Made by a program: the position numbers and the translations under genes. The notes under the pieces were generated by a model. The model ran no database searches. It had not been told where the DNA came from and saw only the letters and a list, made by a program, of their open reading frames with translations. DNA of 64,000 bases from a virus. Taxonomy: Duplodnaviria > Heunggongvirae > Uroviricota > Caudoviricetes. The stretch lies in IMG/VR virus record IMGVR_UViG_3300025292_000002, positions 33,568 through 97,567 of that record; one strand, written 5' to 3'. Positions 1 through 64,000 of the stretch are shown piece after piece; positions within the stretch are counted from its first letter, which is position 1; each line of letters opens with the position of its first letter.

Positions 1-7
1 AAGAAGC

Positions 8-2008
8 TTAAAGCTTCTTCACAGATGTTACTTCTCCTTTTCTTGTTGTTGCAAATGCTCCCATTGCAGAACGTGTATTTGTTAATGTGAAATCAGTTGT
101 GCTTAAATCCATTTCAAAACGGTCTGTAACTAAATGGAATGCTCCTTCACCATCATAAGTTAAAATATCAATCAATGGAGATTTCGTATTCAAGCTATTT
201 TTAAGCTTTTTGCGATTGCCGACAAATGATTTTAAATCAACTTTTGCCACTTTCTTATTATGAAATACATTGATAATAAATTTGTTTTTATTATCTAATA
301 CAGAGTAATTAATAATATTAATAGCATCAATGATTGTTGGCAGATACGCACCAAACGAATTTGCTTTCGTTTCAGGTATGTCACTCAATTTAACTTTGTG
401 ACAATCACCGTTTTTCGTGAACACAAGAAGCTCGGCAGAATTGACCGATGTAAACATTTTGGTAATTTCATCTCCAGCTTTCAATTCACAATCAACTTGT
501 TTGCCAAGTTTCGTTTTATAAACATATCCTTCTTTTGTTGTCACAATTGATACTTCATAATCAGACGATTTTGGGTCTTCAAAAACAATCTTGCCAATTT
601 CCTGCATATCAACAATTTGTGTTTTGCGGTCATGACCATACTTGTCAGCTGATTCTTGAAGACCATTGCAAATGATTTTGTTTAAGCTTTCATTTGATTT
701 AAGGATTTTTTGGAATGTAGATATTTTGTTTTCAAGCGTTTGAACTTCATTGATTTTTTTAACAATGTAATTTTCATTGATATTTTTCAATTTCATGTTT
801 GCTACTTCTTTTGCTTGAATTTCATCAATTCCAAAAGCTGATTGTAATGAAGGAATCATAATTTCTTCAGGAGCTTTACGAATGATTTCAATTGCACGGT
901 CAATATCAAGTAATACTTGTTCTAAACCTCGAAGCAAATGAAGTTGCTGTTTCATTTTTTCAATGTCATATTGCAACCCTCGTACAATACACTCTTTTCT
1001 CCATTTCAACCAAATGTCAACCGTTTCCCAAACACCAGCAACTCTTGGTAAATTATCAACTAACATATTCATGTTTGCGCTGAATGAACTTTCTAATGGA
1101 GTTAATTTGTAAAGTTTGTTTAAAACCATTTCCATATCGGCATTTTTACGACAAACAACTTCAATTAGCTGACCTTTAAGACCTGTTAAATCTTTTACAG
1201 ATACAACTTCTTTTAATTTACCAGCTTTTGATAATTCAATAATTTTGTCAATAATTGCTTCACGGTTTGTTGTATAAGGAATTTCCGTGATTGCAATTTC
1301 ATTTTTTGTTATTGTAGCTTTGCCTCGCAATTTAATTGAGCCAGAACCTGTTTCATTGATTGATTTAAAAGCTTCTTCATCGTTTGCAATAAATCCGTAT
1401 GTTGCAAAATCAGGAACTAACATTGTTTTTTTGCCTGTATTAATGTATACAATGATTGCTTCATTTAACTCACGAATGTTGAACGGTGGTATTGCAGAAC
1501 CGAAACCAACACCAATTCCTATGTTTGCTTGTGTTAAAATAACAGGGAATTTAACAGGTAATACTTCAGGCATTTTCAATGTTCCATCATAATTAGGAAT
1601 GAAATCTACAAGACCTTTATCTAAATTGCTTAGCATATCTAAAGCCACTTCTGACAATTTAACTTCCGTATAACGTGAAGCACCAGGAGCCATATCTTTT
1701 GATGTGTGTTGAGCAAAGTTTCCTTTTCCGATAATCAACGGAATGTTTTGTTTGTCCGTTTGTACCATGTTCACCATTGTTGGATATGAATCTCCGTGAG
1801 GATGATATTTCATCACAGCACCTGATATATTAGCTGACTTTGTAAGCTTTGTCGCTTTTTCAACCAACATTGTGTATAATATTCTTCGATGAACAGGTTT
1901 TAATCCATCACGAATATCTGATAATGCACGGTCAAGCAATACATATGCTGAGTAGTTCATCATTCCATCTTCTACAACGTCCTCAACTTGTTTTTGAATT
2001 GTGTTCAT
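8..2008 (-). CDS. Type IIA DNA topoisomerase, A (GyrA/ParC-like, T4 gp52-like) subunit
   Basis: DGLKPVHRRILY motif, YHPHGD region, active-site ...SRYTE; 666 aa. Confidence 0.85.
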   Translation of the reverse strand: MNTIQKQVEDVVEDGMMNYSAYVLLDRALSDIRDGLKPVHRRILYTMLVEKATKLTKSANISGAVMKYHPHGDSYPTMVNMVQTDKQNIPLIIGKGNFAQHTSKDMAPGASRYTEVKLSEVALDMLSNLDKGLVDFIPNYDGTLKMPEVLPVKFPVILTQANIGIGVGFGSAIPPFNIRELNEAIIVYINTGKKTMLVPDFATYGFIANDEEAFKSINETGSGSIKLRGKATITKNEIAITEIPYTTNREAIIDKIIELSKAGKLKEVVSVKDLTGLKGQLIEVVCRKNADMEMVLNKLYKLTPLESSFSANMNMLVDNLPRVAGVWETVDIWLKWRKECIVRGLQYDIEKMKQQLHLLRGLEQVLLDIDRAIEIIRKAPEEIMIPSLQSAFGIDEIQAKEVANMKLKNINENYIVKKINEVQTLENKISTFQKILKSNESLNKIICNGLQESADKYGHDRKTQIVDMQEIGKIVFEDPKSSDYEVSIVTTKEGYVYKTKLGKQVDCELKAGDEITKMFTSVNSAELLVFTKNGDCHKVKLSDIPETKANSFGAYLPTIIDAINIINYSVLDNKNKFIINVFHNKKVAKVDLKSFVGNRKKLKNSLNTKSPLIDILTYDGEGAFHLVTDRFEMDLSTTDFTLTNTRSAMGAFATTRKGEVTSVKKL

Positions 2009-2037
2009 TCAATTTCCTCCTTTGTTCTCGATGATAT

Positions 2038-2067
2038 GATTGTATTGAAAGCTAAAAATTTGTAAGG
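2038..2067 (-). promoter_or_regulatory. conserved phage promoter module (family copy)
   Basis: gattgtattga-N12-tgtaagg on + strand, which reads as -35 CTTACA, 16-bp spacer, -10 TACAAT on the minus strand. Confidence 0.6.
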
Positions 2068-2069
2068 TC

Positions 2070-2105
2070 AGCAAATAAAAAAAGGAATCTCAATCGAGAT
2101 TCCCT
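2070..2105 (-). terminator. rho-independent terminator (overlaps stop of topo B subunit gene)
   Basis: hairpin ggaatctc-gatt-gagattcc followed by a T7 run on the minus strand. Confidence 0.6.
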
Positions 2106-3982
2106 ACGTACTTGTACAGATTGTTGCTAATGATTTCTTTACGTCCATCAACAGCTTTCCCCATCCATGTTTCAAGAGATTTAATCATCTTTTGAGCTGA
2201 TTTAACTGTAACTTGAATTAAATTACGAGTTTCAGGATTCATGGCTGTTTCAAACATTGTTTCTGCAGACATTTCTCCTAAACCTTTCATACGAGCAATG
2301 TTGTATTTTCCTTCAATTTCCTTCAATTTACTTTCCTTTTCTGCTTCATTGTAAATGTAAACCATTTCATCTTTAGATGTCTTAACTTCATATAATGGTG
2401 TTTGTGCAATGTGTATTCGTCCCTGTAAAATAAGTTCAGGCATTAAACGATAAATCATAGTAATGATTAAACATGCAATTTGCTCACCGTCAGCATCGGC
2501 ATCTGTAGCGATGATAATTTTTCCATAACGTAAGTTTTTAATATCAAAGCTATCAAGCTCTTTATTCTTTTTATCCGCCTGAATACCGCAACCAAACGAT
2601 TTAACAAGGTCTGTTATGATTTGATTTTTGAAAATTGTATCATAATCAGCTTTTAAACAATTCAATATCTTACCTCGTAACGCATAAGCGGCTTGATAAA
2701 CGCCATCACGTGCTAATATTACAGAACCTAAAGCGGAATGACCTTCTGCTACATATATCTCAGCCATTTCTCCGTGTGTTTTACAATCGACCAAGTTAGA
2801 AGGTGTGCTGCCAATACCTTCGACTCCTTCGCTCAGTTTCTTTTTAAGCTGTTTAGCTGCTTTTGATGATTTCTCATTATGCTTTTGAACAAGTAAGAAA
2901 TGGTCAATCATCTTTTTAAATTGTTTTGGTTGTTCAATTTGGAACAGTTCAAGAACTTCAGCAACATACTTTTGAGAAATAGCTTTGTATAACTTTTTCT
3001 CCGTTGAGAACTTCGTTTGATTTTGGAACTCAACTTTGTTGCTCAATACACTCGCCACGAATGATACAGAAGATTCAATATCATTATTTGAAAACGAGGT
3101 CATACCTTTAGGAAACAGCTTATTGTCACGACAATGCTTATTTGCATAAAGTTTAATACCATTTACAATACCGTCGTAAATTGAACCATGTTCTTTCAAA
3201 TGAGTTAAATTAAGGAATGTTTCTTGGAATGGTTCGCTCGATGTTGATAAAACAAGCTCAACTGTTGTTTGTTCTCCGTTATCATCGAATGTTTTTGAAG
3301 CACCAATCGCTGGAGCACATGTATTTTCCGATGTGTTTTCAGCATAATAATCGGATAAGCTTTCATAATGATAAACCGTTTCTTTATCTTTGTATTTATA
3401 TGTCAACGTTACTTTGTTACTTCCGACAGCTGCATGTTTTACAATATCTTCAATTTCTTCAGAATCGAAAATGTTACTTGTAAACATTTCATCATCTAAA
3501 ACAAATGTGATTTTTGTGGCATGTAGCTCTTTTTCACATTTTTCTTTTGTTAATGGTACAACAATTTCTCCACCGTTTGCAAATTCTACATAATGATAAT
3601 GACCGCCATACCAGCTTTCAACTTTGAACGATTTGGAATTATAATTGGTTGCGGTTAAACCACAACCATTGGTGCCCGTCATAGTCCCCTCTTCGTTTTC
3701 ATATTTACCACCAGCAAACAATGTCAAGAATAATAGCTCAACGTTGTCATCTTCACCTATTGGAATCCCTCGTCCTTCGTCATAACATATGAAAGTACGG
3801 TTATCGTCTAAAAGTTCAACAAGGATATTCCCGCTTTCAAAATTTGTAATGATTTCATCAGTTGAGTTCATAACTGCTTCTCTTGGTGGGTGATAGAAAT
3901 TGTCTCGAGAACCGAACCAAACGGATAATTTTTCTCTCGCTTTGTCACGCTCGGATAATTTTTTGATTTCATCTTGTTTCAT
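2090..3982 (-). CDS. Type IIA DNA topoisomerase, B (GyrB/ParE-like) ATPase/Toprim subunit
   Basis: EGxSA-like motif IYVAEGHSALGS, Toprim motif TDADADGEQI, N-terminal GHKL ATPase region; 630 aa. Confidence 0.85.
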   Translation of the reverse strand: MKQDEIKKLSERDKAREKLSVWFGSRDNFYHPPREAVMNSTDEIITNFESGNILVELLDDNRTFICYDEGRGIPIGEDDNVELLFLTLFAGGKYENEEGTMTGTNGCGLTATNYNSKSFKVESWYGGHYHYVEFANGGEIVVPLTKEKCEKELHATKITFVLDDEMFTSNIFDSEEIEDIVKHAAVGSNKVTLTYKYKDKETVYHYESLSDYYAENTSENTCAPAIGASKTFDDNGEQTTVELVLSTSSEPFQETFLNLTHLKEHGSIYDGIVNGIKLYANKHCRDNKLFPKGMTSFSNNDIESSVSFVASVLSNKVEFQNQTKFSTEKKLYKAISQKYVAEVLELFQIEQPKQFKKMIDHFLLVQKHNEKSSKAAKQLKKKLSEGVEGIGSTPSNLVDCKTHGEMAEIYVAEGHSALGSVILARDGVYQAAYALRGKILNCLKADYDTIFKNQIITDLVKSFGCGIQADKKNKELDSFDIKNLRYGKIIIATDADADGEQIACLIITMIYRLMPELILQGRIHIAQTPLYEVKTSKDEMVYIYNEAEKESKLKEIEGKYNIARMKGLGEMSAETMFETAMNPETRNLIQVTVKSAQKMIKSLETWMGKAVDGRKEIISNNLYKYVGNLD

Positions 3983-4012
3983 TTGTTTTCCTCCTTAAGG
4001 TCATTTCACTGT

Positions 4013-4042
4013 TATTATATTGACAGCTCTCAGAATGTAAGG
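4013..4042 (-). promoter_or_regulatory. conserved phage promoter module (family copy)
   Basis: tattatattga-N12-tgtaagg. Confidence 0.6.
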
Positions 4043-4053
4043 ACACAGCAAGA

Positions 4054-4084
4054 ATAAAAAAATCGGAGCATTTAGCTCCGATTG
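4054..4084 (-). terminator. rho-independent terminator
   Basis: hairpin cggagc-taaat-gctccg followed by T7 on the minus strand. Confidence 0.65.
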
Positions 4085-4085
4085 A

Positions 4086-4412
4086 TTATGCTGCTTTATA
4101 CTCTATGTTGAGCTCGGTTTTGTCAATGATATATAAACCCATTTTTACATATTGAGCAATGATTTGTGTTAAGCTTGCAAATTTCCCCATCACAACTTGA
4201 TTTCTAAAATCATATAAAGCATATCCTTCATTTGGAATATGTACAATTTCACGGAAGTTATTTCGCCCGAATAATATTACTTTACCCACTTCTACATTAG
4301 CAAAAGTTAAACGTTCAATCTTTTCCTTATTGATAGTAATTGACGTTCCTCGTCTTTTCTTTGTAGCTGGTGCTGAAGTAGTTTGGCTTTTAGTTACATA
4401 TGGTTTTGTCAT
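4086..4412 (-). CDS. hypothetical basic protein (start moved to internal ATG with AGAGGA RBS)
   Basis: The track ORF 4086..4466 runs through the 18-bp palindrome. An internal ATG is preceded by aaaagaggaaattaag. Confidence 0.5.
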   Translation of the reverse strand: MTKPYVTKSQTTSAPATKKRRGTSITINKEKIERLTFANVEVGKVILFGRNNFREIVHIPNEGYALYDFRNQVVMGKFASLTQIIAQYVKMGLYIIDKTELNIEYKAA

Positions 4413-4448
4413 CTTAATTTCCTCTTTTCGGTTTTTTATTTTTATTTT

Positions 4449-4466
4449 TTGAATATTAATTTTCAA
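4449..4466. repeat. 18-bp palindrome family copy (ttgaatattaattttcaa)
   Basis: 17 of 18 identity to TTGAATATTAATATTCAA; intergenic. Confidence 0.8.
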
Positions 4467-4470
4467 TTAA

Positions 4471-5067
4471 TTAACCTGCATAAGGCATTACATAAATTGT
4501 AATAAATTCACTCCAAGCTTTAGAAATATTTTGTTTATAATGAAGGCGCTCGAATTTTTGAACCAATCCGTTAACTCGTCCTTCAAAATTACGACGAACT
4601 GTATTATAGTTGAAAATGTTCAATCCTAAACGGTGAATTTCTATTAGGTTGATTACGAGCTCTTTGATTTCTGCCATCGTATATTCTTTTGTAGCTGCAA
4701 CCACGTCTTTGTATGTGCGTTTTTTAGGGGTTTGTTTTAATTCAACGCCATAATATTCCATTACATGTTGACGAATATAATTTCTAAATTTGTCCAATCC
4801 TAACTTTTCTTTATTCATAGTAAACCAACTGTAATAAGATTCAGCTAATGGACCCATGTTTTTAAATTGACCAGTTCGCATTGGATTTCCACCGCTGATA
4901 AGGCATTCAAAAACCAACTCGTGTAAACCTTCTAATGTAAATGATGCACGGTCATAGCGATTGCGATTTGCTTCTTTCTTTGCGATTGAAATCTCATTAA
5001 CTTTTGTTTGTTTTGTTGTCACAATTAACAGCTCCTCAATTTGTATTTTTATTTGTTTGTCTTTCAT
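4471..5067 (-). CDS. hypothetical protein
   Basis: 198-aa ORF immediately downstream of a family promoter. Confidence 0.55.
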   Translation of the reverse strand: MKDKQIKIQIEELLIVTTKQTKVNEISIAKKEANRNRYDRASFTLEGLHELVFECLISGGNPMRTGQFKNMGPLAESYYSWFTMNKEKLGLDKFRNYIRQHVMEYYGVELKQTPKKRTYKDVVAATKEYTMAEIKELVINLIEIHRLGLNIFNYNTVRRNFEGRVNGLVQKFERLHYKQNISKAWSEFITIYVMPYAG

Positions 5068-5073
5068 GATACT

Positions 5074-5102
5074 ATTGTATTGACGTAAACATGGCGGTAA
5101 GA
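5074..5102 (-). promoter_or_regulatory. conserved phage promoter module (family copy, -35 variant)
   Basis: tattgtattga-N11-cggtaaga. Confidence 0.55.
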
Positions 5103-5245
5103 CAGCGAACTAACATTTTTTCAAAAAAAATACAGCTACGATATTAAATCGTAACTGTATAGCTTTTGATGATTGGTTATATGATTGTTCACGAACAAAT
5201 AAATAAATTGAAAAGCTGCATGATTAGTAAAATGAACATTTTACC

Positions 5246-5272
5246 ATAAAAAAACGGAGCCTAAGCTCCGCT
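5246..5272 (-). terminator. rho-independent terminator
   Basis: hairpin cggagc-ttag-gctccg followed by T7 on the minus strand. Confidence 0.65.
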
Positions 5273-5282
5273 TTCCTTTGAT

Positions 5283-5630
5283 TTACTTCGATTCTCTTTC
5301 ATCTGCTTCAAATGATTTCTCACGCTCGCAATAAGCAGCATATACTTTCAAGGTTTCAACAATTAATTTCGGAGAAAGGTATTTTTCCAGCTGGAACATA
5401 TCACCTGGCTCAGAAACATGAGCTAATACATGACGGAACATATCCACATCGTCTTTTATTAGATTGTGTAAATATCGGTCATACACAACAATCCCTTCAC
5501 CATTTAAAATAATACAGCCACGTAGTTTGCCATGGTTGAAATCTCTGGCTGGAACGTCATTCACACCATTCCCATCATATGTTTTCCATGTTGGTAATAA
5601 AACATCTTCCATTCGGATTTTGTAACCCAT
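5283..5630 (-). CDS. hypothetical protein
   Basis: 115-aa ORF. Confidence 0.5.
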   Translation of the reverse strand: MGYKIRMEDVLLPTWKTYDGNGVNDVPARDFNHGKLRGCIILNGEGIVVYDRYLHNLIKDDVDMFRHVLAHVSEPGDMFQLEKYLSPKLIVETLKVYAAYCEREKSFEADERESK

Positions 5631-5697
5631 TCAAAACAACTCCTTATTTATATGATACATATATCATAACATATGTTACCAGATAAATCAAGAACTG

Positions 5698-6264
5698 TTA
5701 CTTGAGCGCCTCAAATCTTTCTTCAGCAAATTCTTCTTCACGAGAAGCCATTGTTTGATTGTATTCTCCAGCTATATAATAATTTCCGTATTGGTCTTGT
5801 TTGCCAGGTGTTAACGTGGCATTTCGTATTCGCATACGTTTACCGCACTGTCTACAATTGCAATAAATTTGCTGCTTAAGTATGAAATGTTTCCCTTTGT
5901 CATTGCACGATGGACAAATGTAATACAATTGGAATTTTTCATCTTTGCCTTTCTTTTCAAGCTTACCCCAATGTGTTTCAGGCTCAGCAACCGCAATAAC
6001 AGGTGGTGGCTCTTCAACTTTTGTTTCTTCAGCTTTTACTTCAACCTTTTCTTCTTGCTCAAGGTCTTTAACAGCTTCATATCCCATTTGATATAAACGT
6101 AAAGCCTCGGAATTGTTTTGATTTTCAGCATTTGAGCTAAAATAAAACATTCTCACCATGTTATCGACAAGCTGAAACTGAGCTTGTTCGTCATTGTGTT
6201 CCATTTTTGCTTCGAGCGTCTGCCCGTTTTTGTTTGTTATTTTTATCTCTATTTTTGACAACAT
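5698..6264 (-). CDS. zinc-finger protein (two CxxC pairs), start moved to internal ATG
   Basis: The track ORF overlaps the upstream gene by 125 nt. An internal ATG follows tttttaggaggtttt, and a terminator lies just upstream. Motifs CPSC...CNCRQC. Confidence 0.5.
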   Translation of the reverse strand: MLSKIEIKITNKNGQTLEAKMEHNDEQAQFQLVDNMVRMFYFSSNAENQNNSEALRLYQMGYEAVKDLEQEEKVEVKAEETKVEEPPPVIAVAEPETHWGKLEKKGKDEKFQLYYICPSCNDKGKHFILKQQIYCNCRQCGKRMRIRNATLTPGKQDQYGNYYIAGEYNQTMASREEEFAEERFEALK

Positions 6265-6303
6265 AAAACCTCCTAAAAATGTACTACATATACTATTATA
6301 CAA

Positions 6304-6330
6304 CAAAAAAATACCCTCAGACGAGGGTAA
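6304..6330 (-). terminator. rho-independent terminator
   Basis: hairpin accctc-gtct-gagggt followed by T7 on the minus strand. Confidence 0.65.
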
Positions 6331-6334
6331 TTTC

Positions 6335-7021
6335 TTACAAATCCTTAATGATACTTTGGACGTGAGCTGTCCAAGCACCTTTAATTCCTTTATGCTCTTT
6401 TTGGAATTTTTGAAACATGCCATTATTTCTGCCAGACGATAGCTTAAATTGTTTGCCAATCAATGGCGTTTTGTCAGAATTTAGGTGCATATCAATGATA
6501 GCTTCTTTTAATTCTTCCATGAATTCTTCATGTGTTCCGTATGCTAAACCAGTTCCGTGAACAGCTCCTTTTCTTTTTTTCTTTGGAGGACGATTAAATT
6601 GGTCAAGCTTGTTTTGTTGAGCAGGTTTTTCTTGAACGATTGTAGCCACTTCTTCTTTTACAACTTCTTCAACTTCTTGACGAACAATCGAATTAACACT
6701 GCTCATACCTTTGATAATTCCACGATAAGCTTGAGCCATTTCGTCACGGATTGTATCACGAACAATTTCACGAATTTCCGTTTTCATTGTTTCACGGATT
6801 GTACTTTCCATTGAATTGTTCCAAAGCTTCATAAATCCTTCGACGCTATCACGAGTTATAATCATGAAAATGTCTTCTGTTGAAAGGTTTTTTTCTTTAG
6901 CAATTTTTTCAGCTCGTTTTTCAACCGTGTTATTCTTTATCTCTGTTTGTTTGATAACATCGGTATCTCTGGCTTGTTTGCCATACTTTGCATTCCATTT
7001 GTCTAGCTGAGATTTTGTCAT
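6335..7021 (-). CDS. hypothetical protein
   Basis: 228-aa ORF. Confidence 0.55.
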   Translation of the reverse strand: MTKSQLDKWNAKYGKQARDTDVIKQTEIKNNTVEKRAEKIAKEKNLSTEDIFMIITRDSVEGFMKLWNNSMESTIRETMKTEIREIVRDTIRDEMAQAYRGIIKGMSSVNSIVRQEVEEVVKEEVATIVQEKPAQQNKLDQFNRPPKKKRKGAVHGTGLAYGTHEEFMEELKEAIIDMHLNSDKTPLIGKQFKLSSGRNNGMFQKFQKEHKGIKGAWTAHVQSIIKDL

Positions 7022-7051
7022 TACATAAACACCTCTTTTTCTTTTGTCTTA

Positions 7052-7084
7052 ATCATTGTACAATATTTATGAACTTTTGTAAAC
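7052..7084 (-). promoter_or_regulatory. sigma-A-type promoter (TTTACA-17-TACAAT)
   Basis: minus-strand reading ctgTTTACAaaagttcataaatattgTACAATg. Confidence 0.5.
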
Positions 7085-7089
7085 AGTAA

Positions 7090-7120
7090 AATAAAAAGAC
7101 GTGACACGGAGTCACGCCTT
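7090..7120. terminator. bidirectional rho-independent terminator
   Basis: hairpin cgtgac-acgga-gtcacg with T runs on both sides. Confidence 0.6.
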
Positions 7121-7122
7121 TT

Positions 7123-7140
7123 TTGAATATTAATATTCAA
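7123..7140. repeat. 18-bp palindrome family copy (perfect TTGAATATTAATATTCAA)
   Basis: perfect palindrome; intergenic, next to a terminator. Confidence 0.85.
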
Positions 7141-7141
7141 T

Positions 7142-7615
7142 TTATTTAGTTTCGTTATTTTTCATAGTTCTAGCTTTTATTTCTTCTTCACGCTTTTTCA
7201 TAGCTTCTTGAACACGTTCTGCCATATTGCTTAACTCTTCTTGTTTTTCTTTTTTATCGTCTTTTTTATTGTTGTTTTTAGCTGGAGTTTTTTCTTTCTC
7301 CTTAGCTTGTTTTGGTTCTATTATTTCTGCTCCAATACCTTCTAAAAATCCAATTATTCCTTTGTCCATTGCTTGTGGTGTAATGTGAGTGATAATATAC
7401 AAATCCTCAGTGATAAATAAGTTTTTCTTTTTGATTACAGCACCTTCAAAATATTCCTCGTCAGACAGCCTCAAGCCTGATTCGAAAGTTCCTTCTATTG
7501 CTGTTCTTTCATCAAGTTGCTTGAAATATTCAAAAAATTCACGAAACAAAGCTGCATGAGTCGGACAATCAAACGATTTCATTTTGCCATTGTAACGAAA
7601 TTTTAACTTTTTCAT
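7142..7615 (-). CDS. hypothetical protein with Lys/Glu-rich C-terminus
   Basis: 157-aa ORF. Confidence 0.5.
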   Translation of the reverse strand: MKKLKFRYNGKMKSFDCPTHAALFREFFEYFKQLDERTAIEGTFESGLRLSDEEYFEGAVIKKKNLFITEDLYIITHITPQAMDKGIIGFLEGIGAEIIEPKQAKEKEKTPAKNNNKKDDKKEKQEELSNMAERVQEAMKKREEEIKARTMKNNETK

Positions 7616-7719
7616 TTTAGTACCTCCAGTATTTAATTAGTTGTTTTACAATTACTAATATAACATATTGGGGAAATGGATGCAACTTTTCGTATTAGAA
7701 AAATTCAGACAATTTCTTA

Positions 7720-7746
7720 CAAAAAAATAACCGCTATTGCGGTTAC
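7720..7746 (-). terminator. rho-independent terminator (overlaps tdk stop)
   Basis: hairpin aaccgc-aata-gcggtt followed by T7. Confidence 0.6.
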
Positions 7747-8354
7747 TTCGACTCAAGGATTTTTCTTTTTTCGACATTAAAACACATTGGACATAACGCT
7801 TTGTAACATTCTTTGTCTTCTACAATTCGTTTTCCCTCTATAACAATTTGACCATCAACAAAGCGACCATTGTGGACAGCATCACGCTCGCAACCGTCAA
7901 TTTCACATTCAGCAGGAATTACAAATACATCATCGCAAATTGTCGTAATTCGGTCTGAGCCATCAAAGATTTTCCCACGGAAATCATTCATTAAGCCATA
8001 GAAAGTAATATGACAATCAAACAAACGAGCTACTGTTTCAACAGCATTGATTTGTTCAGCGTTTAAAAATTGTGCTTCGTCAATGAAAATATAATCTGCG
8101 TTGCCCATTTCTTTTATGTAAAAGCTCAACGATGCCAGAACTTCTGCTTCCGTTTGTTCTGTGCTCAAGTTTAAACATAAAACAGATTTGCCATTTCGAC
8201 TCGTAACTGCGCCACGTCTTTTATGCTTGCCTGGAGAAACTTTTACAACTGCCACGTTCATTTTCTTTTCAACATAAAATCTAACATCCTCGATAAGCTG
8301 TTCTGATTTACCAGCACCCATTACACCTGTTACCATTTTAACTATCATATTCAT
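7743..8354 (-). CDS. tdk: thymidine kinase
   Basis: P-loop GVMGAGKSE, IDEAQF, C-terminal zinc-ribbon cysteines typical of Tdk; 203 aa. Confidence 0.85.
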   Translation of the reverse strand: MNMIVKMVTGVMGAGKSEQLIEDVRFYVEKKMNVAVVKVSPGKHKRRGAVTSRNGKSVLCLNLSTEQTEAEVLASLSFYIKEMGNADYIFIDEAQFLNAEQINAVETVARLFDCHITFYGLMNDFRGKIFDGSDRITTICDDVFVIPAECEIDGCERDAVHNGRFVDGQIVIEGKRIVEDKECYKALCPMCFNVEKRKILESK

Positions 8355-8388
8355 AATTCATTTCTCCTTTAATTGCATGTTATAATAT

Positions 8389-8418
8389 TATTATATTGGA
8401 TTCAAATGGTTTGTAAGG
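8389..8418 (-). promoter_or_regulatory. conserved phage promoter module (family copy, 1-nt variant)
   Basis: tattatattgga-N11-tgtaagg. Confidence 0.5.
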
Positions 8419-8424
8419 ATGCCA

Positions 8425-8452
8425 AATAAAAAAACCCTGATTTCTCAGGGTC
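8425..8452 (-). terminator. rho-independent terminator
   Basis: hairpin accctga-gaaa-tcagggt followed by T7. Confidence 0.65.
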
Positions 8453-8457
8453 TGTAT

Positions 8458-8685
8458 TTATTTTACAATATGTTTGAATTTGCCATGGTCTGTTTTTATT
8501 TTAAGGATTCCTTGTGCTTCAGTATTTAAATATGCAAGAAAGCTTTTTTGCAACGGTGTGCCACCTTCTTCATAAGCTGTCATTACAATATCATGTATAC
8601 TCATGAAACCACAAACGTAACTGGCATCTTTACTCTCCAGCTCTTTAATTTTATCCTTCAATTTTAACAATGGCTCATCCTTCAT
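8458..8685 (-). CDS. hypothetical protein
   Basis: 75-aa ORF. Confidence 0.45.
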   Translation of the reverse strand: MKDEPLLKLKDKIKELESKDASYVCGFMSIHDIVMTAYEEGGTPLQKSFLAYLNTEAQGILKIKTDHGKFKHIVK

Positions 8686-8706
8686 ATTTGTACCTCCTAG
8701 GTTTTA

Positions 8707-9015
8707 TTAAGCTAATCCTCCACCGAAATCGTCCAACGGTTCAACAACTTTTTGTTGTACGGGCACTGTTTGCTTTACCTTAGGAATATATGTTGGTTCG
8801 GGCTCAGTCAATTCAACTTCAGCTACAGAAGCTGAAAGTTCAAGTTGAGCTGGCATGTAATGTTTGTTTTTCATTTCTTCTTCAGCTATATCACGTTCAA
8901 CTAGCTGACGGATATATAACGCTATACCATCTTTGTCCTTTTTCGAGTCGAGCTTCTCACACACAGCTGGATGTTTTTTCTTGTTTATACGCAATGGATA
9001 TAGCCATATTGTCAT
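8707..9015 (-). CDS. small protein downstream of the ParM-like gene, possibly a ParR-like ribbon-helix-helix adaptor
   Basis: ATGA start/stop overlap with the upstream gene. The N-terminus shows a beta-strand followed by helix pattern. Confidence 0.4.
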   Translation of the reverse strand: MTIWLYPLRINKKKHPAVCEKLDSKKDKDGIALYIRQLVERDIAEEEMKNKHYMPAQLELSASVAEVELTEPEPTYIPKVKQTVPVQQKVVEPLDDFGGGLA

Positions 9016-9842
9016 GCAAACATCATCTCGAATCGTTTTTCATACGTCAAGAACAAGCCAACAACGTTAACATAGTAAGCTGGGTACTCAGTTAATGAGA
9101 CACTCTTCGCATTCTCATAACCAACTTCTTGTAATGCTTCGGCAATTGCTTCTGATTTGCCACCTGTCACAAGAATTTCTTTGTCATAATCAACATCAGG
9201 AAAAGCTCGAGAGAAACTATCAGCTAACGCAAAGCTTGAATGTTTGATTGTGCCACCATTCAATGTTTTTGAGCGGGCTGCATTTATTGTTCCTTCGATT
9301 AAATATAAAATATTCATTGTCATTGAGCCAGCATCAACAACAACCAAATCTCGATTGTTTGTAAATGCTAAAGCTCCTAAACCTTCAGCTGCAACTCGTA
9401 AATTTTCAATTGTGAAATTGAAAGCTTTGTTGTCAACAACACTTTCACGAGCTCCGTTTAATTTTTGTTCGAAATAATCTTTGTCTTTTTTCATAGCTGT
9501 GTACGGGCTTGTCGTTACAACGTTAAATGTTGAGATACCTGTTTCTTTATAAATTTCGTGCAAAGCTCCGACGATTCTAATAATTCCCTCGTGGTGACCT
9601 TTTCGTTTATTGCCTCGGTACATCATTTCTTCGCTAGCGTGAAATTTTGCTGCTCCTTTTCCGATGTAATAATCAAAATTTCCGTATGAAACACGCTTTA
9701 CTTCGTTGTTGAAAACCGTCTCCATTTCCTCGTATTTGTGTGTGATTGAATAAAACGTTCCCACTTTTACGTCTCCTTGGTGACGATAAACATACTTCGT
9801 TGAGAAATTACCTGGGTCAATAAGCACTGTTAGTACTGTCAT
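9012..9842 (-). CDS. actin-like ATPase of the ParM/Alp family
   Basis: phosphate-1 motif LIDPGNFSTK, phosphate-2 motif VVVDAGSMT, adenosine motif LVTGGKSEA; 276 aa. Confidence 0.65.
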   Translation of the reverse strand: MTVLTVLIDPGNFSTKYVYRHQGDVKVGTFYSITHKYEEMETVFNNEVKRVSYGNFDYYIGKGAAKFHASEEMMYRGNKRKGHHEGIIRIVGALHEIYKETGISTFNVVTTSPYTAMKKDKDYFEQKLNGARESVVDNKAFNFTIENLRVAAEGLGALAFTNNRDLVVVDAGSMTMNILYLIEGTINAARSKTLNGGTIKHSSFALADSFSRAFPDVDYDKEILVTGGKSEAIAEALQEVGYENAKSVSLTEYPAYYVNVVGLFLTYEKRFEMMFA

Positions 9843-9919
9843 AACTTTCCCACTCTCCTCATTTTTAATATGAACTTTTCAAAGAACGAAATTCGTGTTT
9901 ATCTTTTGTTGTTGTGTTA

Positions 9920-9948
9920 ATTGTACTATTTATTCGTCAATAGGTCAA
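9920..9948 (-). promoter_or_regulatory. sigma-A-type promoter (TTGACC-17-TACAAT) for the ParM-like gene
   Basis: minus-strand reading TTGACCtattgacgaataaatagTACAAT. Confidence 0.5.
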
Positions 9949-10129
9949 TATAGAAAATATATAAATCGTATATCAAATCTCGACACCACAGTTTTATCAT
10001 ATATAACATATATATACAAAATATACAAACATTTTTGTTTTCTGACATTATTTACAGATGTACAGACAACTTACTTCCTTTTATCATAAATACGAAAACA
10101 ACTCAAAAACAATACGAAAACAAAATAAA

Positions 10130-10161
10130 AACAAAAAAATACCGAGGATTGCTCCTCGGTA
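10130..10161 (-). terminator. rho-independent terminator
   Basis: hairpin ccgagga-gcaat-cctcgg followed by a T run. Confidence 0.65.
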
Positions 10162-10163
10162 GG

Positions 10164-10418
10164 TCATGTAAGATGTCTGTTTAAAATTTCAGCTAATTCG
10201 AAAGTCGAAATATTTTCTTTGTAATAAACCAGCTGAAAAGCATCAACATGTTCTATGCTCATTGTCCAATTATTGATGGCTTTGTGTTCGATTGTGAAAC
10301 GTAATCCGTTCCAAGCAAATTTTGTCGTGCATAAAACCTTGCTGAAGGCTATCACTTCTTTGACAACCTCAGCATTTTTTTCAACGGGCATATTGCAATT
10401 AATCATAATGTTTTTCAT
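10164..10418 (-). CDS. hypothetical protein
   Basis: 84-aa ORF co-transcribed with the sigma gene. Confidence 0.5.
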   Translation of the reverse strand: MKNIMINCNMPVEKNAEVVKEVIAFSKVLCTTKFAWNGLRFTIEHKAINNWTMSIEHVDAFQLVYYKENISTFELAEILNRHLT

Positions 10419-10436
10419 GTTCGTTTCCTCCGATTT

Positions 10437-11027
10437 TTAGATTGCTAATCCTCGCATTAATAAAAGGGATTGCAATTTTTCTTTTGTTTTGCGTACACGT
10501 TGGTTTGCTGCTTGGCGAGAAATTCCACGCATTTCAGCTAAAACTGTTGAATTAAATTCATGAGGATATAAAATACATAACAGCTCTTCTTTTTCACGAT
10601 TGTCTGTATGTTCCTCGATAACTTGCATGATTTCTTCGCCAACGATGCCACCATATGTGAAATCAACTTCATCTTGCTTGAACATATCTTCATATGTTAA
10701 ATCTTCAGAGTCGCCAAGTGTTGCGTTCATTGAAACAACGCCATAGCTTGTACGTTTTTGAGCTGTGATTTTTTGTGCTTCGTTACCTGTTACCTTTTTT
10801 AATTTGAATGTTAAAAATGTTGAGAAAGCATGCTTTTCATCGTATTCTTCAAACGCTTTCCATGTTTCAAGCTTCATTTCTTGAATCATGTCTTCACGTT
10901 CAATTGAATTGAATTTGCTGATTGCGATGTTAGCTGCTTTGTTAATCATACGATTAAAATGTTTTAAAACCTCCTCGTATGTCATTTCCTTTTTAACACC
11001 GTTTGATAAGATAATAGTTTTTTTCAT
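10437..11027 (-). CDS. phage-encoded sigma-70-family (ECF-like) sigma factor
   Basis: region-2-like LETWKAFEEYDEKHAFSTFLTFKLKK and region-4 helix-turn-helix MRGISRQAANQRVRKTKEKL; 196 aa. Confidence 0.75.
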   Translation of the reverse strand: MKKTIILSNGVKKEMTYEEVLKHFNRMINKAANIAISKFNSIEREDMIQEMKLETWKAFEEYDEKHAFSTFLTFKLKKVTGNEAQKITAQKRTSYGVVSMNATLGDSEDLTYEDMFKQDEVDFTYGGIVGEEIMQVIEEHTDNREKEELLCILYPHEFNSTVLAEMRGISRQAANQRVRKTKEKLQSLLLMRGLAI

Positions 11028-11157
11028 TTTAAAAGCCCCTTTTCAATTTGTTTTTTTAGAATAATGTTTTGGACAGAACGTAAACAGTTGTAAAATTTCA
11101 AATTGTCTGAATTTTCCGTCAACTTAGCTCGTGTATGTGAGGTCTTTATTACATGTG

Positions 11158-11259
11158 TGTCGAACACAATTCTGAAAATTTCGACTTTTTTCGACGTTTT
11201 CTGACACCATTCGACAAAAGTTTCACAAAAGCGTAGTGTTTGGACGCAATTTTCGACAA
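11158..11259. promoter_or_regulatory. phased array of Spo0A-box-like (TGTCGAA) repeats in the sigma-factor leader
   Basis: exact TGTCGAA at 11158-11164 (+), and on the minus strand at 11210-11216 and 11253-11259; 6-of-7 matches at about 11180, 11191 and 11199; spacing about 10-11 bp. Confidence 0.5.
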
Positions 11260-11493
11260 AATATTTGATTATGTTACAACTTTGTTACACAATGTTACAG
11301 TACAAATTTCTTTGTAAGAACTTCGTTGTCCCTTTTCACTTTCTCAATATATCATGGTTGGAAACTTTCGTAAAGTGATATTTACTTTACGGGAATAATG
11401 ACGGACAGTTGCTCGAGTGAGCAACTCCGTATTATCAATGTTTCCAACATGATAAACTTTTTTTATTTTTTTTCAAAGACCTGATGACCTGGT

Positions 11494-11700
11494 TTATTCA
11501 ATTACTTGCCAATCGTCACGACAGATAAAACGGAAAGTGTAATCTACATTGCTGGTTTCTCTAATATCGAGAACTCCTCCTTGTCGTAATTGAATCATGA
11601 TTGTTTGTCGGTGGAAATCCCAGTACCAATATCCGCCCCATTCAGGCAATTTAATTTTTTCGCCTCGTCGCATCAATTTATATGCTTCTTCAAATCTCAT
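11494..11700 (-). CDS. small Trp-rich hypothetical protein
   Basis: 68-aa ORF behind a family promoter. Confidence 0.5.
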   Translation of the reverse strand: MRFEEAYKLMRRGEKIKLPEWGGYWYWDFHRQTIMIQLRQGGVLDIRETSNVDYTFRFICRDDWQVIE

Positions 11701-11731
11701 TGAGAACCAACCTCTTTCTTCAGTATATGCC

Positions 11732-11761
11732 TATTGTATTGTGTTAATTCCGTTTGTAAGA
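11732..11761 (-). promoter_or_regulatory. conserved phage promoter module (family copy)
   Basis: tattgtattgt-N12-tgtaaga. Confidence 0.55.
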
Positions 11762-11783
11762 CAGCAAAATAAATTTTTTTAAA

Positions 11784-12014
11784 TTATTTTACAGCGAAAC
11801 CAATTATTTTTACCTGTGCGTTATGCTTCATTTCTAAATCATCATTATACATTTCCTCAAGATATTTGAGCTTATTGTCGATTTGATGAGGAGGAACTAT
11901 GATTGTTTCTGCCCATTTACCATTTGAATACGGTAAAGCAAATTTTAAATGAAGCTCTCTAATATGATATTTGTCTGCTTTTGCTAATTCGAATAATTCT
12001 TGTTTTTTTGTCAT
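11784..12014 (-). CDS. hypothetical protein
   Basis: 76-aa ORF. Confidence 0.45.
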   Translation of the reverse strand: MTKKQELFELAKADKYHIRELHLKFALPYSNGKWAETIIVPPHQIDNKLKYLEEMYNDDLEMKHNAQVKIIGFAVK

Positions 12015-12538
12015 TTTAATAATCTCCTTTGGAAGTGTTTGTAAACTTCATCAATATGAAGTGGTTTGAAATCTGTAAGCTCAGTGCTAACACATTTGTA
12101 AATATCTTGGTCGAGACCAGTTAAATCTGAATGAACATGACCATGAACATTGCCAATAATTGCTCCATGATTAATTGCCGAACGAATTGCTGAATCATCT
12201 TGTGGATAATGGCTTAAGAAAAGACCTTGATAATAATAGTATTGATACATATCAAATCCCATTTCGTAATACTTTTTACGGCTGAAATAATCATGATTTC
12301 CTTTAATTAAAATTTTTCGACCATGTAATCTTTTAGCAATTTCCTCCGCACGTCTTATCTTGCTAAAAAATACATCTCCGATATGAAAAACTAAATCGTT
12401 TGGCTTAACAGTGTCATTCCAACGCTCAATCAATCTTTCATCCATTTGTGGTACGTCCCCAAATTGTTGTCTTGATGGTTCATAAATGAGGATATTTTTA
12501 TGACCAAAGTGTGTGTCAGCTGAAAGATAAGCATCCAT
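12011..12538 (-). CDS. metallophosphoesterase (calcineurin-like Ser/Thr or polynucleotide phosphatase)
   Basis: motifs DTHFGH, GDVF, GNHD. Confidence 0.75.
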   Translation of the reverse strand: MDAYLSADTHFGHKNILIYEPSRQQFGDVPQMDERLIERWNDTVKPNDLVFHIGDVFFSKIRRAEEIAKRLHGRKILIKGNHDYFSRKKYYEMGFDMYQYYYYQGLFLSHYPQDDSAIRSAINHGAIIGNVHGHVHSDLTGLDQDIYKCVSTELTDFKPLHIDEVYKHFQRRLLK

Positions 12539-12604
12539 ACATACGTTCCCCTAACATAGTTTTATAGTAACACGAACGATTGTTCGGTGTAAAGTGGGAA
12601 CGAC

Positions 12605-13507
12605 CTAGAAAAGGTCGCTCTTCACTTCTTTGATTTTTCGGATTAACAGATTATTCAAAACTTTAAAGTTAACAGTTGGGTGTTTGAGCTTGATAACAAA
12701 GTTCACCGATTCTTCGCTCAAGAATTCATGCCAGATTCTGCCGATTAATTCCCCAACTCGTTTTTGCTCCCACGGTTGGTTTAAGACCATTTTTGAATAT
12801 TCTTTTTCAATAAATGCTTCTGTAGCAAAATCATTGATGATTTTCTCTTCTACTGATGTATTGATTTCGATATTACGGTGACCAAATTCTCTAGCGCTTT
12901 TTTCACGGAACTCATTGCTTACCAATTTAGCCCATACAACTCGACCATAGCGGTTTACAAAATTGTAGTTTTTAACAACCAATCCTTCACCAGCTCCAGC
13001 TCCATCTTTCATTAAGAATGTATTTTTTGGCAATAAGTGAAGCAATTTATCAACTGTAACATCTTGAGATGTCCATAAGCACGGTACATAATCAATGCCA
13101 TATTTTTCTAGCAAAGGTTTGTAATCATCATAATGCATGTATTCTCCGCTCACCATATTAACTACATCGAACACGTAGAATTTTCTCCAAGCATCTTCTC
13201 GATATTCTTTGATTGAGTGTGGAACTAACCATTCGCCATATAATCGTAGCCAAGGGTGGTCAGCGAACAATTTTTGAATGCCTTCATGAGCACGAACTGC
13301 TTTACAGAAACCAGCGTTATCTCCATCTTTAGATTCATCTAAATGACGATTACGAGAGCCTGCCTGAATTTCACCGTCTACTAACCATGCTGAAGCATTT
13401 GTGCCATCTAACTTAGGGAAGATATGAACGATGCCATTTTCGATTCCTGAAGTTTCTTGTGTTCCAAAACGTTTTAATGATTGATATCTTTCAAATTCTG
13501 TAGCCAT
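12605..13507 (-). CDS. ATP-dependent RNA-ligase-like nucleotidyltransferase
   Basis: motif I FPKLDGTNAS (KxDGxN); 300 aa. Confidence 0.55.
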   Translation of the reverse strand: MATEFERYQSLKRFGTQETSGIENGIVHIFPKLDGTNASAWLVDGEIQAGSRNRHLDESKDGDNAGFCKAVRAHEGIQKLFADHPWLRLYGEWLVPHSIKEYREDAWRKFYVFDVVNMVSGEYMHYDDYKPLLEKYGIDYVPCLWTSQDVTVDKLLHLLPKNTFLMKDGAGAGEGLVVKNYNFVNRYGRVVWAKLVSNEFREKSAREFGHRNIEINTSVEEKIINDFATEAFIEKEYSKMVLNQPWEQKRVGELIGRIWHEFLSEESVNFVIKLKHPTVNFKVLNNLLIRKIKEVKSDLF

Positions 13508-13548
13508 AATATTAATTCCTCCATTTATTTTGATTTTTTGTTGTATTT

Positions 13549-13630
13549 ACAGGTTTGTCACGATGCGTTCAATTTTTGAACGTATTGAATATATCTGTGA
13601 CAAACCTGTACTTTTTTTAAAAAGCTTTAC
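13549..13630. repeat. nested inverted repeat with a 13-bp perfect outer stem, plus-strand terminator-like
   Basis: acaggtttgtcac ... gtgacaaacctgt enclosing gttcaa-ttttt-gaac, then T7 on the + strand. Confidence 0.5.
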
Positions 13631-14235
13631 ATAGCTGTTGCCGAATATTTAAGTTCCTGCTCAACAAATGTCTTGACAGCTTTGGTTCCATACTTCACAT
13701 ATACCGCTTTTCGGAACAAAGGATATTTGTGCTTCACACCAGTAGCTGTAGGATAGTACCAAAGTAGTTTGCCCATTGAAGCAATGCGACCACTAAACAG
13801 TTGCTCGAACTCATCAATTTCCAAATCTTTCAGTAGATAACCTCCAGATGAATTTAATCTCACAGGACGAATGTCTGGCACATCATGACCAAAGACTTCG
13901 TCTTTATATAACTCGATAAACTCATCTATGTCCATAACACTCATTCCAATAGCATTGCCACCTGTGGATAGTGAGCGGTTTGTTTTGATGAATACATACA
14001 TGTCTTCTGGTTGCATTTTTACAATTCCTCCGTATTTGTGTAGTTTGTAACCACGTGGCATTCCGATTTTTTTCCAATATTTTAAAATTTCTGATTCACT
14101 CGTTCCAAGCGTTTTACATAAGCCATACGTTTCATCCCAAGTATGGATTGAAAAACCGAATGAGCTCCATTCAACTGTACCATAAGCTCCAGTTACTATA
14201 TTGCAAACAATATTCCCAACTTGTAATACTCCCAT
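13627..14235 (-). CDS. hypothetical protein
   Basis: 202-aa ORF. Confidence 0.55.
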   Translation of the reverse strand: MGVLQVGNIVCNIVTGAYGTVEWSSFGFSIHTWDETYGLCKTLGTSESEILKYWKKIGMPRGYKLHKYGGIVKMQPEDMYVFIKTNRSLSTGGNAIGMSVMDIDEFIELYKDEVFGHDVPDIRPVRLNSSGGYLLKDLEIDEFEQLFSGRIASMGKLLWYYPTATGVKHKYPLFRKAVYVKYGTKAVKTFVEQELKYSATAM

Positions 14236-14247
14236 TCAATTCCCTCC

Positions 14248-14409
14248 TTAGATTTTTTTGATGAAGTATTTGAACTGTTCAAATTCTTCACGAGACAGTT
14301 TCTCATATGCTTTTTTTTCAAGCGTGAATGAGAATTTTGCTGCCATGTATGACAGGCCACCCATAAAACCAATTGCTAAAGCTAATACTGCGATAAATAA
14401 GATTCCCAT
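14248..14409 (-). CDS. small membrane protein (~53 aa, not in ORF track)
   Basis: AAGGAGA RBS 7 nt before ATG; hydrophobic sequence MGILFIAVLALAIGF... Confidence 0.4.
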   Translation of the reverse strand: MGILFIAVLALAIGFMGGLSYMAAKFSFTLEKKAYEKLSREEFEQFKYFIKKI

Positions 14410-14422
14410 AAATCATTCTCCT

Positions 14423-14548
14423 TTACATGAAAAAAGTTTTAATTAAAAACCAAGCACCGTAAATCAGACAAGCGTAGAAAGCAATGTTGATTGCCCAAGC
14501 GAACGCAAGCACTAAACAACCTGCACCAAGGAATTTTTTTATACTCAT
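14423..14548 (-). CDS. small membrane protein (~41 aa, not in ORF track)
   Basis: GAGGAGG RBS; ATGA overlap with the upstream stop; hydrophobic. Confidence 0.4.
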   Translation of the reverse strand: MSIKKFLGAGCLVLAFAWAINIAFYACLIYGAWFLIKTFFM

Positions 14549-14748
14549 TGTTTAGCTGCCTCCTCAATTGATTTGCTAATATCAAGCATTGTAATCATTA
14601 ATCGCTCAAGATTTTCAATATCAACCTTAAACATCATGCCACCAATTTCAACTTCTAAATCGTACTTGTTTTTCTTTGGTGGAATTTTTGCAAGAGCTTC
14701 AAACGTGTGAATAATTTCACCCATTGTCAAATGCTTCTTTTGTCTCAT
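14545..14748 (-). CDS. hypothetical protein (start moved to internal ATG)
   Basis: AAGGAGGAG RBS before MRQKKH; stop-start coupling with the upstream gene. Confidence 0.45.
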   Translation of the reverse strand: MRQKKHLTMGEIIHTFEALAKIPPKKNKYDLEVEIGGMMFKVDIENLERLMITMLDISKSIEEAAKQ

Positions 14749-14749
14749 A

Positions 14750-15094
14750 TTAACGCTCCTCCTTTTCAATATCTCCAGCTTCAATTCTACCATCAAGATA
14801 ATGAATACGATATTCTTTGCTGAAAATCCAAGCTTTATATTCAGAAAGTGGTGTGCCATAAATCATCGGAACATCTTTTCCATCGCCTTCGTCCCATTGT
14901 TCATACCAACGGTCTCCACAGCAAGAACAATCTGAGCCAGAGTTACAACCATCAAAGTAAATTCCAATGCCTACAGCAATATCATTTGCTTGCGAACAAT
15001 TTTCTGCTTCAATAATTACATATTCAGAAATGTCTTTATTAATAACGAATGAACCACCAGAATTATTTTGTGAAAAAGTATAGAATTTTGCCAT
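14750..15094 (-). CDS. hypothetical Cys-rich protein
   Basis: 114-aa ORF with CSCCGD motif. Confidence 0.5.
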   Translation of the reverse strand: MAKFYTFSQNNSGGSFVINKDISEYVIIEAENCSQANDIAVGIGIYFDGCNSGSDCSCCGDRWYEQWDEGDGKDVPMIYGTPLSEYKAWIFSKEYRIHYLDGRIEAGDIEKEER

Positions 15095-15106
15095 TTAAAT
15101 CATCTC

Positions 15107-15229
15107 CTATTTGTTATTGTTGTAGTAACAATCTTCGCATACGGGCTCTTGCCCGTACACAAAGTTGTCGTAAGTTTTATCTTCGCCACAAACCACACAC
15201 ATTTCAGTTGGTTCTTTTTTAGTTGGCAT
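15107..15229 (-). CDS. small zinc-ribbon protein (~40 aa)
   Basis: CVVCG...CEDC; GAGGAA RBS. Confidence 0.4.
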   Translation of the reverse strand: MPTKKEPTEMCVVCGEDKTYDNFVYGQEPVCEDCYYNNNK

Positions 15230-15848
15230 TTTCAAGTTCCTCGATTTTTCTTTCAATGAACGCAATAACATCTGCTTTTCGCTCACCGTTTCGAGCGTGG
15301 TCATTAGCTTGTTGAATTTCTTGAAGCAACAATTCATCGTCGTATAAATCGAAACCTAGCTTTTCAAGAGCTGCACCAACGAAATCTTCCATTTCATCAA
15401 CTTCACCGCTACGAGCTGTTATCATGATTGATTGAATTTCATAATCGCTGCCATAAATTGTACCCTCATCCAGTTGAGTTAATTGCTCGTTGCTAACACC
15501 TGCATTTTTCAATAAAAGACCGATAGCGCAATTATTCGTTTGACATCCTGAAACATATTCACCATCAGCTAACTCGTCCTGTTTGTTAATTGTTTCGATT
15601 AAACCTTTTAATGCTTCGACTTTTTTCATTGTAATTTCCTCCATATCTTCAAATTGTACTGAATTAAAACGAATACCAGGAATTTCTTTTACATAAACAT
15701 CTGTTTGGCTTGAATGAACTACAGTATAACCAACTGTGTAAACTTGATTTAATTCAAGGTATTTTTGAGCTGTTGTTTTATCATGGTCCCAACCATTGTT
15801 TGAATGTTTAAAAACGATTTTGCTTCCTTCTTCTGCGTAGATATTCAT
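15219..15848 (-). CDS. hypothetical protein
   Basis: 209-aa ORF. Confidence 0.55.
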   Translation of the reverse strand: MNIYAEEGSKIVFKHSNNGWDHDKTTAQKYLELNQVYTVGYTVVHSSQTDVYVKEIPGIRFNSVQFEDMEEITMKKVEALKGLIETINKQDELADGEYVSGCQTNNCAIGLLLKNAGVSNEQLTQLDEGTIYGSDYEIQSIMITARSGEVDEMEDFVGAALEKLGFDLYDDELLLQEIQQANDHARNGERKADVIAFIERKIEELENAN

Positions 15849-15949
15849 TATTTTTCCTCCTTAGATAATTGCCAAACTGCTAACAATGTTATTAATATTC
15901 CAACCATCATACCTAAGCCGAATGCTGCGATGAAAACACTTGTATCCAT
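15848..15949 (-). CDS. small membrane protein (~33 aa)
   Basis: TAATG coupling at both ends; hydrophobic. Confidence 0.35.
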   Translation of the reverse strand: MDTSVFIAAFGLGMMVGILITLLAVWQLSKEEK

Positions 15950-16239
15950 TATTTATCCATCTTTGGCAAGTCGATTTTTTGAATTATATAATCTGAGCCA
16001 TAATGAATCGTTACAGTGTTCCCTACAGCCATCAATCTGGCTGTTTTGTCGTCTATTACGCCCATTTGATATTTATTACCATCTTTTTCGAAATATGCTT
16101 GATTGTTGGATTCAAATTTTCGGTATTGATTCTGCATATCAACAATTTTCACATTTTCCATTGTTTGAAGCTTTTCAGGTTCTCCGCAACCTGCTAATAA
16201 AGCTACGGAAAACACACAAGCTATAACTTTTTTGAACAT
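15949..16239 (-). CDS. putative lipoprotein
   Basis: signal peptide with lipobox LLAGC. Confidence 0.55.
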   Translation of the reverse strand: MFKKVIACVFSVALLAGCGEPEKLQTMENVKIVDMQNQYRKFESNNQAYFEKDGNKYQMGVIDDKTARLMAVGNTVTIHYGSDYIIQKIDLPKMDK

Positions 16240-16436
16240 GATAGTTCCTCCTCGATTTCATCAATCATATCAAGCACTATATTATAAGCTGATACTCTTG
16301 ATTCCCAATACCCAAGGTCGTAACCTGCCATAAATTGCTCATTGTCCTTGTGAATCCGTCGTAAATCGGAAAAATCAGAAGCACGTTGATTTGCATGTCT
16401 AAGTCTCCCACGGACAGCTCTTTCTAAATCTTTCAT
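16221..16436 (-). CDS. hypothetical protein
   Basis: 71-aa ORF. Confidence 0.45.
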   Translation of the reverse strand: MKDLERAVRGRLRHANQRASDFSDLRRIHKDNEQFMAGYDLGYWESRVSAYNIVLDMIDEIEEELSCSKKL

Positions 16437-16462
16437 AACATCCTCCTAGTAAAATTCACATT

Positions 16463-16846
16463 TTATTCGGCTAAACCGTGCGTTTCCTTTAAAGCCTGAT
16501 ACAATTTTTCGATTAACTCTACAGGAACATATCCGTAGACACCGCCAGCGTCGTATTCTTCGAACTCATCTGCTAGTGGAGAATCAGGAAGCGCTTCTCG
16601 AACATTGATGAAACCGTTTATCATTAAAGCAATTTCCATTCTTGAGTATTCGCTTAATTCAAGCGTTTCTCGAGGTGTGCAATAATGACCGTAGCTTGCT
16701 TGAACACTTAACACAATACCATTGTTAAATACTAAACCTTTTAACATTCTGTAATGGGTCATTCCTCTAAGCTCAGGTTTTGTTAAAATTTGAAATTTCA
16801 TTTTTAAGCTGTCTTCCGTTTGATGAAGCTTTGTTAAAAATTCCAT
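16463..16846 (-). CDS. hypothetical protein
   Basis: 127-aa ORF behind a family promoter. Confidence 0.55.
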   Translation of the reverse strand: MEFLTKLHQTEDSLKMKFQILTKPELRGMTHYRMLKGLVFNNGIVLSVQASYGHYCTPRETLELSEYSRMEIALMINGFINVREALPDSPLADEFEEYDAGGVYGYVPVELIEKLYQALKETHGLAE

Positions 16847-16885
16847 TTGTTACAACCTTCTTTCATTTAATGTTTGTTACAACGT

Positions 16886-16915
16886 TATTGTATTGAAAGC
16901 GTTTGGTTTGTAAGA
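16886..16915 (-). promoter_or_regulatory. conserved phage promoter module (family copy)
   Basis: tattgtattga-N12-tgtaaga. Confidence 0.6.
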
Positions 16916-16922
16916 CAGCGTT

Positions 16923-17117
16923 TTATTTTAATTTTTGAAGTTTTCTTTCGCTCCATTTCATTGCCCAGTACAATTCTTCAGGAACGAGAATTTCCTTGAA
17001 AAATAGCTTTAAAAACGGTGAATCTAATTCTCGTTTGCCATGATGTGTTTGCACGTACCAATCGCTGTTTTCTAACATTTGTTTGATAATTTCGCTCATA
17101 CTTACTGGTTTATTCAT
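16923..17117 (-). CDS. hypothetical protein
   Basis: 64-aa ORF. Confidence 0.45.
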   Translation of the reverse strand: MNKPVSMSEIIKQMLENSDWYVQTHHGKRELDSPFLKLFFKEILVPEELYWAMKWSERKLQKLK

Positions 17118-17308
17118 AATATTTCCCCTTTTCTTATTGAATATAGATATTCAATTTCGTATACCCCAATTGCTTCAATAGAATCTTCTCGTTGAACGAG
17201 CTCAAAGAATTGAAGCTTCCAAGTTGGGTTGCAATCAATAACCCTTTTTAACGCTTTTGTTAAATCGTACATATTTTTTTCTTCGAAATAATGTACCGTT
17301 TGTTTCAT
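17114..17308 (-). CDS. hypothetical protein (start moved downstream of the family promoter)
   Basis: AAGGAG RBS before MKQTV. The 18-bp palindrome variant lies inside the coding sequence. Confidence 0.45.
   Translation of the reverse strand: MKQTVHYFEEKNMYDLTKALKRVIDCNPTWKLQFFELVQREDSIEAIGVYEIEYLYSIRKGEIL
17137..17154. repeat. 18-bp palindrome family variant inside a coding sequence (ttgaatatagatattcaa)
   Basis: 16 of 18 identity, palindromic. Confidence 0.5.
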
Positions 17309-17336
17309 GTTTTCAACTCCTTGTGGTTGATAATAG

Positions 17337-17366
17337 TATTGTATTGACGAAAACCATTTTGTAAGA
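17337..17366 (-). promoter_or_regulatory. conserved phage promoter module (family copy)
   Basis: tattgtattga-N12-tgtaaga. Confidence 0.6.
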
Positions 17367-17379
17367 CGTGGCGAGAAAA

Positions 17380-17413
17380 AAGAAAATAAAAAACCCGTGA
17401 CTTTCGCCACGGA
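17380..17413 (-). terminator. rho-independent terminator after the nrd operon
   Basis: hairpin ccgtg-gcgaaagt-cacgg followed by T6. Confidence 0.6.
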
Positions 17414-17420
17414 TTAGTTG

Positions 17421-17684
17421 TTACAGTTTGCCAATATCTTCTAAAAGCTCGTTAATTAAACCAGGATTAATACCGACCACACGAGCATATTCAGTACCAT
17501 CTTCATTGAAAGCCACGAGTGTAGGTGTAGACATTACACCGAATTCCTCTTCTACACGTTTTAGTTCTGCATCGTCAGCAATTAAAATGCTTTCGTCTAC
17601 TTCGACTTCCATTTGTTTTAACATCATTTCTAAAATGTTGCATGGATTACATGTTGTTTGCGTAAATTTCACTAGTTTTTTCAT
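17421..17684 (-). CDS. thioredoxin/NrdH-like redoxin
   Basis: CNPC active-site motif; 87 aa; last gene of the nrd cluster. Confidence 0.7.
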   Translation of the reverse strand: MKKLVKFTQTTCNPCNILEMMLKQMEVEVDESILIADDAELKRVEEEFGVMSTPTLVAFNEDGTEYARVVGINPGLINELLEDIGKL

Positions 17685-17686
17685 AA

Positions 17687-18658
17687 TTAAAATTCCTCCA
17701 CGATAGTAAATTTGAAATCATTGTCTGTTAAATGTGTTACTTGGTTCTTCTGGTAGCCATTTCCTTTTACCGAGAAGAAATCATGTGTTTTCGTGTCAAC
17801 GTTTAAACCATTGAGAACGATAGCATTAATTTTTTCATGCTCGAATTTTTCTTCGAGACCAAGGTTGATTAAAGCTTTGTTTGCATTATAATATACAAAT
17901 TGTTTAACGTCATGGCTTAATCCTTCTTCAGCATAAATTTCTGAAGTATAAGCTAATTCGTTTTCCATCAAATCATCTAAAAGCTCATAAGCTTTTTGTT
18001 CGGCTTCTTTTTGTTCCTCAAGCGTAAATTCTTCAAACAGCTCTTGAGCTAATAATCCAACATACACGCCATGGATACTTTCATCACGAATAATCAATGC
18101 AATGATTTCACCTGAAGCAACCATTTTTCCTTGACCAGCTAAATACAACGGATAGAAGAAACCGCTATAGAATAAGAAGCTTTCTAAGAATACTGAAGCT
18201 ACCATTGCATGATAAAGGTCTTTTTTCGTTTTGACGTTGCTGTAAATTTCAACAATACGTCGTGCTTTGTATTGTAAGAATTTATTGCTTTCAACCCAGT
18301 CAAACACATCATCAATTTCAGCTTTTTCTAACAGGGTTGTAAAGATGTTACTATAACTTTCAGCATGAACGCCTTCCATCATACCCATGAAGCGCAATAG
18401 CGTTTTACGTTGTAAACCTTGTACAAAATCGGCAATTGTTGGCATACCTTCATTACCTTGCTCCGTATCAAGCAATGTCAATCCGCCAAGAACTCGTTTA
18501 TATATTTTTTGCTGGCTAGGAGTTAACAGCTTCCAGGATGCAATATCCTTGGAAACTGGTATCTCTTCAGCAAACCATAATTGACGCTTGTTTTGTTTGT
18601 AATACATTTGTGTGAATGAATCTTCTTCTCTATTCCAGTTAACAGCTTTTCTAATCAT
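17687..18658 (-). CDS. nrdF: ribonucleotide reductase class Ib beta subunit
   Basis: ferritin-like R2 fold with conserved E and H ligands; 323 aa. Confidence 0.85.
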   Translation of the reverse strand: MIRKAVNWNREEDSFTQMYYKQNKRQLWFAEEIPVSKDIASWKLLTPSQQKIYKRVLGGLTLLDTEQGNEGMPTIADFVQGLQRKTLLRFMGMMEGVHAESYSNIFTTLLEKAEIDDVFDWVESNKFLQYKARRIVEIYSNVKTKKDLYHAMVASVFLESFLFYSGFFYPLYLAGQGKMVASGEIIALIIRDESIHGVYVGLLAQELFEEFTLEEQKEAEQKAYELLDDLMENELAYTSEIYAEEGLSHDVKQFVYYNANKALINLGLEEKFEHEKINAIVLNGLNVDTKTHDFFSVKGNGYQKNQVTHLTDNDFKFTIVEEF

Positions 18659-18676
18659 ATATGGTTTCCTCCTAAA

Positions 18677-20773
18677 TTAAACTGCACAGCTTTCACATTC
18701 AGCAACTGTCAATAGCTTAGTACGTGTGTAGTACAAGCTTTTCAGTCCACGTTTGTGAGCATAGATGTAATATCGAGCGATTTCGCTTGTTGTTTCATTA
18801 CTCTTTACAAATAGCGTACATGAAATTCCTTGGTCGACGTGACGCTGAATCGTAGCAATCATGTCAATCATTTTGAACATATCAATGTCATAAGCTGATT
18901 TGTAGTAGTAATAATTCATTGGCGATAAGTATGGCATTGGATAAATTGTTGTGCTATCGCCATAAGTACGAACTTCGATTGGCTCAACAATTGGTAATAC
19001 AGATGCTGTAGCGTTTTGAATATAGCTGATTGAACCTGTAGGAGCAATTGCCATACGATAAGCATGTGCGATTCCGTCTTTCATAACTTTTTGCTTCAAT
19101 CGTTTCCAATCTTCAGGAGTTGGAATGTGCATTCCCTCGAATAATTTCTCAACAGTTTTTGTTCTTGGAGCAAACGATTTTGTTACATAATCATCGAAAT
19201 ACACGCCAGAAGCATAATCTGATTTTTCGAAACCTTCAAATACAAAGCTTTCTTCTACAGAAATTTCATGTGATTTTTCTAATGAATAGAAATTCATCAT
19301 CATAAAGAATGTGTTAGCAAAATCACGAGCTTCAAATGATTCATATTCGATGAAGTTTTTAGCTAAGAATCCGTGTAAATTCATTGCTCCCAGACCAACT
19401 GAACGTAAAGCTTTATTTGCATTTGCTACAGTTGGAACTTCGTCAATACTTGTTAATTTAGCTACTGTGTTTAAGCAATCCATTCCAACATGAACAGCTT
19501 CACGAATGCTTTTGTTTTCCATAACATTAACAATGTTCAGTGAACCTAAATTACAGCTAATGTCTTTGCCATATTTGTTTTTCTTCCCATTAGCTTCAAT
19601 CACGATTTCTGATTCTTGCTGTAACTGGAAGATTTCCGAACAAAGGTTAGACATTTTGATTCGTCCGACTTCGCTTAAAGCATGAGCTTTGTTTGCATTA
19701 TCGACGAACATTAAATATGGATAACCTGATTCGCCTTGAATTTGAGCAATTTTAATTAACATCTTACGAGCATCTTTCTTGTCTTTTCGTACTCGAGGAT
19801 TGTTAAGTAATTTTTCGTACCATTCGTCCATATCCATATCAGCTAAATGTACGCCATATTCTTTAAATACTGTGTACGGATAGAATACATAATACGGTTG
19901 GTCATTTTCAGCTAATTCCATGAACTTGCTTGGAATCGTAATTGCAATTGACAACGTTTTTAAACGGATATTGTCGTCAGCATTGATTTTCTTTGAATCA
20001 AGGAAGACATCTACGTCAGGATGGAAAATGTTCAGGTAAGCTGCTAACGAACCATTACGTTGTCCAAGCTGATTAAAGTGATTAACTGTTTTTTCAAGCA
20101 ATGAAGCTACGCCCATTACACCACTTGAAGCTCCTTCAATTTCTTTAATCGTCTCACCATTGGCACGTAATTTAGATAAATCCGTTCCAATACCGCCACC
20201 CATACGTGACAATTGACCGCTTGAGCTGATTGTGTAGAAGATTCCTTCAGTTGTATCATTTGTATCTAAAAGGAAGCATGATACTAATTTACCGCTTCGG
20301 CTTAATCCAGCATTTAAGAAAGTTGGCGTCGCTGGTTGATAATCTTGATTAATCAGTGTTTTACAAATACGTTTAGCTTTTGAGAAATCACCTTTACCTA
20401 AGAATAAAGCATTGATGGCAACTCGGTCCTCATAGCGTTCTAAATAACGTGATTTGTCATTTGTTTTTAAAGCATAGTTTGTGTAGAATTTAAATGCGCT
20501 CATGAAACTTTGGAAACGGAATTTCTTCTCATATGCAATTTTGAACACACGTTTCACTTGCTCAAATTCATATTGTTTGAAAAGCGCTTTATCGTAGAAA
20601 TCTTCTCGAATAAGATAATTAAGCTTCTCTCTCAGTGTGTGGAAAAATTGCGTGTTTTTGTTTACATGATTAATGAAGTAATCACGTACTGCTGCTTTAT
20701 CTTTTGAGATGTCAAAAGCTCCATTTTCGCCCATAACCTCGTTGTTTAATTTAATGTAATCCATAAAAATCAT
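18677..20773 (-). CDS. nrdE: ribonucleotide reductase class Ib alpha subunit
   Basis: 698 aa with conserved catalytic cysteines; order nrdI-nrdE-nrdF. Confidence 0.9.
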   Translation of the reverse strand: MIFMDYIKLNNEVMGENGAFDISKDKAAVRDYFINHVNKNTQFFHTLREKLNYLIREDFYDKALFKQYEFEQVKRVFKIAYEKKFRFQSFMSAFKFYTNYALKTNDKSRYLERYEDRVAINALFLGKGDFSKAKRICKTLINQDYQPATPTFLNAGLSRSGKLVSCFLLDTNDTTEGIFYTISSSGQLSRMGGGIGTDLSKLRANGETIKEIEGASSGVMGVASLLEKTVNHFNQLGQRNGSLAAYLNIFHPDVDVFLDSKKINADDNIRLKTLSIAITIPSKFMELAENDQPYYVFYPYTVFKEYGVHLADMDMDEWYEKLLNNPRVRKDKKDARKMLIKIAQIQGESGYPYLMFVDNANKAHALSEVGRIKMSNLCSEIFQLQQESEIVIEANGKKNKYGKDISCNLGSLNIVNVMENKSIREAVHVGMDCLNTVAKLTSIDEVPTVANANKALRSVGLGAMNLHGFLAKNFIEYESFEARDFANTFFMMMNFYSLEKSHEISVEESFVFEGFEKSDYASGVYFDDYVTKSFAPRTKTVEKLFEGMHIPTPEDWKRLKQKVMKDGIAHAYRMAIAPTGSISYIQNATASVLPIVEPIEVRTYGDSTTIYPMPYLSPMNYYYYKSAYDIDMFKMIDMIATIQRHVDQGISCTLFVKSNETTSEIARYYIYAHKRGLKSLYYTRTKLLTVAECESCAV

Positions 20774-21119
20774 TCAGCACCTTTCTTAATTGTTCGATTT
20801 CGTCTTTCATGCCACTTAATTCATATTGATAAAGTAAAGGCACGTTGTATTTCTCGCTTATCAACTTACCAGATTTAGCAAATTTCATTCCCCAATTTTT
20901 ATTACCACTGGAAATGACAGCAATCATATTCTCATGATGATTTGTTAAGAAATCATTTACCTCATCTGGAATTTCACCAAAGCCATATGTTGGTGTGATT
21001 AAAATATATTTGCCCTTCCCATCATAATTAGTAATATCAATTGAAGGAATGTCCATGCCAAGTTTTTTCAACATACGTTTCGTGTTGTTGGTTCTTGTGT
21101 AGTAAACTAACATTTTCAA
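20751..21119 (-). CDS. nrdI: flavodoxin-like NrdI
   Basis: 122 aa; MLVYYTRTNNTKR N-terminus. Confidence 0.8.
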   Translation of the reverse strand: MKMLVYYTRTNNTKRMLKKLGMDIPSIDITNYDGKGKYILITPTYGFGEIPDEVNDFLTNHHENMIAVISSGNKNWGMKFAKSGKLISEKYNVPLLYQYELSGMKDEIEQLRKVLNDFYGLH

Positions 21120-21150
21120 TTCCTTCTTTCACTGTTTCTCATTACTTAAC

Positions 21151-21180
21151 TATTATATTGAGAAACTAGCGATTGTAAGG
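21151..21180 (-). promoter_or_regulatory. conserved phage promoter module (family copy)
   Basis: tattatattga-N12-tgtaagg. Confidence 0.6.
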
Positions 21181-21181
21181 A

Positions 21182-21619
21182 TTACTTTTTAGCTTTTTTA
21201 GCTTTTTTTCGAGCTAAACGATTTTTCTTTAGCTGTGATAGTTCAATCCAGCCACCGTCAATTTTCGAATATGAAATCAACAACAATTCAATAGGATACT
21301 GCATACAATACAATTTCCTTTTGATTTTAAAATCAGTTGTTTCCATACCTTTTATGTCAATGAGCTTCATTGAACCATCAGCATATACTACAAGGAAATC
21401 CGCCACATAATCATTTTTGCGGTGCTTCATTCCCCAAGGGTCTGTGAAGCTAGGAATGACGTTGAAGGCTGGTTGCAACGCAAACGATACAACCAATCCT
21501 TTGTCCATCAAATCAAGCAAATATTCGTAATAACGAGCTTCTATTTTGCTATCAAACTTCAAATTGTCTACAGAAGTTGCGATAGCACCAAATTTAGATT
21601 TAACCATTAATAACCACAT
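21182..21619 (-). CDS. DUF1064-like protein (putative PD-(D/E)XK-type nuclease or resolvase)
   Basis: FDSKIEARYYEYL...ADFLVVY pattern; basic C-terminal tail. Confidence 0.45.
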   Translation of the reverse strand: MWLLMVKSKFGAIATSVDNLKFDSKIEARYYEYLLDLMDKGLVVSFALQPAFNVIPSFTDPWGMKHRKNDYVADFLVVYADGSMKLIDIKGMETTDFKIKRKLYCMQYPIELLLISYSKIDGGWIELSQLKKNRLARKKAKKAKK

Positions 21620-22164
21620 CTTTCACATTCGCTATTTTCCACGACATAACCAAGCAATCTCATGTGTGCTAATGTTTTATCGTGATTAACAACAAACTCA
21701 TCTACATGCTTATAGAAATCTAAGAAATCTTGAGCATCAGATTCAATACGTCTTTCAATTTCTGCTGCATTTTTTTCACCGTCACGGGCATAAGCTCGTT
21801 CACGTCTTAATGATTCTGAAGCATGAATGTATACTATTTTAACTTTGTCACCAAAGCGTTCTTTCATTTCAAGCGCTCCTGAAGCTTCTAATACAACAAT
21901 AGTGTTTTCATGACCTTCAAAATCTGCAACATTCACACCATAAATCCATTTGCCGAAAGCTGTGTTAAATTCATTTCGTGCTATTAAATCAAGTTCATTG
22001 ATTTCCTTTTCGCTAACGAAATTATAATCAATACCATCGACTTCCCCTTCACGAGGAGGTCGAGTAGTATAATTGACTTGGCGTTTAAATCCTGTCATTT
22101 CTTCCATTTCTTTCGCCATTGTTGTTTTACCGCTTGAAGTTTGACCTGTTAAAACAAATATCAT
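21607..22164 (-). CDS. guanylate-kinase-like nucleoside monophosphate kinase
   Basis: P-loop GQTSSGKTT; TTRPPREGEVDGIDYNFVS signature. Confidence 0.75.
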   Translation of the reverse strand: MIFVLTGQTSSGKTTMAKEMEEMTGFKRQVNYTTRPPREGEVDGIDYNFVSEKEINELDLIARNEFNTAFGKWIYGVNVADFEGHENTIVVLEASGALEMKERFGDKVKIVYIHASESLRRERAYARDGEKNAAEIERRIESDAQDFLDFYKHVDEFVVNHDKTLAHMRLLGYVVENSECERCGY

Positions 22165-22706
22165 TTAGCTACCCCCAGTAATAAATCTTCGTAATCTCTT
22201 AAGTACATCCATTTGTACCCGCCATATTTTTTGTATCGAGGTCTATTTGGGCTACAACATTGTGTAATACCTGCTTTTGCACATTTAGCTGCTTTAGACG
22301 CTGCGCTAACCGTTGGGAATGTTTCCATGTATGTTCCATCTAAAGAAAATTGAACAACAGGAGTAGGATGATTTCTGCCAAGTGGCGTTACTCGTTTCAA
22401 ATAAGCTTTTTTATTGTTTTCAGATTGTGTTACCCATCGTAAATTTTTGTAATGGTTATTCACTCTGTCCTCGTCGATATGGTCAACAACCATTCCTTCA
22501 GGACGTTTTCCATGAAACGCTTCACATACTGCAACATGCACAGCGAAATAAGCTTTTTCATAAGTGAATGCGAAATAATCATTGCTTGAATGGAAGAATT
22601 TTGGCTCTTCCCAAACACCTTCATTACATACTAACGTGTTACCAAAACTGCTAACTTTTACTTTGCCTTCCCAGCCTGCTACGTCTTTCCATACTTCTGT
22701 TTCCAT
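22161..22706 (-). CDS. HNH homing endonuclease (HNH_3 with NUMOD4-like N-terminus)
   Basis: NNHYKNLRWVTQSENN; ETEVWKDVAGWEG. Confidence 0.75.
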   Translation of the reverse strand: METEVWKDVAGWEGKVKVSSFGNTLVCNEGVWEEPKFFHSSNDYFAFTYEKAYFAVHVAVCEAFHGKRPEGMVVDHIDEDRVNNHYKNLRWVTQSENNKKAYLKRVTPLGRNHPTPVVQFSLDGTYMETFPTVSAASKAAKCAKAGITQCCSPNRPRYKKYGGYKWMYLRDYEDLLLGVAK

Positions 22707-22725
22707 TATAATTCCTCCTAGTTAA

Positions 22726-22743
22726 TTGAATATTAATTTTCAA
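22726..22743. repeat. 18-bp palindrome family copy (ttgaatattaattttcaa)
   Basis: 17 of 18. Confidence 0.8.
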
Positions 22744-22754
22744 AAATGTTGTTA

Positions 22755-23408
22755 TTAAAGAATGCTCATTACAATTTGTGACCAGCTTTCTAATCGGTCA
22801 TAAGTTTCTTGCTCTTTTAATTCATCAATCGTTTTCCATGAACCAGCTAATTCTTCTTTTTCACGAACTTCGATTACAGTATCTTCAGACACATCAATCA
22901 TTGCTAACACACCAAGATGAACTTTGCTTACATCTTCAGAATCGTCATTGATTAAACCAAGAACTTTTACATCAACGTCAGGATTGTTTGTGTCGAATTT
23001 TAATTCTTCCGTTAACTCACGATATAAATTAATTGCTAAAGCATCTGAGAAATCGTCACTATCAACCATGTTCATGTGACCACCAACGCCAATTGAAAGC
23101 TTATTATGCAAACGTCCTTCTCCGCCACCGTTTAAGCGTTCGTATACAAACAATTCTTTGCCACGACGAATAACAGCATATGGGATTGGTTGTAAGAAAT
23201 CTAAATTGATTTCAGCATTGTTTTCTTTTGATGTATCATCTTTAGCATTACCTCTACGCATTTCGATAATGTTTGCTGCCATGTTACCAAGAATTACGCC
23301 CGCTTTTTGTAAATCAGTTAATACGCCTTGGAATGTCAAAGTTTCCTTTGCGAATACAGCTTCTCTGTTTGCTACTAAAATGATTTCTTCCCATTTTTTG
23401 TTTGTCAT
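22755..23408 (-). CDS. hypothetical protein (possible Nudix-like REx2EE segment)
   Basis: 217 aa; YRELTEELKF. Confidence 0.5.
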   Translation of the reverse strand: MTNKKWEEIILVANREAVFAKETLTFQGVLTDLQKAGVILGNMAANIIEMRRGNAKDDTSKENNAEINLDFLQPIPYAVIRRGKELFVYERLNGGGEGRLHNKLSIGVGGHMNMVDSDDFSDALAINLYRELTEELKFDTNNPDVDVKVLGLINDDSEDVSKVHLGVLAMIDVSEDTVIEVREKEELAGSWKTIDELKEQETYDRLESWSQIVMSIL

Positions 23409-23513
23409 TTCAATTTCCCCTTTTTCTTTTTTGATTTAGTTGATTGGTAAGCTACCATTGATTCAATGATAGCTCCAATCACATCTAGAATAATTTCAAC
23501 TAAAATCTGCATT

Positions 23514-23909
23514 TTATCGCTGGTCCAAAGCTTTGTATTCACGGAATAAGTTTAACATAACTCCGTCATGTTGAGCCAAAGCTGCGAACAATGAAGCTCT
23601 GTCCATTTGACGAACACGTTTTTCCATTTTCTCAGCAATTTCACGTTTTTGTGCTGCAACTTTTTCACGAGCTTCATGGTCAGATAAATCAACTTTTTGA
23701 ATAACCCATTTCATTTTGCCAACAATTTCTTGTGGAATAACCGTGATATAACCATCAACTTCAGCTAAACTGATACCATTTACCGTGTGTACAACAACCT
23801 GGTCACCTTTACGTAAATCTGGAATGCTAGTTAAGAAGAAATAGCTTCTGTATGGTGTGTCCTGAAATTTTACGCTCACATAATATTTTCTCATTTTAAT
23901 TTCCTCCAA
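23514..23909 (-). CDS. hypothetical protein, paralog of 23934..24272
   Basis: shared pattern Y..V.F.ETPY..YFFLT...L...D.VVV.T..G...A.V.GY.......QKVDL..HE.RE. Confidence 0.55.
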   Translation of the reverse strand: MEEIKMRKYYVSVKFQDTPYRSYFFLTSIPDLRKGDQVVVHTVNGISLAEVDGYITVIPQEIVGKMKWVIQKVDLSDHEAREKVAAQKREIAEKMEKRVRQMDRASLFAALAQHDGVMLNLFREYKALDQR

Positions 23910-23910
23910 T

Positions 23911-23932
23911 TGATTTGATTTGATTTGATTTT
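23911..23932 (-). repeat. (AAATC)4 tract in the 5' UTR
   Basis: tgatttgatttgatttgattt on + strand; sits immediately 5' of the RBS on the minus strand. Confidence 0.7.
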
Positions 23933-23933
23933 T

Positions 23934-24272
23934 TTATAATGTTGATAAAAGTGCTTCAGCTTCAAACAACTGCTCTTTTAGCGTGTCGATTGTTTTTGCT
24001 AACTTTTGACGCTCTTTTTCTTTAAATAGTGATGTGCGCTCACGGTCTTCATGTTGACGTAAATCTACTTTTTGAACAACAAATTTAGCAACGTTGAATC
24101 CTACAGTTTTAATATCAACATATCCCACAACTCGAGCTAAACGGTAACCAATAGCTGTATCAACAACAACTAAATCATTTTCTTTTAGTTTTTTCATGTT
24201 TGTTAAAAACGTATAATATTTATATGGTGTCTCCTCGAATACTACCTGTACGCATTTGATATTTTCATTCAT
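23934..24272 (-). CDS. hypothetical protein, paralog of 23514..23909
   Basis: see paralog. Confidence 0.55.
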   Translation of the reverse strand: MNENIKCVQVVFEETPYKYYTFLTNMKKLKENDLVVVDTAIGYRLARVVGYVDIKTVGFNVAKFVVQKVDLRQHEDRERTSLFKEKERQKLAKTIDTLKEQLFEAEALLSTL

Positions 24273-24295
24273 TTTAATTTCCTCCTAAGTTTTAA

Positions 24296-24448
24296 TTACA
24301 TATTTGCAAAAATTCCGATTAATAAAGAGATTACAACATAAAGCAAGCTTTCGGTTTTTTTATCATCATCTTGTCGTATGGAGCTGACAAAGAATAAAAT
24401 CGCAAACGCTATAGTTACAAATACAACGATGGTTTTAATCAAGCCCAC
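24296..24448 (-). CDS. possible small membrane protein with GTG start (~50 aa)
   Basis: AGGAGAAG RBS 7 nt before GTG; hydrophobic. Confidence 0.3.
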   Translation of the reverse strand: MGLIKTIVVFVTIAFAILFFVSSIRQDDDKKTESLLYVVISLLIGIFANM

Positions 24449-24912
24449 TTGTATTCTTCTCCTTCCTTATAGACATAAACGTTTTTAAATCCTTCTTCAC
24501 GTTGAGGAGCTCTCATTATGCGATTCATATTGTGCATCATTTCTTTCGGCACAGGAACTTCACGTGCTGCATTTCTTAACACACATGTTTCATATGAAGT
24601 TTTCATGTAAATAGCAATGATATCTGCTCCGTATTTTTTACCAACTTCAATGATTGGTAAACGTGAACCTTCATTTAAATGAGTAGCATCTGCAACAACA
24701 GATTCTCCGTTGATTAATGACGCTTCAATGAAATTAACAAACATTTTCTTAGTTAATTTTTGCTCGTTGTTTGTATATCCAAGGCTGAACATTTCATGAA
24801 TAAAATCTCGATTTACATACGCCATATCATTATCTTCAGCAAGTTGTAAACCTTTTGTTGATTTGCCAGACGCTGGAATACCGCACATTAAAATAATTTG
24901 TTTTCGTTTCAT
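24439..24912 (-). CDS. P-loop nucleotide or polynucleotide kinase (AAA_33-like)
   Basis: Walker A GIPASGKST; 157 aa. Confidence 0.6.
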   Translation of the reverse strand: MKRKQIILMCGIPASGKSTKGLQLAEDNDMAYVNRDFIHEMFSLGYTNNEQKLTKKMFVNFIEASLINGESVVADATHLNEGSRLPIIEVGKKYGADIIAIYMKTSYETCVLRNAAREVPVPKEMMHNMNRIMRAPQREEGFKNVYVYKEGEEYKWA

Positions 24913-24950
24913 TTTCTTTCCCCATTTCGTTTTGTTGTTGTTTACATGTC

Positions 24951-24980
24951 TATTGTATTGACGAAATTTGATTTGTAAGA
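24951..24980 (-). promoter_or_regulatory. conserved phage promoter module (family copy)
   Basis: tattgtattga-N12-tgtaaga. Confidence 0.6.
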
Positions 24981-25010
24981 CAGCGAAAGAAAAAAGTTTT
25001 TATTTTGTTT

Positions 25011-25028
25011 TTGAAAATTAATATTCAA
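25011..25028. repeat. 18-bp palindrome family copy (ttgaaaattaatattcaa) between two tandem promoters
   Basis: 17 of 18. Confidence 0.8.
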
Positions 25029-25050
25029 TGTTCGTTTGTCGTTACTTCAT

Positions 25051-25080
25051 TATTATATTGACGTAATTCCAGCTGTAAGG
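25051..25080 (-). promoter_or_regulatory. conserved phage promoter module (family copy)
   Basis: tattatattga-N12-tgtaagg. Confidence 0.6.
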
Positions 25081-25102
25081 AAAGCATAAAAAAACACGAG
25101 CT

Positions 25103-25384
25103 TTAAGCTCGTGCATCAATAGTATTTGCTATATAGTGCATAAATTCTCTAACATTCATTGGTATATTCATGTATCTTAAGAATTTTATTACGGTTTTGT
25201 TTTGATACATTCCGTTGTAATACACTCGTTGTGTTATGTATTTAGCTTGCGTGAAGCTGTACATAAATTTCACTTCTAATATACTACCTCGTCTTTTAAT
25301 GGTTGCAAAATAATAAACATTCTGGGTGCGTTGCTCACGAGTTCCTTCAATTGTTAAATCGCTCATTTGCTTGCCTCCAATCAT
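25103..25384 (-). CDS. hypothetical protein
   Basis: 93-aa ORF. Confidence 0.5.
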   Translation of the reverse strand: MIGGKQMSDLTIEGTREQRTQNVYYFATIKRRGSILEVKFMYSFTQAKYITQRVYYNGMYQNKTVIKFLRYMNIPMNVREFMHYIANTIDARA

Positions 25385-25399
25385 TATTTGATTAATTAA

Positions 25400-25428
25400 A
25401 TCATAACATACGTTGACAGATATATCAA
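25400..25428 (-). promoter_or_regulatory. sigma-A-type promoter (TTGATA-17-TATGAT)
   Basis: minus-strand reading TTGATAtatctgtcaacgtatgtTATGAT. Confidence 0.45.
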
Positions 25429-25440
25429 TATTTTTGTAAA

Positions 25441-25467
25441 TAAAAAACAGAGGAAAAATCCCCTGTT
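25441..25467 (-). terminator. rho-independent terminator
   Basis: hairpin acagggga-ttttt-cctctgt followed by a T run. Confidence 0.55.
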
Positions 25468-25805
25468 TAGATGATGAAATCTTGTAAGCGCTCGTTGAGC
25501 TTTTTGTTTAAAGCAATTTCTGTTTCTGCTTTTTCGATGATTTGTTGTGAACGTTTTAGCTTTTGTTCTTGACTTGCAATCATTCGTTTCAATTCAGCTT
25601 GTTCTTCTGCTTCTTTTAATTTTTGACGCTCAACAAGTTTATTGTATTCTTCAATGTTCTGAAGAACATCTTCACTCATATCTTTAAATTGAGCAAACAC
25701 GCCAGAAATTTCATCACGTAAAAACTCGACTTGTCCATCTCCATCTAAATCAAGAAATCTTTTCTTTCCAAACAATCTCAAGAATAATGCGTATAATTTT
25801 TTCAT
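25467..25805 (-). CDS. hypothetical coiled-coil protein
   Basis: 112-aa ORF with strong RBS. Confidence 0.5.
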   Translation of the reverse strand: MKKLYALFLRLFGKKRFLDLDGDGQVEFLRDEISGVFAQFKDMSEDVLQNIEEYNKLVERQKLKEAEEQAELKRMIASQEQKLKRSQQIIEKAETEIALNKKLNERLQDFII

Positions 25806-25837
25806 TTTAATTCCTCCATTTGTTTGATTTACTATAC

Positions 25838-25867
25838 TATTGTATTGAATTAATCAGATTTGTAAGG
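25838..25867 (-). promoter_or_regulatory. conserved phage promoter module (family copy)
   Basis: tattgtattga-N12-tgtaagg. Confidence 0.6.
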
Positions 25868-25869
25868 TA

Positions 25870-25898
25870 TAAAAAAAAGAAAGCATTAAGCTTTCTTT
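25870..25898 (-). terminator. rho-independent terminator (overlaps dnaE stop)
   Basis: hairpin aagaaagc-ttaat-gctttctt followed by a T run. Confidence 0.6.
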
Positions 25899-28800
25899 TT
25901 AGTAAATTGCAAGTCGAATTCTTGGCCATTATAACCATTAACCTTGATTGTTGTATGATTATATGGAGCTGTTTTGTTGTATGTTCTCAAAACAAATTCC
26001 TCTCCACGTCTGAAGCCAGTTAATACAAGCTTTGTGCCACGATTGAACCAAGATTCGTCTAATACATTCTTTGTTTTCCCATCAACTTCTACAACTTTTT
26101 TATCATAGTTGATAAAAGCTCCTTTGTTGTAACGTACAGTAACCACGCCAGTTTGCGTTAAAACGGACACAAGACCTTTTGTCTTGTTTTTATCCACAAC
26201 CACGCCAGCAATAACGCTTGTTTGGAATTTAGGCCATTGACGACCTTTCCAATTGTTATATCCTGTTACAACTGGGTCTTCTGGCAATTGCTCAAAATCA
26301 GCAATTTCAAATAATCGGTCTAATGGGTAATAATCAAGCTCATGATAATTGCTGTAGAATACCAGCGTTTCCATTTCCCATTGCTCAACGCTTCCCATGC
26401 AATATTTCTTCCAAAATTCACGCATTAATTCACGATTAAATTCTGCTAAAGCTTCAGGAGCTGTAACCCATTCTTTTAATCGTTCGATTGATTTCTTGTA
26501 GAATTTATCAAATGATTTTTGGTCGATTGTTAATTTATCGCCAACAAATTCATATTCAACTTGCTTTAAGAATCCGCCAGAAAGAATTTCTTTCTCCAGC
26601 TCTTTTGTCATTGGAACTTTGTTTCTGCCAAATAATTTATTACGCATTTCATATAAACGCATTTCTTCAGCATACGTTTCGGGGACAGCGTGAACAAGCT
26701 TTGGTAGTTGTACCATCGTAATTTTCTCACGTGCTGGTACCAATTTACGAACAAGCTCAACCATTAAATTCCTACGGTCTTGAGGTTTTGTTACGCCACA
26801 AATACGGTCAAAACAACCCGCTTTAAGTAATGTTACTGTTTTTGCATCCGAAACAAGCTTTGTGTGTACCATACGTTCAATGAAATCATCTAAAGATGTA
26901 AACGGACGGTTTTCTAAAATAGCTTGAATCGCATTGTTTCCTAAACCTGAAATTGGTTTTAATCCAAACATAACTTTATCTTCTGCTTCAATTGGTGTAA
27001 ATTCAAGTTTAGCTGTGTTGATGTCAGGATTGATTACTACACCTTTCATTTCACCAACGGCTTTCGCTACAGCGCCATAGTCGGTAGTTGTTCCTTCATC
27101 ACCAACAACACCAGCATTAACTGATAAACAAGCTGTTTTCCACCAGATGATTCCGTAACGGTATGCCATGTTCATTTCTTGCATTAAAATCATTGAGTAT
27201 GGAGCTGTATGGTTTTTACTAAATGAATAACCGAATGATGGCTTGAATAAATATTCCCAAACATAATCGAGCAATTCAATTCTTGCGTTCGGATTGTTAC
27301 CGTAGAACATTTCACGACATTCCTCGATAATTGCTGGGCTTTTCTTAGCAATACCTTTACGCAATTTATTTGCTTGCACTAATGAAAAGTTTGAAATGAT
27401 TGGGTCCATAGAAATTTCCATCATTACTTCCTGTGTATCACAAATGCCATATGTTGAAAGCAAATGATTTTTAAGAACTTCCATTTCATCTTCTGTTATG
27501 TTGTTTTGTTGCATTTCTTTAAACCATTCGCCTAAATCGAATTTGAAACGAGCATACTTATCTAACGGTGATTCACCATGGTCAGCTGCAAGTCGCATCA
27601 ACGAGTTGGCTGTTGCAATCTCAAAGAAGTTGTTTGGTTTGATTTTTGTTAAAGCTTGTTTACCTACGTTTGTCTCGAACTGGAAAGCATTGATAACGTC
27701 GCCTTGATACAACAATTTAAACATTTCAGGGTTTTCAAGTTCCATAACGTCAGGATGTAAATATTTATTATATGTTGCACGTAAAGAACCTTGCCATTCC
27801 GCTTTGCCATGTTCAATCAGTAAATCTAAACATTTGCGAATACGGTCAAGAGCATTGATTGTTAAAGCATCGAGCTTTAATCCACCCATTGCATCTGAAT
27901 CTTTCATGTTAAATTGTGTTACAGGATAACCTTTAGTTGTTTTCATCATGGCATTTTGTTCTACATAGCCATTTGGGAAAACGTAAATACCAGAAGCATG
28001 TTGTGAACGTCCTGAAACAAGACCTTCAATACCTTCAATTGTTTCTCTAAGACCTTCATATTTTTCAACTTCGTCAATAAACGCTTTTACAGGTTTACGT
28101 CCTTTTTCTTCATTTCCGTACCATACATCTTTGAATGGCCATAATTGACCACGTTCAGCTGGGATTAAACTTGCAATACCTTGAGCTAAATCATTATCAA
28201 TGTCTAAACCACGACACGCTGACAATACAGCTGATTTTGTTTTTTCAGTTGTGAACGTACAAATATTCAATACGTTTTCATCACCGTATTTTTCCTTAAT
28301 AAGCTCAAGAATTTTTTGACGTTGAGCACCTTCGGTGTCAATATCAATATCAGGAAGCTCAGGACGTTCTTTTGAAATATGACGCCAATGTGGCAAGTTG
28401 TATTTAATCGGATTCATTTGTACAATGTCCATTAAATAACATGTATAAAAACCTGAAGATGAACCACGAGAAACACCAACAAGCGAAACCGTCCACATAA
28501 TATCAATAATATCTTCTACAAGGATATAATAAGCTGATAATGGTTGATTTAGATTAATACTGATTTCCCAAAGTTCTTCAATTTCCGTATTGATACGAGC
28601 AATATTTTCTTCATTAAATTCTTGCTTTTTATTAATGAACCCTTGTTCAACTAAGTATAAGAAATATCTGTCCTCAATACTATTGCTATTTGCATATCGA
28701 CGGATAAAATCGTATTTATCATACCACATATGGAAAATGTTTGATAATTCAAACTCAGGAATTTTAACTTTGGGAATTTGTGTTTCCATTTTTAAATCGT

Positions 28801-29713
28801 ATTCTTCAATCTTGCTACGAATTTCCAAAGTGTTATACATAAGTTCATCGAATTCTTCATCTGTGAAATAAGGGAAATAATCACGAGCTTCATCATATCC
28901 CATTAAATATGTTGTTGAATAGAACTCAGCAACTTCACGTTCGCCATCATTCGATTTTAAATAAATTTCATGAACTTTTGCTTGGTCTTTATTTAAATAA
29001 TGAGCATCAGTTGTTAAAATTGGTTTCAAACCGTATGCCTTTGCAATTTTCTTTGCCATTTTGTTGTAAATGATTTGCTCTTCAGATATTTCTGAAGGTT
29101 GTAATTCAACATATAAATCATCTCCGAAAATGCTTATCAACCATGTTAATAATTGATGAATACGAGCTTTCGCTTCTTGATTCCCTGTTGCATATGCAAC
29201 AACATTTCGTGAAAATTCAGACCCCAAACAAGCTGTTGAAGCAATTACATGTCCTTTATATTGACGTAAAACTTGTTCAAAATCATCTTTATATGTTGGA
29301 ACACGTTCCATACCTCGGAAGAAGAATGAATTATTCCAAGCTCGAGAAGTTAATTCCTTCAGGGCTTGATAACCGTGCTTGTCTTTTGCTAATAACAAGA
29401 AATGATAAAACGTAATTCTATCATTGTTTTCTTTTTTTGTCAATGTGTCTTCACGGTCAACCAAATAAATTTCATTTCCAAGAGCTAAGCGAAATTCTTC
29501 AGGTAGTTTTCCTGTTGCTTTTTGTTTTTGCACATAATCAATTGCTTCAACGTGTGCCGATAAACATTCATGGTCAGTAATTGCAATACCAGATAAACCA
29601 ATTTCATGAGCATAATCAATCATTTTATCTACTTTGTTTATGGCGTCTTTTAAACGAAAATTTGATTTTTCCGTGTGATTATGTGCCATAAACGGATTTC
29701 TAAAATTATACAT
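25886..29713 (-). CDS. dnaE: DNA polymerase III alpha subunit, DnaE-type (N-terminal PHP domain)
   Basis: 1275 aa; PHP HNHTEKSNF...ITDH; Pol III alpha core and OB fold. Confidence 0.9.
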   Translation of the reverse strand: MYNFRNPFMAHNHTEKSNFRLKDAINKVDKMIDYAHEIGLSGIAITDHECLSAHVEAIDYVQKQKATGKLPEEFRLALGNEIYLVDREDTLTKKENNDRITFYHFLLLAKDKHGYQALKELTSRAWNNSFFFRGMERVPTYKDDFEQVLRQYKGHVIASTACLGSEFSRNVVAYATGNQEAKARIHQLLTWLISIFGDDLYVELQPSEISEEQIIYNKMAKKIAKAYGLKPILTTDAHYLNKDQAKVHEIYLKSNDGEREVAEFYSTTYLMGYDEARDYFPYFTDEEFDELMYNTLEIRSKIEEYDLKMETQIPKVKIPEFELSNIFHMWYDKYDFIRRYANSNSIEDRYFLYLVEQGFINKKQEFNEENIARINTEIEELWEISINLNQPLSAYYILVEDIIDIMWTVSLVGVSRGSSSGFYTCYLMDIVQMNPIKYNLPHWRHISKERPELPDIDIDTEGAQRQKILELIKEKYGDENVLNICTFTTEKTKSAVLSACRGLDIDNDLAQGIASLIPAERGQLWPFKDVWYGNEEKGRKPVKAFIDEVEKYEGLRETIEGIEGLVSGRSQHASGIYVFPNGYVEQNAMMKTTKGYPVTQFNMKDSDAMGGLKLDALTINALDRIRKCLDLLIEHGKAEWQGSLRATYNKYLHPDVMELENPEMFKLLYQGDVINAFQFETNVGKQALTKIKPNNFFEIATANSLMRLAADHGESPLDKYARFKFDLGEWFKEMQQNNITEDEMEVLKNHLLSTYGICDTQEVMMEISMDPIISNFSLVQANKLRKGIAKKSPAIIEECREMFYGNNPNARIELLDYVWEYLFKPSFGYSFSKNHTAPYSMILMQEMNMAYRYGIIWWKTACLSVNAGVVGDEGTTTDYGAVAKAVGEMKGVVINPDINTAKLEFTPIEAEDKVMFGLKPISGLGNNAIQAILENRPFTSLDDFIERMVHTKLVSDAKTVTLLKAGCFDRICGVTKPQDRRNLMVELVRKLVPAREKITMVQLPKLVHAVPETYAEEMRLYEMRNKLFGRNKVPMTKELEKEILSGGFLKQVEYEFVGDKLTIDQKSFDKFYKKSIERLKEWVTAPEALAEFNRELMREFWKKYCMGSVEQWEMETLVFYSNYHELDYYPLDRLFEIADFEQLPEDPVVTGYNNWKGRQWPKFQTSVIAGVVVDKNKTKGLVSVLTQTGVVTVRYNKGAFINYDKKVVEVDGKTKNVLDESWFNRGTKLVLTGFRRGEEFVLRTYNKTAPYNHTTIKVNGYNGQEFDLQFTKKKA

Positions 29714-29741
29714 TAAATCATCTCCTTAGTTGTTATACCGA

Positions 29742-29771
29742 TATTGTATTGATAGCATTACATTTGTAAGG
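29742..29771 (-). promoter_or_regulatory. conserved phage promoter module (family copy)
   Basis: tattgtattga-N12-tgtaagg. Confidence 0.6.
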
Positions 29772-29791
29772 AAGCTATTCGACAATATTTA

Positions 29792-29809
29792 TTGAATATA
29801 AATATTCAA
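29792..29809. repeat. 18-bp palindrome family copy (ttgaatataaatattcaa)
   Basis: 16 of 18, still a perfect palindrome. Confidence 0.8.
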
Positions 29810-29837
29810 AAAGAAAAGCTTGCATAAGCAAGCTTTA
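29810..29837 (-). terminator. rho-independent terminator
   Basis: hairpin aaagcttgc-ttat-gcaagcttt followed by T/C-rich run. Confidence 0.55.
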
Positions 29838-31544
29838 AAATACTAATTCATCTGCTAATTTTTGTTCTTCTGCTGTTAAACCGTGTTCATTTTCAGTTTT
29901 GATTTCTTCTACAATTTCAACTTTTTCGACAATTTCAGGGGTAATCAATTCAGCTACCACTTGTGAATCAATTGCAACAATTGTTTCTTTTGTAGCTTCA
30001 TCAACTATTTTTTCAATCGTAACTTCTTCATCTGCTCCAGTAGCGGCTTGCACCATCGCTTCTTCAAGCAATGCTGCCTCCTTTTCCGCTTCTTTTTCGG
30101 CTTTTTTCTTTGCTTTTTCCTCAGCCGCTTGTGCTGCTTCAATTTCAAATTCTTTCATGTTTTGTTCAGCTAATTCTTCGCTGAAATCATGATTCGTCCA
30201 AATCGCATATGCTTTTTCTGTGTCTTGAGTTGATTTAATTAATTCAGCTAACTTACGTGTTTTCGTTTCATCGTAATGACCTTGTTCTTTATAACGTACT
30301 TTTCCTGCTCCACCATATACCGCTTTATTTAGATTTACCACACAATCATACATTGCTGATTGGTCTTCGAGTGGTACTTCAGCTAATTTTTCTTCGTTGT
30401 ACAATACGCTGCCAATCATTTGTGTGTCGAAATTGTTTTTCTCAAATAATTCGTTTAAAACTTTACGTTTGCCAGGCATTTTTGCTGGTGGTACATCAAT
30501 TACTTCCATGCCCGCTTTTTCAGCAAATGGATTATGTTTACCCATTACCGATAGAATTTCAATATGTTTCATTCCTGTCATTGGCATTGTTTTCTTAACA
30601 AGTTCTACAGACAATCCAATACCACGATATTTAGGAAGAACAACAACTCGGCTAATCATTTTGACTTCCTTGTTCATTAATCTTGCACGACCTTTATATC
30701 TTGTTGTAAATGTATTTCTGCCACGCAATGCTAAAGGTCCGTATGAATAAACAATTACACCAATTAAATCGCCTTTGTGCTCCATTTTGTAAATCTGATA
30801 AGCTGCTCCTAATTGAGCCGTTCGGTAATGGAATTTTGAAAGTTCCTTATAATCCGATGTTTCACCTAAAGAAATTTCAACTTCGCTGTTAATTGAGCAT
30901 GGTCGAGCTTTATATTCAATTCGTGTAATTTTAGCATCATTACCGAATGATTTTTCAACAAATAATGAAGGGTTTAAATCTTCAAGAATGTCCTCGTGAG
31001 TTGTTGCAACAACCAGCACTTTTCCTAATTTACGACAAATCTTTTGGAATCCGTAAGAAACAATTTTAGCTGTTGTGCGGTCTAACAAAGCACAAAACTC
31101 ATCGACGAACAGATAATCATTTTCCATTTCTAACATTTTTGCTAACACATAACGGCTTTTTTGTCCGTCAGATAATTCACCAAATTTTCTTAAGCAAATG
31201 AAAGCATCTGATAATCCGACAAGGGATAGATAATAAAGACCTTCATCAAGCGTTTTGCCAATCGTTTCAATTAATGGTTTATCGTGTTCAATTTTAATGT
31301 CTTCCGTTGAAACTCCGCCTGTTAATTTGTATAGTTCTCGCATTAATACCGACTTACCGCCACCGCTGTCGCCCGTGATGTAAACAATGTCTCCTTTGTT
31401 TAAATTAACTTCAAAATTATCGTACACAACAAATTCTTTTTCGCCATCAATACCTAAACCAAAAGCATCAGCGACCTGAAGTACACGTTTAGTAACCTCT
31501 GTATTAGTTTTAAATGATTTATTAATTGTAAATTTCATGTTCAA
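29835..31544 (-). CDS. ABC-type ATPase fused to a GNAT-like acetyltransferase domain, with a Glu/Lys/Ala-rich tail
   Basis: Walker A GDSGGGKS, signature LSDGQKSR, Walker B YLFVDE, H-loop ATTHE; GNAT motif-A-like VVVLPKYRGIGLS; 569 aa. Confidence 0.6.
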   Translation of the reverse strand: MNMKFTINKSFKTNTEVTKRVLQVADAFGLGIDGEKEFVVYDNFEVNLNKGDIVYITGDSGGGKSVLMRELYKLTGGVSTEDIKIEHDKPLIETIGKTLDEGLYYLSLVGLSDAFICLRKFGELSDGQKSRYVLAKMLEMENDYLFVDEFCALLDRTTAKIVSYGFQKICRKLGKVLVVATTHEDILEDLNPSLFVEKSFGNDAKITRIEYKARPCSINSEVEISLGETSDYKELSKFHYRTAQLGAAYQIYKMEHKGDLIGVIVYSYGPLALRGRNTFTTRYKGRARLMNKEVKMISRVVVLPKYRGIGLSVELVKKTMPMTGMKHIEILSVMGKHNPFAEKAGMEVIDVPPAKMPGKRKVLNELFEKNNFDTQMIGSVLYNEEKLAEVPLEDQSAMYDCVVNLNKAVYGGAGKVRYKEQGHYDETKTRKLAELIKSTQDTEKAYAIWTNHDFSEELAEQNMKEFEIEAAQAAEEKAKKKAEKEAEKEAALLEEAMVQAATGADEEVTIEKIVDEATKETIVAIDSQVVAELITPEIVEKVEIVEEIKTENEHGLTAEEQKLADELVF

Positions 31545-31573
31545 TACCTCCGTTTGTTTTTATCTTACAAAGG

Positions 31574-31603
31574 TATTGTATTGAATATATTTGTTACGCA
31601 AGG
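31574..31603 (-). promoter_or_regulatory. conserved phage promoter module (family copy, -35 variant)
   Basis: tattgtattga-N12-cgcaagg. Confidence 0.55.
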
Positions 31604-31639
31604 CATGGCGAAATAAAAAAGCAAAAAAAATTGGAAGCG

Positions 31640-32003
31640 TCACTTGACACTTCCATCTTTGTATATCTTTACAGGCCTATTCATATATGGATTTTTATCT
31701 AAATCTAACGATTCACCTTCAATTATGTAATAATCCTTTTTACTTTTAATTCCTTTACATATATACGATTGTGAACCATCGCCTTGGGGTATCACAGCTT
31801 TCAACCTACACCGTTCAAGAATGTTTTCCTTGTCTCTTGCCTTATACATATTATATGAATGCGTAATGCCCACCTGTGCTGCCATTATAATCGGAAAAAC
31901 TAACAGTGCTAAAAATGTTAATACCCTCTTTTGTAATTGTTCTTGTCCCATTGATTCTATTTTATCTTTGTCAATGATATGTTTCATTATGAAATTTTTC
32001 AAG
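31640..32003 (-). CDS. membrane protein (probable TTG start behind GGAGGTG RBS)
   Basis: one TM segment; own sigma-A promoter upstream. Confidence 0.45.
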
Positions 32004-32030
32004 CGTGTTTCACCTCCTTTACATTTACTA

Positions 32031-32058
32031 TTATACCATAGCTGGCCAGTAAACACAA
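32031..32058 (-). promoter_or_regulatory. sigma-A-type promoter with extended -10 (TTGTGT-16-TGgTATAAT)
   Basis: minus-strand reading ttgtgtttactggccagctatggtataat. Confidence 0.5.
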
Positions 32059-32064
32059 GAGGAA

Positions 32065-32082
32065 TTGAATATTAATATTCAA
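32065..32082. repeat. 18-bp palindrome family copy (perfect)
   Basis: TTGAATATTAATATTCAA. Confidence 0.85.
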
Positions 32083-32101
32083 AAAGCGGATTTCTCCGCT
32101 T
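32080..32101 (-). terminator. rho-independent terminator
   Basis: hairpin agcggag-aaa-tccgct followed by T5. Confidence 0.55.
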
Positions 32102-32572
32102 TTATGCTGATTCGTCTTTGTCCTTGTCTGTTTCTTTTTTCTTTGCTTCATTTACCTTTTTGATGGCTTCAATTAAAATTTTCGTCACATCAGGTGTAAT
32201 AGGGTTTGACATCGAGCGTATTATGTTTAAAAGGAATCTCATAGCGTATTCCATTTCTGTGGCGCTCTTTGCTTTTCGTTTTGGTCTTTCTGCTTTTGCT
32301 GTTTCCCCTGTTTTCACACCAATTTTAATGTTGTGACGTTTGGTAGGAATTGGTTCTTTGCCAGTGTCAAGGTTTGCATTCATTTCAGACCTGTGAATGA
32401 TTGAACCATCTTCTGCTTGAACCTTTGTAAATATGCTGTTGATTTCTTCTTTGCCTTTTTCTTCTTGTCTCTTTCCGTACCACGCTGCTATTTTCAACAT
32501 AATCATTGCTGAAGCTATGTTAGCAAAAAATGTTGCTATGAGCGTCACGGCTATTGTTTCCCAAAATCCCAT
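32102..32572 (-). CDS. membrane protein with N-terminal TM segment
   Basis: 156-aa ORF. Confidence 0.55.
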   Translation of the reverse strand: MGFWETIAVTLIATFFANIASAMIMLKIAAWYGKRQEEKGKEEINSIFTKVQAEDGSIIHRSEMNANLDTGKEPIPTKRHNIKIGVKTGETAKAERPKRKAKSATEMEYAMRFLLNIIRSMSNPITPDVTKILIEAIKKVNEAKKKETDKDKDESA

Positions 32573-32583
32573 ATTTCATCCTC

Positions 32584-32685
32584 CTATTCTGCTGGTTCTG
32601 ATGTTGCAATTGCGTAAAATCCAAAACCGACGACAAACAATATTAAACCGCCAATGAAAAAACCAAATGCTTGTTGAAGCATCAT
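32584..32685 (-). CDS. small membrane protein (~33 aa)
   Basis: AAAGGAGGTG RBS; sequence MMLQQAFGFFIGGLILFVVGF. Confidence 0.4.
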   Translation of the reverse strand: MMLQQAFGFFIGGLILFVVGFGFYAIATSEPAE

Positions 32686-32697
32686 TAATCACCTCCT

Positions 32698-33024
32698 TTA
32701 AAATAATCTTGTTTTGTTTTTTTCGATTGTCAAATCAGCCATTGTATTAATCATATCGAAATATTCCTGCAACCCTGTTTCATTGAACAAATCATGTAAA
32801 TTTTTAATGATGTCATATTCTTCTTTGGAAATCACAAGGTATTTTTCATCGGTAACGTCAACATCAATTTGACAGCCATTAATTTCGTCGTGTCCAACGC
32901 AATTTGGGTCAATGTATTGAATCCAACCACGTTCACCTTTTTCATTTTGAATTGTATAAATTTTGTACTTGTCTTTTGTCACTTTTCGTTCACTCCTTAT
33001 TAGTTTGTATATTAATAATAACAT
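32698..33024 (-). CDS. hypothetical protein
   Basis: 108-aa ORF. Confidence 0.5.
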   Translation of the reverse strand: MLLLIYKLIRSERKVTKDKYKIYTIQNEKGERGWIQYIDPNCVGHDEINGCQIDVDVTDEKYLVISKEEYDIIKNLHDLFNETGLQEYFDMINTMADLTIEKNKTRLF

Positions 33025-33048
33025 ACGTTGTCAGATTGGTCAACTGTT

Positions 33049-33066
33049 TTGAATATTAATTTTCAA
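33049..33066. repeat. 18-bp palindrome family copy (ttgaatattaattttcaa)
   Basis: 17 of 18. Confidence 0.8.
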
Positions 33067-33162
33067 TAAAGGATAAAAAAATAACGGTGCCCATTGGACA
33101 CCGTAACAAAAGAAAGAGGTTTATGTTGATTTCATTCTATAATTAATCAATTCAAATGTCAA

Positions 33163-34893
33163 CTAGAAAACAATATTTTCTATTGTAATTTCTTCTGCAA
33201 AAGCTTCTTCATTTGAAAATTCAACTGCTTCTAAAACCACTTGAGTGGCTTCTCTTCCCAGCCAATTGTTGATTGTCGGACGACCTATGAAATCTAATCT
33301 CAGCTGAGGAGCAAACCCAGCTGTGAATTTGTCGGCTGTTTCTTGAGAAGCTCCGTACATGACAAATTCTACATCGTCAACATAAAACGTCAGCATCGAA
33401 CCTTTTTGTTTAATGTTTTTCTTTTCAACATCAATTCCGACGTATGCAAACAATGAATCATGAACTTTGCCACCGAAAATAAATTTGTTTCTGTCGAGCT
33501 CATGAATGATTTCTTTATCAACTACGCCACGAGAAACATAATCGACCTCGTGAATAAATTCTCGAGCTTCAACTTTCTTTCGGAATGTTTTAAATAAATC
33601 AAATTTTTCTTTATCAATTTCAATACCGAAAGCTTGGTCATGACCTTGTGCAAATTCTACAAGACCTGTATCTTGGCACCAATCTTTAAAGCTGTCCATT
33701 GTTGGGTCATATCCACGACCTGAACCAGAAAATTTGCCATCTCGTTCACGCAAAATCAATACTGGTTTTTGAAGCTTGTTAACCATTTTTGTTGCAATTA
33801 ACCCTGTTAATGAAGCATGATTATCGTTAATTTTGCCAACACCAATTGCAATTCCGCCATCGCTGACGATATCTTCTTCAATTTGAGCTACTGCTTTCTT
33901 AACAGCTGTATCTTGACGAGTTTTACATTTAATAGCTATATCAACTGCCATTTGCTGTAAATTAAGGTTGACTTGGATTTTGTCAAATTTCTTTGTTTCT
34001 TTATTCTTTTTACGCTTTTCAACGGTGAAAATTTCTGGGTTAATATCGTTTAAAGCTCGGAATAAAATTTCTTTTTCTTCCATTGAGCCAATACGAATTA
34101 CAGCGTTTATCATCGGAATAACAGAAAATGACAAATCTTTAGGAACAGGTTGGAAAATGTCTTTGATTTTTAAAGCTTCTTTGATGAACTTGTTTTCCAT
34201 ATTTTTGATTCCATCAAATACTAAATTACGAACTTCATTTTCAGAGATGTCTGAAGCATCTGAAATTTGTCCTAAAGCCACTAAATCTTTCAATTTTTCG
34301 GTGCGATTTGTGTTTAAAGCTTTATCCATCGCTTGACAGAATTTGTGTACTACGCCAACACCAACTAAATTAGTGTTCACATTTTCGCTAATTTGATTGT
34401 TGATGATAATTCCGCTCTCTGGCATTTCTTCAACTAAATGGTGGTCAAGCACAATTACTTCAACGCCCATACCATATAAAATATCAAGTTCTCTGGCATC
34501 GTTTGAAGCTGCATCTGGGATGATTATTAACTCATAATTTTTTTCAGAAATTCTTTCCATAATATCTTCGGTCAAACCGTGAGCTTTTTTATCATGAATG
34601 ATAAAATCAATATTGTAAAGTGGGTCAATTGATTTTAAATATTGATATATATATGAAGCGCTTAAGAATCCGTCAGCATCTGAATCGACCAAAACAGCCA
34701 TTTTGCTGTACGTCATTAAATGTGCTGCAAGAACTTGTATTCCTTGAACCATATTTTTGAAAGCAAATGGGTTTGTGTCGGAAGAATTATCAGGATTTAA
34801 AAACAAATGAATGTTTTCAATACCTCGATTGTTTAAAATTGTTCTAACAATATCTCCGTTGTATTCACCAATTTGTTTGTATTTTAATGTCAT
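33163..34893 (-). CDS. DHH-family phosphoesterase (RecJ-like ssDNA exonuclease)
   Basis: DHH motifs DSDADGF, VLDHH; DHHA1-like C-terminus; 576 aa. Confidence 0.75.
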   Translation of the reverse strand: MTLKYKQIGEYNGDIVRTILNNRGIENIHLFLNPDNSSDTNPFAFKNMVQGIQVLAAHLMTYSKMAVLVDSDADGFLSASYIYQYLKSIDPLYNIDFIIHDKKAHGLTEDIMERISEKNYELIIIPDAASNDARELDILYGMGVEVIVLDHHLVEEMPESGIIINNQISENVNTNLVGVGVVHKFCQAMDKALNTNRTEKLKDLVALGQISDASDISENEVRNLVFDGIKNMENKFIKEALKIKDIFQPVPKDLSFSVIPMINAVIRIGSMEEKEILFRALNDINPEIFTVEKRKKNKETKKFDKIQVNLNLQQMAVDIAIKCKTRQDTAVKKAVAQIEEDIVSDGGIAIGVGKINDNHASLTGLIATKMVNKLQKPVLILRERDGKFSGSGRGYDPTMDSFKDWCQDTGLVEFAQGHDQAFGIEIDKEKFDLFKTFRKKVEAREFIHEVDYVSRGVVDKEIIHELDRNKFIFGGKVHDSLFAYVGIDVEKKNIKQKGSMLTFYVDDVEFVMYGASQETADKFTAGFAPQLRLDFIGRPTINNWLGREATQVVLEAVEFSNEEAFAEEITIENIVF

Positions 34894-34923
34894 ATCATTA
34901 CTCCTTTTCGGTTTCGTCTAAGT

Positions 34924-34953
34924 TATTGTATTGTTCATTTTTATGCTGTAAGG
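34924..34953 (-). promoter_or_regulatory. conserved phage promoter module (family copy, variant)
   Basis: tattgtattgt-N12-tgtaagg. Confidence 0.55.
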
Positions 34954-34954
34954 A

Positions 34955-35998
34955 TTATATTATCATTTTCTTTGTTTCCCAAAGTTGTTCGAAAACTTCT
35001 TTCCCTTTATCGGTTGGCGACATTTTTTCACCAAGCAAATCTAATTCGTCCCAAAGAACAGAAACATTAAACATTGCTTTAAGCTTTGAAACGAATGTTG
35101 AACCAATTTTTTTACGGTAAAAAGCATCTTCTTCGCTTCCAACTTCGGTGAACTCTTTATCAGGAGCTATGATTACATGTTCGACATCTAAGCTTTTAAT
35201 AATGTCAACTTGAGCTTGAGACAATGCGCTACCACTTACACATGCTCCGATTGACATTTCTGGCCATATCGTATCTAATTGCATAACAGATTTTTCAGCT
35301 TCGAACAGGATAATCGTTTTATATTTTTCAATGTGTTCACGGTTAAAATTCAAACCATACAATACAGCCCCTGTAGGGTGTCTTAAAATGTCACCTTTGT
35401 GACGGACGGGAAAATATTTCATGCCCGCTGAAACCATTTCTTCGTCCATATTTCTGGCACGTACACCAATAAGATTTCCTTCCAAATCATAATGTGGTAT
35501 AACAATTTGATTATTCGCTATTGAAAATCGAATATTATACTTTGCCATCGAACGAGCTGAAATCCCCTCATCAACCCAAGCTTTATGATATAATTCATGA
35601 TAACTTCGTAAAAGGTTTTTATTTAGTTTGCGTAATTCGTATGTTTCTTGTTTTGATTCAAACGCATTGAAAAATGAACTGTCTACAGCATTTGAATAAT
35701 TGTACAACCCTGTATATGAGATACCAAATTTCATGCACACAAAACGAAATGCTTCAGTGAAATCTAATCCCATCGTTTTTTCAACCAATGAGAATATATC
35801 ATAACTGCAAGAACAGCCAGAATAACAATGAAACAGTTTATTTGCTGGATAATACAATAATTTGTGAGAATCCCCATGGTGGCAAACACTCAATGAATAA
35901 ACTACGTTACCACGTTGATAAGGAGAACCCCCTAGGTCATTCAGCAAATCAATTACATTTTGGGTTGTTAAAATATCTTTGACCTCGTTGGCATTCAT
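34955..35998 (-). CDS. DNA primase (DnaG-like, zinc-binding plus Toprim)
   Basis: CHHGDSHKLLYYPANKLFHCYSGC zinc motif; 347 aa; adjacent to helicase. Confidence 0.8.
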   Translation of the reverse strand: MNANEVKDILTTQNVIDLLNDLGGSPYQRGNVVYSLSVCHHGDSHKLLYYPANKLFHCYSGCSCSYDIFSLVEKTMGLDFTEAFRFVCMKFGISYTGLYNYSNAVDSSFFNAFESKQETYELRKLNKNLLRSYHELYHKAWVDEGISARSMAKYNIRFSIANNQIVIPHYDLEGNLIGVRARNMDEEMVSAGMKYFPVRHKGDILRHPTGAVLYGLNFNREHIEKYKTIILFEAEKSVMQLDTIWPEMSIGACVSGSALSQAQVDIIKSLDVEHVIIAPDKEFTEVGSEEDAFYRKKIGSTFVSKLKAMFNVSVLWDELDLLGEKMSPTDKGKEVFEQLWETKKMII

Positions 35999-36019
35999 CT
36001 TTATTCCTCCTTCAGTAAC

Positions 36020-36049
36020 TATTGTATTGAATATGTTTTAAATGTAAGG
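36020..36049 (-). promoter_or_regulatory. conserved phage promoter module (family copy)
   Basis: tattgtattga-N12-tgtaagg. Confidence 0.6.
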
Positions 36050-36061
36050 AAAAAAGATAGC

Positions 36062-36637
36062 CTAAGCTATCTTTCCACGTCTTAATAATTCTTTTAAAAC
36101 TAAAGCACAATTTGTATCATCATCTTTAACATCTGTTAATCGAATAAATTCACAATTCAATTCTTCTTCAATCAATCGTTGTCTGCCAAATTGGTCTTCA
36201 TATGAATAACCAGCATGGTCATTTTCATCATATTCAATGGCTATTCCAATTTGTGGCAAATATAAATCAACCCTTTTCCCAAGCACATTATGCTGTCGAG
36301 AAAATTCATTTATACCAAACACTGTTAATTGCTTTTCTATTTTATCTAAAAATTCAACTTCTTTTCTATTGGAATCAACTATCAATGTTTTCAAATTAAA
36401 CATGTTTGATACCATTATCACTTCTTCAGAAGTTAACCTCATTTTAGCAAACAATATTTCCATTCCTTGATTCTTAAAAGACACTTTATCATAAAAATTC
36501 CCACGATGATTGTATTGTTCCTTAATGAAATTTTTATGAAAAATATCATCTGCTATTTCTTCTTCAATTTTCCTAATGATTCTCATAATTTCTGAATGTC
36601 TTTTGTTAAATAATTTTGCTATATAAACACTATCCAT
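36062..36637 (-). CDS. putative free-standing endonuclease (antirepressor-like N-terminus plus DUF559/Vsr-like PD-(D/E)XK C-terminus)
   Basis: C-terminal KRVDLYLPQIGIAIEYDENDH...EFIRL; sits between primase and helicase. Confidence 0.4.
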   Translation of the reverse strand: MDSVYIAKLFNKRHSEIMRIIRKIEEEIADDIFHKNFIKEQYNHRGNFYDKVSFKNQGMEILFAKMRLTSEEVIMVSNMFNLKTLIVDSNRKEVEFLDKIEKQLTVFGINEFSRQHNVLGKRVDLYLPQIGIAIEYDENDHAGYSYEDQFGRQRLIEEELNCEFIRLTDVKDDDTNCALVLKELLRRGKIA

Positions 36638-36663
36638 TTTATCACCCTCCGAACATTTTTTAT

Positions 36664-36693
36664 TATTGTATTGAAAACACCATAAATGTAAGG
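36664..36693 (-). promoter_or_regulatory. conserved phage promoter module (family copy)
   Basis: tattgtattga-N12-tgtaagg. Confidence 0.6.
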
Positions 36694-36717
36694 AAGCTCG
36701 TAAAATATTTATTTTAC

Positions 36718-36757
36718 TATAAAAAAGGGAGCCAGAAACCGCATGGCTTCAAGCTCC
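36718..36757 (-). terminator. rho-independent terminator after the helicase gene
   Basis: hairpin ggagcttgaagccatgcggtttctggctcc followed by T6. Confidence 0.55.
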
Positions 36758-36764
36758 ATTTTCA

Positions 36765-38357
36765 TTAGAAATCGACAACAATGTCTTCTTGATGTTGTTT
36801 CTCGAAAGCTACCGTTTCTTCCGTCATTTCTACCTCAATCGGCACAATATCCGTAATTAAGTTGAAATCTGTATCTGTCATGAAGCACAATTCTTCACGC
36901 ATAGTTCCTAAATCCATTCGTGTCCAAATAATAACAGCTGTACGACCTGAACGGTTTTTGTAAACCCAATGTGAGAAGTTTGGCTGTTTATATTGTTTGT
37001 GTTTTAGGATATGGTCAAGGTTTTCATGGTCCTTCGCTGTTGCACGGAATGACATTAAACCGTGGTCAACTTTATCTGCTGTAGCTGAACCGCCTCGTAG
37101 TGATTGTGTATCACGGTTTTCTACGTCTTTAGAATTACGGTTTAACTGTGTGGACGAGATAATATAAATCTGGTATTTATTTGCCAACAGTTTCATGGCA
37201 CCAGAAAATTGAACTAAGATTTGGTCCTCACGTAACGAATTACCAAAAGCGTTTTGCATTGTACGAGCTAATTTTGCTGTCATTTGAATGTAATCGAATG
37301 CCACAAATTCAACATCTTTTTCAATGATGTATTGCTCAATAATACCTTCAATATCAGCAATTGAGAAATCATCTACATACACCGCATAAATCGGAGCTCG
37401 TTTTAACACGTTAATTCCGTAGCTTAAACGTGCTAATGTTGCTTGGCTATATTTACCGTTTTTGATTACATCTTCATTGATACCAGTGATATAAGCTAAC
37501 ATTACAGTTTGTAACTCACGTTTTTCAAGCTCGGTAGATATGAATAATGTTGGTTTAACGATACCATTTTTTACCCAAGCTTTTTTCTCATAGCTGTAAA
37601 TTTCGTCACATGAAATATTACACATATCAGCTAATGATTGACGAGTTTTACCGCCACCTGTAGTTGCTGAACGTAACATAAATTTACCTGGTCGCATACC
37701 ACGGAAAATGGCATTATAATAACCGTTTGAGAAAGGATAACCAAATTCTGGGTCTTGATTCATTTCATCGAGTAACGAATCTAAATCGTCGCCAGCTGTG
37801 AAATTTTTAGAGTTCTTGCTGATACTCCATTTATTTCTAAGAGCTGCCATTTTCAATGAAAAATGTTCGACCATTTCTTCAAGCTTCATTTTTTCGATTC
37901 TTTGTCTGCCATCATTGAAGATTTTTAAATCTGTGCTTTCATAATCGAAAATATCCTTAATACTAACTCCTTCAGCTAAATAATTTCGTAGCAATGAATA
38001 CTTTTTGAGCGAATCATAGTTTAGCTTAAACGTTTCAATGTTCGAATGAGCTATTGATTTTCTCATGTAATCAATACCGTTGTTTTCTTTCCAAATATTG
38101 TACAAATCGCCATGTGGAGCCAGGAAGTTATCAATATCAACTTCTGTAATCGTAGCTACTTCATCGCCAGAATATACAATGTTGTTAATTGCGCTAAATA
38201 CGATTTTGTGAAAATCCTGCACGAAATCTTCTTCGCTTAAATGTACTTCAGGGTCTTTCAAAGCTCGAGGATTAATGCAAATGTTTCCTAATACGGAATA
38301 AATATTTCTTGTTGGGTTAAGATATTTTACAATTTCAGCTGTTGTTTTTGATTCCAT
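36765..38357 (-). CDS. replicative DNA helicase (DnaB-like)
   Basis: Walker A ATTGGGKT; RecA-fold C-terminal domain; 530 aa. Confidence 0.8.
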   Translation of the reverse strand: MESKTTAEIVKYLNPTRNIYSVLGNICINPRALKDPEVHLSEEDFVQDFHKIVFSAINNIVYSGDEVATITEVDIDNFLAPHGDLYNIWKENNGIDYMRKSIAHSNIETFKLNYDSLKKYSLLRNYLAEGVSIKDIFDYESTDLKIFNDGRQRIEKMKLEEMVEHFSLKMAALRNKWSISKNSKNFTAGDDLDSLLDEMNQDPEFGYPFSNGYYNAIFRGMRPGKFMLRSATTGGGKTRQSLADMCNISCDEIYSYEKKAWVKNGIVKPTLFISTELEKRELQTVMLAYITGINEDVIKNGKYSQATLARLSYGINVLKRAPIYAVYVDDFSIADIEGIIEQYIIEKDVEFVAFDYIQMTAKLARTMQNAFGNSLREDQILVQFSGAMKLLANKYQIYIISSTQLNRNSKDVENRDTQSLRGGSATADKVDHGLMSFRATAKDHENLDHILKHKQYKQPNFSHWVYKNRSGRTAVIIWTRMDLGTMREELCFMTDTDFNLITDIVPIEVEMTEETVAFEKQHQEDIVVDF

Positions 38358-38883
38358 TTGCCAATTCCTCCAAATTAATTAGTTTTGCTTCTTTGTGATT
38401 GTAACGTCTTTTGGGATAATTCATTTTTATTTTTGTTACGCCAACATCCAAAGCTTGTGTTGATGTTGATTTAGCTAATTTGTTCTTGTGATATTCAATC
38501 ATTTCATCATGAATATAAGGAACAATCCCAATACCTTTGCTTTTTGTAACTTTTTCTTGCTTGACATTAACGAAATATTCTAAAGACAACCTGATATTTT
38601 TTGTCGTATATCCTTTGTCCTGCAATCTTTTTACTTGAGTTTTTAATAAATTTCCTTTTTCTCCTAAGCTAGGGATTTCAAATATGCGACAAATTGTTGC
38701 TTCCAGCATTTGTTTTTGTCTGTTTTCTTCCATTTCCTTATCAAAACACGGTTTGCAAAATCTTTTTGATTTATTTCTTGGAGAATCTATCAAATCTATA
38801 GCTCGATGTTTTTTGTTTAACAATTTACATTCTACGCCATGACACATTAATAACCTGTTTTGAACTGGTGCTTTTTTCACCAT
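38335..38883 (-). CDS. zinc-finger protein (possible helicase loader or replication accessory), start moved downstream of promoter
   Basis: GGAGGTGA RBS before MVKKAP; Cys pairs CHGVEC and CKPC. Confidence 0.45.
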   Translation of the reverse strand: MVKKAPVQNRLLMCHGVECKLLNKKHRAIDLIDSPRNKSKRFCKPCFDKEMEENRQKQMLEATICRIFEIPSLGEKGNLLKTQVKRLQDKGYTTKNIRLSLEYFVNVKQEKVTKSKGIGIVPYIHDEMIEYHKNKLAKSTSTQALDVGVTKIKMNYPKRRYNHKEAKLINLEELANGIKNNS

Positions 38884-38909
38884 AACATTCACCTCCGCTA
38901 TTACTTTAT

Positions 38910-38939
38910 TATTATATTGAACAAATTTAAGCTGACAGG
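38910..38939 (-). promoter_or_regulatory. conserved phage promoter module (family copy, -35 variant)
   Basis: tattatattga-N12-tgacagg. Confidence 0.5.
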
Positions 38940-38943
38940 ATGC

Positions 38944-38973
38944 CAAAAAAAATAAGAGCGAATTTTCGCTCTT
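38944..38973. terminator. bidirectional rho-independent terminator
   Basis: hairpin agagcgaa-aa-ttcgctct flanked by A8 and T7 runs. Confidence 0.65.
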
Positions 38974-39499
38974 ACATTATTTTTTTCCCTGCATATTTGA
39001 TTCCAGCTGTGCAACAACTTGATTGATAATTTCCGCTCACTAGCGCATTTGAACGTCTAAATTTTAAAGCTACAACGTTATCACATTTTTCACATACATA
39101 CACACAACGCTCCATTTTTGGCCTTTTTGTATACGTACTACACCCACCGTGCTTGCGTAGTTCGTTTTCGAAATATTCTTCTCCGTCCAAGTATGGTTTG
39201 TCAAGCTCAAACAATGCGTAATGTATTAGCTCGTGTATCAATGTTGAACATATGTCTTGTTTAGATGCGTTCGTTGTCATGTTTTTATTTAATTCAATTC
39301 GGAGCGATTTCTTTTCTCCTGCTCGTCTGGCAAACCTGCCAAGAATTTTTCCTATCCGTCCATTAATAACAATCGGAATACTCAGCTCAAGATTATAATG
39401 CTTTTCAACGAAATCAGCTGCGACCTTCGTTAAAAACCTAATATCACGCCAATATCTTTCATCGTATTCTAAGCTTGTATAATATTCAACTGCGTTCAT
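38972..39499 (-). CDS. SprT-like zinc metalloprotease
   Basis: HELIHYAL (HExxH) followed by C-terminal zinc-ribbon cysteines; start at MNAVEYY behind AGAGGGAGA RBS. Confidence 0.7.
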   Translation of the reverse strand: MNAVEYYTSLEYDERYWRDIRFLTKVAADFVEKHYNLELSIPIVINGRIGKILGRFARRAGEKKSLRIELNKNMTTNASKQDICSTLIHELIHYALFELDKPYLDGEEYFENELRKHGGCSTYTKRPKMERCVYVCEKCDNVVALKFRRSNALVSGNYQSSCCTAGIKYAGKKIM

Positions 39500-39530
39500 A
39501 TTAACATCTCCCTCTTGTTTTGTTAATACA

Positions 39531-39559
39531 ATCATAACATATTTGTATACCAATGTAAA
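39531..39559 (-). promoter_or_regulatory. sigma-A-type promoter (TTTACA-17-TATGAT)
   Basis: minus-strand reading TTTACAttggtatacaaatatgtTATGAT. Confidence 0.5.
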
Positions 39560-39583
39560 CAGATAAAAATAAAAAGACGAGAA

Positions 39584-39781
39584 TTAATCCTCGTCTTCTC
39601 CAGCATATTTATCTTCCAGCATATCGTAAATGTAAACAGCATCATATCCTTGATTTTCACGATAACATTTTTCAGCATCCTCAATGTTATCAAATTTGCC
39701 AATAACATCGCTTAATCCTCCACAAGGATAAAATTGGTCAAATGCGAACACCCAATATCTGTTTTTCATTAGAACGACCAC
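39584..39781 (-). CDS. hypothetical protein
   Basis: 65-aa ORF. Confidence 0.45.
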   Translation of the reverse strand: MVVLMKNRYWVFAFDQFYPCGGLSDVIGKFDNIEDAEKCYRENQGYDAVYIYDMLEDKYAGEDED

Positions 39782-39960
39782 AACACTTCGTCAAAGCTTT
39801 TGCCATATTTTTTACAATAATCAGTAATCATAATACGCATTGTTACCACATCATCATGAACAATCATTGTATGCCCGTGATAGAATTCTTTAAGCTTTTT
39901 GTATTCCTGCTCCTGTGTTGATTCTGGTTTGCGTTTTGTTTTTAAATAGCGTTTTTTCAT
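39769..39960 (-). CDS. hypothetical protein
   Basis: 63-aa ORF. Confidence 0.45.
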   Translation of the reverse strand: MKKRYLKTKRKPESTQEQEYKKLKEFYHGHTMIVHDDVVTMRIMITDYCKKYGKSFDEVLWSF

Positions 39961-39961
39961 T

Positions 39962-40120
39962 TTAATTCTCCTCCTTGGCGTGTTTAATCATATGAGCTTC
40001 TGCGTTCTCGATTTTTTTTCTGAGTTTCTCGTGCTCTTTGAATTCCCAATAGTTTAAATCTAATAATTTCTCATAGAGTTTTATAATCTCATGAACATGC
40101 CCTTCTTTATAGTACTTCAT
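39962..40120 (-). CDS. small hypothetical protein (~52 aa, not in ORF track)
   Basis: AAGAGGAGAAA RBS; sequence MKYYKEGHVHEIIKLYEKL. Confidence 0.4.
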   Translation of the reverse strand: MKYYKEGHVHEIIKLYEKLLDLNYWEFKEHEKLRKKIENAEAHMIKHAKEEN

Positions 40121-40121
40121 T

Positions 40122-40526
40122 TTATTTCTCCTCTTTAGTATATGCTAAAATTCGGTCATGTTTATCTTTGTATGTGTGTCCATCATATTTAATATCGGGG
40201 CTTTCAATGTGCCATGATACTTGACCTGTAGGAAGTTCGATGTAAGCAACAACGCCCCAACGCTCATCCCAGCCTTTTTCAATAATTTCAGTTACAGGTG
40301 TGTGAATCACGAAACCAGCTTTATAATCCATTTTACGTGCTAAATGAACAGCATCATAAATCAAATCATTTCGTACATCGTAATGTGTTTGTTTTTTGGT
40401 CTCATCACCTTTAAACGTGAAAGATGATGGGTCATTATCCTCAATTTCTAACAATACCAATTTAAGCAAGTTCTTTCTTTCCTCAGGTGTTAAATATACT
40501 AATTCATCTTCTTTAATTCCGTACAT
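40122..40526 (-). CDS. hypothetical protein
   Basis: 134-aa ORF behind a family promoter. Confidence 0.55.
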   Translation of the reverse strand: MYGIKEDELVYLTPEERKNLLKLVLLEIEDNDPSSFTFKGDETKKQTHYDVRNDLIYDAVHLARKMDYKAGFVIHTPVTEIIEKGWDERWGVVAYIELPTGQVSWHIESPDIKYDGHTYKDKHDRILAYTKEEK

Positions 40527-40553
40527 TTCATTTCCTCCTTTTGTTTACAATGT

Positions 40554-40583
40554 CATTGTATTGACAGCATTTAAAATGTAAGG
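40554..40583 (-). promoter_or_regulatory. conserved phage promoter module (family copy)
   Basis: cattgtattga-N12-tgtaagg. Confidence 0.6.
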
Positions 40584-40603
40584 TGGCATTTTAAGTTTAA
40601 TTT

Positions 40604-40621
40604 TTGAATATTAATATTCAA
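40604..40621. repeat. 18-bp palindrome family copy (perfect)
   Basis: TTGAATATTAATATTCAA, 20 bp upstream of the promoter -35. Confidence 0.85.
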
Positions 40622-40664
40622 CTTTTTATTAAAAATGAAACGAGGGAAAAATCCCTCGCTCATA

Positions 40665-42317
40665 TTAACCGTGTAAGATTTCACGAATTTCAGCTAACGT
40701 TTGGTCACGTAATAGCTCGCCATCTTCAAATACTGTTTCTAATAGGTCAGGCGTTTTAACCGTTTGGTCTTTGAATAATCCGTCAACAAATTTGATTTCT
40801 CCGTCTGGACCTTCATGAACATGAACTCGACCACGTTGAGATTTCTTAGTGCCATCATCTGTTTTCGGGTCTTTGAATAGTAAACGTTCTTCTCCATCTA
40901 CTTGAGCATACGTAGCTTTCATTGCAAATCCAAACGTATCTCGAGTGTTGTATTGATAAGTGAAACTGCCAATTCCGAATACTACGTTTGTGCTTGCGAA
41001 ACCTTTAGCTTCAAGTTGTGTTACAATATCACGAGCACGTTCTAATGTGATTGAATCACCGTAAATAGCTCCAATGTGAGTATCAAGCAATTTATATCCT
41101 TGGTCAGTGATTGTTCCACCGAAAATGTCCCACAGACATTCAATTAAACCTTTACGCTCTAATTCAGTAGCTCCATTTGGGTCACCGCATAGGATTTTTA
41201 CAGGGTCGCCACTGTCAGGACGAATAACAACTCGACCATCACGTTCCATGATTTCTTTTTTCAGCTTCGGTAGGTATTCGCCAACAACTTTCCAGAAATC
41301 CCAAGTATCAGATACTACAGAGAAGAATCCGTTAGCATATACTTCCGTGATTAAATGTTTGAATAAATCAAATTCGTTTGTTTGTCCGTAACTGCACATT
41401 ACTGAGTGTTCAGTTGCTGGGATTGAAGTACCAACCATTTCTTCTTCAATGTTAGCATTGTAATATTTTTCTAACATCATGATTGAAGGAATTGTGTCAG
41501 TTCCTGAGAATGATAATAAATGACCTGCGCCAGAGCTAATTGAAGCTTCAAGTGCACCCATGCCACGCATTGAGAAATCATGACCTTGGAATTCTACACC
41601 AGCTGTAGAACCAGTTGTTAAAATTGCGAAATCATTCAACAATTGACGGTATTCGTAGGCAATTGTAGCTGATGTCATTGGTAACCAAAATTCATTTGAA
41701 AGCAATGTTTCTAAGTAATTTGTTAACCAGAAGAAATCTTTGTGTGTGTTTTCAATTGTAACGATTGGAGTTTTCATTGGCACACGAGTTCCTTCTTTTA
41801 AAGCTTTAATTCTGATTGGTAAATATCCCAAGTTGTGTAAAGCTTCGATGTGTGAAGCGTCAGGATTTTGATTGCCAAGCGTATGTTTAAGCACACGTTT
41901 GTATTCTTCAACAACTTCAAACAATGGACGGCTGAAGAAATGTTCATTGAAGTAATCAATAATGTATTTTTTAATAGTTGATTGTACACCGAACACAACC
42001 ACTTTTTCAGCTTGTGGGAAGTATTTGTTGCTTCTTGGAGTCCAAGTAGAATAAATAAATTCCGTGCTGAATGGATATTGAATCATATGAGAAATCTTGT
42101 AAAAATCACAAAGCAATGTTGCTGGGAAAATTGTTTTTCTTTGTGCTGGTACTTTAGCAAAGAAGTTTTCATCTAACCATCGTCTCGACACTTCATGTCT
42201 GCTTGGTTCATCGTCGATGAAGTATAAAGTGCCATCTTTATCTTGTTCTAATTCATAAACTTTCCCTTGAGTAAAGTAAGTTCCAATGTTTGTGTTTGCA
42301 ATGTATTTTGTTATCAT
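40665..42317 (-). CDS. nadV: nicotinamide phosphoribosyltransferase
   Basis: 550 aa; NAMPT-family length and motifs (GTDT...). Confidence 0.8.
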   Translation of the reverse strand: MITKYIANTNIGTYFTQGKVYELEQDKDGTLYFIDDEPSRHEVSRRWLDENFFAKVPAQRKTIFPATLLCDFYKISHMIQYPFSTEFIYSTWTPRSNKYFPQAEKVVVFGVQSTIKKYIIDYFNEHFFSRPLFEVVEEYKRVLKHTLGNQNPDASHIEALHNLGYLPIRIKALKEGTRVPMKTPIVTIENTHKDFFWLTNYLETLLSNEFWLPMTSATIAYEYRQLLNDFAILTTGSTAGVEFQGHDFSMRGMGALEASISSGAGHLLSFSGTDTIPSIMMLEKYYNANIEEEMVGTSIPATEHSVMCSYGQTNEFDLFKHLITEVYANGFFSVVSDTWDFWKVVGEYLPKLKKEIMERDGRVVIRPDSGDPVKILCGDPNGATELERKGLIECLWDIFGGTITDQGYKLLDTHIGAIYGDSITLERARDIVTQLEAKGFASTNVVFGIGSFTYQYNTRDTFGFAMKATYAQVDGEERLLFKDPKTDDGTKKSQRGRVHVHEGPDGEIKFVDGLFKDQTVKTPDLLETVFEDGELLRDQTLAEIREILHG

Positions 42318-42332
42318 TTTAAATTCCTCCTA

Positions 42333-43163
42333 TTATTTAATAATGCTTTCAATATCGTAAACTCGTAACTGTGGTTTGTACTTTGCATTTTCCCAATTAA
42401 CATGGTCAGTTAACATGCTGTCAGTTGTGAAAATTCTATCCATGCTTGAGAACAAATCACCTTTGAAAATGCTGTTTTCAGCGTGTGCAACTAATAGATG
42501 AACATAATCAAATCCAGCTGCGCTCAATGATTCTTCAGCTTTTACAAATGTACCACCGAATGATGATAAATCATCGACAATAATTACTTTTTTACCTTTG
42601 CCAACGAAATCACTTTGTAAGCTATATTTTTTAATACGTCCTGTATGGAAATCACGGACTTTGTTGCCAATGATAACATTCTTTGGTCGCATTTTAGCAT
42701 ATCGTTTCGCTGCACCAGCATCTGGGAACATGATATAATCCTCATCATCATTGAAATCAACTTCTTTTTTAACTTGATTAAGAAGGAAGAAATTGATGTA
42801 TAATGGTTCGCATCGGTCAATTAATGCTGGTGTTACATCTGAATGTGGCTCAATAATTTTAACTTTATTGAATCCCATAGCATTAATCATTTTAGCTACA
42901 TATTTTAGTGTGAATGGAGAAAAATCTTCGCTTCTGTCCATTCGGCTATATGGCATATACGCAATGTACAAACAAGTATTTATTTTGCCATATCGCTCAT
43001 CAAGATAGCTTTTTAAGAAATCTAATTTGATTAAATCAGAATCATCCTCATATTTAAATAAAATTTTGTTGAACGTGCCGACTCTGAGCTCATCATGTTC
43101 GAATTTTGTTTCACCGTTTGGGAATTGTTCGAATTTAACAACATTGCCATTTAATCTAATCAT
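42333..43163 (-). CDS. prs: ribose-phosphate pyrophosphokinase (PRPP synthetase)
   Basis: PRPP-binding loop VIIVDDLSSFGGT; 276 aa. Confidence 0.8.
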   Translation of the reverse strand: MIRLNGNVVKFEQFPNGETKFEHDELRVGTFNKILFKYEDDSDLIKLDFLKSYLDERYGKINTCLYIAYMPYSRMDRSEDFSPFTLKYVAKMINAMGFNKVKIIEPHSDVTPALIDRCEPLYINFFLLNQVKKEVDFNDDEDYIMFPDAGAAKRYAKMRPKNVIIGNKVRDFHTGRIKKYSLQSDFVGKGKKVIIVDDLSSFGGTFVKAEESLSAAGFDYVHLLVAHAENSIFKGDLFSSMDRIFTTDSMLTDHVNWENAKYKPQLRVYDIESIIK

Positions 43164-43339
43164 TTTGTTTTACCTCCAGTAATCATTTTTATTTTTTCTT
43201 GCAAACGGAATATTTCATTTTCTAATACCATAACAGCTCCGTCATTTCCTTTTCGTTCGTAATATTGAATAAGCTTACGCTTTGAAAGAATACAACGATT
43301 ATAGTGGGCGAACCCGAACAATGGCTCGCTTACCATGCT
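43160..43339 (-). CDS. possible small protein coupled to prs
   Basis: ATGA overlap with prs start; weak. Confidence 0.3.
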   Translation of the reverse strand, partial: SMVSEPLFGFAHYNRCILSKRKLIQYYERKGNDGAVMVLENEIFRLQEKIKMITGGKTK

Positions 43340-43716
43340 CGGATTACTTCGTTCCAACAAGCTACAGGTCCTATTTCTTTTTCAACGAGCTTACGTGTTT
43401 CTTGACCTAAAATGTATGTTTCATAATCTGGTTTGCTTTTTTCGTGCTTTGTTTCTGGATAATCGAAACCAAGGTAGAAAGCATCCATATTGAAATCTTT
43501 TGGCAATTTTAACTCTTTAGCAATTCGTTCTATTAACCAACCGTTATTTTTTAAATCACGAGCAACGCTGTAAGAATTTTTGCTATCAACTTTATTTGCA
43601 TAAAGAGCTGTTAATGCACAACCACAAGTTCCTTCGTTTTCAACGAAACTTGCCCAAATAGGACGGATATTTGTGTTTTTATAAGCTTCAACAACTAATT
43701 CTGGTGTAATTTTCAT
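43330..43716 (-). CDS. hypothetical protein (start at MKITPELVV behind GGAGGAA RBS)
   Basis: 128 aa; first gene of the nadV-prs transcription unit. Confidence 0.5.
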   Translation of the reverse strand: MKITPELVVEAYKNTNIRPIWASFVENEGTCGCALTALYANKVDSKNSYSVARDLKNNGWLIERIAKELKLPKDFNMDAFYLGFDYPETKHEKSKPDYETYILGQETRKLVEKEIGPVACWNEVIRAW

Positions 43717-43754
43717 TTCAATTCCTCCAATGTTTTGTTTTTGTTTTACAATTG

Positions 43755-43784
43755 TATTGTATTGAAAGCACATTTTTTGTAAGG
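43755..43784 (-). promoter_or_regulatory. conserved phage promoter module (family copy)
   Basis: tattgtattga-N12-tgtaagg. Confidence 0.6.
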
Positions 43785-43800
43785 CGAGCGAGAAACTTTT

Positions 43801-43983
43801 TTATAAATGTTTTTCTACCGTCTTAAATGTAAGTTCACCTTCATCAAGCTTTTGAATCGTCAGCTTGTAATTAACACCGTCAATATTGACCAGCATTTGT
43901 TTGTTGTTCTTTGTTGTGTAACCAGTTGAAAAACCTTTGAATTGGTCAAGCTTTTCGGTTAGCTTGTGGATAATATTTAACAT
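43801..43983 (-). CDS. hypothetical protein
   Basis: 60-aa ORF. Confidence 0.4.
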   Translation of the reverse strand: MLNIIHKLTEKLDQFKGFSTGYTTKNNKQMLVNIDGVNYKLTIQKLDEGELTFKTVEKHL

Positions 43984-44104
43984 TATTCATCGTCTCCTCG
44001 AATTTTTTTAATTTCCTTATGAATGTATTCTGGCAACCAATGTGGAGCATATATATAAATCAAATTTGTTGCTGTGTATATGAAAAACCACAGCAACAAA
44101 AATG

Positions 44105-44509
44105 TTAAAATACTGGACAAAACTCTTCATCCTGAGTATCTGTCAGGATACCAAAATCTACTCCTTCAGAATAATAACCATTTGATTCTCCAACCCAGCG
44201 CAATGTAACATAACCATTAAGCGTTGCGAATTTGTAAAATGTCCATGTGCTTGTTCCCCAAGAATCTTCTGGACCTTCTTGTGATGTTTTTTCTGCCATT
44301 GTTAATGGTTTGCCAATTAAATCATCCAAATCACCAATAACTTCAGCAAGGCTGACACTTTCACAACAATCTTGTTCGTGCCACATTTTGTAAATTTCTC
44401 CTTCAGTTGTATGGAAATAAAGGATTTCACCATCAATATTTTCAATTTTTGCTAATGTTTTTCCCATAAGAACTTCAACATCTTTTCTGTCATCCCAACG
44501 TACTGTCAT
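44105..44509 (-). CDS. hypothetical protein
   Basis: 134-aa ORF. Confidence 0.5.
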   Translation of the reverse strand: MTVRWDDRKDVEVLMGKTLAKIENIDGEILYFHTTEGEIYKMWHEQDCCESVSLAEVIGDLDDLIGKPLTMAEKTSQEGPEDSWGTSTWTFYKFATLNGYVTLRWVGESNGYYSEGVDFGILTDTQDEEFCPVF

Positions 44510-44522
44510 AATAATTTCCTCC

Positions 44523-44702
44523 TTAGTTATACCATTTGCTTCCGTCTTGACGGATTACTTCAACAATAATATCTTTTGATTCAAGAGCTCTAATAACATG
44601 ATTACCATTTACATAACGGTCTTCCTTGTAACCACGAACATCTGAGCTAGCGATAAAGAACACATCACCTGCTACATGTTTAAAAACCAATCTTGTCCCC
44701 AT
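44523..44702 (-). CDS. small hypothetical protein (~59 aa, not in ORF track)
   Basis: GAAGGAGGAA RBS 9 nt before ATG. Confidence 0.4.
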   Translation of the reverse strand: MGTRLVFKHVAGDVFFIASSDVRGYKEDRYVNGNHVIRALESKDIIVEVIRQDGSKWYN

Positions 44703-44817
44703 TTTTATTTTCCTCCTTCTTTTTATTCATTTTCATGGTTGCACGGAAAGTTCCTGCAAAGAAACCAAGATGATAAACTAAAAATGCTAAAATGAAATCC
44801 GACCAAAATTCTGACAT
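44680..44817 (-). CDS. small membrane protein (~45 aa, not in ORF track)
   Basis: GGAGG RBS; sequence MSEFWSDFILAFLVYHLGFFAG. Confidence 0.4.
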   Translation of the reverse strand: MSEFWSDFILAFLVYHLGFFAGTFRATMKMNKKKEENKNGDKIGF

Positions 44818-44818
44818 A

Positions 44819-44989
44819 TTATTTACCTCCTACGATGATTCCCATTTCCATTAAGACATAAAGCAATACGCTCATTCCTAAGAAAAATGGAATTACTTTG
44901 AAAAACATTGAGCTTTGAAAATTGTCAGTCTTTGTAACCAGCGCCATCATTATATTGAAAACAGCACCTGCTAACACAATCCAAATCAT
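44819..44989 (-). CDS. small membrane protein (~56 aa, not in ORF track)
   Basis: AAGGAGG RBS; TAAATG coupling; two hydrophobic segments. Confidence 0.4.
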   Translation of the reverse strand: MIWIVLAGAVFNIMMALVTKTDNFQSSMFFKVIPFFLGMSVLLYVLMEMGIIVGGK

Positions 44990-45337
44990 TTATAATCCTC
45001 CTTGTGTATTTGTTTTTAAAATCTTTTCAACTTTATCATCTCGCTCATCTAGCATATCAAGGAAAACGCCATTTTCGTTTTCAACATTGAAAATCCTAGA
45101 TTTTTTCCCATATCTTTTTACGCTAACTTTTACTAAAACTCCATATAGATAAAAAACATTTACGCTTAACGTGTTTTTATGAAACGAATACTTCACAATA
45201 TTGTTGCTCTGTGTTGTTACTTTCTTTAATTTAAATTTTTTGTTTTTTAATACGATTGTTTCAGGTAAATCAGTTCGTAGAAAATATGGTTTATTTTCTC
45301 GAGCTTCGTTAAGTATTTTGTGTGCTAGTTTTAACAT
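44990..45337 (-). CDS. hypothetical protein
   Basis: 115-aa ORF behind a family promoter. Confidence 0.5.
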   Translation of the reverse strand: MLKLAHKILNEARENKPYFLRTDLPETIVLKNKKFKLKKVTTQSNNIVKYSFHKNTLSVNVFYLYGVLVKVSVKRYGKKSRIFNVENENGVFLDMLDERDDKVEKILKTNTQGGL

Positions 45338-45373
45338 ATCATTTCCTCCAATAATTGTTTTTCATTACACCGA

Positions 45374-45403
45374 TATTGTATTGAAAGCACTTCAAATGTA
45401 AGA
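45374..45403 (-). promoter_or_regulatory. conserved phage promoter module (family copy)
   Basis: tattgtattga-N12-tgtaaga. Confidence 0.6.
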
Positions 45404-45417
45404 CAGCAAATAAAAAA

Positions 45418-45451
45418 TAAAAAAAAATAACCGAGCAATTAAGCTCGGTTA
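45418..45451 (-). terminator. rho-independent terminator
   Basis: hairpin aaccgagc-ttaa-ttgctcggtt followed by a T9 run. Confidence 0.65.
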
Positions 45452-45720
45452 CGATGTTTCAGTACCAGCAAAAACTCACTGGTCGATAGTATTGTTGCAA
45501 ATGTATTAGTAATCATAAAAGCTCCTGCGGTGTGTTGTACGAACCACATGTACATTGCATAAGCTTCCATAAACCAAATACCAACCGCTAAACATGATAA
45601 ATATAATAAGCTGAAATCATCTACAGATTTCGTCTTGAGAATCTTAATAATTTGTGGAATATATCCTACAGATAAAATAATTCCTCCGATAAGTTGTAAA
45701 ATATTGAAAAATGATGCCAT
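45439..45720 (-). CDS. PQ-loop (SemiSWEET-like) membrane protein
   Basis: GYIPQIIKILKTKS PQ motif; three TM segments; start at MASFFNILQ behind AGGAGGAAA RBS. Confidence 0.55.
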   Translation of the reverse strand: MASFFNILQLIGGIILSVGYIPQIIKILKTKSVDDFSLLYLSCLAVGIWFMEAYAMYMWFVQHTAGAFMITNTFATILSTSEFLLVLKHRNRA

Positions 45721-45742
45721 GATGTTTCCTCCTGATGTTTTG

Positions 45743-46183
45743 TTATTTAGAAATTTCATTCATGCTTTTATAAATAGAATAATCATACCATCTTTGTGTT
45801 TCGTTTAATAACTCCTTAAACCCTTCTTTTCCTTCTGGGAAATGTGCATTTTTCAAAACATATTCAATAGTTTTGTCTTTTGGTATATTACAATTATCAT
45901 AACAAGATGCTAAAATAAAAGCACTTGCACGTACCCAATTCACATAATCAAATTCTTTAAAATAAGTTTGTCTACCAAATACAGGATAAAAAATTTCATC
46001 TATTGTTATCAATTCTTGATGATTCATTTTTTTAATTTTCTTGCTTTTAACTTCCTTTAAATGTTTAAATTCAATATCAATTTTTGCTAATTCCCATTCA
46101 TGATATTTTTTTAAAATTAATGAAGTAACAATACCTGCTGGAATACCAAACAGTGCTCCAATAAATAAAAATAAAAACTCCAT
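45743..46183 (-). CDS. membrane-anchored hypothetical protein
   Basis: N-terminal TM segment; 146 aa. Confidence 0.5.
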   Translation of the reverse strand: MEFLFLFIGALFGIPAGIVTSLILKKYHEWELAKIDIEFKHLKEVKSKKIKKMNHQELITIDEIFYPVFGRQTYFKEFDYVNWVRASAFILASCYDNCNIPKDKTIEYVLKNAHFPEGKEGFKELLNETQRWYDYSIYKSMNEISK

Positions 46184-46206
46184 TTCATCCTCCTAAAATT
46201 CCGATT

Positions 46207-46404
46207 TTACTCAGTTTCTTTCCAACCCATGTTCCATTCAGTACCACATTTAAAACAAGAGTAGCTTTTCATGCGTTTGGTTTTCGTAAAGAAACCGCCA
46301 AGCTTTGTCGTGGTTATGCCAATACAATAAGAATTGCAAGTCGGACATATGTTATCATCCGACTTGATTTTCTTAAAGCTTGGTCGCTTTGTAATGTGCT
46401 TCAT
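46207..46404 (-). CDS. zinc-ribbon protein
   Basis: CPTCNSYC...CFKCG. Confidence 0.45.
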   Translation of the reverse strand: MKHITKRPSFKKIKSDDNICPTCNSYCIGITTTKLGGFFTKTKRMKSYSCFKCGTEWNMGWKETE

Positions 46405-46895
46405 TACAGCTTTCTCAATTCACGATTGCTTTCTTTGATGATAGCTTTTAGCACACAAGCTTGAAGACCTTTTTCTTTGTTGTATGTGTCTTCAGGAGCA
46501 CATTTCGCAATTACTTTGTATTCTTTACCTAAATCGCTCTTATAGAAAAGAATCGTAGTTGGGTTGTTGTAAATCACTTTAACCAATTGAATAACTTGTC
46601 TTCCTGTGGTTTGAACAAATGTTTTAACTTCAATGGCTGGTTTTTCTTTTTTGACAACATCAACCATATCTTCTGTCCACGTCCAAGTGCCATTGTCAAT
46701 ATCGAGTCTGTAACCATGCGTAGAAATTTTTGTAATTTTTGCTTTTTTGCCTAAATATTGTTTCATAGAATGTGCAAACATAGCTTTTCTATCGTTTAAA
46801 GCATTACCGTATCTATCATTAACTACTAAATCCTTCTTAATTGTTACCTCAGCGCCAACTTCAAGTTTCATTTTAATCATTTTAATTTCCTCCAT
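46404..46895 (-). CDS. hypothetical protein
   Basis: 163-aa ORF. Confidence 0.55.
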   Translation of the reverse strand: MEEIKMIKMKLEVGAEVTIKKDLVVNDRYGNALNDRKAMFAHSMKQYLGKKAKITKISTHGYRLDIDNGTWTWTEDMVDVVKKEKPAIEVKTFVQTTGRQVIQLVKVIYNNPTTILFYKSDLGKEYKVIAKCAPEDTYNKEKGLQACVLKAIIKESNRELRKL

Positions 46896-46905
46896 TTGAT
46901 TTAAT

Positions 46906-47043
46906 TTAGTTATTTTCGTATCTTTCCTTGTAAATCACTTTCTTCATAAAAAACATTAATTCAATTTCAATTTCCAATTGTGGGACACCTTGAGCTAATA
47001 ACTCTTCAATATGCTCCTTCATCGTTTGTTTCAATTCATCCAT
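46906..47043 (-). CDS. small hypothetical protein (~45 aa, not in ORF track)
   Basis: AAGGAGGAAAC RBS placed directly against the 18-bp palindrome. Confidence 0.4.
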   Translation of the reverse strand: MDELKQTMKEHIEELLAQGVPQLEIEIELMFFMKKVIYKERYENN

Positions 47044-47055
47044 TTGTTTCCTCCT

Positions 47056-47073
47056 TTGAATATTAATATTCAA
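47056..47073. repeat. 18-bp palindrome family copy (perfect)
   Basis: overlaps the TGA stop of the upstream gene and abuts the RBS of the downstream gene. Confidence 0.85.
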
Positions 47074-47210
47074 AACATCAATGATGCTCCAGCAATAAAA
47101 AATAATATTGCAAATGCGTGGTCAATGTAACCTGATTTTTCATCTGTCACAATTGTGTAAGATGTGAACCATAAAACTAAACCGCAAATTGTTTCGAACA
47201 TGTTGTTCAT
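47070..47210 (-). CDS. small membrane protein (~47 aa, not in ORF track)
   Basis: stop codon lies inside the palindrome; hydrophobic. Confidence 0.35.
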   Translation of the reverse strand: MNNMFETICGLVLWFTSYTIVTDEKSGYIDHAFAILFFIAGASLMF

Positions 47211-47238
47211 TTCCTTTCGTTGTTCGTTGTTACTTTAC

Positions 47239-47268
47239 TATTATATTGACGAAACCGAAATTGTAAGG
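47239..47268 (-). promoter_or_regulatory. conserved phage promoter module (family copy)
   Basis: tattatattga-N12-tgtaagg. Confidence 0.6.
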
Positions 47269-47281
47269 AGCTAAACAAAAA

Positions 47282-47317
47282 ACCAAAAAAAATAATCGGA
47301 GGATTTGTCCTCCGATT
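47282..47317 (-). terminator. rho-independent terminator
   Basis: hairpin atcggagga-caaa-tcctccgat followed by a T10 run. Confidence 0.65.
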
Positions 47318-47320
47318 AAA

Positions 47321-47698
47321 TCAGTAAGCTTCAATGATATATATTTGCCAGAATCCCAATCGTGCTGGTTTCATGTTTGCAATAATTTCTTTAGCTTTCG
47401 GTGTTAATGATATTGTATTACCTCCATGGTCAGTACTTGTAAACACCACAGGACCCACCAGCAACGTGTCTCTGTCCGTTATATTGTTTGTTCGTGAACG
47501 TTTGATAAGAATGTTTGGTTCCAATTCCTTCATCAATCCTGCATCGTCAACGTACATATCAAGTTCACCATGTCTGCAAGCATCCATACAATCTTGAATT
47601 TTCCCTGAAATACATTCATACGTGTTCTTTTTGTTTACACCTTCCATCATTTTCAAATCCTCACCTGGCATACGATACATCATTTCGAAATCTTTCAT
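47321..47698 (-). CDS. hypothetical protein (start at MKDFEMM behind AAGGAGGA RBS)
   Basis: 125 aa. Confidence 0.5.
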   Translation of the reverse strand: MKDFEMMYRMPGEDLKMMEGVNKKNTYECISGKIQDCMDACRHGELDMYVDDAGLMKELEPNILIKRSRTNNITDRDTLLVGPVVFTSTDHGGNTISLTPKAKEIIANMKPARLGFWQIYIIEAY

Positions 47699-47711
47699 TT
47701 TAATATCCTCC

Positions 47712-47849
47712 TTAGCAACAACCTTTATTTTCCTTGCACATCCATTCGTAAAATTCACCTTCATTGCCATCCTTGTCGGAGAAAAATATTTGATGCGTGA
47801 TTTCCTCTTTTTTGTCATTGCCACAAATGAAACATTCTTTCTTTTCCAT
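47712..47849 (-). CDS. small zinc-ribbon protein (~45 aa, not in ORF track)
   Basis: CFICG...CKENKGCC; GAGGAGG RBS. Confidence 0.4.
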   Translation of the reverse strand: MEKKECFICGNDKKEEITHQIFFSDKDGNEGEFYEWMCKENKGCC

Positions 47850-47918
47850 TGTTCATTACCTCCTCTTTCTTATTACTTCTTTATTATACTATGGTTCTCA
47901 TCATACGTCAATAGATAT

Positions 47919-47936
47919 TTGAATATTAATTTTCAA
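47919..47936. repeat. 18-bp palindrome family copy (ttgaatattaattttcaa)
   Basis: 17 of 18. Confidence 0.8.
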
Positions 47937-47943
47937 TTTTATA

Positions 47944-47970
47944 TAAAAAAAATAAGCTCCGAAGAGCTTA
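47944..47970 (-). terminator. rho-independent terminator
   Basis: hairpin aagctc-ttcg-gagctt followed by T8. Confidence 0.55.
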
Positions 47971-48049
47971 TTTCATTAACAATATCACCGCAATTATGAA
48001 TGATATTATCAAACATATGACAAGCAAATAATAAAGCTCGTTCATGAGC

Positions 48050-48529
48050 TTACTTGAATGTTACATTGAACGGGTTTGTATACACATCGCCCATGTACGT
48101 CAGCTGATTTGTATTCCAATCAGCTTGAATGCCTTTGTATACCATTACTTTTGTACGGAATGTTTTTGTTACGTTGTGGTCCCAAACTTCCCAAATGTCA
48201 GGGAATGTTGTGTCATAAGTAATTGATTTAGTTTCTCCTGGTTGAAGCTTGATGATGGTAGAATATTCGATAAATCCGAAACCACCAGTTGGACTTTGTT
48301 TTTCAAGCATTTCAATAACCGTCATTGGATAGCTGTTATTATTTTTCACTTTAAACACAGCTTCTTGTGGAGCTACGTAGCTGTTCTGTGTCATATTCAC
48401 ACTAACACCTTCATAAGAAGCTGCCGCTGCTTTCGATACAGGATTAGCTAGTTCAAGAGTAGCAATACCTCCTAATGCGATTGCTGAAGCCATTGCTGTT
48501 GCACCTAATTTTCTTTTCCATGATTTCAT
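48050..48529 (-). CDS. secreted protein (signal peptide)
   Basis: MKSWKRKLGATAMASAIALGGIATLELA signal; first of three tandem exported proteins. Confidence 0.6.
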   Translation of the reverse strand: MKSWKRKLGATAMASAIALGGIATLELANPVSKAAAASYEGVSVNMTQNSYVAPQEAVFKVKNNNSYPMTVIEMLEKQSPTGGFGFIEYSTIIKLQPGETKSITYDTTFPDIWEVWDHNVTKTFRTKVMVYKGIQADWNTNQLTYMGDVYTNPFNVTFK

Positions 48530-48591
48530 AATAAATTGCCCCCCAATTTTAGTGTTTTGAACAGTTTTGGGACATGTTCAGGTCTTGTTGA

Positions 48592-49044
48592 TTATTTGCT
48601 GATTGTGAACATGTTGCCAGTTGTGTAGTAGTTATAATATTTTCCTTCAGATTCGTAAGTGTATTGCATTACTGCCACATAATTACCTGGCTCGTAAACT
48701 GAAGTAATTGTTGTTGTGAATTTGCCATTGTATTCATCTGAATCTGAATCGGTGATTGTTTTGTAACGAGCTAATGACATATCGTCCATTACACGGTAAA
48801 TTTTAACTATTGCCGAATCTCCGCCACCAATTGGTTCATTGATTGTGATAGTTTGACCTTGTTTTAAATTGCCAAGGTTTAATCTATCGTTGTTGTCAAC
48901 GTTGTGTAGTTCAGGGAAATATTTGTAAGGCCAATCATCAGCCACAGCTGCCTGTGCTTGAATTGAAGGTTGTAAAATTTCTACTGCTGTAAATCCACCG
49001 AATGCTAAAGCTCCTACTAATGCGATTTTTCCTAAGTTTTTCAT
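48592..49044 (-). CDS. secreted protein (signal peptide)
   Basis: MKNLGKIALVGALAFGGFTAVE signal. Confidence 0.6.
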   Translation of the reverse strand: MKNLGKIALVGALAFGGFTAVEILQPSIQAQAAVADDWPYKYFPELHNVDNNDRLNLGNLKQGQTITINEPIGGGDSAIVKIYRVMDDMSLARYKTITDSDSDEYNGKFTTTITSVYEPGNYVAVMQYTYESEGKYYNYYTTGNMFTISK

Positions 49045-49046
49045 AA

Positions 49047-49535
49047 TTATTCACCTGTTCCTTTTCCTGTAACTGTCATTCCAGCTGTGTAAATTGTATC
49101 TACAGAACCATCAGCATGTTTGATTTCAACTTTGTAACGGTATGTGCCATCATCATAAACATCATCGCCATATCCTGTGAAAGTTGAAATATCATCGTAT
49201 GAACCAGCTGGAACCCACTGATTATTCCAACGGAAGTTAGTTTCAAATTCTCCCCAGCTATCTCCGTTTTTCTTTTCGATGCTAACATTGTAATAAATTT
49301 CTTCAGCTCGGTCATTTGTGATTCTTGCGATTAAGCTGTTGCCAAAAGTAACTTGTGTAGAATGAATTTTAACTGTAACATCATTCACCGTTTCACCAGG
49401 TCCACAGATATAATGACAGCCATCCCAATCTTCAGCTTGTGCTTGTGCTTGTGCTTTTGGTGTATCAATGTTCATAACCGTGAAACCACCCAATGCTAAT
49501 GCGCCAGTTAATGCAATTGTTGCTAACTTTTTCAT
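49047..49535 (-). CDS. secreted protein (signal peptide, AQAQAQA cleavage region)
   Basis: MKKLATIALTGALALGGFTVMN signal. Confidence 0.6.
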   Translation of the reverse strand: MKKLATIALTGALALGGFTVMNIDTPKAQAQAQAEDWDGCHYICGPGETVNDVTVKIHSTQVTFGNSLIARITNDRAEEIYYNVSIEKKNGDSWGEFETNFRWNNQWVPAGSYDDISTFTGYGDDVYDDGTYRYKVEIKHADGSVDTIYTAGMTVTGKGTGE

Positions 49536-49663
49536 TTGTATTGCCTCCGTTTCGTTTGTTTGTCTCTTTCGACTTTTTCATTATACCTAATCCGTCAGTA
49601 GTTGTAAAGTACTTTGACCATCTTTTTTTTAATTTATTTTTAAAATCTATTATAATGAAGAAA

Positions 49664-49695
49664 CACGAAAAAACCACCAATCGTAATTGGTGGCT
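49664..49695 (-). terminator. rho-independent terminator after the SPFH gene
   Basis: hairpin ccaccaat-tacgat-tggtgg followed by T6. Confidence 0.6.
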
Positions 49696-49716
49696 TCGTT
49701 GTTATTATTATTTTGC

Positions 49717-50553
49717 TTATGGAATGTTTACGAATGGAGTTGCTCCACCAGATACTTGTGGTAATTTACCATCCCATTTGTCGATTTGACTCTTTTGAAT
49801 TAATTCAGGAGTTAATGATTCTTTTACAATTCGGTTAGCTTCCGCTTCACCTTTAGCTTTTGCAATGTCAGCTGCTGCTTTGCCTTCAGCTTCGATTTTA
49901 GCTTTTTCAGCATTAGCTTCAGAAATTTGTTTATCAACATTTAATTTCTCTAATTCTTGAGAAGCTTTAACACGAGCGTCGATAGCTTGTTGTGTTGTTT
50001 TATCTAATTCAGGTGTTCCTAACGTTACGTCCGTAACAATGAAACCAAGTTTAGAAGTTGATTTTGATACTTTTTCAGTTACTTTAGCTGATGCTTCAGT
50101 TGTTTTGTTTCCGTATACATCTAATACGCTGTATTCAGAAATTGTAGCACGAGTTGCTTGGAATAACTTATTGTATAGATATCCTTCTTGAATTTGCTCA
50201 ATGTTTTGAGAACCAAGTTCTTTGAAGATGTTTAACACTTTAGATTTGTCAACTTTCATTTCGTAGCGAACAGGCATTGTGATTTTTTTACCATCGCTTG
50301 TTGTTGCGCTTACGTCATTTTTAACAACTGTTACACGAGTTGGATATTGTTGTGTTTTGTCAAGAAATCCGATTAAGTGCCAACCTGGATTAAGTACTTC
50401 TTTAGCGCCACCACTTGGGCTATATACAACAGATGCTTTACCTTCTGGAACACGTTCAACGAAATTTGTAAATGTTACAATACCTCCGATTAATAACGCT
50501 CCTCCTAATACTGCACCTTTGATTAATAATGATGGTCCTTTAGATTTAAACAT
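49717..50553 (-). CDS. SPFH/band-7 (prohibitin/flotillin-like) membrane protein
   Basis: N-terminal TM segment; SPFH core; Ala/Glu/Lys-rich coiled-coil C-terminus. Confidence 0.7.
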   Translation of the reverse strand: MFKSKGPSLLIKGAVLGGALLIGGIVTFTNFVERVPEGKASVVYSPSGGAKEVLNPGWHLIGFLDKTQQYPTRVTVVKNDVSATTSDGKKITMPVRYEMKVDKSKVLNIFKELGSQNIEQIQEGYLYNKLFQATRATISEYSVLDVYGNKTTEASAKVTEKVSKSTSKLGFIVTDVTLGTPELDKTTQQAIDARVKASQELEKLNVDKQISEANAEKAKIEAEGKAAADIAKAKGEAEANRIVKESLTPELIQKSQIDKWDGKLPQVSGGATPFVNIP

Positions 50554-50567
50554 AATTTAATTCCTCC

Positions 50568-50594
50568 AATTTGTTTTTTGATTTGATTTGTTAT
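50568..50594 (-). repeat. (CAAAT/AAATC)n tract in the 5' UTR
   Basis: aatttgttttttgatttgatttgttat on + strand, between promoter and RBS. Confidence 0.65.
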
Positions 50595-50602
50595 TACACT
50601 AC

Positions 50603-50632
50603 TATTATATTGACGATATTTAATATGTAAGG
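50603..50632 (-). promoter_or_regulatory. conserved phage promoter module (family copy)
   Basis: tattatattga-N12-tgtaagg. Confidence 0.6.
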
Positions 50633-50791
50633 TATGGCGTATATTTTTTTTATTTATATATGTAATAGTTAAGTGCCAATATAGCTATGGCACATATCAT
50701 ATCTAGTAGTATCCACAATATTACGATTTTCAATCCATATTTCTTATATAATTGTGCAAATAGTTTTTTCATTAGATGTCCTCCATATGGT

Positions 50792-50824
50792 TAAAAAAAG
50801 AAAGAGCTTAAGAAATAAGCTCTT
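50792..50824 (-). terminator. rho-independent terminator (overlaps stop)
   Basis: hairpin aagagctt-atttc-ttaagctctt followed by a T run. Confidence 0.55.
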
Positions 50825-51806
50825 CCATTTCTTGTACTGCTAATACAAGTACTTCAATTTGTGCTTCAGTTGCTTCGGTTAATTTTTTACCTACACCGAA
50901 ATGTTTTTCAACAATAGCTGCTAACTCTGGCATACGTTGTGCTTTGTGGAATTGAACACCTAATGCTTTAGCTTTCGTCATTACTGCTTCGAAATTATCT
51001 TCGAATGCTTGAACGAATGCAACTTCTTTTTCTTCTTTTAAGTTCGATTTTCCTTCAGCATCAATTGCTGTTTCCATTGCTTGTTTATATGCTTGTGGGT
51101 TTAGTGAGAATACCGCTGGCATTCCTTTGAAACGACCACCTGCTTGCCATTGCATTGTTTCACGAGCGTATAATACACGTTGTTCGTTTCCTTCAGTATC
51201 TACACCAACAGCTGCGAATAAAATGTTATCAACCATTTTTGATACGATTTGTAAACCACGTTTTGGAATCGTTGGGATGTATTTCTCAAATTCTTGCTCA
51301 GAGTTTGGAATTTTTTCCGTTTTTGTTGTTGCGTGAGAAATAAATGCTAAATTATATCCTAATTTTTCGATTGTGTTTAGACCTTCAAATAGTAGAGATG
51401 AAATGTCAGCCCAGCCGCCACCGTATGGAATATCTTTTAGGTTTTCTACACCGTGCTTATTTTTAACAAATTTTTCAACGTAGTTGTAAAGTAAATCGAC
51501 AGTATCAATAATGATTGTTTTATAACGGTCTCTTACAGCATCTTTTTTCAATTCACGTAGCACACGTTGAAAATCAGACCAACTGCCTACATCCATAACA
51601 AATGCTCCTGCTAATGCTTTGTAACCTTTTTCAGTTGCTAAAATTAAAGCGTCGTCACCATATACACCGTGAACGAAAGTTGTCTTACCGATTTTTGGGT
51701 TTCCGTAAACTAACATAGTATAAGAACTCATATCCTTTGAAATTTTTTGTGGTTGAATCGCTAATAAATCGAATTTGTTTTCTTGTGTCATAATAAATTC
51801 CTCCAA
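50808..51806 (-). CDS. Sak4-like (AAA_24/RecA-fold) recombination ATPase
   Basis: Walker A LVYGNPKIGKTT; Walker B IIIDTVDLL; 332 aa. Confidence 0.65.
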   Translation of the reverse strand: MEEFIMTQENKFDLLAIQPQKISKDMSSYTMLVYGNPKIGKTTFVHGVYGDDALILATEKGYKALAGAFVMDVGSWSDFQRVLRELKKDAVRDRYKTIIIDTVDLLYNYVEKFVKNKHGVENLKDIPYGGGWADISSLLFEGLNTIEKLGYNLAFISHATTKTEKIPNSEQEFEKYIPTIPKRGLQIVSKMVDNILFAAVGVDTEGNEQRVLYARETMQWQAGGRFKGMPAVFSLNPQAYKQAMETAIDAEGKSNLKEEKEVAFVQAFEDNFEAVMTKAKALGVQFHKAQRMPELAAIVEKHFGVGKKLTEATEAQIEVLVLAVQEMEELIS

Positions 51807-51838
51807 TTGATTTTGATTTGATTTTGTTTGATTTGTCT
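51805..51838 (-). repeat. (CAAAT/AAATC)n tract in the 5' UTR
   Basis: caattgattttgatttgattttgtttgatttg on + strand. Confidence 0.65.
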
Positions 51839-51846
51839 TACTAAAC

Positions 51847-51876
51847 TATTGTATTGACCTTTTAGCATTTGTAAGG
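51847..51876 (-). promoter_or_regulatory. conserved phage promoter module (family copy)
   Basis: tattgtattga-N12-tgtaagg. Confidence 0.6.
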
Positions 51877-51877
51877 A

Positions 51878-52300
51878 TTAAAAAGAAACTTTTTGACTCC
51901 AAACCCTACCATTTAAATAATAATGTGCTTTACGTGTGCTCGTTAAGTGAACAATACACATAAGTTCATCAGAATATATTTGTTTGTCAAGCTTTTTAAA
52001 TTGCACATCTTCAATTCCTAAAGCGTAAAGACTTTGAATATTGAAATTAGGCTCATTAAGCTTTTTCATAATTAATTCTTCGATGTCATTTTTGTTAACA
52101 TCTAAACATACTCGAATATTTGTGCTTCCGAACGTGTCAATAGATGTTTCAATATCGCCAACACGACCTGTCATAATTTCAATTTTTAATGTTGCTAGGA
52201 ACTTATCTACAGCCATTTCTTGCTGTTCTTTTGGTGCCATTCCTAAAGAATCAAGTGGCGTAAATACTTTGTTAGTTCCTAAACGAATTTGCTTTGTCAT
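51878..52300 (-). CDS. hypothetical protein (recombination module)
   Basis: 140-aa ORF between SSB-like and Sak4-like genes. Confidence 0.5.
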   Translation of the reverse strand: MTKQIRLGTNKVFTPLDSLGMAPKEQQEMAVDKFLATLKIEIMTGRVGDIETSIDTFGSTNIRVCLDVNKNDIEELIMKKLNEPNFNIQSLYALGIEDVQFKKLDKQIYSDELMCIVHLTSTRKAHYYLNGRVWSQKVSF

Positions 52301-52344
52301 TTTTCATTACCTCCGAATGTTTTGTTTGTTTCTTGTTACAACAG

Positions 52345-52374
52345 TATTGTATTGATGGCGTTTAAAATGTAAGA
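52345..52374 (-). promoter_or_regulatory. conserved phage promoter module (family copy)
   Basis: tattgtattga-N12-tgtaaga. Confidence 0.6.
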
Positions 52375-52394
52375 TGTGGCACAATCTTTTTCTT

Positions 52395-52412
52395 TTGAAT
52401 ATTAATATTCAA
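52395..52412. repeat. 18-bp palindrome family copy (perfect)
   Basis: TTGAATATTAATATTCAA. Confidence 0.85.
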
Positions 52413-52420
52413 TTTGGCAA

Positions 52421-52451
52421 TAAAAAAAACACGAGCTAAATAGCCCGTGTC
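52421..52451 (-). terminator. rho-independent terminator
   Basis: hairpin acacgggc-tattta-gctcgtgt followed by T8. Confidence 0.55.
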
Positions 52452-52459
52452 ATTAATTC

Positions 52460-53476
52460 TTAGAAATCTGGCATATCATCGTTAACAATATCAGCTGGTG
52501 CTGGTGTTGCTGGCACAACTGGTGTTTTTTGCATATCTAATGGCATTTGACCTGCAACATTCACGCCAGCTCCGAAACCTGTTGGTGCGTTTGGAACAGC
52601 TGGTGCTGTTGCTGTGCGATTTTGTTTTAATTCTTCACGAGCTAGTGCTAATTTACGTTCAGCATCTTGAATTTGTTCTGGTGTAAATGCTTTTGGTTCT
52701 TCGAATGGTAAATCTCCGCTTACGATTTCATAGTTACGAACGTATTTTGTGAATGTTTTATTTCCTTCAACTTTTACACTTTCGTCACCGAATCCGTGAG
52801 ACATTGGAACTTCTTCTTCAACTTGACGTTCGCCAATTTCAACGTAGCTGTTAAGTTTGAATGTTAAACGACCTGTTGAACCTTCAACATATAAGTTTTG
52901 CATTGCATCAGCTAATCCTAGAGAAACAATTGCGTTTCGGAATGGTACGATTTTTTCACCGTAGCCAACTGTGAAGCAATTTACATCATAATGAGTAACT
53001 TCGCCATCGTCAGTAGCTTTTGCTAAGAATGATTTAACGATAACTTCTACAGAAGCTACTGCTTTATCTGGTGTGTCCGAACCTTCATCTAAACGATTGA
53101 AGAATACACCTTTAACTTGGTTGAATGATTTAAGCGTTTCATCGTCATTTTTACCGTAATATTCATTGATGTCAATTTCGCCAGTTACTTTAATGCGGTC
53201 AGCGTTTTCTTCGCCATGTGCTTCAATTGATTTATATTCATTCATCATTGTTTGAATGCCTTTGAATAATTTAGAAACATTGCCTTTTTTATCCTTTTTC
53301 ATTACGAATACGTTTGCTTCATGCTCATGCACTTTGTTATCCGTTTTAGAAACGATTGTTACTTTACCTTTAACATATTCTTTACCATTTTGGCTTGTTT
53401 TTAACTCTAAATCAATTTCCTTTAAAGTTCCTACGATTTCTACTGCATTCGTTAATTGTGGTAATGTGTTTGTCAT
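52460..53476 (-). CDS. ssb: single-stranded DNA-binding protein (phage-type, acidic C-terminal tail ending DDMPDF)
   Basis: OB-fold-like N-terminus; Gly/Pro/Ala linker; C-terminal DDMPDF like the SSB DDDIPF or T7 gp2.5 acidic tail ending in F. Confidence 0.55.
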   Translation of the reverse strand: MTNTLPQLTNAVEIVGTLKEIDLELKTSQNGKEYVKGKVTIVSKTDNKVHEHEANVFVMKKDKKGNVSKLFKGIQTMMNEYKSIEAHGEENADRIKVTGEIDINEYYGKNDDETLKSFNQVKGVFFNRLDEGSDTPDKAVASVEVIVKSFLAKATDDGEVTHYDVNCFTVGYGEKIVPFRNAIVSLGLADAMQNLYVEGSTGRLTFKLNSYVEIGERQVEEEVPMSHGFGDESVKVEGNKTFTKYVRNYEIVSGDLPFEEPKAFTPEQIQDAERKLALAREELKQNRTATAPAVPNAPTGFGAGVNVAGQMPLDMQKTPVVPATPAPADIVNDDMPDF

Positions 53477-53490
53477 AATAAAATTCCTCC

Positions 53491-53528
53491 ATTTGGTTTT
53501 AATTTGATTTGTTTTGTTTTGTTGTTAC
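53491..53528 (-). repeat. (CAAAA/CAAAT)n tract in the 5' UTR
   Basis: atttggttttaatttgatttgttttgttttgttgttac on + strand. Confidence 0.6.
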
Positions 53529-53533
53529 TTCAT

Positions 53534-53563
53534 TATTATATTGAAAAAGTTTCGTTTGTAAGG
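53534..53563 (-). promoter_or_regulatory. conserved phage promoter module (family copy)
   Basis: tattatattga-N12-tgtaagg. Confidence 0.6.
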
Positions 53564-53564
53564 A

Positions 53565-53774
53565 TTAAGCTTGATATTTTCGCTCAATATATTTGGCAAA
53601 TTTTTGACGTACAAACTGTAATCTTTCTTCACGAATGATTTGTTGCTCGATAGATAATTCTTCATCATCTTCTGGGTCATCTTCATTTTCTTCTTCGCCA
53701 CATGATGGGCAAGTAGTAGCTCCGCAACACGGACAAGTTACCCACCATTCATTACATCGAGGACATTTATCCAT
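53565..53774 (-). CDS. small zinc-finger protein with acidic tail
   Basis: CPRCNEWWVTCPCCGATTCPSCG. Confidence 0.5.
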   Translation of the reverse strand: MDKCPRCNEWWVTCPCCGATTCPSCGEEENEDDPEDDEELSIEQQIIREERLQFVRQKFAKYIERKYQA

Positions 53775-54064
53775 TATAATCGCTCCAATACAATGTTTTC
53801 CATTTTAGCTTTGAACTTACGCAATTCTTTAAGTTCACGAGCTTCTTCTAATGAAATTAAGCACACTCGAGCTTCATAATCTGTAGCTCCAGGCATATAT
53901 GAAACACGTTTAACCATTGTTTTCACATATTCTTCATTTTTAATTAATTCTTGAGCTAGTGAATGTGCTAAATCGTCAACAATACGAGCATCTAAATCTC
54001 TTTTGCTAACTGCGTGAAGCAACATCATATCATCAACTGTTGTTCTTGCACCAACTTGTATCAT
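53774..54064 (-). CDS. hypothetical protein
   Basis: 96-aa ORF. Confidence 0.5.
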   Translation of the reverse strand: MIQVGARTTVDDMMLLHAVSKRDLDARIVDDLAHSLAQELIKNEEYVKTMVKRVSYMPGATDYEARVCLISLEEARELKELRKFKAKMENIVLERL

Positions 54065-54175
54065 TTGTTTTTCCTCCTTGTTTGTGATTACAATTTCATT
54101 ATATTGATTTGTAACGGAATGTCAGGTAATAGCGGAAAAAACGTTACAAAAATGGCAAATAAAAAAACGCTAAAA

Positions 54176-54679
54176 TCAGCGTTTTCTTGTAATTTCTATT
54201 ATATGAAAAGCGTGGTCATTTCGTTCATCAACTTCAAAAACTTCTGGTGAACCAGGAATCCACTCATCTTTATTTATCATTTCCATAGGGAAGAAAGCAT
54301 CTGCTTCAAATGTCCCTTGTACCGATGTTAAATACAATTTATCCGTTTTATCAATGAAGAGTTTGTATATTTGAGCTCCACCAATAACAATAAAATCATG
54401 TGTGCTTTCCATATTTTTAAATTCTTGATAATCCATGAAAAATACTTCCGTAGTATCATCAACTTCGTAATGAGCTTTTTTACCATTTGTTAATACAATG
54501 TTTGTTCGTCCTTTTAAAGGTCCTTTGGGAAGTGAATCGAACGTTTTTCTTCCCATAACAACCATTTTCCCTTTTGTTGTTTTAACAAAATGTTCCATAT
54601 CATCTTTAAGATTCCATAAAAGCTTACCTTCAAAACCAATTTCATTATTTAATCCTTTAGCAACAATCATTTCAATCAT
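54176..54679 (-). CDS. folA: dihydrofolate reductase
   Basis: IVAKGLNNEIGFEGKLLWNLKDDMEHFVKTTKGKMVVMGRKTF; 167 aa. Confidence 0.85.
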   Translation of the reverse strand: MIEMIVAKGLNNEIGFEGKLLWNLKDDMEHFVKTTKGKMVVMGRKTFDSLPKGPLKGRTNIVLTNGKKAHYEVDDTTEVFFMDYQEFKNMESTHDFIVIGGAQIYKLFIDKTDKLYLTSVQGTFEADAFFPMEMINKDEWIPGSPEVFEVDERNDHAFHIIEITRKR

Positions 54680-55488
54680 TATTCAGCCACCTCGAATTTT
54701 AGTTGTGTGCGTGGTTCATAACCAATTAGCTCAAAATCATCTACAGTGAAATCATAAAAGCTTTTAACTTCAGGATTTACCCATAATTTTGGAGCTGTTG
54801 TAGGAACACGATGTAACATATTTTTTGCGTTTTCTTCATGTTTGTTGTAAATATGACAATCTTGAATAAAGTGTGTGAATATGCCAACTTCTAATTGACA
54901 ATGACGAGCAATCATATGCATTAACACCGCATATTGTACCAAGTTCCAGTTATTAGCTACAAGGAAATCGTTTGAACGTTGAACCAATGTTCCATGTAGT
55001 TTGCCATCTTTAACAGATAAATGTAATGCGTAAGCACATTCAATCAATGCCTTTTCACCAGAATCTTCAGCATTAAACATGTTTAACATAAGCCTACGTG
55101 AAGTTGGATTTATTTGAATTTGCTGAAGTACGTAATCAATTTGAGAATCGTAACCCAACATTGGTTTACCAATTTGGTAACCGTAAGCTTTACCGATTGA
55201 ACCATTTTCATCTGCCCAAGCATTCCATATCTTACTATTTAAATCTTTGATATTATTTGAAAACTTTTGATATATCCATAGGATTTCATCAATCGCTGCT
55301 TTTAAATTTGTTGGTCGTAATGTGATAATAGGAAACTCTTCAGCTAAATCATATTTATTAACAACTTGTAAAGCTCGTTTCGTTGCAACTGGTGTACCAT
55401 CTTTCCATTTAGCTCGATTATCAACTTCCCATTCGCTAGCCATAATCATATCGAGCGTATTTTTAAATTTATAATCTACTTTCGCCAT
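54679..55488 (-). CDS. thyA: ThyA-family thymidylate synthase (catalytic Cys present, PCH replaced by ECA)
   Basis: aligns to E. coli ThyA ALPPCHALFQFYV...QLYQRS.D...PFNIASYALL as ALIECAYALHLSV...TLVQRSND...NWNLVQYAVL; Asn of the dUMP-specificity position conserved. Confidence 0.75.
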   Translation of the reverse strand: MAKVDYKFKNTLDMIMASEWEVDNRAKWKDGTPVATKRALQVVNKYDLAEEFPIITLRPTNLKAAIDEILWIYQKFSNNIKDLNSKIWNAWADENGSIGKAYGYQIGKPMLGYDSQIDYVLQQIQINPTSRRLMLNMFNAEDSGEKALIECAYALHLSVKDGKLHGTLVQRSNDFLVANNWNLVQYAVLMHMIARHCQLEVGIFTHFIQDCHIYNKHEENAKNMLHRVPTTAPKLWVNPEVKSFYDFTVDDFELIGYEPRTQLKFEVAE

Positions 55489-55516
55489 ACAATATCCTCC
55501 TTAATGTTTATAAAGA

Positions 55517-55546
55517 TATTGTATTGAGAAAAGCTATTATGTAAGG
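55517..55546 (-). promoter_or_regulatory. conserved phage promoter module (family copy)
   Basis: tattgtattga-N12-tgtaagg. Confidence 0.6.
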
Positions 55547-55549
55547 ACA

Positions 55550-55582
55550 AAATAAAAAAACACCGAGACTGGCTCAGTGTTT
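55550..55582 (-). terminator. rho-independent terminator
   Basis: hairpin acactgagcc-agt-ctcggtgt followed by T9. Confidence 0.55.
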
Positions 55583-55763
55583 AATTTTCTTCGTGATATT
55601 CGATTGTACCAATTTTATTACCATTTACATCGGTGATTGAAACTGGCATTCTTCCGTTTTCAATTGAATCAGCACATTCTCGTAAAATGCGAGATATTTC
55701 AGTGTTCGGGTTTTCATCGAAAGCTGCATTGTCGGTTATAAAAGCTATTCTAATATTTCCCAT
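55581..55763 (-). CDS. hypothetical protein
   Basis: 60-aa ORF. Confidence 0.4.
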   Translation of the reverse strand: MGNIRIAFITDNAAFDENPNTEISRILRECADSIENGRMPVSITDVNGNKIGTIEYHEEN

Positions 55764-55977
55764 TAGACATCTTCCTTTCGATTCTGTTTAATATTTTGTT
55801 TTGATTTTCAATAGCTGCAACTTCTTGTTCCTTAAGCTTAACTTCTTCTTCCTTAAGCTCATTGGCTCTCGTCATTTGTTTGCCAATCGTTTCTAACTTG
55901 TTTGCTATTGACGGCAAAGTTTCGTCTAAAAGTTTTATACCTGCTCTTGTTCTTGAAAATTCTACCACGTAAATCAC
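55750..55977 (-). CDS. hypothetical coiled-coil protein
   Basis: 75-aa ORF. Confidence 0.45.
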   Translation of the reverse strand: MIYVVEFSRTRAGIKLLDETLPSIANKLETIGKQMTRANELKEEEVKLKEQEVAAIENQNKILNRIERKMSNGKY

Positions 55978-56022
55978 TCCTTGTTATTTGATAATTCAAT
56001 TATAACACACTGGTACTAAATG

Positions 56023-56415
56023 TCAACAACTTATTTTTAATTCGCTTCCTTTAGCTTGATTACAATCTGCACACATTGGTTGATAGTTGCTAAAATGGTT
56101 AGCTCCACCCTTACTGCGTGGTATGATATGGTCCTTGGTCATCATCACTTCTTCGCCTTTAGCGTTAACTCCGTACAAATTGAAATGGTACGTTGGACAT
56201 TGTGGATTACGTTCTTTAGCAAAATATGTTCCTTTCATACCACATTCAACACAAACAACGCCTTTATGCTTGAATAGCTCATATCGTTGAGAATTCATTT
56301 TGATTAAATCGCCATCCCAATCAACTTTACTTTCTTTATTGGGAACAGTTGAAGGAACTGTAAGTTCCAACACCGCTTCCACATCATATGTTTCTTTACG
56401 AATATAATTACACAT
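56023..56415 (-). CDS. HNH endonuclease
   Basis: HIIPRSKGGANHFSNYQPMCADCNQAKG; zinc cysteines. Confidence 0.75.
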   Translation of the reverse strand: MCNYIRKETYDVEAVLELTVPSTVPNKESKVDWDGDLIKMNSQRYELFKHKGVVCVECGMKGTYFAKERNPQCPTYHFNLYGVNAKGEEVMMTKDHIIPRSKGGANHFSNYQPMCADCNQAKGSELKISC

Positions 56416-56724
56416 TTATTTTCCCTCCAGATAATCATTGTTTTTCAGCCATCGTCTCAAGCTTACATATTCGTGGCTTAGATTTTCCTTAACCCATACT
56501 AAACCTTCTTCAATTGATTCAAAGCTTAATAATTCGCTGCCAAAAACATTCATCCATTCCTTGTCGATTTCTAATGTTTGACAATCATAATCTTGAATTG
56601 TAAATGGTTTCGCTGTAAAATTATCAATTGTTACCGAACAAAGCTTATCACTTATCATTATTTGTTTCATGTTGATTTTATATCCATCTTCGTTTCCAAT
56701 TTTACGCCATTTTCCGTTTCTCAT
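56416..56724 (-). CDS. hypothetical protein
   Basis: 102-aa ORF. Confidence 0.5.
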   Translation of the reverse strand: MRNGKWRKIGNEDGYKINMKQIMISDKLCSVTIDNFTAKPFTIQDYDCQTLEIDKEWMNVFGSELLSFESIEEGLVWVKENLSHEYVSLRRWLKNNDYLEGK

Positions 56725-56897
56725 TGTTCAAAACCTCCTACAATATCTTGAATTTCTTCAAATGAAATATCTAAAGCTTCACATAATTGGTCTAACGGGT
56801 TTCCTGGTTCATCGTACATCCAATTGTAATTGTCGCCATTTTCTGAAGCTGTTTGAATCAATTTAGCTATTAATGAAATCATTTTAGCTTTATCCAT
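56721..56897 (-). CDS. small acidic hypothetical protein (~58 aa, not in ORF track)
   Basis: GGAGGAATAAAC RBS; ATGA coupling. Confidence 0.4.
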   Translation of the reverse strand: MDKAKMISLIAKLIQTASENGDNYNWMYDEPGNPLDQLCEALDISFEEIQDIVGGFEQ

Positions 56898-56910
56898 CGT
56901 TTATTCCTCC

Positions 56911-57102
56911 TTAACAAATTTCAATTTTCTTGCCAGTTTGAACAGGTATTCCCCAAACCATTCCACAATCATTTTCACATTCATAATGAATTGTATTTTT
57001 TTCAAATGAAGGAACAATTTCACCTAAAACATGATTAAACGTTGTATCACATTCACATGAATCACAATAACCAATTATCGCTTTCGGCATTTGCAATGTC
57101 AT
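56911..57102 (-). CDS. small Cys-rich (zinc-binding) protein, start at ATG behind AGAGGTG
   Basis: CDSCECD...CENDC; own strong promoter. Confidence 0.5.
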   Translation of the reverse strand: MTLQMPKAIIGYCDSCECDTTFNHVLGEIVPSFEKNTIHYECENDCGMVWGIPVQTGKKIEIC

Positions 57103-57132
57103 TTGTAACACCTCTTTCTTATTTATAATGTA

Positions 57133-57160
57133 ATTATATCACATTACTAACAAATGTAAA
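57133..57160 (-). promoter_or_regulatory. strong sigma-A promoter with extended -10 (TTTACA-16-TGaTATAAT)
   Basis: minus-strand reading TTTACAtttgttagtaatgtgaTATAAT. Confidence 0.55.
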
Positions 57161-57167
57161 GACATAA

Positions 57168-57263
57168 ATAAAAAACCACCGTATGCCAGTACGATGGTTT
57201 GCTTGTGTTTCTATTCCGCAGTTTTTAATTTGTCGTAGTTTTTGGAGTAGATGTCTTATGAGA
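57168..57263 (-). ncRNA. candidate ~95-nt small RNA (family promoter running straight into a terminator, no ORF)
   Basis: predicted transcription start about 57263 from the family promoter; hairpin ccatcgta/tacggtgg plus U-run at 57168-57198; no ATG in the interval. Confidence 0.35.
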
Positions 57264-57269
57264 CAATAC

Positions 57270-57299
57270 TATTGTATTAAATAAATCGAAAATGTAAGG
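57270..57299 (-). promoter_or_regulatory. conserved phage promoter module (family copy, variant)
   Basis: tattgtattaa-N12-tgtaagg. Confidence 0.55.
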
Positions 57300-57347
57300 T
57301 TCCTCCTAAAATATAAATTTTACTGGGTTATAGCATCAATATATACG

Positions 57348-57381
57348 CAAAAAACACAACCAGCATACAACCAGTTGTGTT
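57348..57381 (-). terminator. rho-independent terminator
   Basis: hairpin acacaac-N13-gttgtgt followed by T5. Confidence 0.5.
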
Positions 57382-57391
57382 TTCTTTCATA

Positions 57392-57745
57392 TTAACCTCG
57401 ACCAAGGTCTGGCATGATTGTAATTCCATCAAATGATACCCAGCTTGGTGTGCTATCATGATTGTAAATGATATTTTTGTTTTCATCAACGTCTACTCGC
57501 ACAGGACCAACGTTGGACATACAAGTTAAAATTCGTCGTCCCATTGGGAATTCTGGAATTCTACCCATAATTGCACCTTGCTTAATTGAATCAGCTTTAA
57601 CTGCTTTAACAGTTCCTGATAATACAATTTGATACAAATACTCATCAAAAAGAATTCTCGTAGCTGTTGGTGCTCCATATCCGTCGCCATGTTCCACAAC
57701 TACATCTGCATTTAATCCTAAACCATAATTCATTGCATCTACCAT
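57392..57745 (-). CDS. hypothetical protein
   Basis: 117-aa ORF. Confidence 0.55.
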   Translation of the reverse strand: MVDAMNYGLGLNADVVVEHGDGYGAPTATRILFDEYLYQIVLSGTVKAVKADSIKQGAIMGRIPEFPMGRRILTCMSNVGPVRVDVDENKNIIYNHDSTPSWVSFDGITIMPDLGRG

Positions 57746-57779
57746 AATAAGTTCCTCCTAATATATATTAAAGGGTGAA

Positions 57780-58724
57780 TTAACACCCTTCAGCAAATTC
57801 AATTTTTGTAGCATGTTGAGCTATTTTTTTGGCAATCAATGTAATTAATTGACCAACTCGTTGAGGTGTAATATCGAAATGTGGCGCAATGTCAACATTC
57901 TTTTCACCTTCACGGATTAAGCTATACATAACACGTTCACGAGGCGTTAGCAATGTTTCATCAGCTAATTGTTCAAAAGCTGCAACAATAAATGCTAGTT
58001 CGTTGTCTGGCTCGAAATCGCAAAACGTTCTCATTAAAGCTTCAACGTGTTTTTCATTTTTAAAATCAATTACATCTAAATCATATTCCGTGCTTTCAGA
58101 TGGATTAGCATTGTAACCGAATGTGCCAAGTAATTGGTCTTTAACAGTAATCATATCTGTTTTAATTTGACCGCTAGCACGAGTTAATAAATAACGGTTG
58201 CCAGAAGCGTCAAGGTTTTCTTTTTTAAGCTTGTGTGAAATGCGGTCAAGTTCTGCTTGATAAGCTCGTAACACTTCGCCAACCAATCCTTCACGTTTCA
58301 AATCTTTTGTTGTAATAACTTGCGCTTTAGATTTTTTGTAATTCTTTTTGGAGCGAACAAGGAAATGAATTACAGTGTCCTCGTTTGAATCAGACGCCAT
58401 TCCTTCAATTGAATTTTCACGTTGAATTTTCTTTTGAAAATACTGTTCATCTGTGTGGAACACATAATTTGTTTCAATTTTTTCTTCCTTGATTTCATCG
58501 GAATTTAGCAAATAGTTAGCTAATGTTTCCACTGTACGTGCTACATTGTCTTCATGTGATAATTTATCTGAACTGTTCAAATTCACTTTCATATTGTTAA
58601 AATGCTCAGCAATATCTTCTTCTCGACCTTCTAAGACAGCTTCAACAATTGCTTTTCTGTCTTCTAATTTTGTTTGTTTATAATCAATACCATCTCTGAT
58701 TAGAGCTAATTCTTCCACCTTCAT
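57780..58724 (-). CDS. sigma-factor-like protein with sigma-70 region-4 / LuxR-type helix-turn-helix C-terminus
   Basis: LLTPRERVMYSLIREGEKNVDIAPHFDITPQRVGQLITLIAKKI; 314 aa. Confidence 0.45.
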   Translation of the reverse strand: MKVEELALIRDGIDYKQTKLEDRKAIVEAVLEGREEDIAEHFNNMKVNLNSSDKLSHEDNVARTVETLANYLLNSDEIKEEKIETNYVFHTDEQYFQKKIQRENSIEGMASDSNEDTVIHFLVRSKKNYKKSKAQVITTKDLKREGLVGEVLRAYQAELDRISHKLKKENLDASGNRYLLTRASGQIKTDMITVKDQLLGTFGYNANPSESTEYDLDVIDFKNEKHVEALMRTFCDFEPDNELAFIVAAFEQLADETLLTPRERVMYSLIREGEKNVDIAPHFDITPQRVGQLITLIAKKIAQHATKIEFAEGC

Positions 58725-58778
58725 TTTAAATTCTCCTTTAATGTTGTTTTAATGTCTTTATGACATCGTTCTTAATAC

Positions 58779-58808
58779 TATTATATTGATTTACTGGCCA
58801 TTGTAAGG
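58779..58808 (-). promoter_or_regulatory. conserved phage promoter module (family copy)
   Basis: tattatattga-N12-tgtaagg. Confidence 0.6.
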
Positions 58809-58829
58809 AAAATTCAAAAAATAAAAACC

Positions 58830-58859
58830 AATAAAAAAACCAACCATAACGGTTGGTTC
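58830..58859 (-). terminator. rho-independent terminator
   Basis: hairpin aaccaacc-gtta-tggttggtt followed by T7. Confidence 0.6.
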
Positions 58860-59215
58860 TAATAACTTACTTGTATCTGCTTTTTACCAAATTGGTTAGC
58901 AACTTCAATTGAATCAAAGTAAACATCTACTTTATTTCCTTTAATCGCATTGCCCGTATCTTCAGCAATGTATTCTCCGTCCATGTAATCATACGGTGCT
59001 GGGAAGTCGATTTTTACTTTAGTTCCCAAAGGAATTACGTTAGGGTCTGTAGCAATAGTACGACCTTGTTTCACGGTTGTTCCGCTGGCTGTTAGGTTGC
59101 CCCACTTTTGAGCACTCAGCATATCGCCATTTTCCCAAGTGGAATATGCGGTAGCAATGAATGTCATTGTGTTACCTACTGGTGGTGTTTCGTTTGTTAC
59201 TTTTGCACTGCTCAT
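58859..59215 (-). CDS. 3D-domain (MltA/YuiC-like peptidoglycan-hydrolase-related) ORF with no RBS, probably the -1 frame extension of 59224..59604
   Basis: FIATAYS...GNLTASG...IATDP.VIPLGTKV...YIAEDTGNAIKGNKVDVYF; only caagccct precedes the ATG. Confidence 0.5.
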   Translation of the reverse strand: MSSAKVTNETPPVGNTMTFIATAYSTWENGDMLSAQKWGNLTASGTTVKQGRTIATDPNVIPLGTKVKIDFPAPYDYMDGEYIAEDTGNAIKGNKVDVYFDSIEVANQFGKKQIQVSY

Positions 59216-59223
59216 AGGGCTTG

Positions 59224-59233
59224 TTACTTTTTT
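59224..59233 (-). other. candidate -1 programmed ribosomal frameshift site (A_AAA_AAG heptamer immediately before TAA)
   Basis: minus strand reads tcA AAA AAG TAA. The -1 frame continues open into the 3D-domain ORF as V T S P M S S A K. Confidence 0.45.
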
Positions 59234-59604
59234 GAATCTAACTCATTCCTCAGCTTTTCTTTTTCCGCAATGACCTGTTTGTTCTTTTCATTCAATTCTG
59301 CATTTGCTTGTTTTTGCTGTGTGAGAGCTTCATTGGCCGATTGTAATTCTTGTTGAACTTTCGTTAATTCTTCTTTTGAAGAATCTAATTCCGTTGCAAC
59401 ATCTTCAAATCGCTTAGTGATTGTTTTAACTTGCTCGTGATTTTCTTTAGATTCTTTTTTGGCATCTACAAGCTTTTCTTCAACTTTTACTTTTTCTTGA
59501 TACACCGTATTATAATTTTGGAATCCCACATAACTCATCGCTGATGCACCAACTGCTAGTGAAAAGAAAGCGGTGAGAACATGTTTACTTGTGAATTTTA
59601 ACAT
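59224..59604 (-). CDS. membrane-anchored coiled-coil protein (frame-0 product; putative N-terminal part of a frameshift fusion)
   Basis: N-terminal TM/signal-anchor; 90-aa coiled coil; strong RBS next to the palindrome. Confidence 0.55.
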   Translation of the reverse strand: MLKFTSKHVLTAFFSLAVGASAMSYVGFQNYNTVYQEKVKVEEKLVDAKKESKENHEQVKTITKRFEDVATELDSSKEELTKVQQELQSANEALTQQKQANAELNEKNKQVIAEKEKLRNELDSKK

Positions 59605-59618
59605 ATAATTTCCTCCTA

Positions 59619-59636
59619 TTGAATATTAATATTCAA
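59619..59636. repeat. 18-bp palindrome family copy (perfect), abutting an RBS
   Basis: minus strand reads TTGAATATTAATATTCAAtaggaggaaattatATG. Confidence 0.85.
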
Positions 59637-59663
59637 CTCCACATTAGTGGAGCTGAATAATTA

Positions 59664-60950
59664 TTAATTGTATGATGGTTCTGTTTTGTCATCTCGTAAA
59701 CGTTTGAATGTTGGGAAACGTAACGATACGCCACCGTCTTGGTTTTTTGATTCTTCAAAATATCCCACTTCGACAATCGTACCAATCAATTCAAATCGCT
59801 CAGACCATAGCTTGTTGCGCTCAACGTCGCTGAAACCAGAACCGACATTAACTTCATATCCTTTGTATTCAACGACCAGCGAACCGAGCTTGTCGCCATG
59901 TTTATGTTCTTCGAAACCAACAATTCTTAAATCAGCTGTTTCGAACTTTTTAACTTTAAGCAACTTACGTGAACGTTTTGTTTCATATAAAGCATCAACT
60001 GGCGATACCATTAATCCTTCAAGACCAGCTTTAGAAGCTTCTTCCAATAGCTCATACACACGTTGCTTATCTGTTCCAACATAATAAATTGGGACAATTT
60101 TTAATAAATCATGGTCAGCTTGTTCAACAACTGTTGTCAAATCGTTGATACGCTCTTCTAATGGCAAATGTGATTTACCGAACTTAAATTCAACAATACG
60201 CAACATATCGAATGCCCAAAATTGAATGCCAGTTTTAACGCCATCTTTACGAACGATTTTTTGTGTGTATCGGAATAAATCGTCTGAAGTATAATTATGG
60301 ATGTTTTCAGCAATCAATTCTCCATCGTATACAATACCTTTAGGCAATTGTTTGAAAATTTCTTCAAGTTCGATTAATCCTTCGATTGGATGTCCTTGTC
60401 GTGTGAAGAATTTAGGACCAGCTTGTTCATTGATAACAGTACAACGAATTCCATCTAATTTCAAGCTTACTTGGAATCGTCCTTTGATTTTATCTTGATG
60501 GTCTTCCCATTTAGAAGCTAACATTACATTATGCTCTGGGATAAAGCTTAAACCAACTGAATCTTTTCCGAATACTTTGTTAATTGTTTTGGCTGTGATA
60601 CCAACTTTTAAATCTTTTATTAATATGTTGGTTACAAATTGTTTCATATCATCATCTAATTGTGACAGATAATTTTGAACAACGCCAATAACATCATCTG
60701 AACCTGTGTTATTTTTTGCTACGAATTTCATTAGCTCACTTAGTTTATGAAAACCAACTGAAACTGGCACGACAGTACGAGTTACTTTCTTTTTAGCTAA
60801 TCCTGTTACAACATATGGATTGTAAACGAATTTAAGCACTTCTTTAAATCCTGCTAAATCAGCATGTTTCAATAACAATGCTTCTTTTTCATTTCTACTT
60901 GATGTTGCTTCAATTTCATCAAACGCTAACATTAAATTTTTAACACTCAT
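59664..60950 (-). CDS. ATP-dependent DNA ligase
   Basis: adenylation motif I SLKLDGIRC (KxDGxR); OB domain; 428 aa. Confidence 0.85.
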   Translation of the reverse strand: MSVKNLMLAFDEIEATSSRNEKEALLLKHADLAGFKEVLKFVYNPYVVTGLAKKKVTRTVVPVSVGFHKLSELMKFVAKNNTGSDDVIGVVQNYLSQLDDDMKQFVTNILIKDLKVGITAKTINKVFGKDSVGLSFIPEHNVMLASKWEDHQDKIKGRFQVSLKLDGIRCTVINEQAGPKFFTRQGHPIEGLIELEEIFKQLPKGIVYDGELIAENIHNYTSDDLFRYTQKIVRKDGVKTGIQFWAFDMLRIVEFKFGKSHLPLEERINDLTTVVEQADHDLLKIVPIYYVGTDKQRVYELLEEASKAGLEGLMVSPVDALYETKRSRKLLKVKKFETADLRIVGFEEHKHGDKLGSLVVEYKGYEVNVGSGFSDVERNKLWSERFELIGTIVEVGYFEESKNQDGGVSLRFPTFKRLRDDKTEPSYN

Positions 60951-60980
60951 TACATTACCTCCTAATTTTGATTACACCGT

Positions 60981-61010
60981 TATTGTATTGATATGTATTA
61001 AAATGTAAGG
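60981..61010 (-). promoter_or_regulatory. conserved phage promoter module (family copy)
   Basis: tattgtattga-N12-tgtaagg. Confidence 0.6.
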
Positions 61011-61059
61011 AAGCATTGTATTTCGATTATATTTCAATGTTGTAACAATGCTGTAAGAA

Positions 61060-61077
61060 TTGAATATTAATTTTCAA
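61060..61077. repeat. 18-bp palindrome family copy (ttgaatattaattttcaa) overlapping a plus-strand promoter -35
   Basis: 17 of 18. Confidence 0.8.
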
Positions 61078-61106
61078 TTGCATTGTCTGTTTACATATGT
61101 TATAAT
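61078..61106 (+). promoter_or_regulatory. plus-strand sigma-A promoter (TTGCAT-17-TGtTATAAT)
   Basis: ttgcattgtctgtttacatatgttataat. Confidence 0.55.
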
Positions 61107-61135
61107 TGATATATAAATGAATAGGAGGTTTTGTT

Positions 61136-61393
61136 ATGAAATTACAGGAAATACGTGAGGAATTTATCAAGAACATGAAAGAATGTGATTATGATAAGGA
61201 AATGATTGATTTTTTAGCTGATGATATGGCAACGATGTTGTGGGTTGAGCATTGTTTAACGGATAAAGCTATAACATATAGGTCAATGCGATATTTGTTT
61301 GGGGATGCTGGTTTTCATGAAGGATTACAATTACAATATGATAACCCAATGAATGCGGAGACAATGTTATTAACAATAAATGGAAAAAGGTAG
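61136..61393 (+). CDS. hypothetical protein, the only plus-strand gene in the window
   Basis: AGGAGG RBS 8 nt before ATG; own promoter and terminator. Confidence 0.6.
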   Translation: MKLQEIREEFIKNMKECDYDKEMIDFLADDMATMLWVEHCLTDKAITYRSMRYLFGDAGFHEGLQLQYDNPMNAETMLLTINGKR

Positions 61394-61415
61394 CTCAATG
61401 AGCTACCTTTTTTTA
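61383..61415. terminator. bidirectional rho-independent terminator
   Basis: hairpin ggtagctc-aat-gagctacc with T8 on + strand and A5 on the other side. Confidence 0.65.
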
Positions 61416-61712
61416 TGCGAAAGCTTTTTGCTTTTCACGTTTCTTCATTGTATGTTGATGCGTTTCACGATTACGCTTGATAACTGTTTTTAAAATCAAT
61501 TTGCCACTGTGGTGTTTCTTGAAAACAAATTCAACGCTATGTCTGGCAAACACATGTATTGTGCCATCCTCTTTCGTTACAATTCGTTTGATTCTTGAAA
61601 AATGTAAATCTTGCTTGATACATTGATAAGTATTTAACTTGCTGTAAATTCCTACACGCTGCTCATAACGTCGTTTTGCATGAGAGCTAACAATGTAGCG
61701 TCCTAAAATCAT
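61413..61712 (-). CDS. hypothetical basic protein
   Basis: 99-aa ORF. Confidence 0.5.
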   Translation of the reverse strand: MILGRYIVSSHAKRRYEQRVGIYSKLNTYQCIKQDLHFSRIKRIVTKEDGTIHVFARHSVEFVFKKHHSGKLILKTVIKRNRETHQHTMKKREKQKAFA

Positions 61713-61783
61713 TTTGATTTCCTCCTTTGTGTTTATTTTATATATGATGTGGTTCGCCCACCAAATTTTTAATTTATATCACT

Positions 61784-64000: not shown

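Follow-up and report, generated by a model that had tools for sequence, protein, structure and literature searches.

Which host signal could govern a phage sigma factor gene whose long leader carries a cluster of TGTCGAA motifs, the consensus box of the sporulation regulator Spo0A (0A box)? The window analysed here, a 64,000-nucleotide stretch of the virus record IMGVR_UViG_3300025292_000002, comes from an uncultured phage of about 97 kb and represents its module for replication and nucleotide metabolism; the phage is of the PolIII/DnaB type and belongs to the GR1/pBS32 lineage of Bacillales phages. In this module, the gene of a SigN-type sigma factor is preceded by a leader of 466 bp (11028..11493). 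The original prediction placed a phage sigma factor, possibly of a sporulation type, under the control of Spo0A boxes in what was thought to be the longest non-coding stretch of the window. The Spo0A-box reading is now much better founded than before, given the presence of the array in six of seven relatives, its 7 + 3-bp geometry and the LexA-bound leader of the homologous pBS32 gene, whereas the sigma class and the rank of the non-coding stretch had to be revised. We propose that phosphorylated host Spo0A (Spo0A~P) probably binds between an upstream SigA-type promoter and the sigma gene and blocks its expression. This arrangement suggests that the phage may sense impending host sporulation before committing to replication.

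A SigN-type sigma gene next to alfA and alfB

The sigma factor shares 38% identity with SigN of pBS32 over its full length (196/199 aa, E 4e-37). Domain searches returned a PHROG sigma factor, a marginal match to Pfam Sigma70_r2 and, as the best NCBIfam model, sigma70-ECF below its cutoff, and the best PDB match had an E value of 1.7e-4. As judged from these comparisons, the protein is a divergent ECF-like two-domain (sigma2-sigma4) homolog of SigN/ZpdN and neither SigF/SigG-like nor SPO1 gp28-like, as had been envisaged. A SigF/SigG/SigE-like family was also considered and rejected, as there were no best matches with regions 2, 3 and 4. The sigma factor gave no match in a single-protein scan of viral contigs or in profile scans of contigs from genomes and metagenomes.

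The gene order (PolIII alpha, long leader, sigma, alfA, alfB, thymidine kinase) matches that of pBS32 and of the Geobacillus phage GR1. The two partition genes downstream of sigma had been missed in the original prediction. AlfA matches the profile of B. subtilis AlfA (PDB 6bqw) over its full length (E 4.5e-112). The AlfB homolog is 30% identical to pBS32 AlfB (E 5e-11); a DNA-binding-like segment is conserved at its N terminus, and its C terminus has a DFGGGLA tail. A scan with the AlfA profile yielded three GR1-like loci among metagenome contigs and no match among genome contigs.

The window and its relatives are metagenomic contigs, and a megablast search of the locus against 50,697 phage records gave no match. 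The homologs of NrdE, AlfA and sigma point to Bacillus, Paenibacillus, Lysinibacillus or Geobacillus. Among the NrdE homologs, the best named ones belong to endospore-forming Bacillales genera or Bacillus phages, all plasmid matches of AlfA belong to Bacillus (41/41), a sigma factor with 57% identity is encoded in a Lysinibacillus chromosome, and the closest cultured phage infects Geobacillus; these four points count in favour of Spo0A. Going by these homologies, the gene pool of the phage derives from spore-formers.

The leader is not the longest non-coding stretch of the window. The region 63112..63806 is longer (695 bp), with no minus-strand ORF of at least 45 aa and only ORFs of 25-49 aa on either strand. 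A replication origin at the leader was discarded as a candidate: the GC skew has no inflection at 11 kb, and the iteron region at 63.1-63.8 kb is more origin-like.

A phased array of TGTCGAA-like units

The leader contains the three exact boxes that had been reported, at 11210..11216 on the gene strand and at two flanking sites (Table 1), the more upstream of which had been placed one base off, at 11253. Two of the three boxes with six of seven matches (11180 and 11190, both minus strand) do lie between the exact ones, while the third (11069) is located about 90 bp away. Read from 11216 to 11170, the core array runs TGTCGAAtgg TGTCAGAaaa CGTCGAAaaa AGTCGAAatt TTCAGAA, with 7-bp units in capitals and 3-bp gaps in lower case, a spacing for which four to five units qualify. 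The classical Spo0A consensus allows for different bases at position 3. The best-kept part of the degenerate units is the 5' TGTC half, which counts against Spo0A in a tally of only 16 units. The motif is identical to the 0A-box core, and among the three exact and three 6/7 boxes one copy (TTTTGTCGAAAAT) has A/T flanks as are typical of 0A boxes (PMC3485338), which counts in favour of Spo0A. Two small ORFs over the array (36 and 47 aa) were rejected as genes: they have no RBS, and a 10-bp repeat cannot hold a reading frame.

Table 1 Features of the sigma leader and the neighbouring genes
Feature	Position	Strand	Remarks
Canonical phage promoter CTTACA-16-TACAAT	11733..11760	-	Upstream of a 68-aa gene
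Strongly structured element, long inverted repeat enclosing a 7-bp hairpin	11334..11463	-	z = -9.2 (130-nt window)
P1-like promoter TTTACG-17-TG-n-TATATT	11346..11374	-	Overlaps the structured element
Three direct TGTAACA repeats (TGTTACA on +)	11272..11299	-	11/10-bp spacing, between P1 and the boxes
Isolated consensus box, extended flanks TTTTGTCGAAAAT	11252..11258	-	42 bp (four helical turns) upstream of the array
Core array, five head-to-tail 0A-box-like units, exact 10-bp period	11170..11216	- (gene strand)	
Inverted exact 0A box, promoter-distal array end	11158..11164	+	Just downstream of the array; counterpart in L013
Proximal 6/7 box TGTCCAA	11069..11075	-	48 nt 5' of the start codon; relatives also have degenerate proximal boxes
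Sigma factor gene, 196 aa, homolog of pBS32 SigN (ZpdN)	10437..11027	-	Pfam, PHROG, NCBIfam, SigN alignment, gene order
Conserved 84-aa gene directly 3' of sigma	10164..10418	-	82-91 aa in phage relatives
Terminator-like hairpin after the 84-aa gene	10140..10161		
Single 6/7 box TGTCGAG	9979..9985	-	The -35 of the alfA promoter (TTGATA, 9976..9971) follows 3 bp downstream
AlfA-type actin-like partition ATPase	9012..9842	-	Pfam ALP_N; profile match to B. subtilis AlfA
AlfB-like adaptor, 102 aa	8707..9015	-	Similarity to pBS32 AlfB; alignment

Sites were scored by mismatches and by phase rather than with a formal Spo0A position weight matrix, and simulated windows served as background. TGTCGAA occurs 10 times in the window compared with 10.1 expected copies, i.e. 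there is no window-wide enrichment. Three exact boxes inside 120 bp were found in 2 of 300 second-order Markov simulations. The phased scores for three, four and five units (18/21, 24/28 and 28/35) are the maxima of the window and were reached in none of 300 simulations. The number of boxes with at most one mismatch was not significant by itself (P = 0.16). The array is the single one of its kind within 64 kb. A scan of IMG/VR for tandem 0A boxes gave at least 120 matches, as did the reversed control (at least 120), and composition and location rather than abundance were compared.

Among seven independent relatives, 15 exact boxes are present in 3.5 kb of leader and 5 in 34.8 kb of flank, which corresponds to a 30-fold higher density in the leader (P = 1.7e-17); 13 of the 15 leader boxes are on the gene strand. 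The array is kept in six of the seven relatives, with turnover of single boxes, at sigma identities of 54-71%. The leaders are otherwise about 50% identical and unalignable, the sole invariant block being TGTCGA + TTGTC. Equivalent arrays of three to five units with 3-bp spacers were found in L012, L013, L018, L020 and L024. Since the exact unit differs from phage to phage, the arrays point to selection on binding rather than to shared descent. The leader of GR1 has no TGTCGAA boxes although the host is a spore-former, which counts against Spo0A. Relatives of the Enterococcus VPE25 type, whose hosts do not sporulate, and other distant relatives have neither the leader nor the boxes, an absence that counts in favour of Spo0A.

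A cluster arisen by chance, or a 5' UTR element acting at the RNA level without a DNA-binding role, would agree with the expected motif count, the insignificant one-mismatch cluster and the unusually structured leader RNA, and the strand bias is also compatible with an RNA motif. However, the phased score was never reached by simulation, and the enrichment among independent relatives (P about 1e-17) and the conservation of inverted box copies argue against it. Furthermore, the strong RNA structure sits upstream of the array and not inside it, and no Rfam family matched at E <= 1; a riboswitch or other known RNA was dropped on the same grounds. We regard this explanation as extremely improbable and a chance origin of the array as close to refuted.

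Promoters of the leader and the protein that may bind the array

The extended -10 of P1 (TGATATAWT) is conserved in six scanned relatives, L024, GR1 and pBS32. It matches the extended -10 beside the LexA box of pBS32, which we take to be PsigN1. The predicted P1 start lies about 80 nt upstream of the first box, placing the array at about +80 to +160. The boxes of abrB are located at +11 to +29, and the larger distance predicted here counts against Spo0A. The three TGTTACA repeats noted earlier were found again (11272, 11283 and 11293 on the plus strand), with counterparts in L013 (ATTACAG, twice) and L024 (ATTACAT, twice). The perfect 7-bp hairpin is also present (11408..11425, 4-nt loop) and turned out to be part of a much larger structured element; folding of the whole leader gave z = -4.0. 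There is no terminator-like site between the promoter at 11760 and the leader, so its transcripts would enter the leader, and the structured element is possibly an insulator or processing element for this read-through.

At 11374..11348, the window reads TTTACG-N15-GATATA, as compared with the pBS32 SigN consensus TTTACGTTT-N11-AGATATAA. Moreover, a SigN-type TTTACGTTC lies at about 11083 without a matching -10, and the SigN geometry recurs at about 30 other promoters of the window. The pBS32 consensus was abandoned as a regulon finder, as it matched just the P1 site and a few weak sites. A de novo k-mer search uncovered the promoter class CCTTACA...TCAATACAAT, with roughly 30 near-identical members at replication genes.

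In pBS32, LexA represses PsigN1, as demonstrated experimentally, and the sigN leader serves as a landing pad for a host regulator (PMC6751061). Perfect LexA boxes without 0A boxes are present in pBS32, L026 and L027, L024 carries perfect LexA boxes as well as a 0A array, and no GAAC-N4-GTTC with up to one mismatch is present in the leader of the window. The homologous sigN leader is thus a hub for host regulators, which counts in favour of Spo0A: pBS32 and some GR1-like phages carry LexA boxes and the clade of the window has 0A arrays instead. LexA half-sites were also considered and rejected as an identity for the boxes, as TGTCGAA is rarely followed by C and there is no Cheo box in the leader of the window.

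From these observations we infer Spo0A as the binder, repression as its effect and the regulon of the sigma factor. Host SigA RNA polymerase would start at P1, probably joined by read-through from the promoter at 11760, and would meet the array about 80 nt downstream. As the host passes into stationary phase or sporulation and Spo0A~P accumulates, Spo0A dimers would fill the tandem boxes cooperatively on one face of the helix. The occupied array would act as a roadblock or repressor, and no sigma would be made. By homology with pBS32 SigN, the sigma factor probably drives the CCTTACA...TCAATACAAT promoters, and its loss would stall the lytic programme in sporulation-committed cells. This stall would have parallels in phi29 and in the AbrB-dependent shut-off of SigN outside exponential growth. 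Indeed, the feedback of pBS32 SigN fails outside exponential phase via AbrB, which is itself repressed by Spo0A (PMC10601692).

Spo0A could also activate the sigma gene, if the boxes lay upstream of a second, gene-proximal promoter analogous to PsigN2/PsigN3. The sigma factor would then be induced or promoter-switched as Spo0A~P rises, as at spo0A Ps, spoIIG and spoIIE. In pBS32, the far-upstream PsigN1 is accompanied by two promoters at most about 110 nt from the start codon (PMC6751061), and the boxes between the two spo0A promoters repress one and can activate the other (PMC12090719). Downstream of the array, there are a -35-like TTGACG (11122) and the SigN-type TTTACGTTC, but neither is followed by a convincing -10, and nothing 3' of the array is conserved among relatives. 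Furthermore, phi29, Nf and the AbrB circuit of pBS32 all shut the programme off in post-exponential cells, and multi-unit consensus arrays would suggest occupancy with high affinity and at a low threshold, as is typical of repressed targets. Activation is hence a distinctly unlikely alternative to repression by Spo0A.

Another protein that binds TGTCGAA-like direct repeats, either phage-encoded or a host response regulator other than Spo0A, could occupy the array. Direct repeats with a period of 10-11 bp are the usual target of winged-helix response regulators, and the array has such a period. Moreover, the adjoining TGTAACA repeats have no assigned binder, and many small conserved ORFs nearby have no assigned function. 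However, we know of no other regulator with a TGTCGAA consensus, a single array in 64 kb is unlike the operators of phage repressors, and L023 has the conserved 84-aa neighbour gene but no boxes. We consider a binder of this kind very unlikely.

The AlfA and AlfB genes downstream of sigma create a serious rival, in which the array is a parN/parC-like centromere and its resemblance to 0A boxes a coincidence. AlfB dimers would coat the phased repeats and couple the phage DNA to AlfA filaments. Head-to-tail repeats at the helical period are typical of type II centromeres (ParR/parC), and the array is phased with the helix in the same way. The phage centromere alpS is likewise a short repeated motif, located in the promoter region of its own operon (PMC5539076). 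All six relatives with alfA (6/6) have two to three exact boxes, whereas L011 and L023, which lack alfA/alfB, have a degenerate array with one exact box and none, respectively, so the array could serve the partition system. A TGTCGA(N) box is also present at the alfA promoter, the expected binding site of an autoregulating adaptor, and belongs to a block of about 60 bp conserved in six relatives.

Several observations argue against the centromere. The array lies 1.3 kb upstream of alfA, beyond the sigma gene, the 84-aa gene and the terminator-like hairpin, and alfA has an upstream region with repeats of its own (200-360 bp; 321 bp in the window). In pBS32, three TTATTTAA-type repeats are found immediately 5' of the alfA promoter; we take them to be parN. 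The alpS centromere likewise belongs to the promoter region of its own operon, and a segrosome would be odd in a transcribed leader. TGTCGAA boxes are absent from GR1-like phages and pBS32, although both have AlfA/AlfB and a long sigN leader. Within the clade, the adaptors are only 38-45% identical and a residue in their putative DNA-reading strand varies (R/Q/T), yet the motif is constant. An exact match to the famous 7-mer with the Spo0A-specific 3-bp spacing is unlikely to arise by chance, and the joint loss with alfAB is equally expected if array and partition genes form one module for spore entrapment. Taken together, a centromere seems unlikely, though less so than activation.

It is possible, if still rather doubtful, that the sigN leader is a swappable input socket for host cell-state regulators and that, in the clade of the window, the Spo0A array and alfAB together form a spore-entrapment module. 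The inputs would be LexA in pBS32 and some GR1-like phages, Spo0A in the clade of the window and both in L024. Spo0A~P would block the master sigma factor and bring expression of the replication genes to a stall. AlfA/AlfB would be maintained or increased through the 0A-like box at -40 of the alfA promoter, so that the silent genome of a large virulent phage is partitioned into the forespore. Such a module would explain the joint loss of array and alfAB.

Comparison with known systems

Repression of the sigma gene by Spo0A, if correct, would have its closest functional counterpart in phi29 and Nf, in which the Spo0A footprint covers a consensus box and an imperfect box 3 bp away (PMC2731898). 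As in these phages, TGTCGAA occurs in the genome of a lytic phage in a unit of two boxes with this spacing, and the lytic programme is predicted to be suppressed in cells entering sporulation (PMC2731898). A DNA-segregation function is encoded or exploited as well, i.e. parS/Spo0J there and AlfA/AlfB here (PMC2731898; PMC12991052). However, phi29 is a protein-primed podovirus of 19 kb and unrelated to the PolIII/DnaB-type phage. Its boxes are found at several early and late promoters and origins, whereas the window has one phased array of three to five units. This array would guard a single gene, that of the phage's own sigma factor, within a transcribed leader. Silencing of lytic phages by Spo0A has so far been established for the small phi29 family. 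If the proposal is true, a large and widespread lineage of Bacillales phages has independently come under the same host signal, and this at one choke point, namely the gene of its own SigN-type sigma factor.

At spo0A Pv and abrB, the order of SigA promoter, 0A boxes and gene constitutes a roadblock design (PMC12090719), which the layout predicted for the sigma leader would fit, a point in favour of Spo0A. The boxes are located 3' of the SigA promoter, as predicted for the leader with respect to P1, and between two promoters at spo0A, and they act as a roadblock with cooperative occupancy, as proposed here (PMC12090719). In contrast to the two to four irregularly spaced boxes close to the start site at spo0A Pv/Ps and abrB, the window has five strictly phased units and flanking single boxes about 80 nt past the predicted start.

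With the type II centromeres R1 parC/ParR, pLS32/pBS32 parN/AlfB and CGP3 alpS/AlpA, the array shares short helix-phased direct repeats and the proximity of genes for an actin-like ATPase and a small adaptor, and it co-occurs with alfAB. Those centromeres are situated in the promoter region of the actin operon itself, whereas the array lies upstream of another gene, and the homologous AlfAB systems of pBS32 and GR1 do without the TGTCGAA motif.

The sigN locus of pBS32 differs in three respects. LexA acts at P1 through one perfect GAAC-N4-GTTC box, while the window has the 0A array and no LexA box. Stationary-phase control is indirect in pBS32, with AbrB repressing an antisense promoter, and putatively direct in the window. 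A SigN-dependent autoregulatory promoter could not be identified in the window. Both loci share a homologous sigma factor, the order PolIII...RusA (or equivalents), leader, sigma, alfA, alfB and thymidine kinase, and a far-upstream extended -10 SigA-type promoter with a 5' UTR of about 300 nt. A host regulator on the leader and expression antagonised outside exponential growth are common to both as well, although predicted here. Why B. subtilis should carry a toxic, autoactivating sigma factor that is antagonised outside exponential growth is left unanswered in the published work on SigN (PMC10601692). The comparison assigns SigN the role of master regulator in a phage replication module, and its leader gathers inputs on the state of the host cell, SOS in some members and, as proposed here, sporulation in others.

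Putative Spo0A boxes in the leader of the sigma gene

All genes of the window lie on the minus strand, including the sigma gene (10437..11027), whose non-coding leader of 466 bp reaches to the end of the next upstream gene (68 aa) at 11494. As originally noted, the leader carries three exact TGTCGAA motifs (matches to the 0A box, the Spo0A recognition motif), and the TGTTACA repeats and the 7-bp hairpin were confirmed as well. On the gene strand, the array core (11170..11216) reads TGTCGAAtgg TGTCAGAaaa CGTCGAAaaa AGTCGAAatt TTCAGAA, i.e. five head-to-tail units with a period of exactly 10 bp. The full-consensus box TTTTGTCGAAAAT is located 42 bp upstream of the core, and an inverted exact box lies on the other side of the core.

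Coordinates of the motifs and promoters (window positions, except for pBS32)
Feature	Position	Strand	Basis
Exact TGTCGAA	11158	+	motif match
Exact TGTCGAA	11210	-	motif match
Exact TGTCGAA	11252	-	motif match
6/7 boxes	11180, 11190, 11069	-	motif match
TGTTACA repeats	11272, 11283, 11293
7-bp hairpin	11408..11425
(t)cCTTACA promoters, examples	63176, 61811, 58807, 57298, 55545, 51875, 47267, 36048	-
(t)cCTTACA promoters, further examples	29770, 25866, 21179, 16914, 11760, 8417, 4041, 2066	-
LexA box of pBS32	L268 3474..3485		perfect match

TGTCGAA is as frequent across the window as expected (10 observed vs 10.1 expected), and if one mismatch per box is allowed, the clustering does not reach significance (P=0.16). 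In 300 second-order Markov simulations, a group of three exact boxes within 120 bp turned up only twice. Moreover, the 3-, 4- and 5-unit scores of the array in the 10-bp register are the maxima of the window and were reached by none of the simulations.

The leader contains further elements. A second conserved direct-repeat element (11272..11299; TGTAACA x3) resembles the canonical -35 sequence CTTACA. Its counterparts in the relatives L013 (ATTACAG x2) and L024 (ATTACAT x2) are spaced at 11 bp and precede the array by about 40-60 bp. The sequence AATTTTCAGAATTGT (11166..11180, minus), which overlaps the last array unit, is CodY-box-like, matching the CodY box consensus, AATTTTCWGAAAATT, at 12 of 15 positions. 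The 130 nt of 11334..11463 fold very stably (z=-9.2, -44 kcal/mol) through a long inverted repeat (TATCATGTTGGAAAC / GTTTCCAACCATGATA) that encloses the 7-bp hairpin and overlaps the promoter P1 described below. Strong structure exists at the equivalent place in GR1 (z=-7.2), L018, L011 and L024, not in L012, L013 and L023. The leader had also been thought to be the longest non-coding stretch of the window, but it is exceeded by 63112..63806. This stretch of 695 bp (no ORFs of at least 50 aa, about 29% GC, GC skew zero) has four or five repeats of the TTCCTATAT type near 63300..63400 and has the appearance of an early control region or an origin.

The sigma locus and its counterpart on pBS32

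The window represents the replication module of a large phage, with genes for GyrA/GyrB, class Ib RNR, PolIII alpha, DnaB, primase, RecJ, thymidylate synthase and ligases. The closest cultured relative is Geobacillus phage GR1 (57.6% identity for PolIII and 40% for sigma). Contrary to the sporulation-type reading, the sigma factor is not SigF/SigG-like but a divergent ECF-like two-domain protein, 38% identical over its full length to SigN (ZpdN) of plasmid pBS32. Downstream of sigma, the gene at 9012..9842 has a product clearly homologous to AlfA, a plasmid actin of B. subtilis (PDB 6bqw, E 4.5e-112), and the 102-aa gene directly after alfA has an AlfB-like product. All 41 AlfA matches on plasmids are from Bacillus; among those listed, pBS32 itself (84 kb, NCIB 3610) and near-identical plasmids of 83-84 kb form the majority. 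The window locus shares its gene order with pBS32, which reads PolIII alpha, dUTPase, thioredoxin, guanylate kinase, RusA, a 513-bp leader, sigma, alfA, alfB and thymidine kinase. AlfA/AlfB homologs (8707..9842) are present here in a virulent-type phage. A 57%-identical sigma is encoded on the chromosome of Lysinibacillus sp. TE18511 (L014 10001..10597), in a small integrase-bearing island beside clpP, without leader, boxes or alfAB.

AbrB is a classical Spo0A-repressed target, and therefore pBS32 SigN is already indirectly tied to the Spo0A pathway. An antisense promoter downstream of pBS32 sigN is AbrB-repressed, and in consequence the feedback of SigN breaks down except during exponential growth (Burton et al. 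2023, PMC10601692). The sigN gene has three promoters: the strong SigA promoter PsigN1, which is repressed by host LexA, the weak PsigN2 and the SigN-dependent PsigN3 (Burton et al. 2019, PMC6751061). The SigN regulon comprises nucleotide-metabolism and replication genes with TTTACGTTT...AGATATAA promoters.

An extended -10 promoter, TGATATAWT, is common to pBS32, GR1 and the relatives checked. Because it adjoins the LexA box in pBS32, we infer that it corresponds to PsigN1. The window copy (P1; TTTACG-17-TATATT with TG upstream, 11374..11346) would give a 5' UTR of about 311 nt, compared with about 324 nt in pBS32, and the array follows about 80 nt beyond the predicted start (80-115 nt in relatives). 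A canonical phage promoter is located further upstream at 11760, with no terminator-like site before the leader, and transcripts from there would also run across the array. The leaders of pBS32 and of the GR1-like phages L026 and L027 contain perfect LexA boxes (GAAC-N4-GTTC) and lack 0A boxes, whereas 0A arrays without a LexA box are present in the window and in most of its clade; the L024 leader combines two overlapping LexA boxes with a 0A array. Since the LexA and 0A content differs between clades, the leader may be regarded as a putative socket for host regulators, whose inputs appear to be swapped or combined.

About 30 near-identical promoters, (t)cCTTACA-N13-tCAATACAATAgt, precede most operons of the window, and 21 of 23 CCTTAC copies are intergenic. 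None of this type could be identified before the sigma gene itself. Because their geometry parallels that of the SigN-dependent promoters of pBS32 (-35 element CTTACA/TTTACG, spacing 14 nt, -10 element AATACAA/GATATAA), these promoters may be the regulon of the window sigma.

Conservation of the array and the centromere alternative

Public data hold 22 sigma homologs, mainly on metagenomic contigs, and a protein identical to the window sigma is found on contigs that reach 97.6 kb. The comparison covered seven independent relatives whose sigma is 54-71% identical (L011, L012, L013, L018, L020, L023 and L024). All seven keep a leader of 420-620 bp; the leaders are scarcely alignable, and their sole invariant block is TGTCGA followed by TTGTC. 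Phased units number five in L013 and L018, three in L012 and L024 (TGCCGAA among them in the latter) and 2 + 3 in L020; L011 retains a degenerate remnant with one exact box and L023 has no phased units. The exact unit varies between phages. The seven leaders contain 15 exact boxes in 3,522 bp vs 5 in 34,807 bp for the rest of the same loci, a 30-fold higher density (P=1.7e-17), and 13 of the 15 are on the gene strand. This pattern reads as the phylogenetic footprint of a putative binding-site array. The long leader is missing from more distant relatives, Enterococcus phage VPE25 among them. Apart from the main array, four relatives have an inverted 0A-like box about 20-45 nt downstream of the P1 -10, at -271 (L024, exact), -253 (L012), -329 (L013) and -371 (L018; the last three 6/7) from the sigma start codon.

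The main rival explanation is that the array could be the centromere bound by AlfB. In its favour, the repeats are phased with the helix, the alfA -35 is preceded at 3 bp by a conserved TGTCGA(N) box, and of the two relatives that lack alfA/alfB, L011 has a weak array and L023 none. However, alfA has its own upstream region, past a terminator-like hairpin, with its own conserved block and repeats; three TTATTTAA-type repeats immediately precede alfA in pBS32, and in one phage actin system described, the repeats (alpS) are in the promoter region of its own operon (PMC5539076). Moreover, pBS32 and GR1-like phages possess AlfAB and a long leader but lack TGTCGAA, and the motif is constant although the clade adaptors are only 38-45% identical and their putative DNA-reading strand varies. 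The co-loss of array and alfAB is equally expected if both serve spore entrapment; AlfA is reported to segregate its plasmid both in growing and in sporulating cells. The alfA promoter block (within 9843..10163), TGTCGAnATTTGATATACGATTTATATA...CTATATTGACC, is conserved in six relatives. Upstream of alfA, L013, L018, L020 and L024 also share a perfect 18-bp palindrome, TTGAATATTAATATTCAA, which the window lacks.

An IMG/VR sample of at least 120 stretches with TGTCGAA-N3-TGTCGAA was compared with the reversed motif. Of the matches listed, 51 of 124 lay in contigs below 33% GC vs 10 of 125 for the control, and on low-GC contigs 56% of the listed matches were outside ORFs vs 29% for the control and 12% for the background. 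No AlfA, AlfB or sigma homolog was found near the tandem motif among the matches listed. Two other IMG/VR viral contigs (L079 and L070, 31-32% GC) have phased arrays of TGTCGAA, with six and four units, that bear no relation to the window sigma or AlfA.

Host and proposed Spo0A control

NrdE has its named best homologs in Paenibacillus, Bacillus, Brevibacillus, Thermoactinomyces or Bacillus phages, the AlfA relatives are Bacillus throughout, and the Lysinibacillus chromosomal contig with the 57%-identical sigma also carries a spore-coat gene. In two distant relatives, L021 and L022 (sigma 39% identical, contigs about 71-96 kb long), a gene for a small acid-soluble spore protein (SASP; 5989..6351) lies a few genes downstream of sigma. 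As far as homology can indicate, these findings support a spore-forming host.

The identity of the bound protein as Spo0A, the sign of its effect and the set of genes read by sigma are all inferred; that host Spo0A binds the array and represses sigma is the best explanation and probably correct, while binding with activation seems improbable. Spo0A~P dimers would occupy the tandem 7+3-bp boxes, an arrangement protected in footprints of phi29 and Nf DNA (PMC2731898). Bound Spo0A would stop transcription from P1 and read-through from upstream; blocking of transcription has been proposed for 0A boxes downstream of spo0A Pv and abrB (PMC12090719). If the (t)cCTTACA promoters are the regulon of sigma, its block would stall the replication programme. 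The sigma-leader array would represent a new variant of phi29-type Spo0A control, set on a master sigma factor of the SigN family.

Follow-up and report, generated by a model that had tools for sequence, protein, structure and literature searches.

The window analysed here is a stretch of 64,000 nucleotides from a phage of the class Caudoviricetes, and the locus of interest consists of two adjacent open reading frames that, like the features of this locus described below, lie on the minus strand. ORF1 (59224..59604) encodes 126 amino acids, i.e., a hydrophobic N-terminus followed by one long coiled-coil-type helix. ORF2 (58859..59215) encodes 118 amino acids in the −1 frame relative to ORF1 and comprises the tail of a linker and a complete 3D (double-psi beta-barrel) domain; it starts with an ATG at 59215, 8 nt downstream of the ORF1 stop codon, and stops at 58859. 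One terminator-like hairpin (59630..59659) is located between the DNA ligase gene and ORF1, and another, with a T-run (58836..58860), lies directly 3′ of the ORF2 stop. Thus, the two ORFs form a single bracketed unit.

The 3′ end of ORF1 reads GAT TCA AAA AAG TAA. As originally predicted, the heptamer A_AAA_AAG (59227..59233, i.e., 59233..59227 in the direction of translation) stands in the slippery phase of the ORF1 frame, and the −1 frame is free of stop codons from the heptamer into ORF2 (...F K K V T S P M S S A K...). The homopolymer had been described as A7, which does not hold: the run is A6 followed by G. The 0-frame stop TAA (59224..59226) adjoins the 3′ end of the heptamer, and the last upstream −1-frame stop, TGA (59243..59245), sets the 5′ limit for a productive shift, the translated −1 frame reading ...KAEE(stop)VRFKKVTSPM... 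around the junction. The frames of ORF1 and ORF2 can therefore be joined only within approx. 18 nt, a stretch that includes the A-run. In a virtual translation, a −1 slip at the heptamer would yield a fusion of 248 amino acids; the join proposed earlier exists, although the product is slightly longer than the approx. 245 residues first given.

The position of the break in a homopolymer, where one added A restores the frame, could point to a sequencing or assembly error, in which case the true genome would carry A7 and an in-frame gene for 248 amino acids. However, the run is merely A6, and the exact split proteins of 126 and 118 amino acids are present on 5 contigs, among them contigs of JGI 3300005515 and ENA ERZ27252043 as well as other assemblies (listed sources: JGI/IMG, Logan, ENA, and MetaClust). 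The identical split occurs in the 97.6-kb ENA contig k141_65391, in a JGI contig of another sample, and in Logan. The loci fetched from the contigs are 100% identical to the window, and each dataset with this phage has the split allele and no other, whereas the exact fused versions with A7 or A4 are absent from a collection of 15 billion proteins. Given that all 5 contigs, drawn from several sources, show the same split and that a fused version is nowhere on record, sequencing error, the escape route that the original prediction had left itself, is ruled out, and an intact A7 gene in the true genome is extremely improbable.

The 3D domain and its single-chain relatives

The domain assignment made earlier for ORF2, a complete 3D domain of the YuiC/MltA type, is well founded. 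ORF2 matches the Pfam 3D family (PF06725) with 66.5 bits (curated cutoff 23.8, E=2.5e-18) and YuiC PDB chains at E about 2e-10, and a Foldseek search with the AlphaFold model retrieved YuiC structures (4wlk, 4wli, and 4wjt; E about 2e-6) along with MltA structures (2pic and 2ae0; E about 4e-4). Residues D187, D216, and D227 of the fusion (D57, D86, and D97 of ORF2) are intact, invariant among the homologues of alignment A1 (see below), and aligned with YuiC D129, D151, and D162 in the DP, DTG, and D-x-Y motifs; the roles of these YuiC residues, including the catalytic one, have been described (PMC4499186). In a genome of 34% GC, ORF2 stays open over 118 codons. With the three predicted catalytic Asp residues kept and the frame open, the ORF2 domain is, to judge from its sequence, free of decay. 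In both sequence and fold, the predicted catalytic domain, with its three conserved Asp residues, resembles those of the YuiC/Sps lytic transglycosylases, such as the SPbeta Sps protein YorM.

In the AlphaFold model of the fusion (mean pLDDT 82), a helix (residues 6-125) is followed by a disordered segment (126-145) and a beta-barrel (146-248); pLDDT is below 50 over residues 128-142 and ~80-94 in the barrel. The hydrophobic segment at the N-terminus (residues 9-27, VLTAFFSLAVGASAMSYVG; 59524..59580; Kyte-Doolittle maximum 1.56) is a predicted signal peptide or signal anchor, and the ASA/M motif in the ORF1 N-terminus suggests possible cleavage between ASA and M. A hydrophobic N-terminus is common to all aligned homologues of the fusion. 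The segment predicted to be disordered, read in the −1 frame (VTSPMSSAKVTNETPPVGN; 59171..59226), aligns with variable S/T/P-rich linkers in homologues, and the catalytic 3D domain occupies 58862..59170. The frame break thus falls, according to the model, at the boundary between the long helix and the disordered linker.

A hydrophobic anchor, a coiled coil, and a 3D domain had been recognised from the outset as the architecture of single-chain proteins, and database searches agree with this view. The phrog_6631 profile is colinear with the locus, positions 10-114 matching ORF1 and positions 140-247 matching ORF2. In tblastn searches, at least 80% of the fusion is covered in one piece in 50 phage records (85-100% among the records listed), and the best 24 database homologues (alignment A1) are single-chain proteins of 194-276 amino acids that align from the N- to the C-terminus. 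None of the best 120 homologues is of the split type, and every inspected member of the phrog_6631 family, for example Tsamsa gp99 and SPO1 gp2.8, is a single ORF. These family members share with the phage locus the order of N-terminal hydrophobic segment, coiled coil, linker, and 3D domain; unlike in them, the frame is broken here between the coiled coil and the linker. These alignments show that ORF1 and ORF2 are the two halves of one ancestral single-chain gene. The single-chain coiled-coil + 3D family is accessory and variable among phages.

The nearest relative is a syntenic locus (L006), the only syntenic relative recovered in the searches, which was reached through its protein P0001. 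When the fusion is compared with P0001 by BLASTP, a single HSP results (residues 1-248 aligned with 16-276, E=2e-65), and identities between the two loci amount to 67% for the ligase C-terminus, 72% for the 3D domain, and 61% for the downstream gene of 314 amino acids. The orthologue at L006 is one uninterrupted ORF, in which neither the heptamer nor the frame offset is kept; the orthologue check suggested with the original prediction has therefore turned out against conservation of the site. P0004 and P0015 were ruled out as syntenic relatives by their gene contexts.

At 90% identity, the clusters of ORF1 and of ORF2 are both singletons; megablast and blastn searches of the locus against phages gave no match, a protein search of a viral-contig collection returned no close or intermediate relatives, and a metagenome-contig search gave one weak, irrelevant match (L004). 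A junction DNA pattern allowing A4-A9 had 0 matches in the viral-contig and genome-contig collections. Scanning genome contigs with alignment A1 retrieved mostly chromosomal 3D loci of Paenibacillus and other Firmicutes, which match only in the 3D part; the scan is of no use for a base rate of split copies.

Expression of ORF2

The translation signals of the two ORFs differ greatly. ORF1 is preceded by the Shine-Dalgarno (SD) sequence AGGAGG (59612..59617), located 7 nt 5′ of its ATG, with an anti-SD duplex energy of −10.2 kcal/mol. The corresponding energy 5′ of the ORF2 ATG is only −1.0 kcal/mol, and none of the 90 called genes is as weak, which gives ORF2 the weakest ribosome-binding site (RBS) of all and substantiates the earlier remark that it has none. 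Throughout the phage genome, strong SD sequences are heavily relied upon. Moreover, a Kyte-Doolittle scan of ORF2 alone found no hydrophobic segment or export signal. With the weakest RBS and no hydrophobic segment, ORF2 cannot easily stand alone. Sps/3D proteins have been reported as predicted to be secreted or anchored (PMC1084345), and this feature of a 3D enzyme would be acquired only in a −1 fusion, which would inherit the ORF1 N-terminus. Thus, as read from the sequence, the putative fusion is the only form in which the catalytic domain and an export signal occur together.

It could nonetheless be that no meaningful fusion is made. In this case, the gene would have been inactivated, a dispensable accessory gene becoming a pseudogene, or its halves would act as separate proteins: a little ORF2 protein would be made, either by termination-reinitiation at its ATG or from Met17, and would act from the cytoplasm once the membrane is breached at lysis, like a signal-less endolysin. 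Indeed, the ATG lies only 8 nt past the TAA, and an internal ATG, that of Met17 (59165..59167), coincides with the start of the conserved domain and is preceded at 6 nt by a weak AGGT (59174..59177); it might serve as an independent start for a signal-less catalytic domain. Its anti-SD energy is −4.8 kcal/mol, and 5 of the 90 genes are equally weak. A signal-less homologue consisting of the 3D domain only is known (P0080), the family varies among phages, and strong frameshift stimulators were not found (see below). However, the RBS at the ORF2 start is the weakest of 90 in a strongly SD-dependent genome, of 7 inspected small homologues with the 3D domain only, 6 carry their own hydrophobic N-terminus, the secretion or anchoring predicted for Sps/3D proteins (PMC1084345) does not fit a cytoplasmic enzyme, and ORF2 shows no decay. 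In addition, ribosomes of the bacteria tested slip so readily at this heptamer (>1%; PMC10861913, PMC5009743) that a complete absence of fusion product is unlikely. Taken together, loss of a meaningful fusion is a conceivable outcome but an unlikely one, and slippage probably yields some of the fusion protein, as the features of the site and the behaviour of the heptamer in other bacteria suggest.

Candidate frameshift signals at the junction

Among −1 heptamers, A_AAA_AAG is the one most prone to shifting in E. coli (PMC5009743), and its slippage in tested bacteria exceeds 1% even where it is unprogrammed (PMC10861913, PMC5009743). In ~57 kb of coding sequence, it occurs in phase only three times (3 of the 37 occurrences of AAAAAAG), and the chance that an in-phase heptamer lands in the only 18-nt window in which the frames can be joined is roughly 1 in 1000. 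Deletion within an A7 run explains this coincidence as well as selection does: heptamer and stop would be the exact outcome of the loss of one A, and no selection is needed to account for them.

Upstream of the heptamer, GAGG (59248..59251) is a candidate SD-like stimulator. It is located 14 nt 5′ of the heptamer, it is the sole GAGG in ORF1, and it uses the rare Arg codon AGG (25 of 720 Arg codons). The spacing at which SD-like sequences stimulate −1 shifts is 9-14 nt (PMC5009743), which puts this 4-nt match at the outermost spacing known to be effective. Of all coding positions, 1% have an exact GAGG 9-15 nt upstream, and the duplex energy of −5.6 kcal/mol is equalled at 8.6% of them; the element is only weakly significant. 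A 3′ stem-loop or pseudoknot was sought in folds of 57 and 107 nt downstream, which were no better than shuffled sequences (z −0.89 and −0.57). No tRNA genes were found in the window; a tRNA-Lys(CUU) in the host would lower slippage on AAG.

These signals, i.e., A_AAA_AAG, a 5′ SD-like GAGG, and an adjacent stop, resemble those of dnaX tau/gamma or phage G/GT, and one may ask whether the site is a truly programmed −1 frameshift that maintains a selected ratio of the 126-aa coiled-coil protein to the 248-aa lytic-transglycosylase fusion. Such a view would account for the perfect phase of an otherwise rare heptamer (3/37), for a GAGG that is unique in ORF1, relies on a rare codon, and has a spacing within the published range (PMC5009743) and like that in cdd (PMC10221552), and for the lack of an RBS in ORF2. 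The break lies at a domain boundary, and both products would be well formed according to the model. Moreover, no allele other than the split one has been found in any dataset with the phage; however, the datasets are clonal (100% identity), and persistence therefore says little about selection. Conservation of the site is lacking: the orthologue at L006 and all of the nearest 24 homologues are uninterrupted. No 3′ structure is present, the GAGG is unexceptional by energy (8.6%), and losing a single nucleotide from an A7 run would by itself produce the complete motif together with its stop. That two products have been selected for is conceivable but finds no support, and a truly programmed site is improbable. 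The original prediction of a programmed device, understood as a conserved source of two products, can hardly be upheld with an uninterrupted orthologue at L006, no 3′ structure, and a marginal GAGG.

Two further possibilities were considered and rejected. Transcriptional slippage was judged unlikely with a run of only A6. Known cases of such slippage need approx. nine or more identical nucleotides in the run. The second concerns another in-phase heptamer at about 16233, which stands just before a stop and is followed by an ORF in the −1 frame, as if A_AAA_AAG at gene ends were a phage-wide habit. The ORF that follows is a lipoprotein gene with a strong RBS and a signal peptide (MFKKVIACVFSVALLAGC), and with these signals of its own, the overlap at ~16233 is coincidental.

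Origin of the frame break and comparison with known systems

On balance, the evidence makes it probable that the locus is a single gene with a lineage-specific 1-nt frame break, partly rescued by −1 slippage at the very site that the break created. The ancestor would have encoded an exported protein that began with a hydrophobic signal or anchor and continued through a coiled-coil helix and a disordered linker to a 3D lytic-transglycosylase domain of the YuiC/MltA type. One A would have been lost from an A7 run, changing TCA AAA AAA GTA ACA to TCA AAA AAG TAA CA; an A7 ancestor and this mutational history are most likely, given the sequences compared. This deletion would by itself have given rise to A_AAA_AAG with UAA next to it, a site that is inherently prone to shifting. 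The majority of ribosomes would then terminate and release the helical protein of 126 amino acids, and a minority would slip by −1 and read on through ...ELDSKK-VTSPMSSAK... to give the full-length enzyme of 248 amino acids. Slippage might involve tandem movement of tRNA-Lys on AAA and AAG, or only the peptidyl-tRNA-Lys might move on A_AAG, with the A site waiting on UAA; the GAGG 14 nt upstream possibly aids slippage. Because the gene of the nearest relative is intact, the break looks like a recent accident that has been partly rescued rather than a conserved programmed device. The slippage is thus best described as compensatory or incidental. Since all copies are 100% identical, neither the age of the break nor selection on it is measurable from them.

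The closest parallel is B. subtilis cdd. According to a review (PMC10221552, citing Mejlhede 1999), a −1 shift occurs there at CGA_AAG with a frequency of 16%, 9 bp before the stop, and an RBS-like sequence is located 14 bp upstream; the shift is classed as incidental (PMC10221552, PMC5009743). The two cases have in common a Firmicute setting, slippage of tRNA-Lys from AAG back onto A_AA (proposed here for the phage), a shift site beside the 0-frame stop (9 bp in cdd vs. 0 bp here), an RBS-like sequence 14 nt upstream, no 3′ structure, and an extension into the −1 frame. However, CGA_AAG in cdd adds 13 residues, whereas the full A_AAA_AAG of the phage would add a linker and a catalytic domain, 122 residues in all, and the cdd shift has been measured (16%), whereas that of the phage is predicted from sequence. 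The similarity raises the question of whether the phage site might be a newly evolved, lineage-specific programmed −1 shift of the cdd type, with A_AAA_AAG beside a stop and GAGG at 14 nt, which we regard as rather improbable. Equally doubtful is the corollary that such a shift would set the ratio of a catalytically empty exported coiled coil to a scaffold carrying the lytic transglycosylase. If it were true, the locus would show, in nature, a recoding site at the moment of arising from a homopolymer indel. To our knowledge, it would also be the first case in which recoding controls how much of a phage cell-wall enzyme is made.

E. coli dnaX (tau/gamma) and IS911 use the same heptamer as the phage, which may also resemble them in having a 5′ SD-like element and whose two products would likewise have a common N-terminus. 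In these systems, however, a strong 3′ stem-loop or pseudoknot is present and the site is conserved across relatives, neither of which applies here; moreover, the shift truncates the dnaX protein, whereas it would extend that of the phage. Tail assembly chaperone G/GT and T7 gene 10A/10B also make a short product by termination and a long one by a −1 shift near the stop. Both are virion assembly proteins, and their shifts are conserved over large phage groups, whereas the present site is lineage specific and lies in a cell-wall enzyme gene within a DNA-metabolism region.

With respect to the rescue itself, A_AAA_AAG is able to rescue 1-bp deletion mutants of lambda cI without any programming (PMC10861913), and compensatory frameshifting has been described for G-run mutants of HSV thymidine kinase (PMC5009743). 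As proposed for the phage gene, a 1-base indel in a homopolymer disrupts the gene in these cases, and a slippery run at or near the lesion allows some of the ribosomes to return to the frame, with no need for dedicated stimulators; unlike the phage allele, which occurs naturally in several metagenomes, they were selected in the laboratory or in patients or were engineered. Should slippage be confirmed, the locus would be a natural, non-laboratory phage case of a homopolymer indel partly rescued by its own slippery site and a parallel, in a Firmicute-type phage, to the one measured Bacillus case, cdd. A homopolymer indel followed by slippage rescue has been proposed as the first step in the origin of programmed frameshift sites. 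The locus is a candidate from a single lineage and does not open a long-standing question. For annotation, ORF1 and ORF2 are better treated as one frameshifted gene, predicted to encode an exported YuiC-type lytic transglycosylase, than as two hypothetical proteins.

Layout and translation signals of the locus

ORF1 (59604..59224, minus strand, 126 aa) carries a strong AGGAGG 7 nt 5' of its ATG and ends in GAT TCA AAA AAG TAA, and ORF2 (59215..58859, minus strand, 118 aa) lies in the -1 frame, with its ATG 8 nt past the ORF1 stop. The predicted arrangement of two adjacent ORFs with an in-phase slippery heptamer at their junction is confirmed (A_AAA_AAG, 59233..59227, minus strand); the homopolymer described originally as A7 is in fact a run of six A followed by G. 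Since the -1 frame contains a TGA upstream of the junction (59245..59243, minus strand), the two frames can be joined only within approx. 18 nt, a stretch that includes the A-run, and the presence of an in-phase A_AAA_AAG inside this single 18-nt stretch is no coincidence. A -1 slip at this site yields a product of 248 aa, hereafter the fusion, with the junction ...NELDSKK-VTSPMSSAK....

The 97 ORFs of a crude gene call lie almost exclusively on the minus strand, and about 80 of them have a Shine-Dalgarno (SD) match of at least 5 nt. The anti-SD duplex energy is -10.2 kcal/mol for ORF1 and -1.0 kcal/mol at the ORF2 ATG, a value that none of 90 genes matches in weakness, and the earlier description of ORF2 as lacking a ribosome-binding site (RBS) thus holds. 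An internal ATG at Met17 (59167) reaches -4.8 kcal/mol, and only five of the 90 genes are equally weak. It is rather unlikely that there is no useful fusion, i.e., that the locus is a pseudogene or encodes separate proteins, in which case ORF2 would be translated by weak reinitiation or from Met17.

Terminator-like hairpins lie directly before the ORF1 RBS (59659..59630, minus strand) and directly past the ORF2 stop (58860..58836, minus strand), and ORF1 and ORF2 therefore form one bracketed unit. The locus is part of a DNA-metabolism region rather than a lysis cassette; its neighbours are a DNA ligase gene on one side and unannotated genes on the other. The gene directly downstream (57780-58724, minus strand, 314 aa) has no Pfam match; by inspection, the C-terminus of its product resembles a helix-turn-helix, possibly sigma region-4-like. 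A few genes downstream of the locus, amid small unannotated genes, lies a 130-aa HNH endonuclease gene (56023-56415, minus strand; PF01844/PF14279) that may be a mobile homing-type element.

A single ancestral gene for an exported 3D-domain protein

Judging from homologues, ORF1 and ORF2 are one ancestral gene. In phrog_6631 (251 positions), positions 10-114 match ORF1 and 140-247 match ORF2, and a tblastn search with the virtual fusion found a single-frame, one-piece match covering at least 80% in 50 phage records, including Tsamsa-like phages and SPO1 gp2.8. The best 24 matches in a search of 5.8 billion proteins are single chains of 194-276 aa that align end to end, hydrophobic N-terminus included, and the ORF1/ORF2 junction maps to their variable S/T/P-rich linker (for example, ELD-SKKVTS of the fusion is aligned with ELE-SKPVASS of Bacillus wiedmannii proteins). 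Split-type relatives were absent among the 120 best matches.

The assignment of ORF2 to the 3D domains of the YuiC/MltA type was borne out by Pfam 3D (PF06725, E=2.5e-18), by B. subtilis YuiC structures (4wli, 4wlk, and 4wjt, E ~2e-10), and by Foldseek with the fusion model, which retrieved YuiC (E ~2e-6) and also MltA. In this AlphaFold model (mean pLDDT 82), a single helix (6-125) is followed by a disordered segment (126-145) and a beta-barrel (146-248). D187, D216, and D227 of the fusion are equivalent to the family-defining aspartates of YuiC, i.e., D129, D151, and the catalytic D162 (PMC4499186), and all three are invariant in the homologue alignment. Residues ~146-248 of the model also match the baseplate structure 8v3w of diffocin, an R-type bacteriocin (chain H, E=2e-5). 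Contractile-tail baseplates thus seem to employ a 3D-like barrel. The 3D-domain matches further include SPO1 gp12.1, the annotation of which is 'tail protein with lysin activity'.

The hydrophobic N-terminus of ORF1 comprises residues 9-27 (Kyte-Doolittle maximum 1.56), and an ASA|M motif suggests that signal-peptide cleavage is possible. Hydropathy revealed no hydrophobic segment in ORF2; of seven small 3D-only homologues inspected, all but P0080 have a hydrophobic N-terminus of their own. According to PMC1084345, secretion or anchoring was predicted for every Sps/3D protein then known. The predicted fusion is the sole form coupling the catalytic domain to an export signal. As a guess, the full-length protein might serve local wall remodelling during infection.

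Origin of the frame break and probable slippage at the junction

The phage is uncultured and large (34% GC), with genes nearly all on one strand. No nucleotide-level relatives were found among 50,697 phage records, save for one nicotinate phosphoribosyltransferase gene (match e.g. 40672-41828; 76-80% DNA identity to Tsamsa-like Bacillus siphophages), and the identity of its ligase to those of isolates does not exceed 47%. The best homologue, P0001, which aligns with the fusion in one HSP (1-248 against 16-276, E=2e-65), sits on a syntenic JGI contig of 1,983 bp (L006). Identity between this contig and the window amounts to 67% for the upstream gene (compared with the ligase C-terminus), 72% for the 3D domain, and 61% for the downstream gene (compared with the 314-aa neighbour). 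In this nearest relative, the gene is a single uninterrupted ORF, and neither the heptamer nor the frame offset, for which conservation in orthologues had been proposed as a check, is conserved. The 90% identity clusters of ORF1 and of ORF2 are singletons.

Sequencing error is a scarcely credible explanation of the split. Five contigs encode both proteins (126 aa and 118 aa) without any difference in sequence, among them the 97.6-kb ENA metagenome contig k141_65391 (ERZ27252043) and a JGI contig of a different sample, 3300005515 (recorded sources: JGI/IMG, Logan, ENA, and MetaClust); the loci that were fetched match the window at 100% identity, and the exact fused sequences predicted from A7 or A4 are absent from a collection of 15 billion sequences.

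The best-supported interpretation is a recent, lineage-specific one-base frame break at the helix/linker boundary of an exported coiled-coil and lytic transglycosylase gene. Removal of one A from TCA AAA AAA GTA ACA gives exactly TCA AAA AAG TAA CA, which accounts for the heptamer, its phase, and the stop next to it with no recourse to selection. The majority of ribosomes would terminate at the ORF1 stop, producing the 126-aa helical protein, and some would shift back by one nucleotide, either on the heptamer or, while UAA occupies the A site, on A_AAG, producing the 248-aa enzyme. Of the heptamers tested in E. coli, A_AAA_AAG shifts most readily, a property that relies on a single tRNA-Lys(UUU), common to about half of bacteria (PMC5009743), and it rescues 1-bp deletions in lambda cI in an unprogrammed manner (PMC10861913). 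As summarised in PMC10221552, citing Mejlhede et al. 1999, a -1 shift measured at 16% takes place in B. subtilis cdd at CGA_AAG, 9 bp short of the stop, and an RBS-like element precedes the site by 14 bp; a review classes this shift as incidental (PMC5009743). By analogy with cdd, the slipping fraction could lie anywhere between a few and some tens of percent.

The sole GAGG of ORF1, which contains AGG, a codon rarely used for Arg here (25 of 720), likewise lies 14 nt upstream of the heptamer, resembling cdd as described in that source and fitting the 9-14 nt range of -1 stimulators (PMC5009743). Of all coding positions, 1% have an exact GAGG at a distance of 9-15 nt, and the duplex energy of the ORF1 element (-5.6 kcal/mol) is equalled at 8.6% of positions; as a 5' stimulator, it is suggestive only. 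A search for 3' stimulatory RNA structure showed that the downstream sequence folds no better than shuffled controls (z -0.57 and -0.89). Thus, the gene architecture and slippery site of the original prediction stand, whereas its programmed character finds support neither in conservation nor in a stimulatory structure, and a selected, truly programmed two-product frameshift is improbable. Compensatory or incidental slippage is somewhat favoured, and the locus is a candidate case of the known -1 slippage at A_AAA_AAG or A_AAG near a stop, compensating a homopolymer indel.

Slippery heptamers elsewhere in the window

AAAAAAG occurs 37 times in genes of the window, with a strong phase bias: AAA_AAA_G (28), xAA_AAA_AGx (six), and slippery A_AAA_AAG (three). 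The scarcity of the slippery phase may stem from a mild avoidance of the motif or from codon usage alone (1358 AAA vs. 299 AAG Lys codons in the whole window). The second in-phase site (16221-16239, minus strand) lies where a 71-aa gene (16436..16221), ending in TCA AAA AAG TTA TAG, overlaps the start (ATG TTC AAA AAA GTT...) of a -1-frame gene (16239..15949) that has a GAGGAGG RBS of its own and encodes a lipoprotein-type signal (MFKKVIACVFSVALLAGC). The overlap looks coincidental, although it shares the geometry of cdd, an SD sequence preceding the slippery heptamer by ~12 nt close to a stop. The third (~10794-10800, minus strand) falls at about codon 75 of a gene (11027..10437) for a 196-aa sigma-70-like protein (Pfam Sigma70_r2 at 40-73, HTH at 154-185). 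A -1 slip there would meet a stop after four codons (ATT AAA AAA GGT AAC AGG TAA), and the predicted product, truncated right after region 2, would be reminiscent of dnaX.
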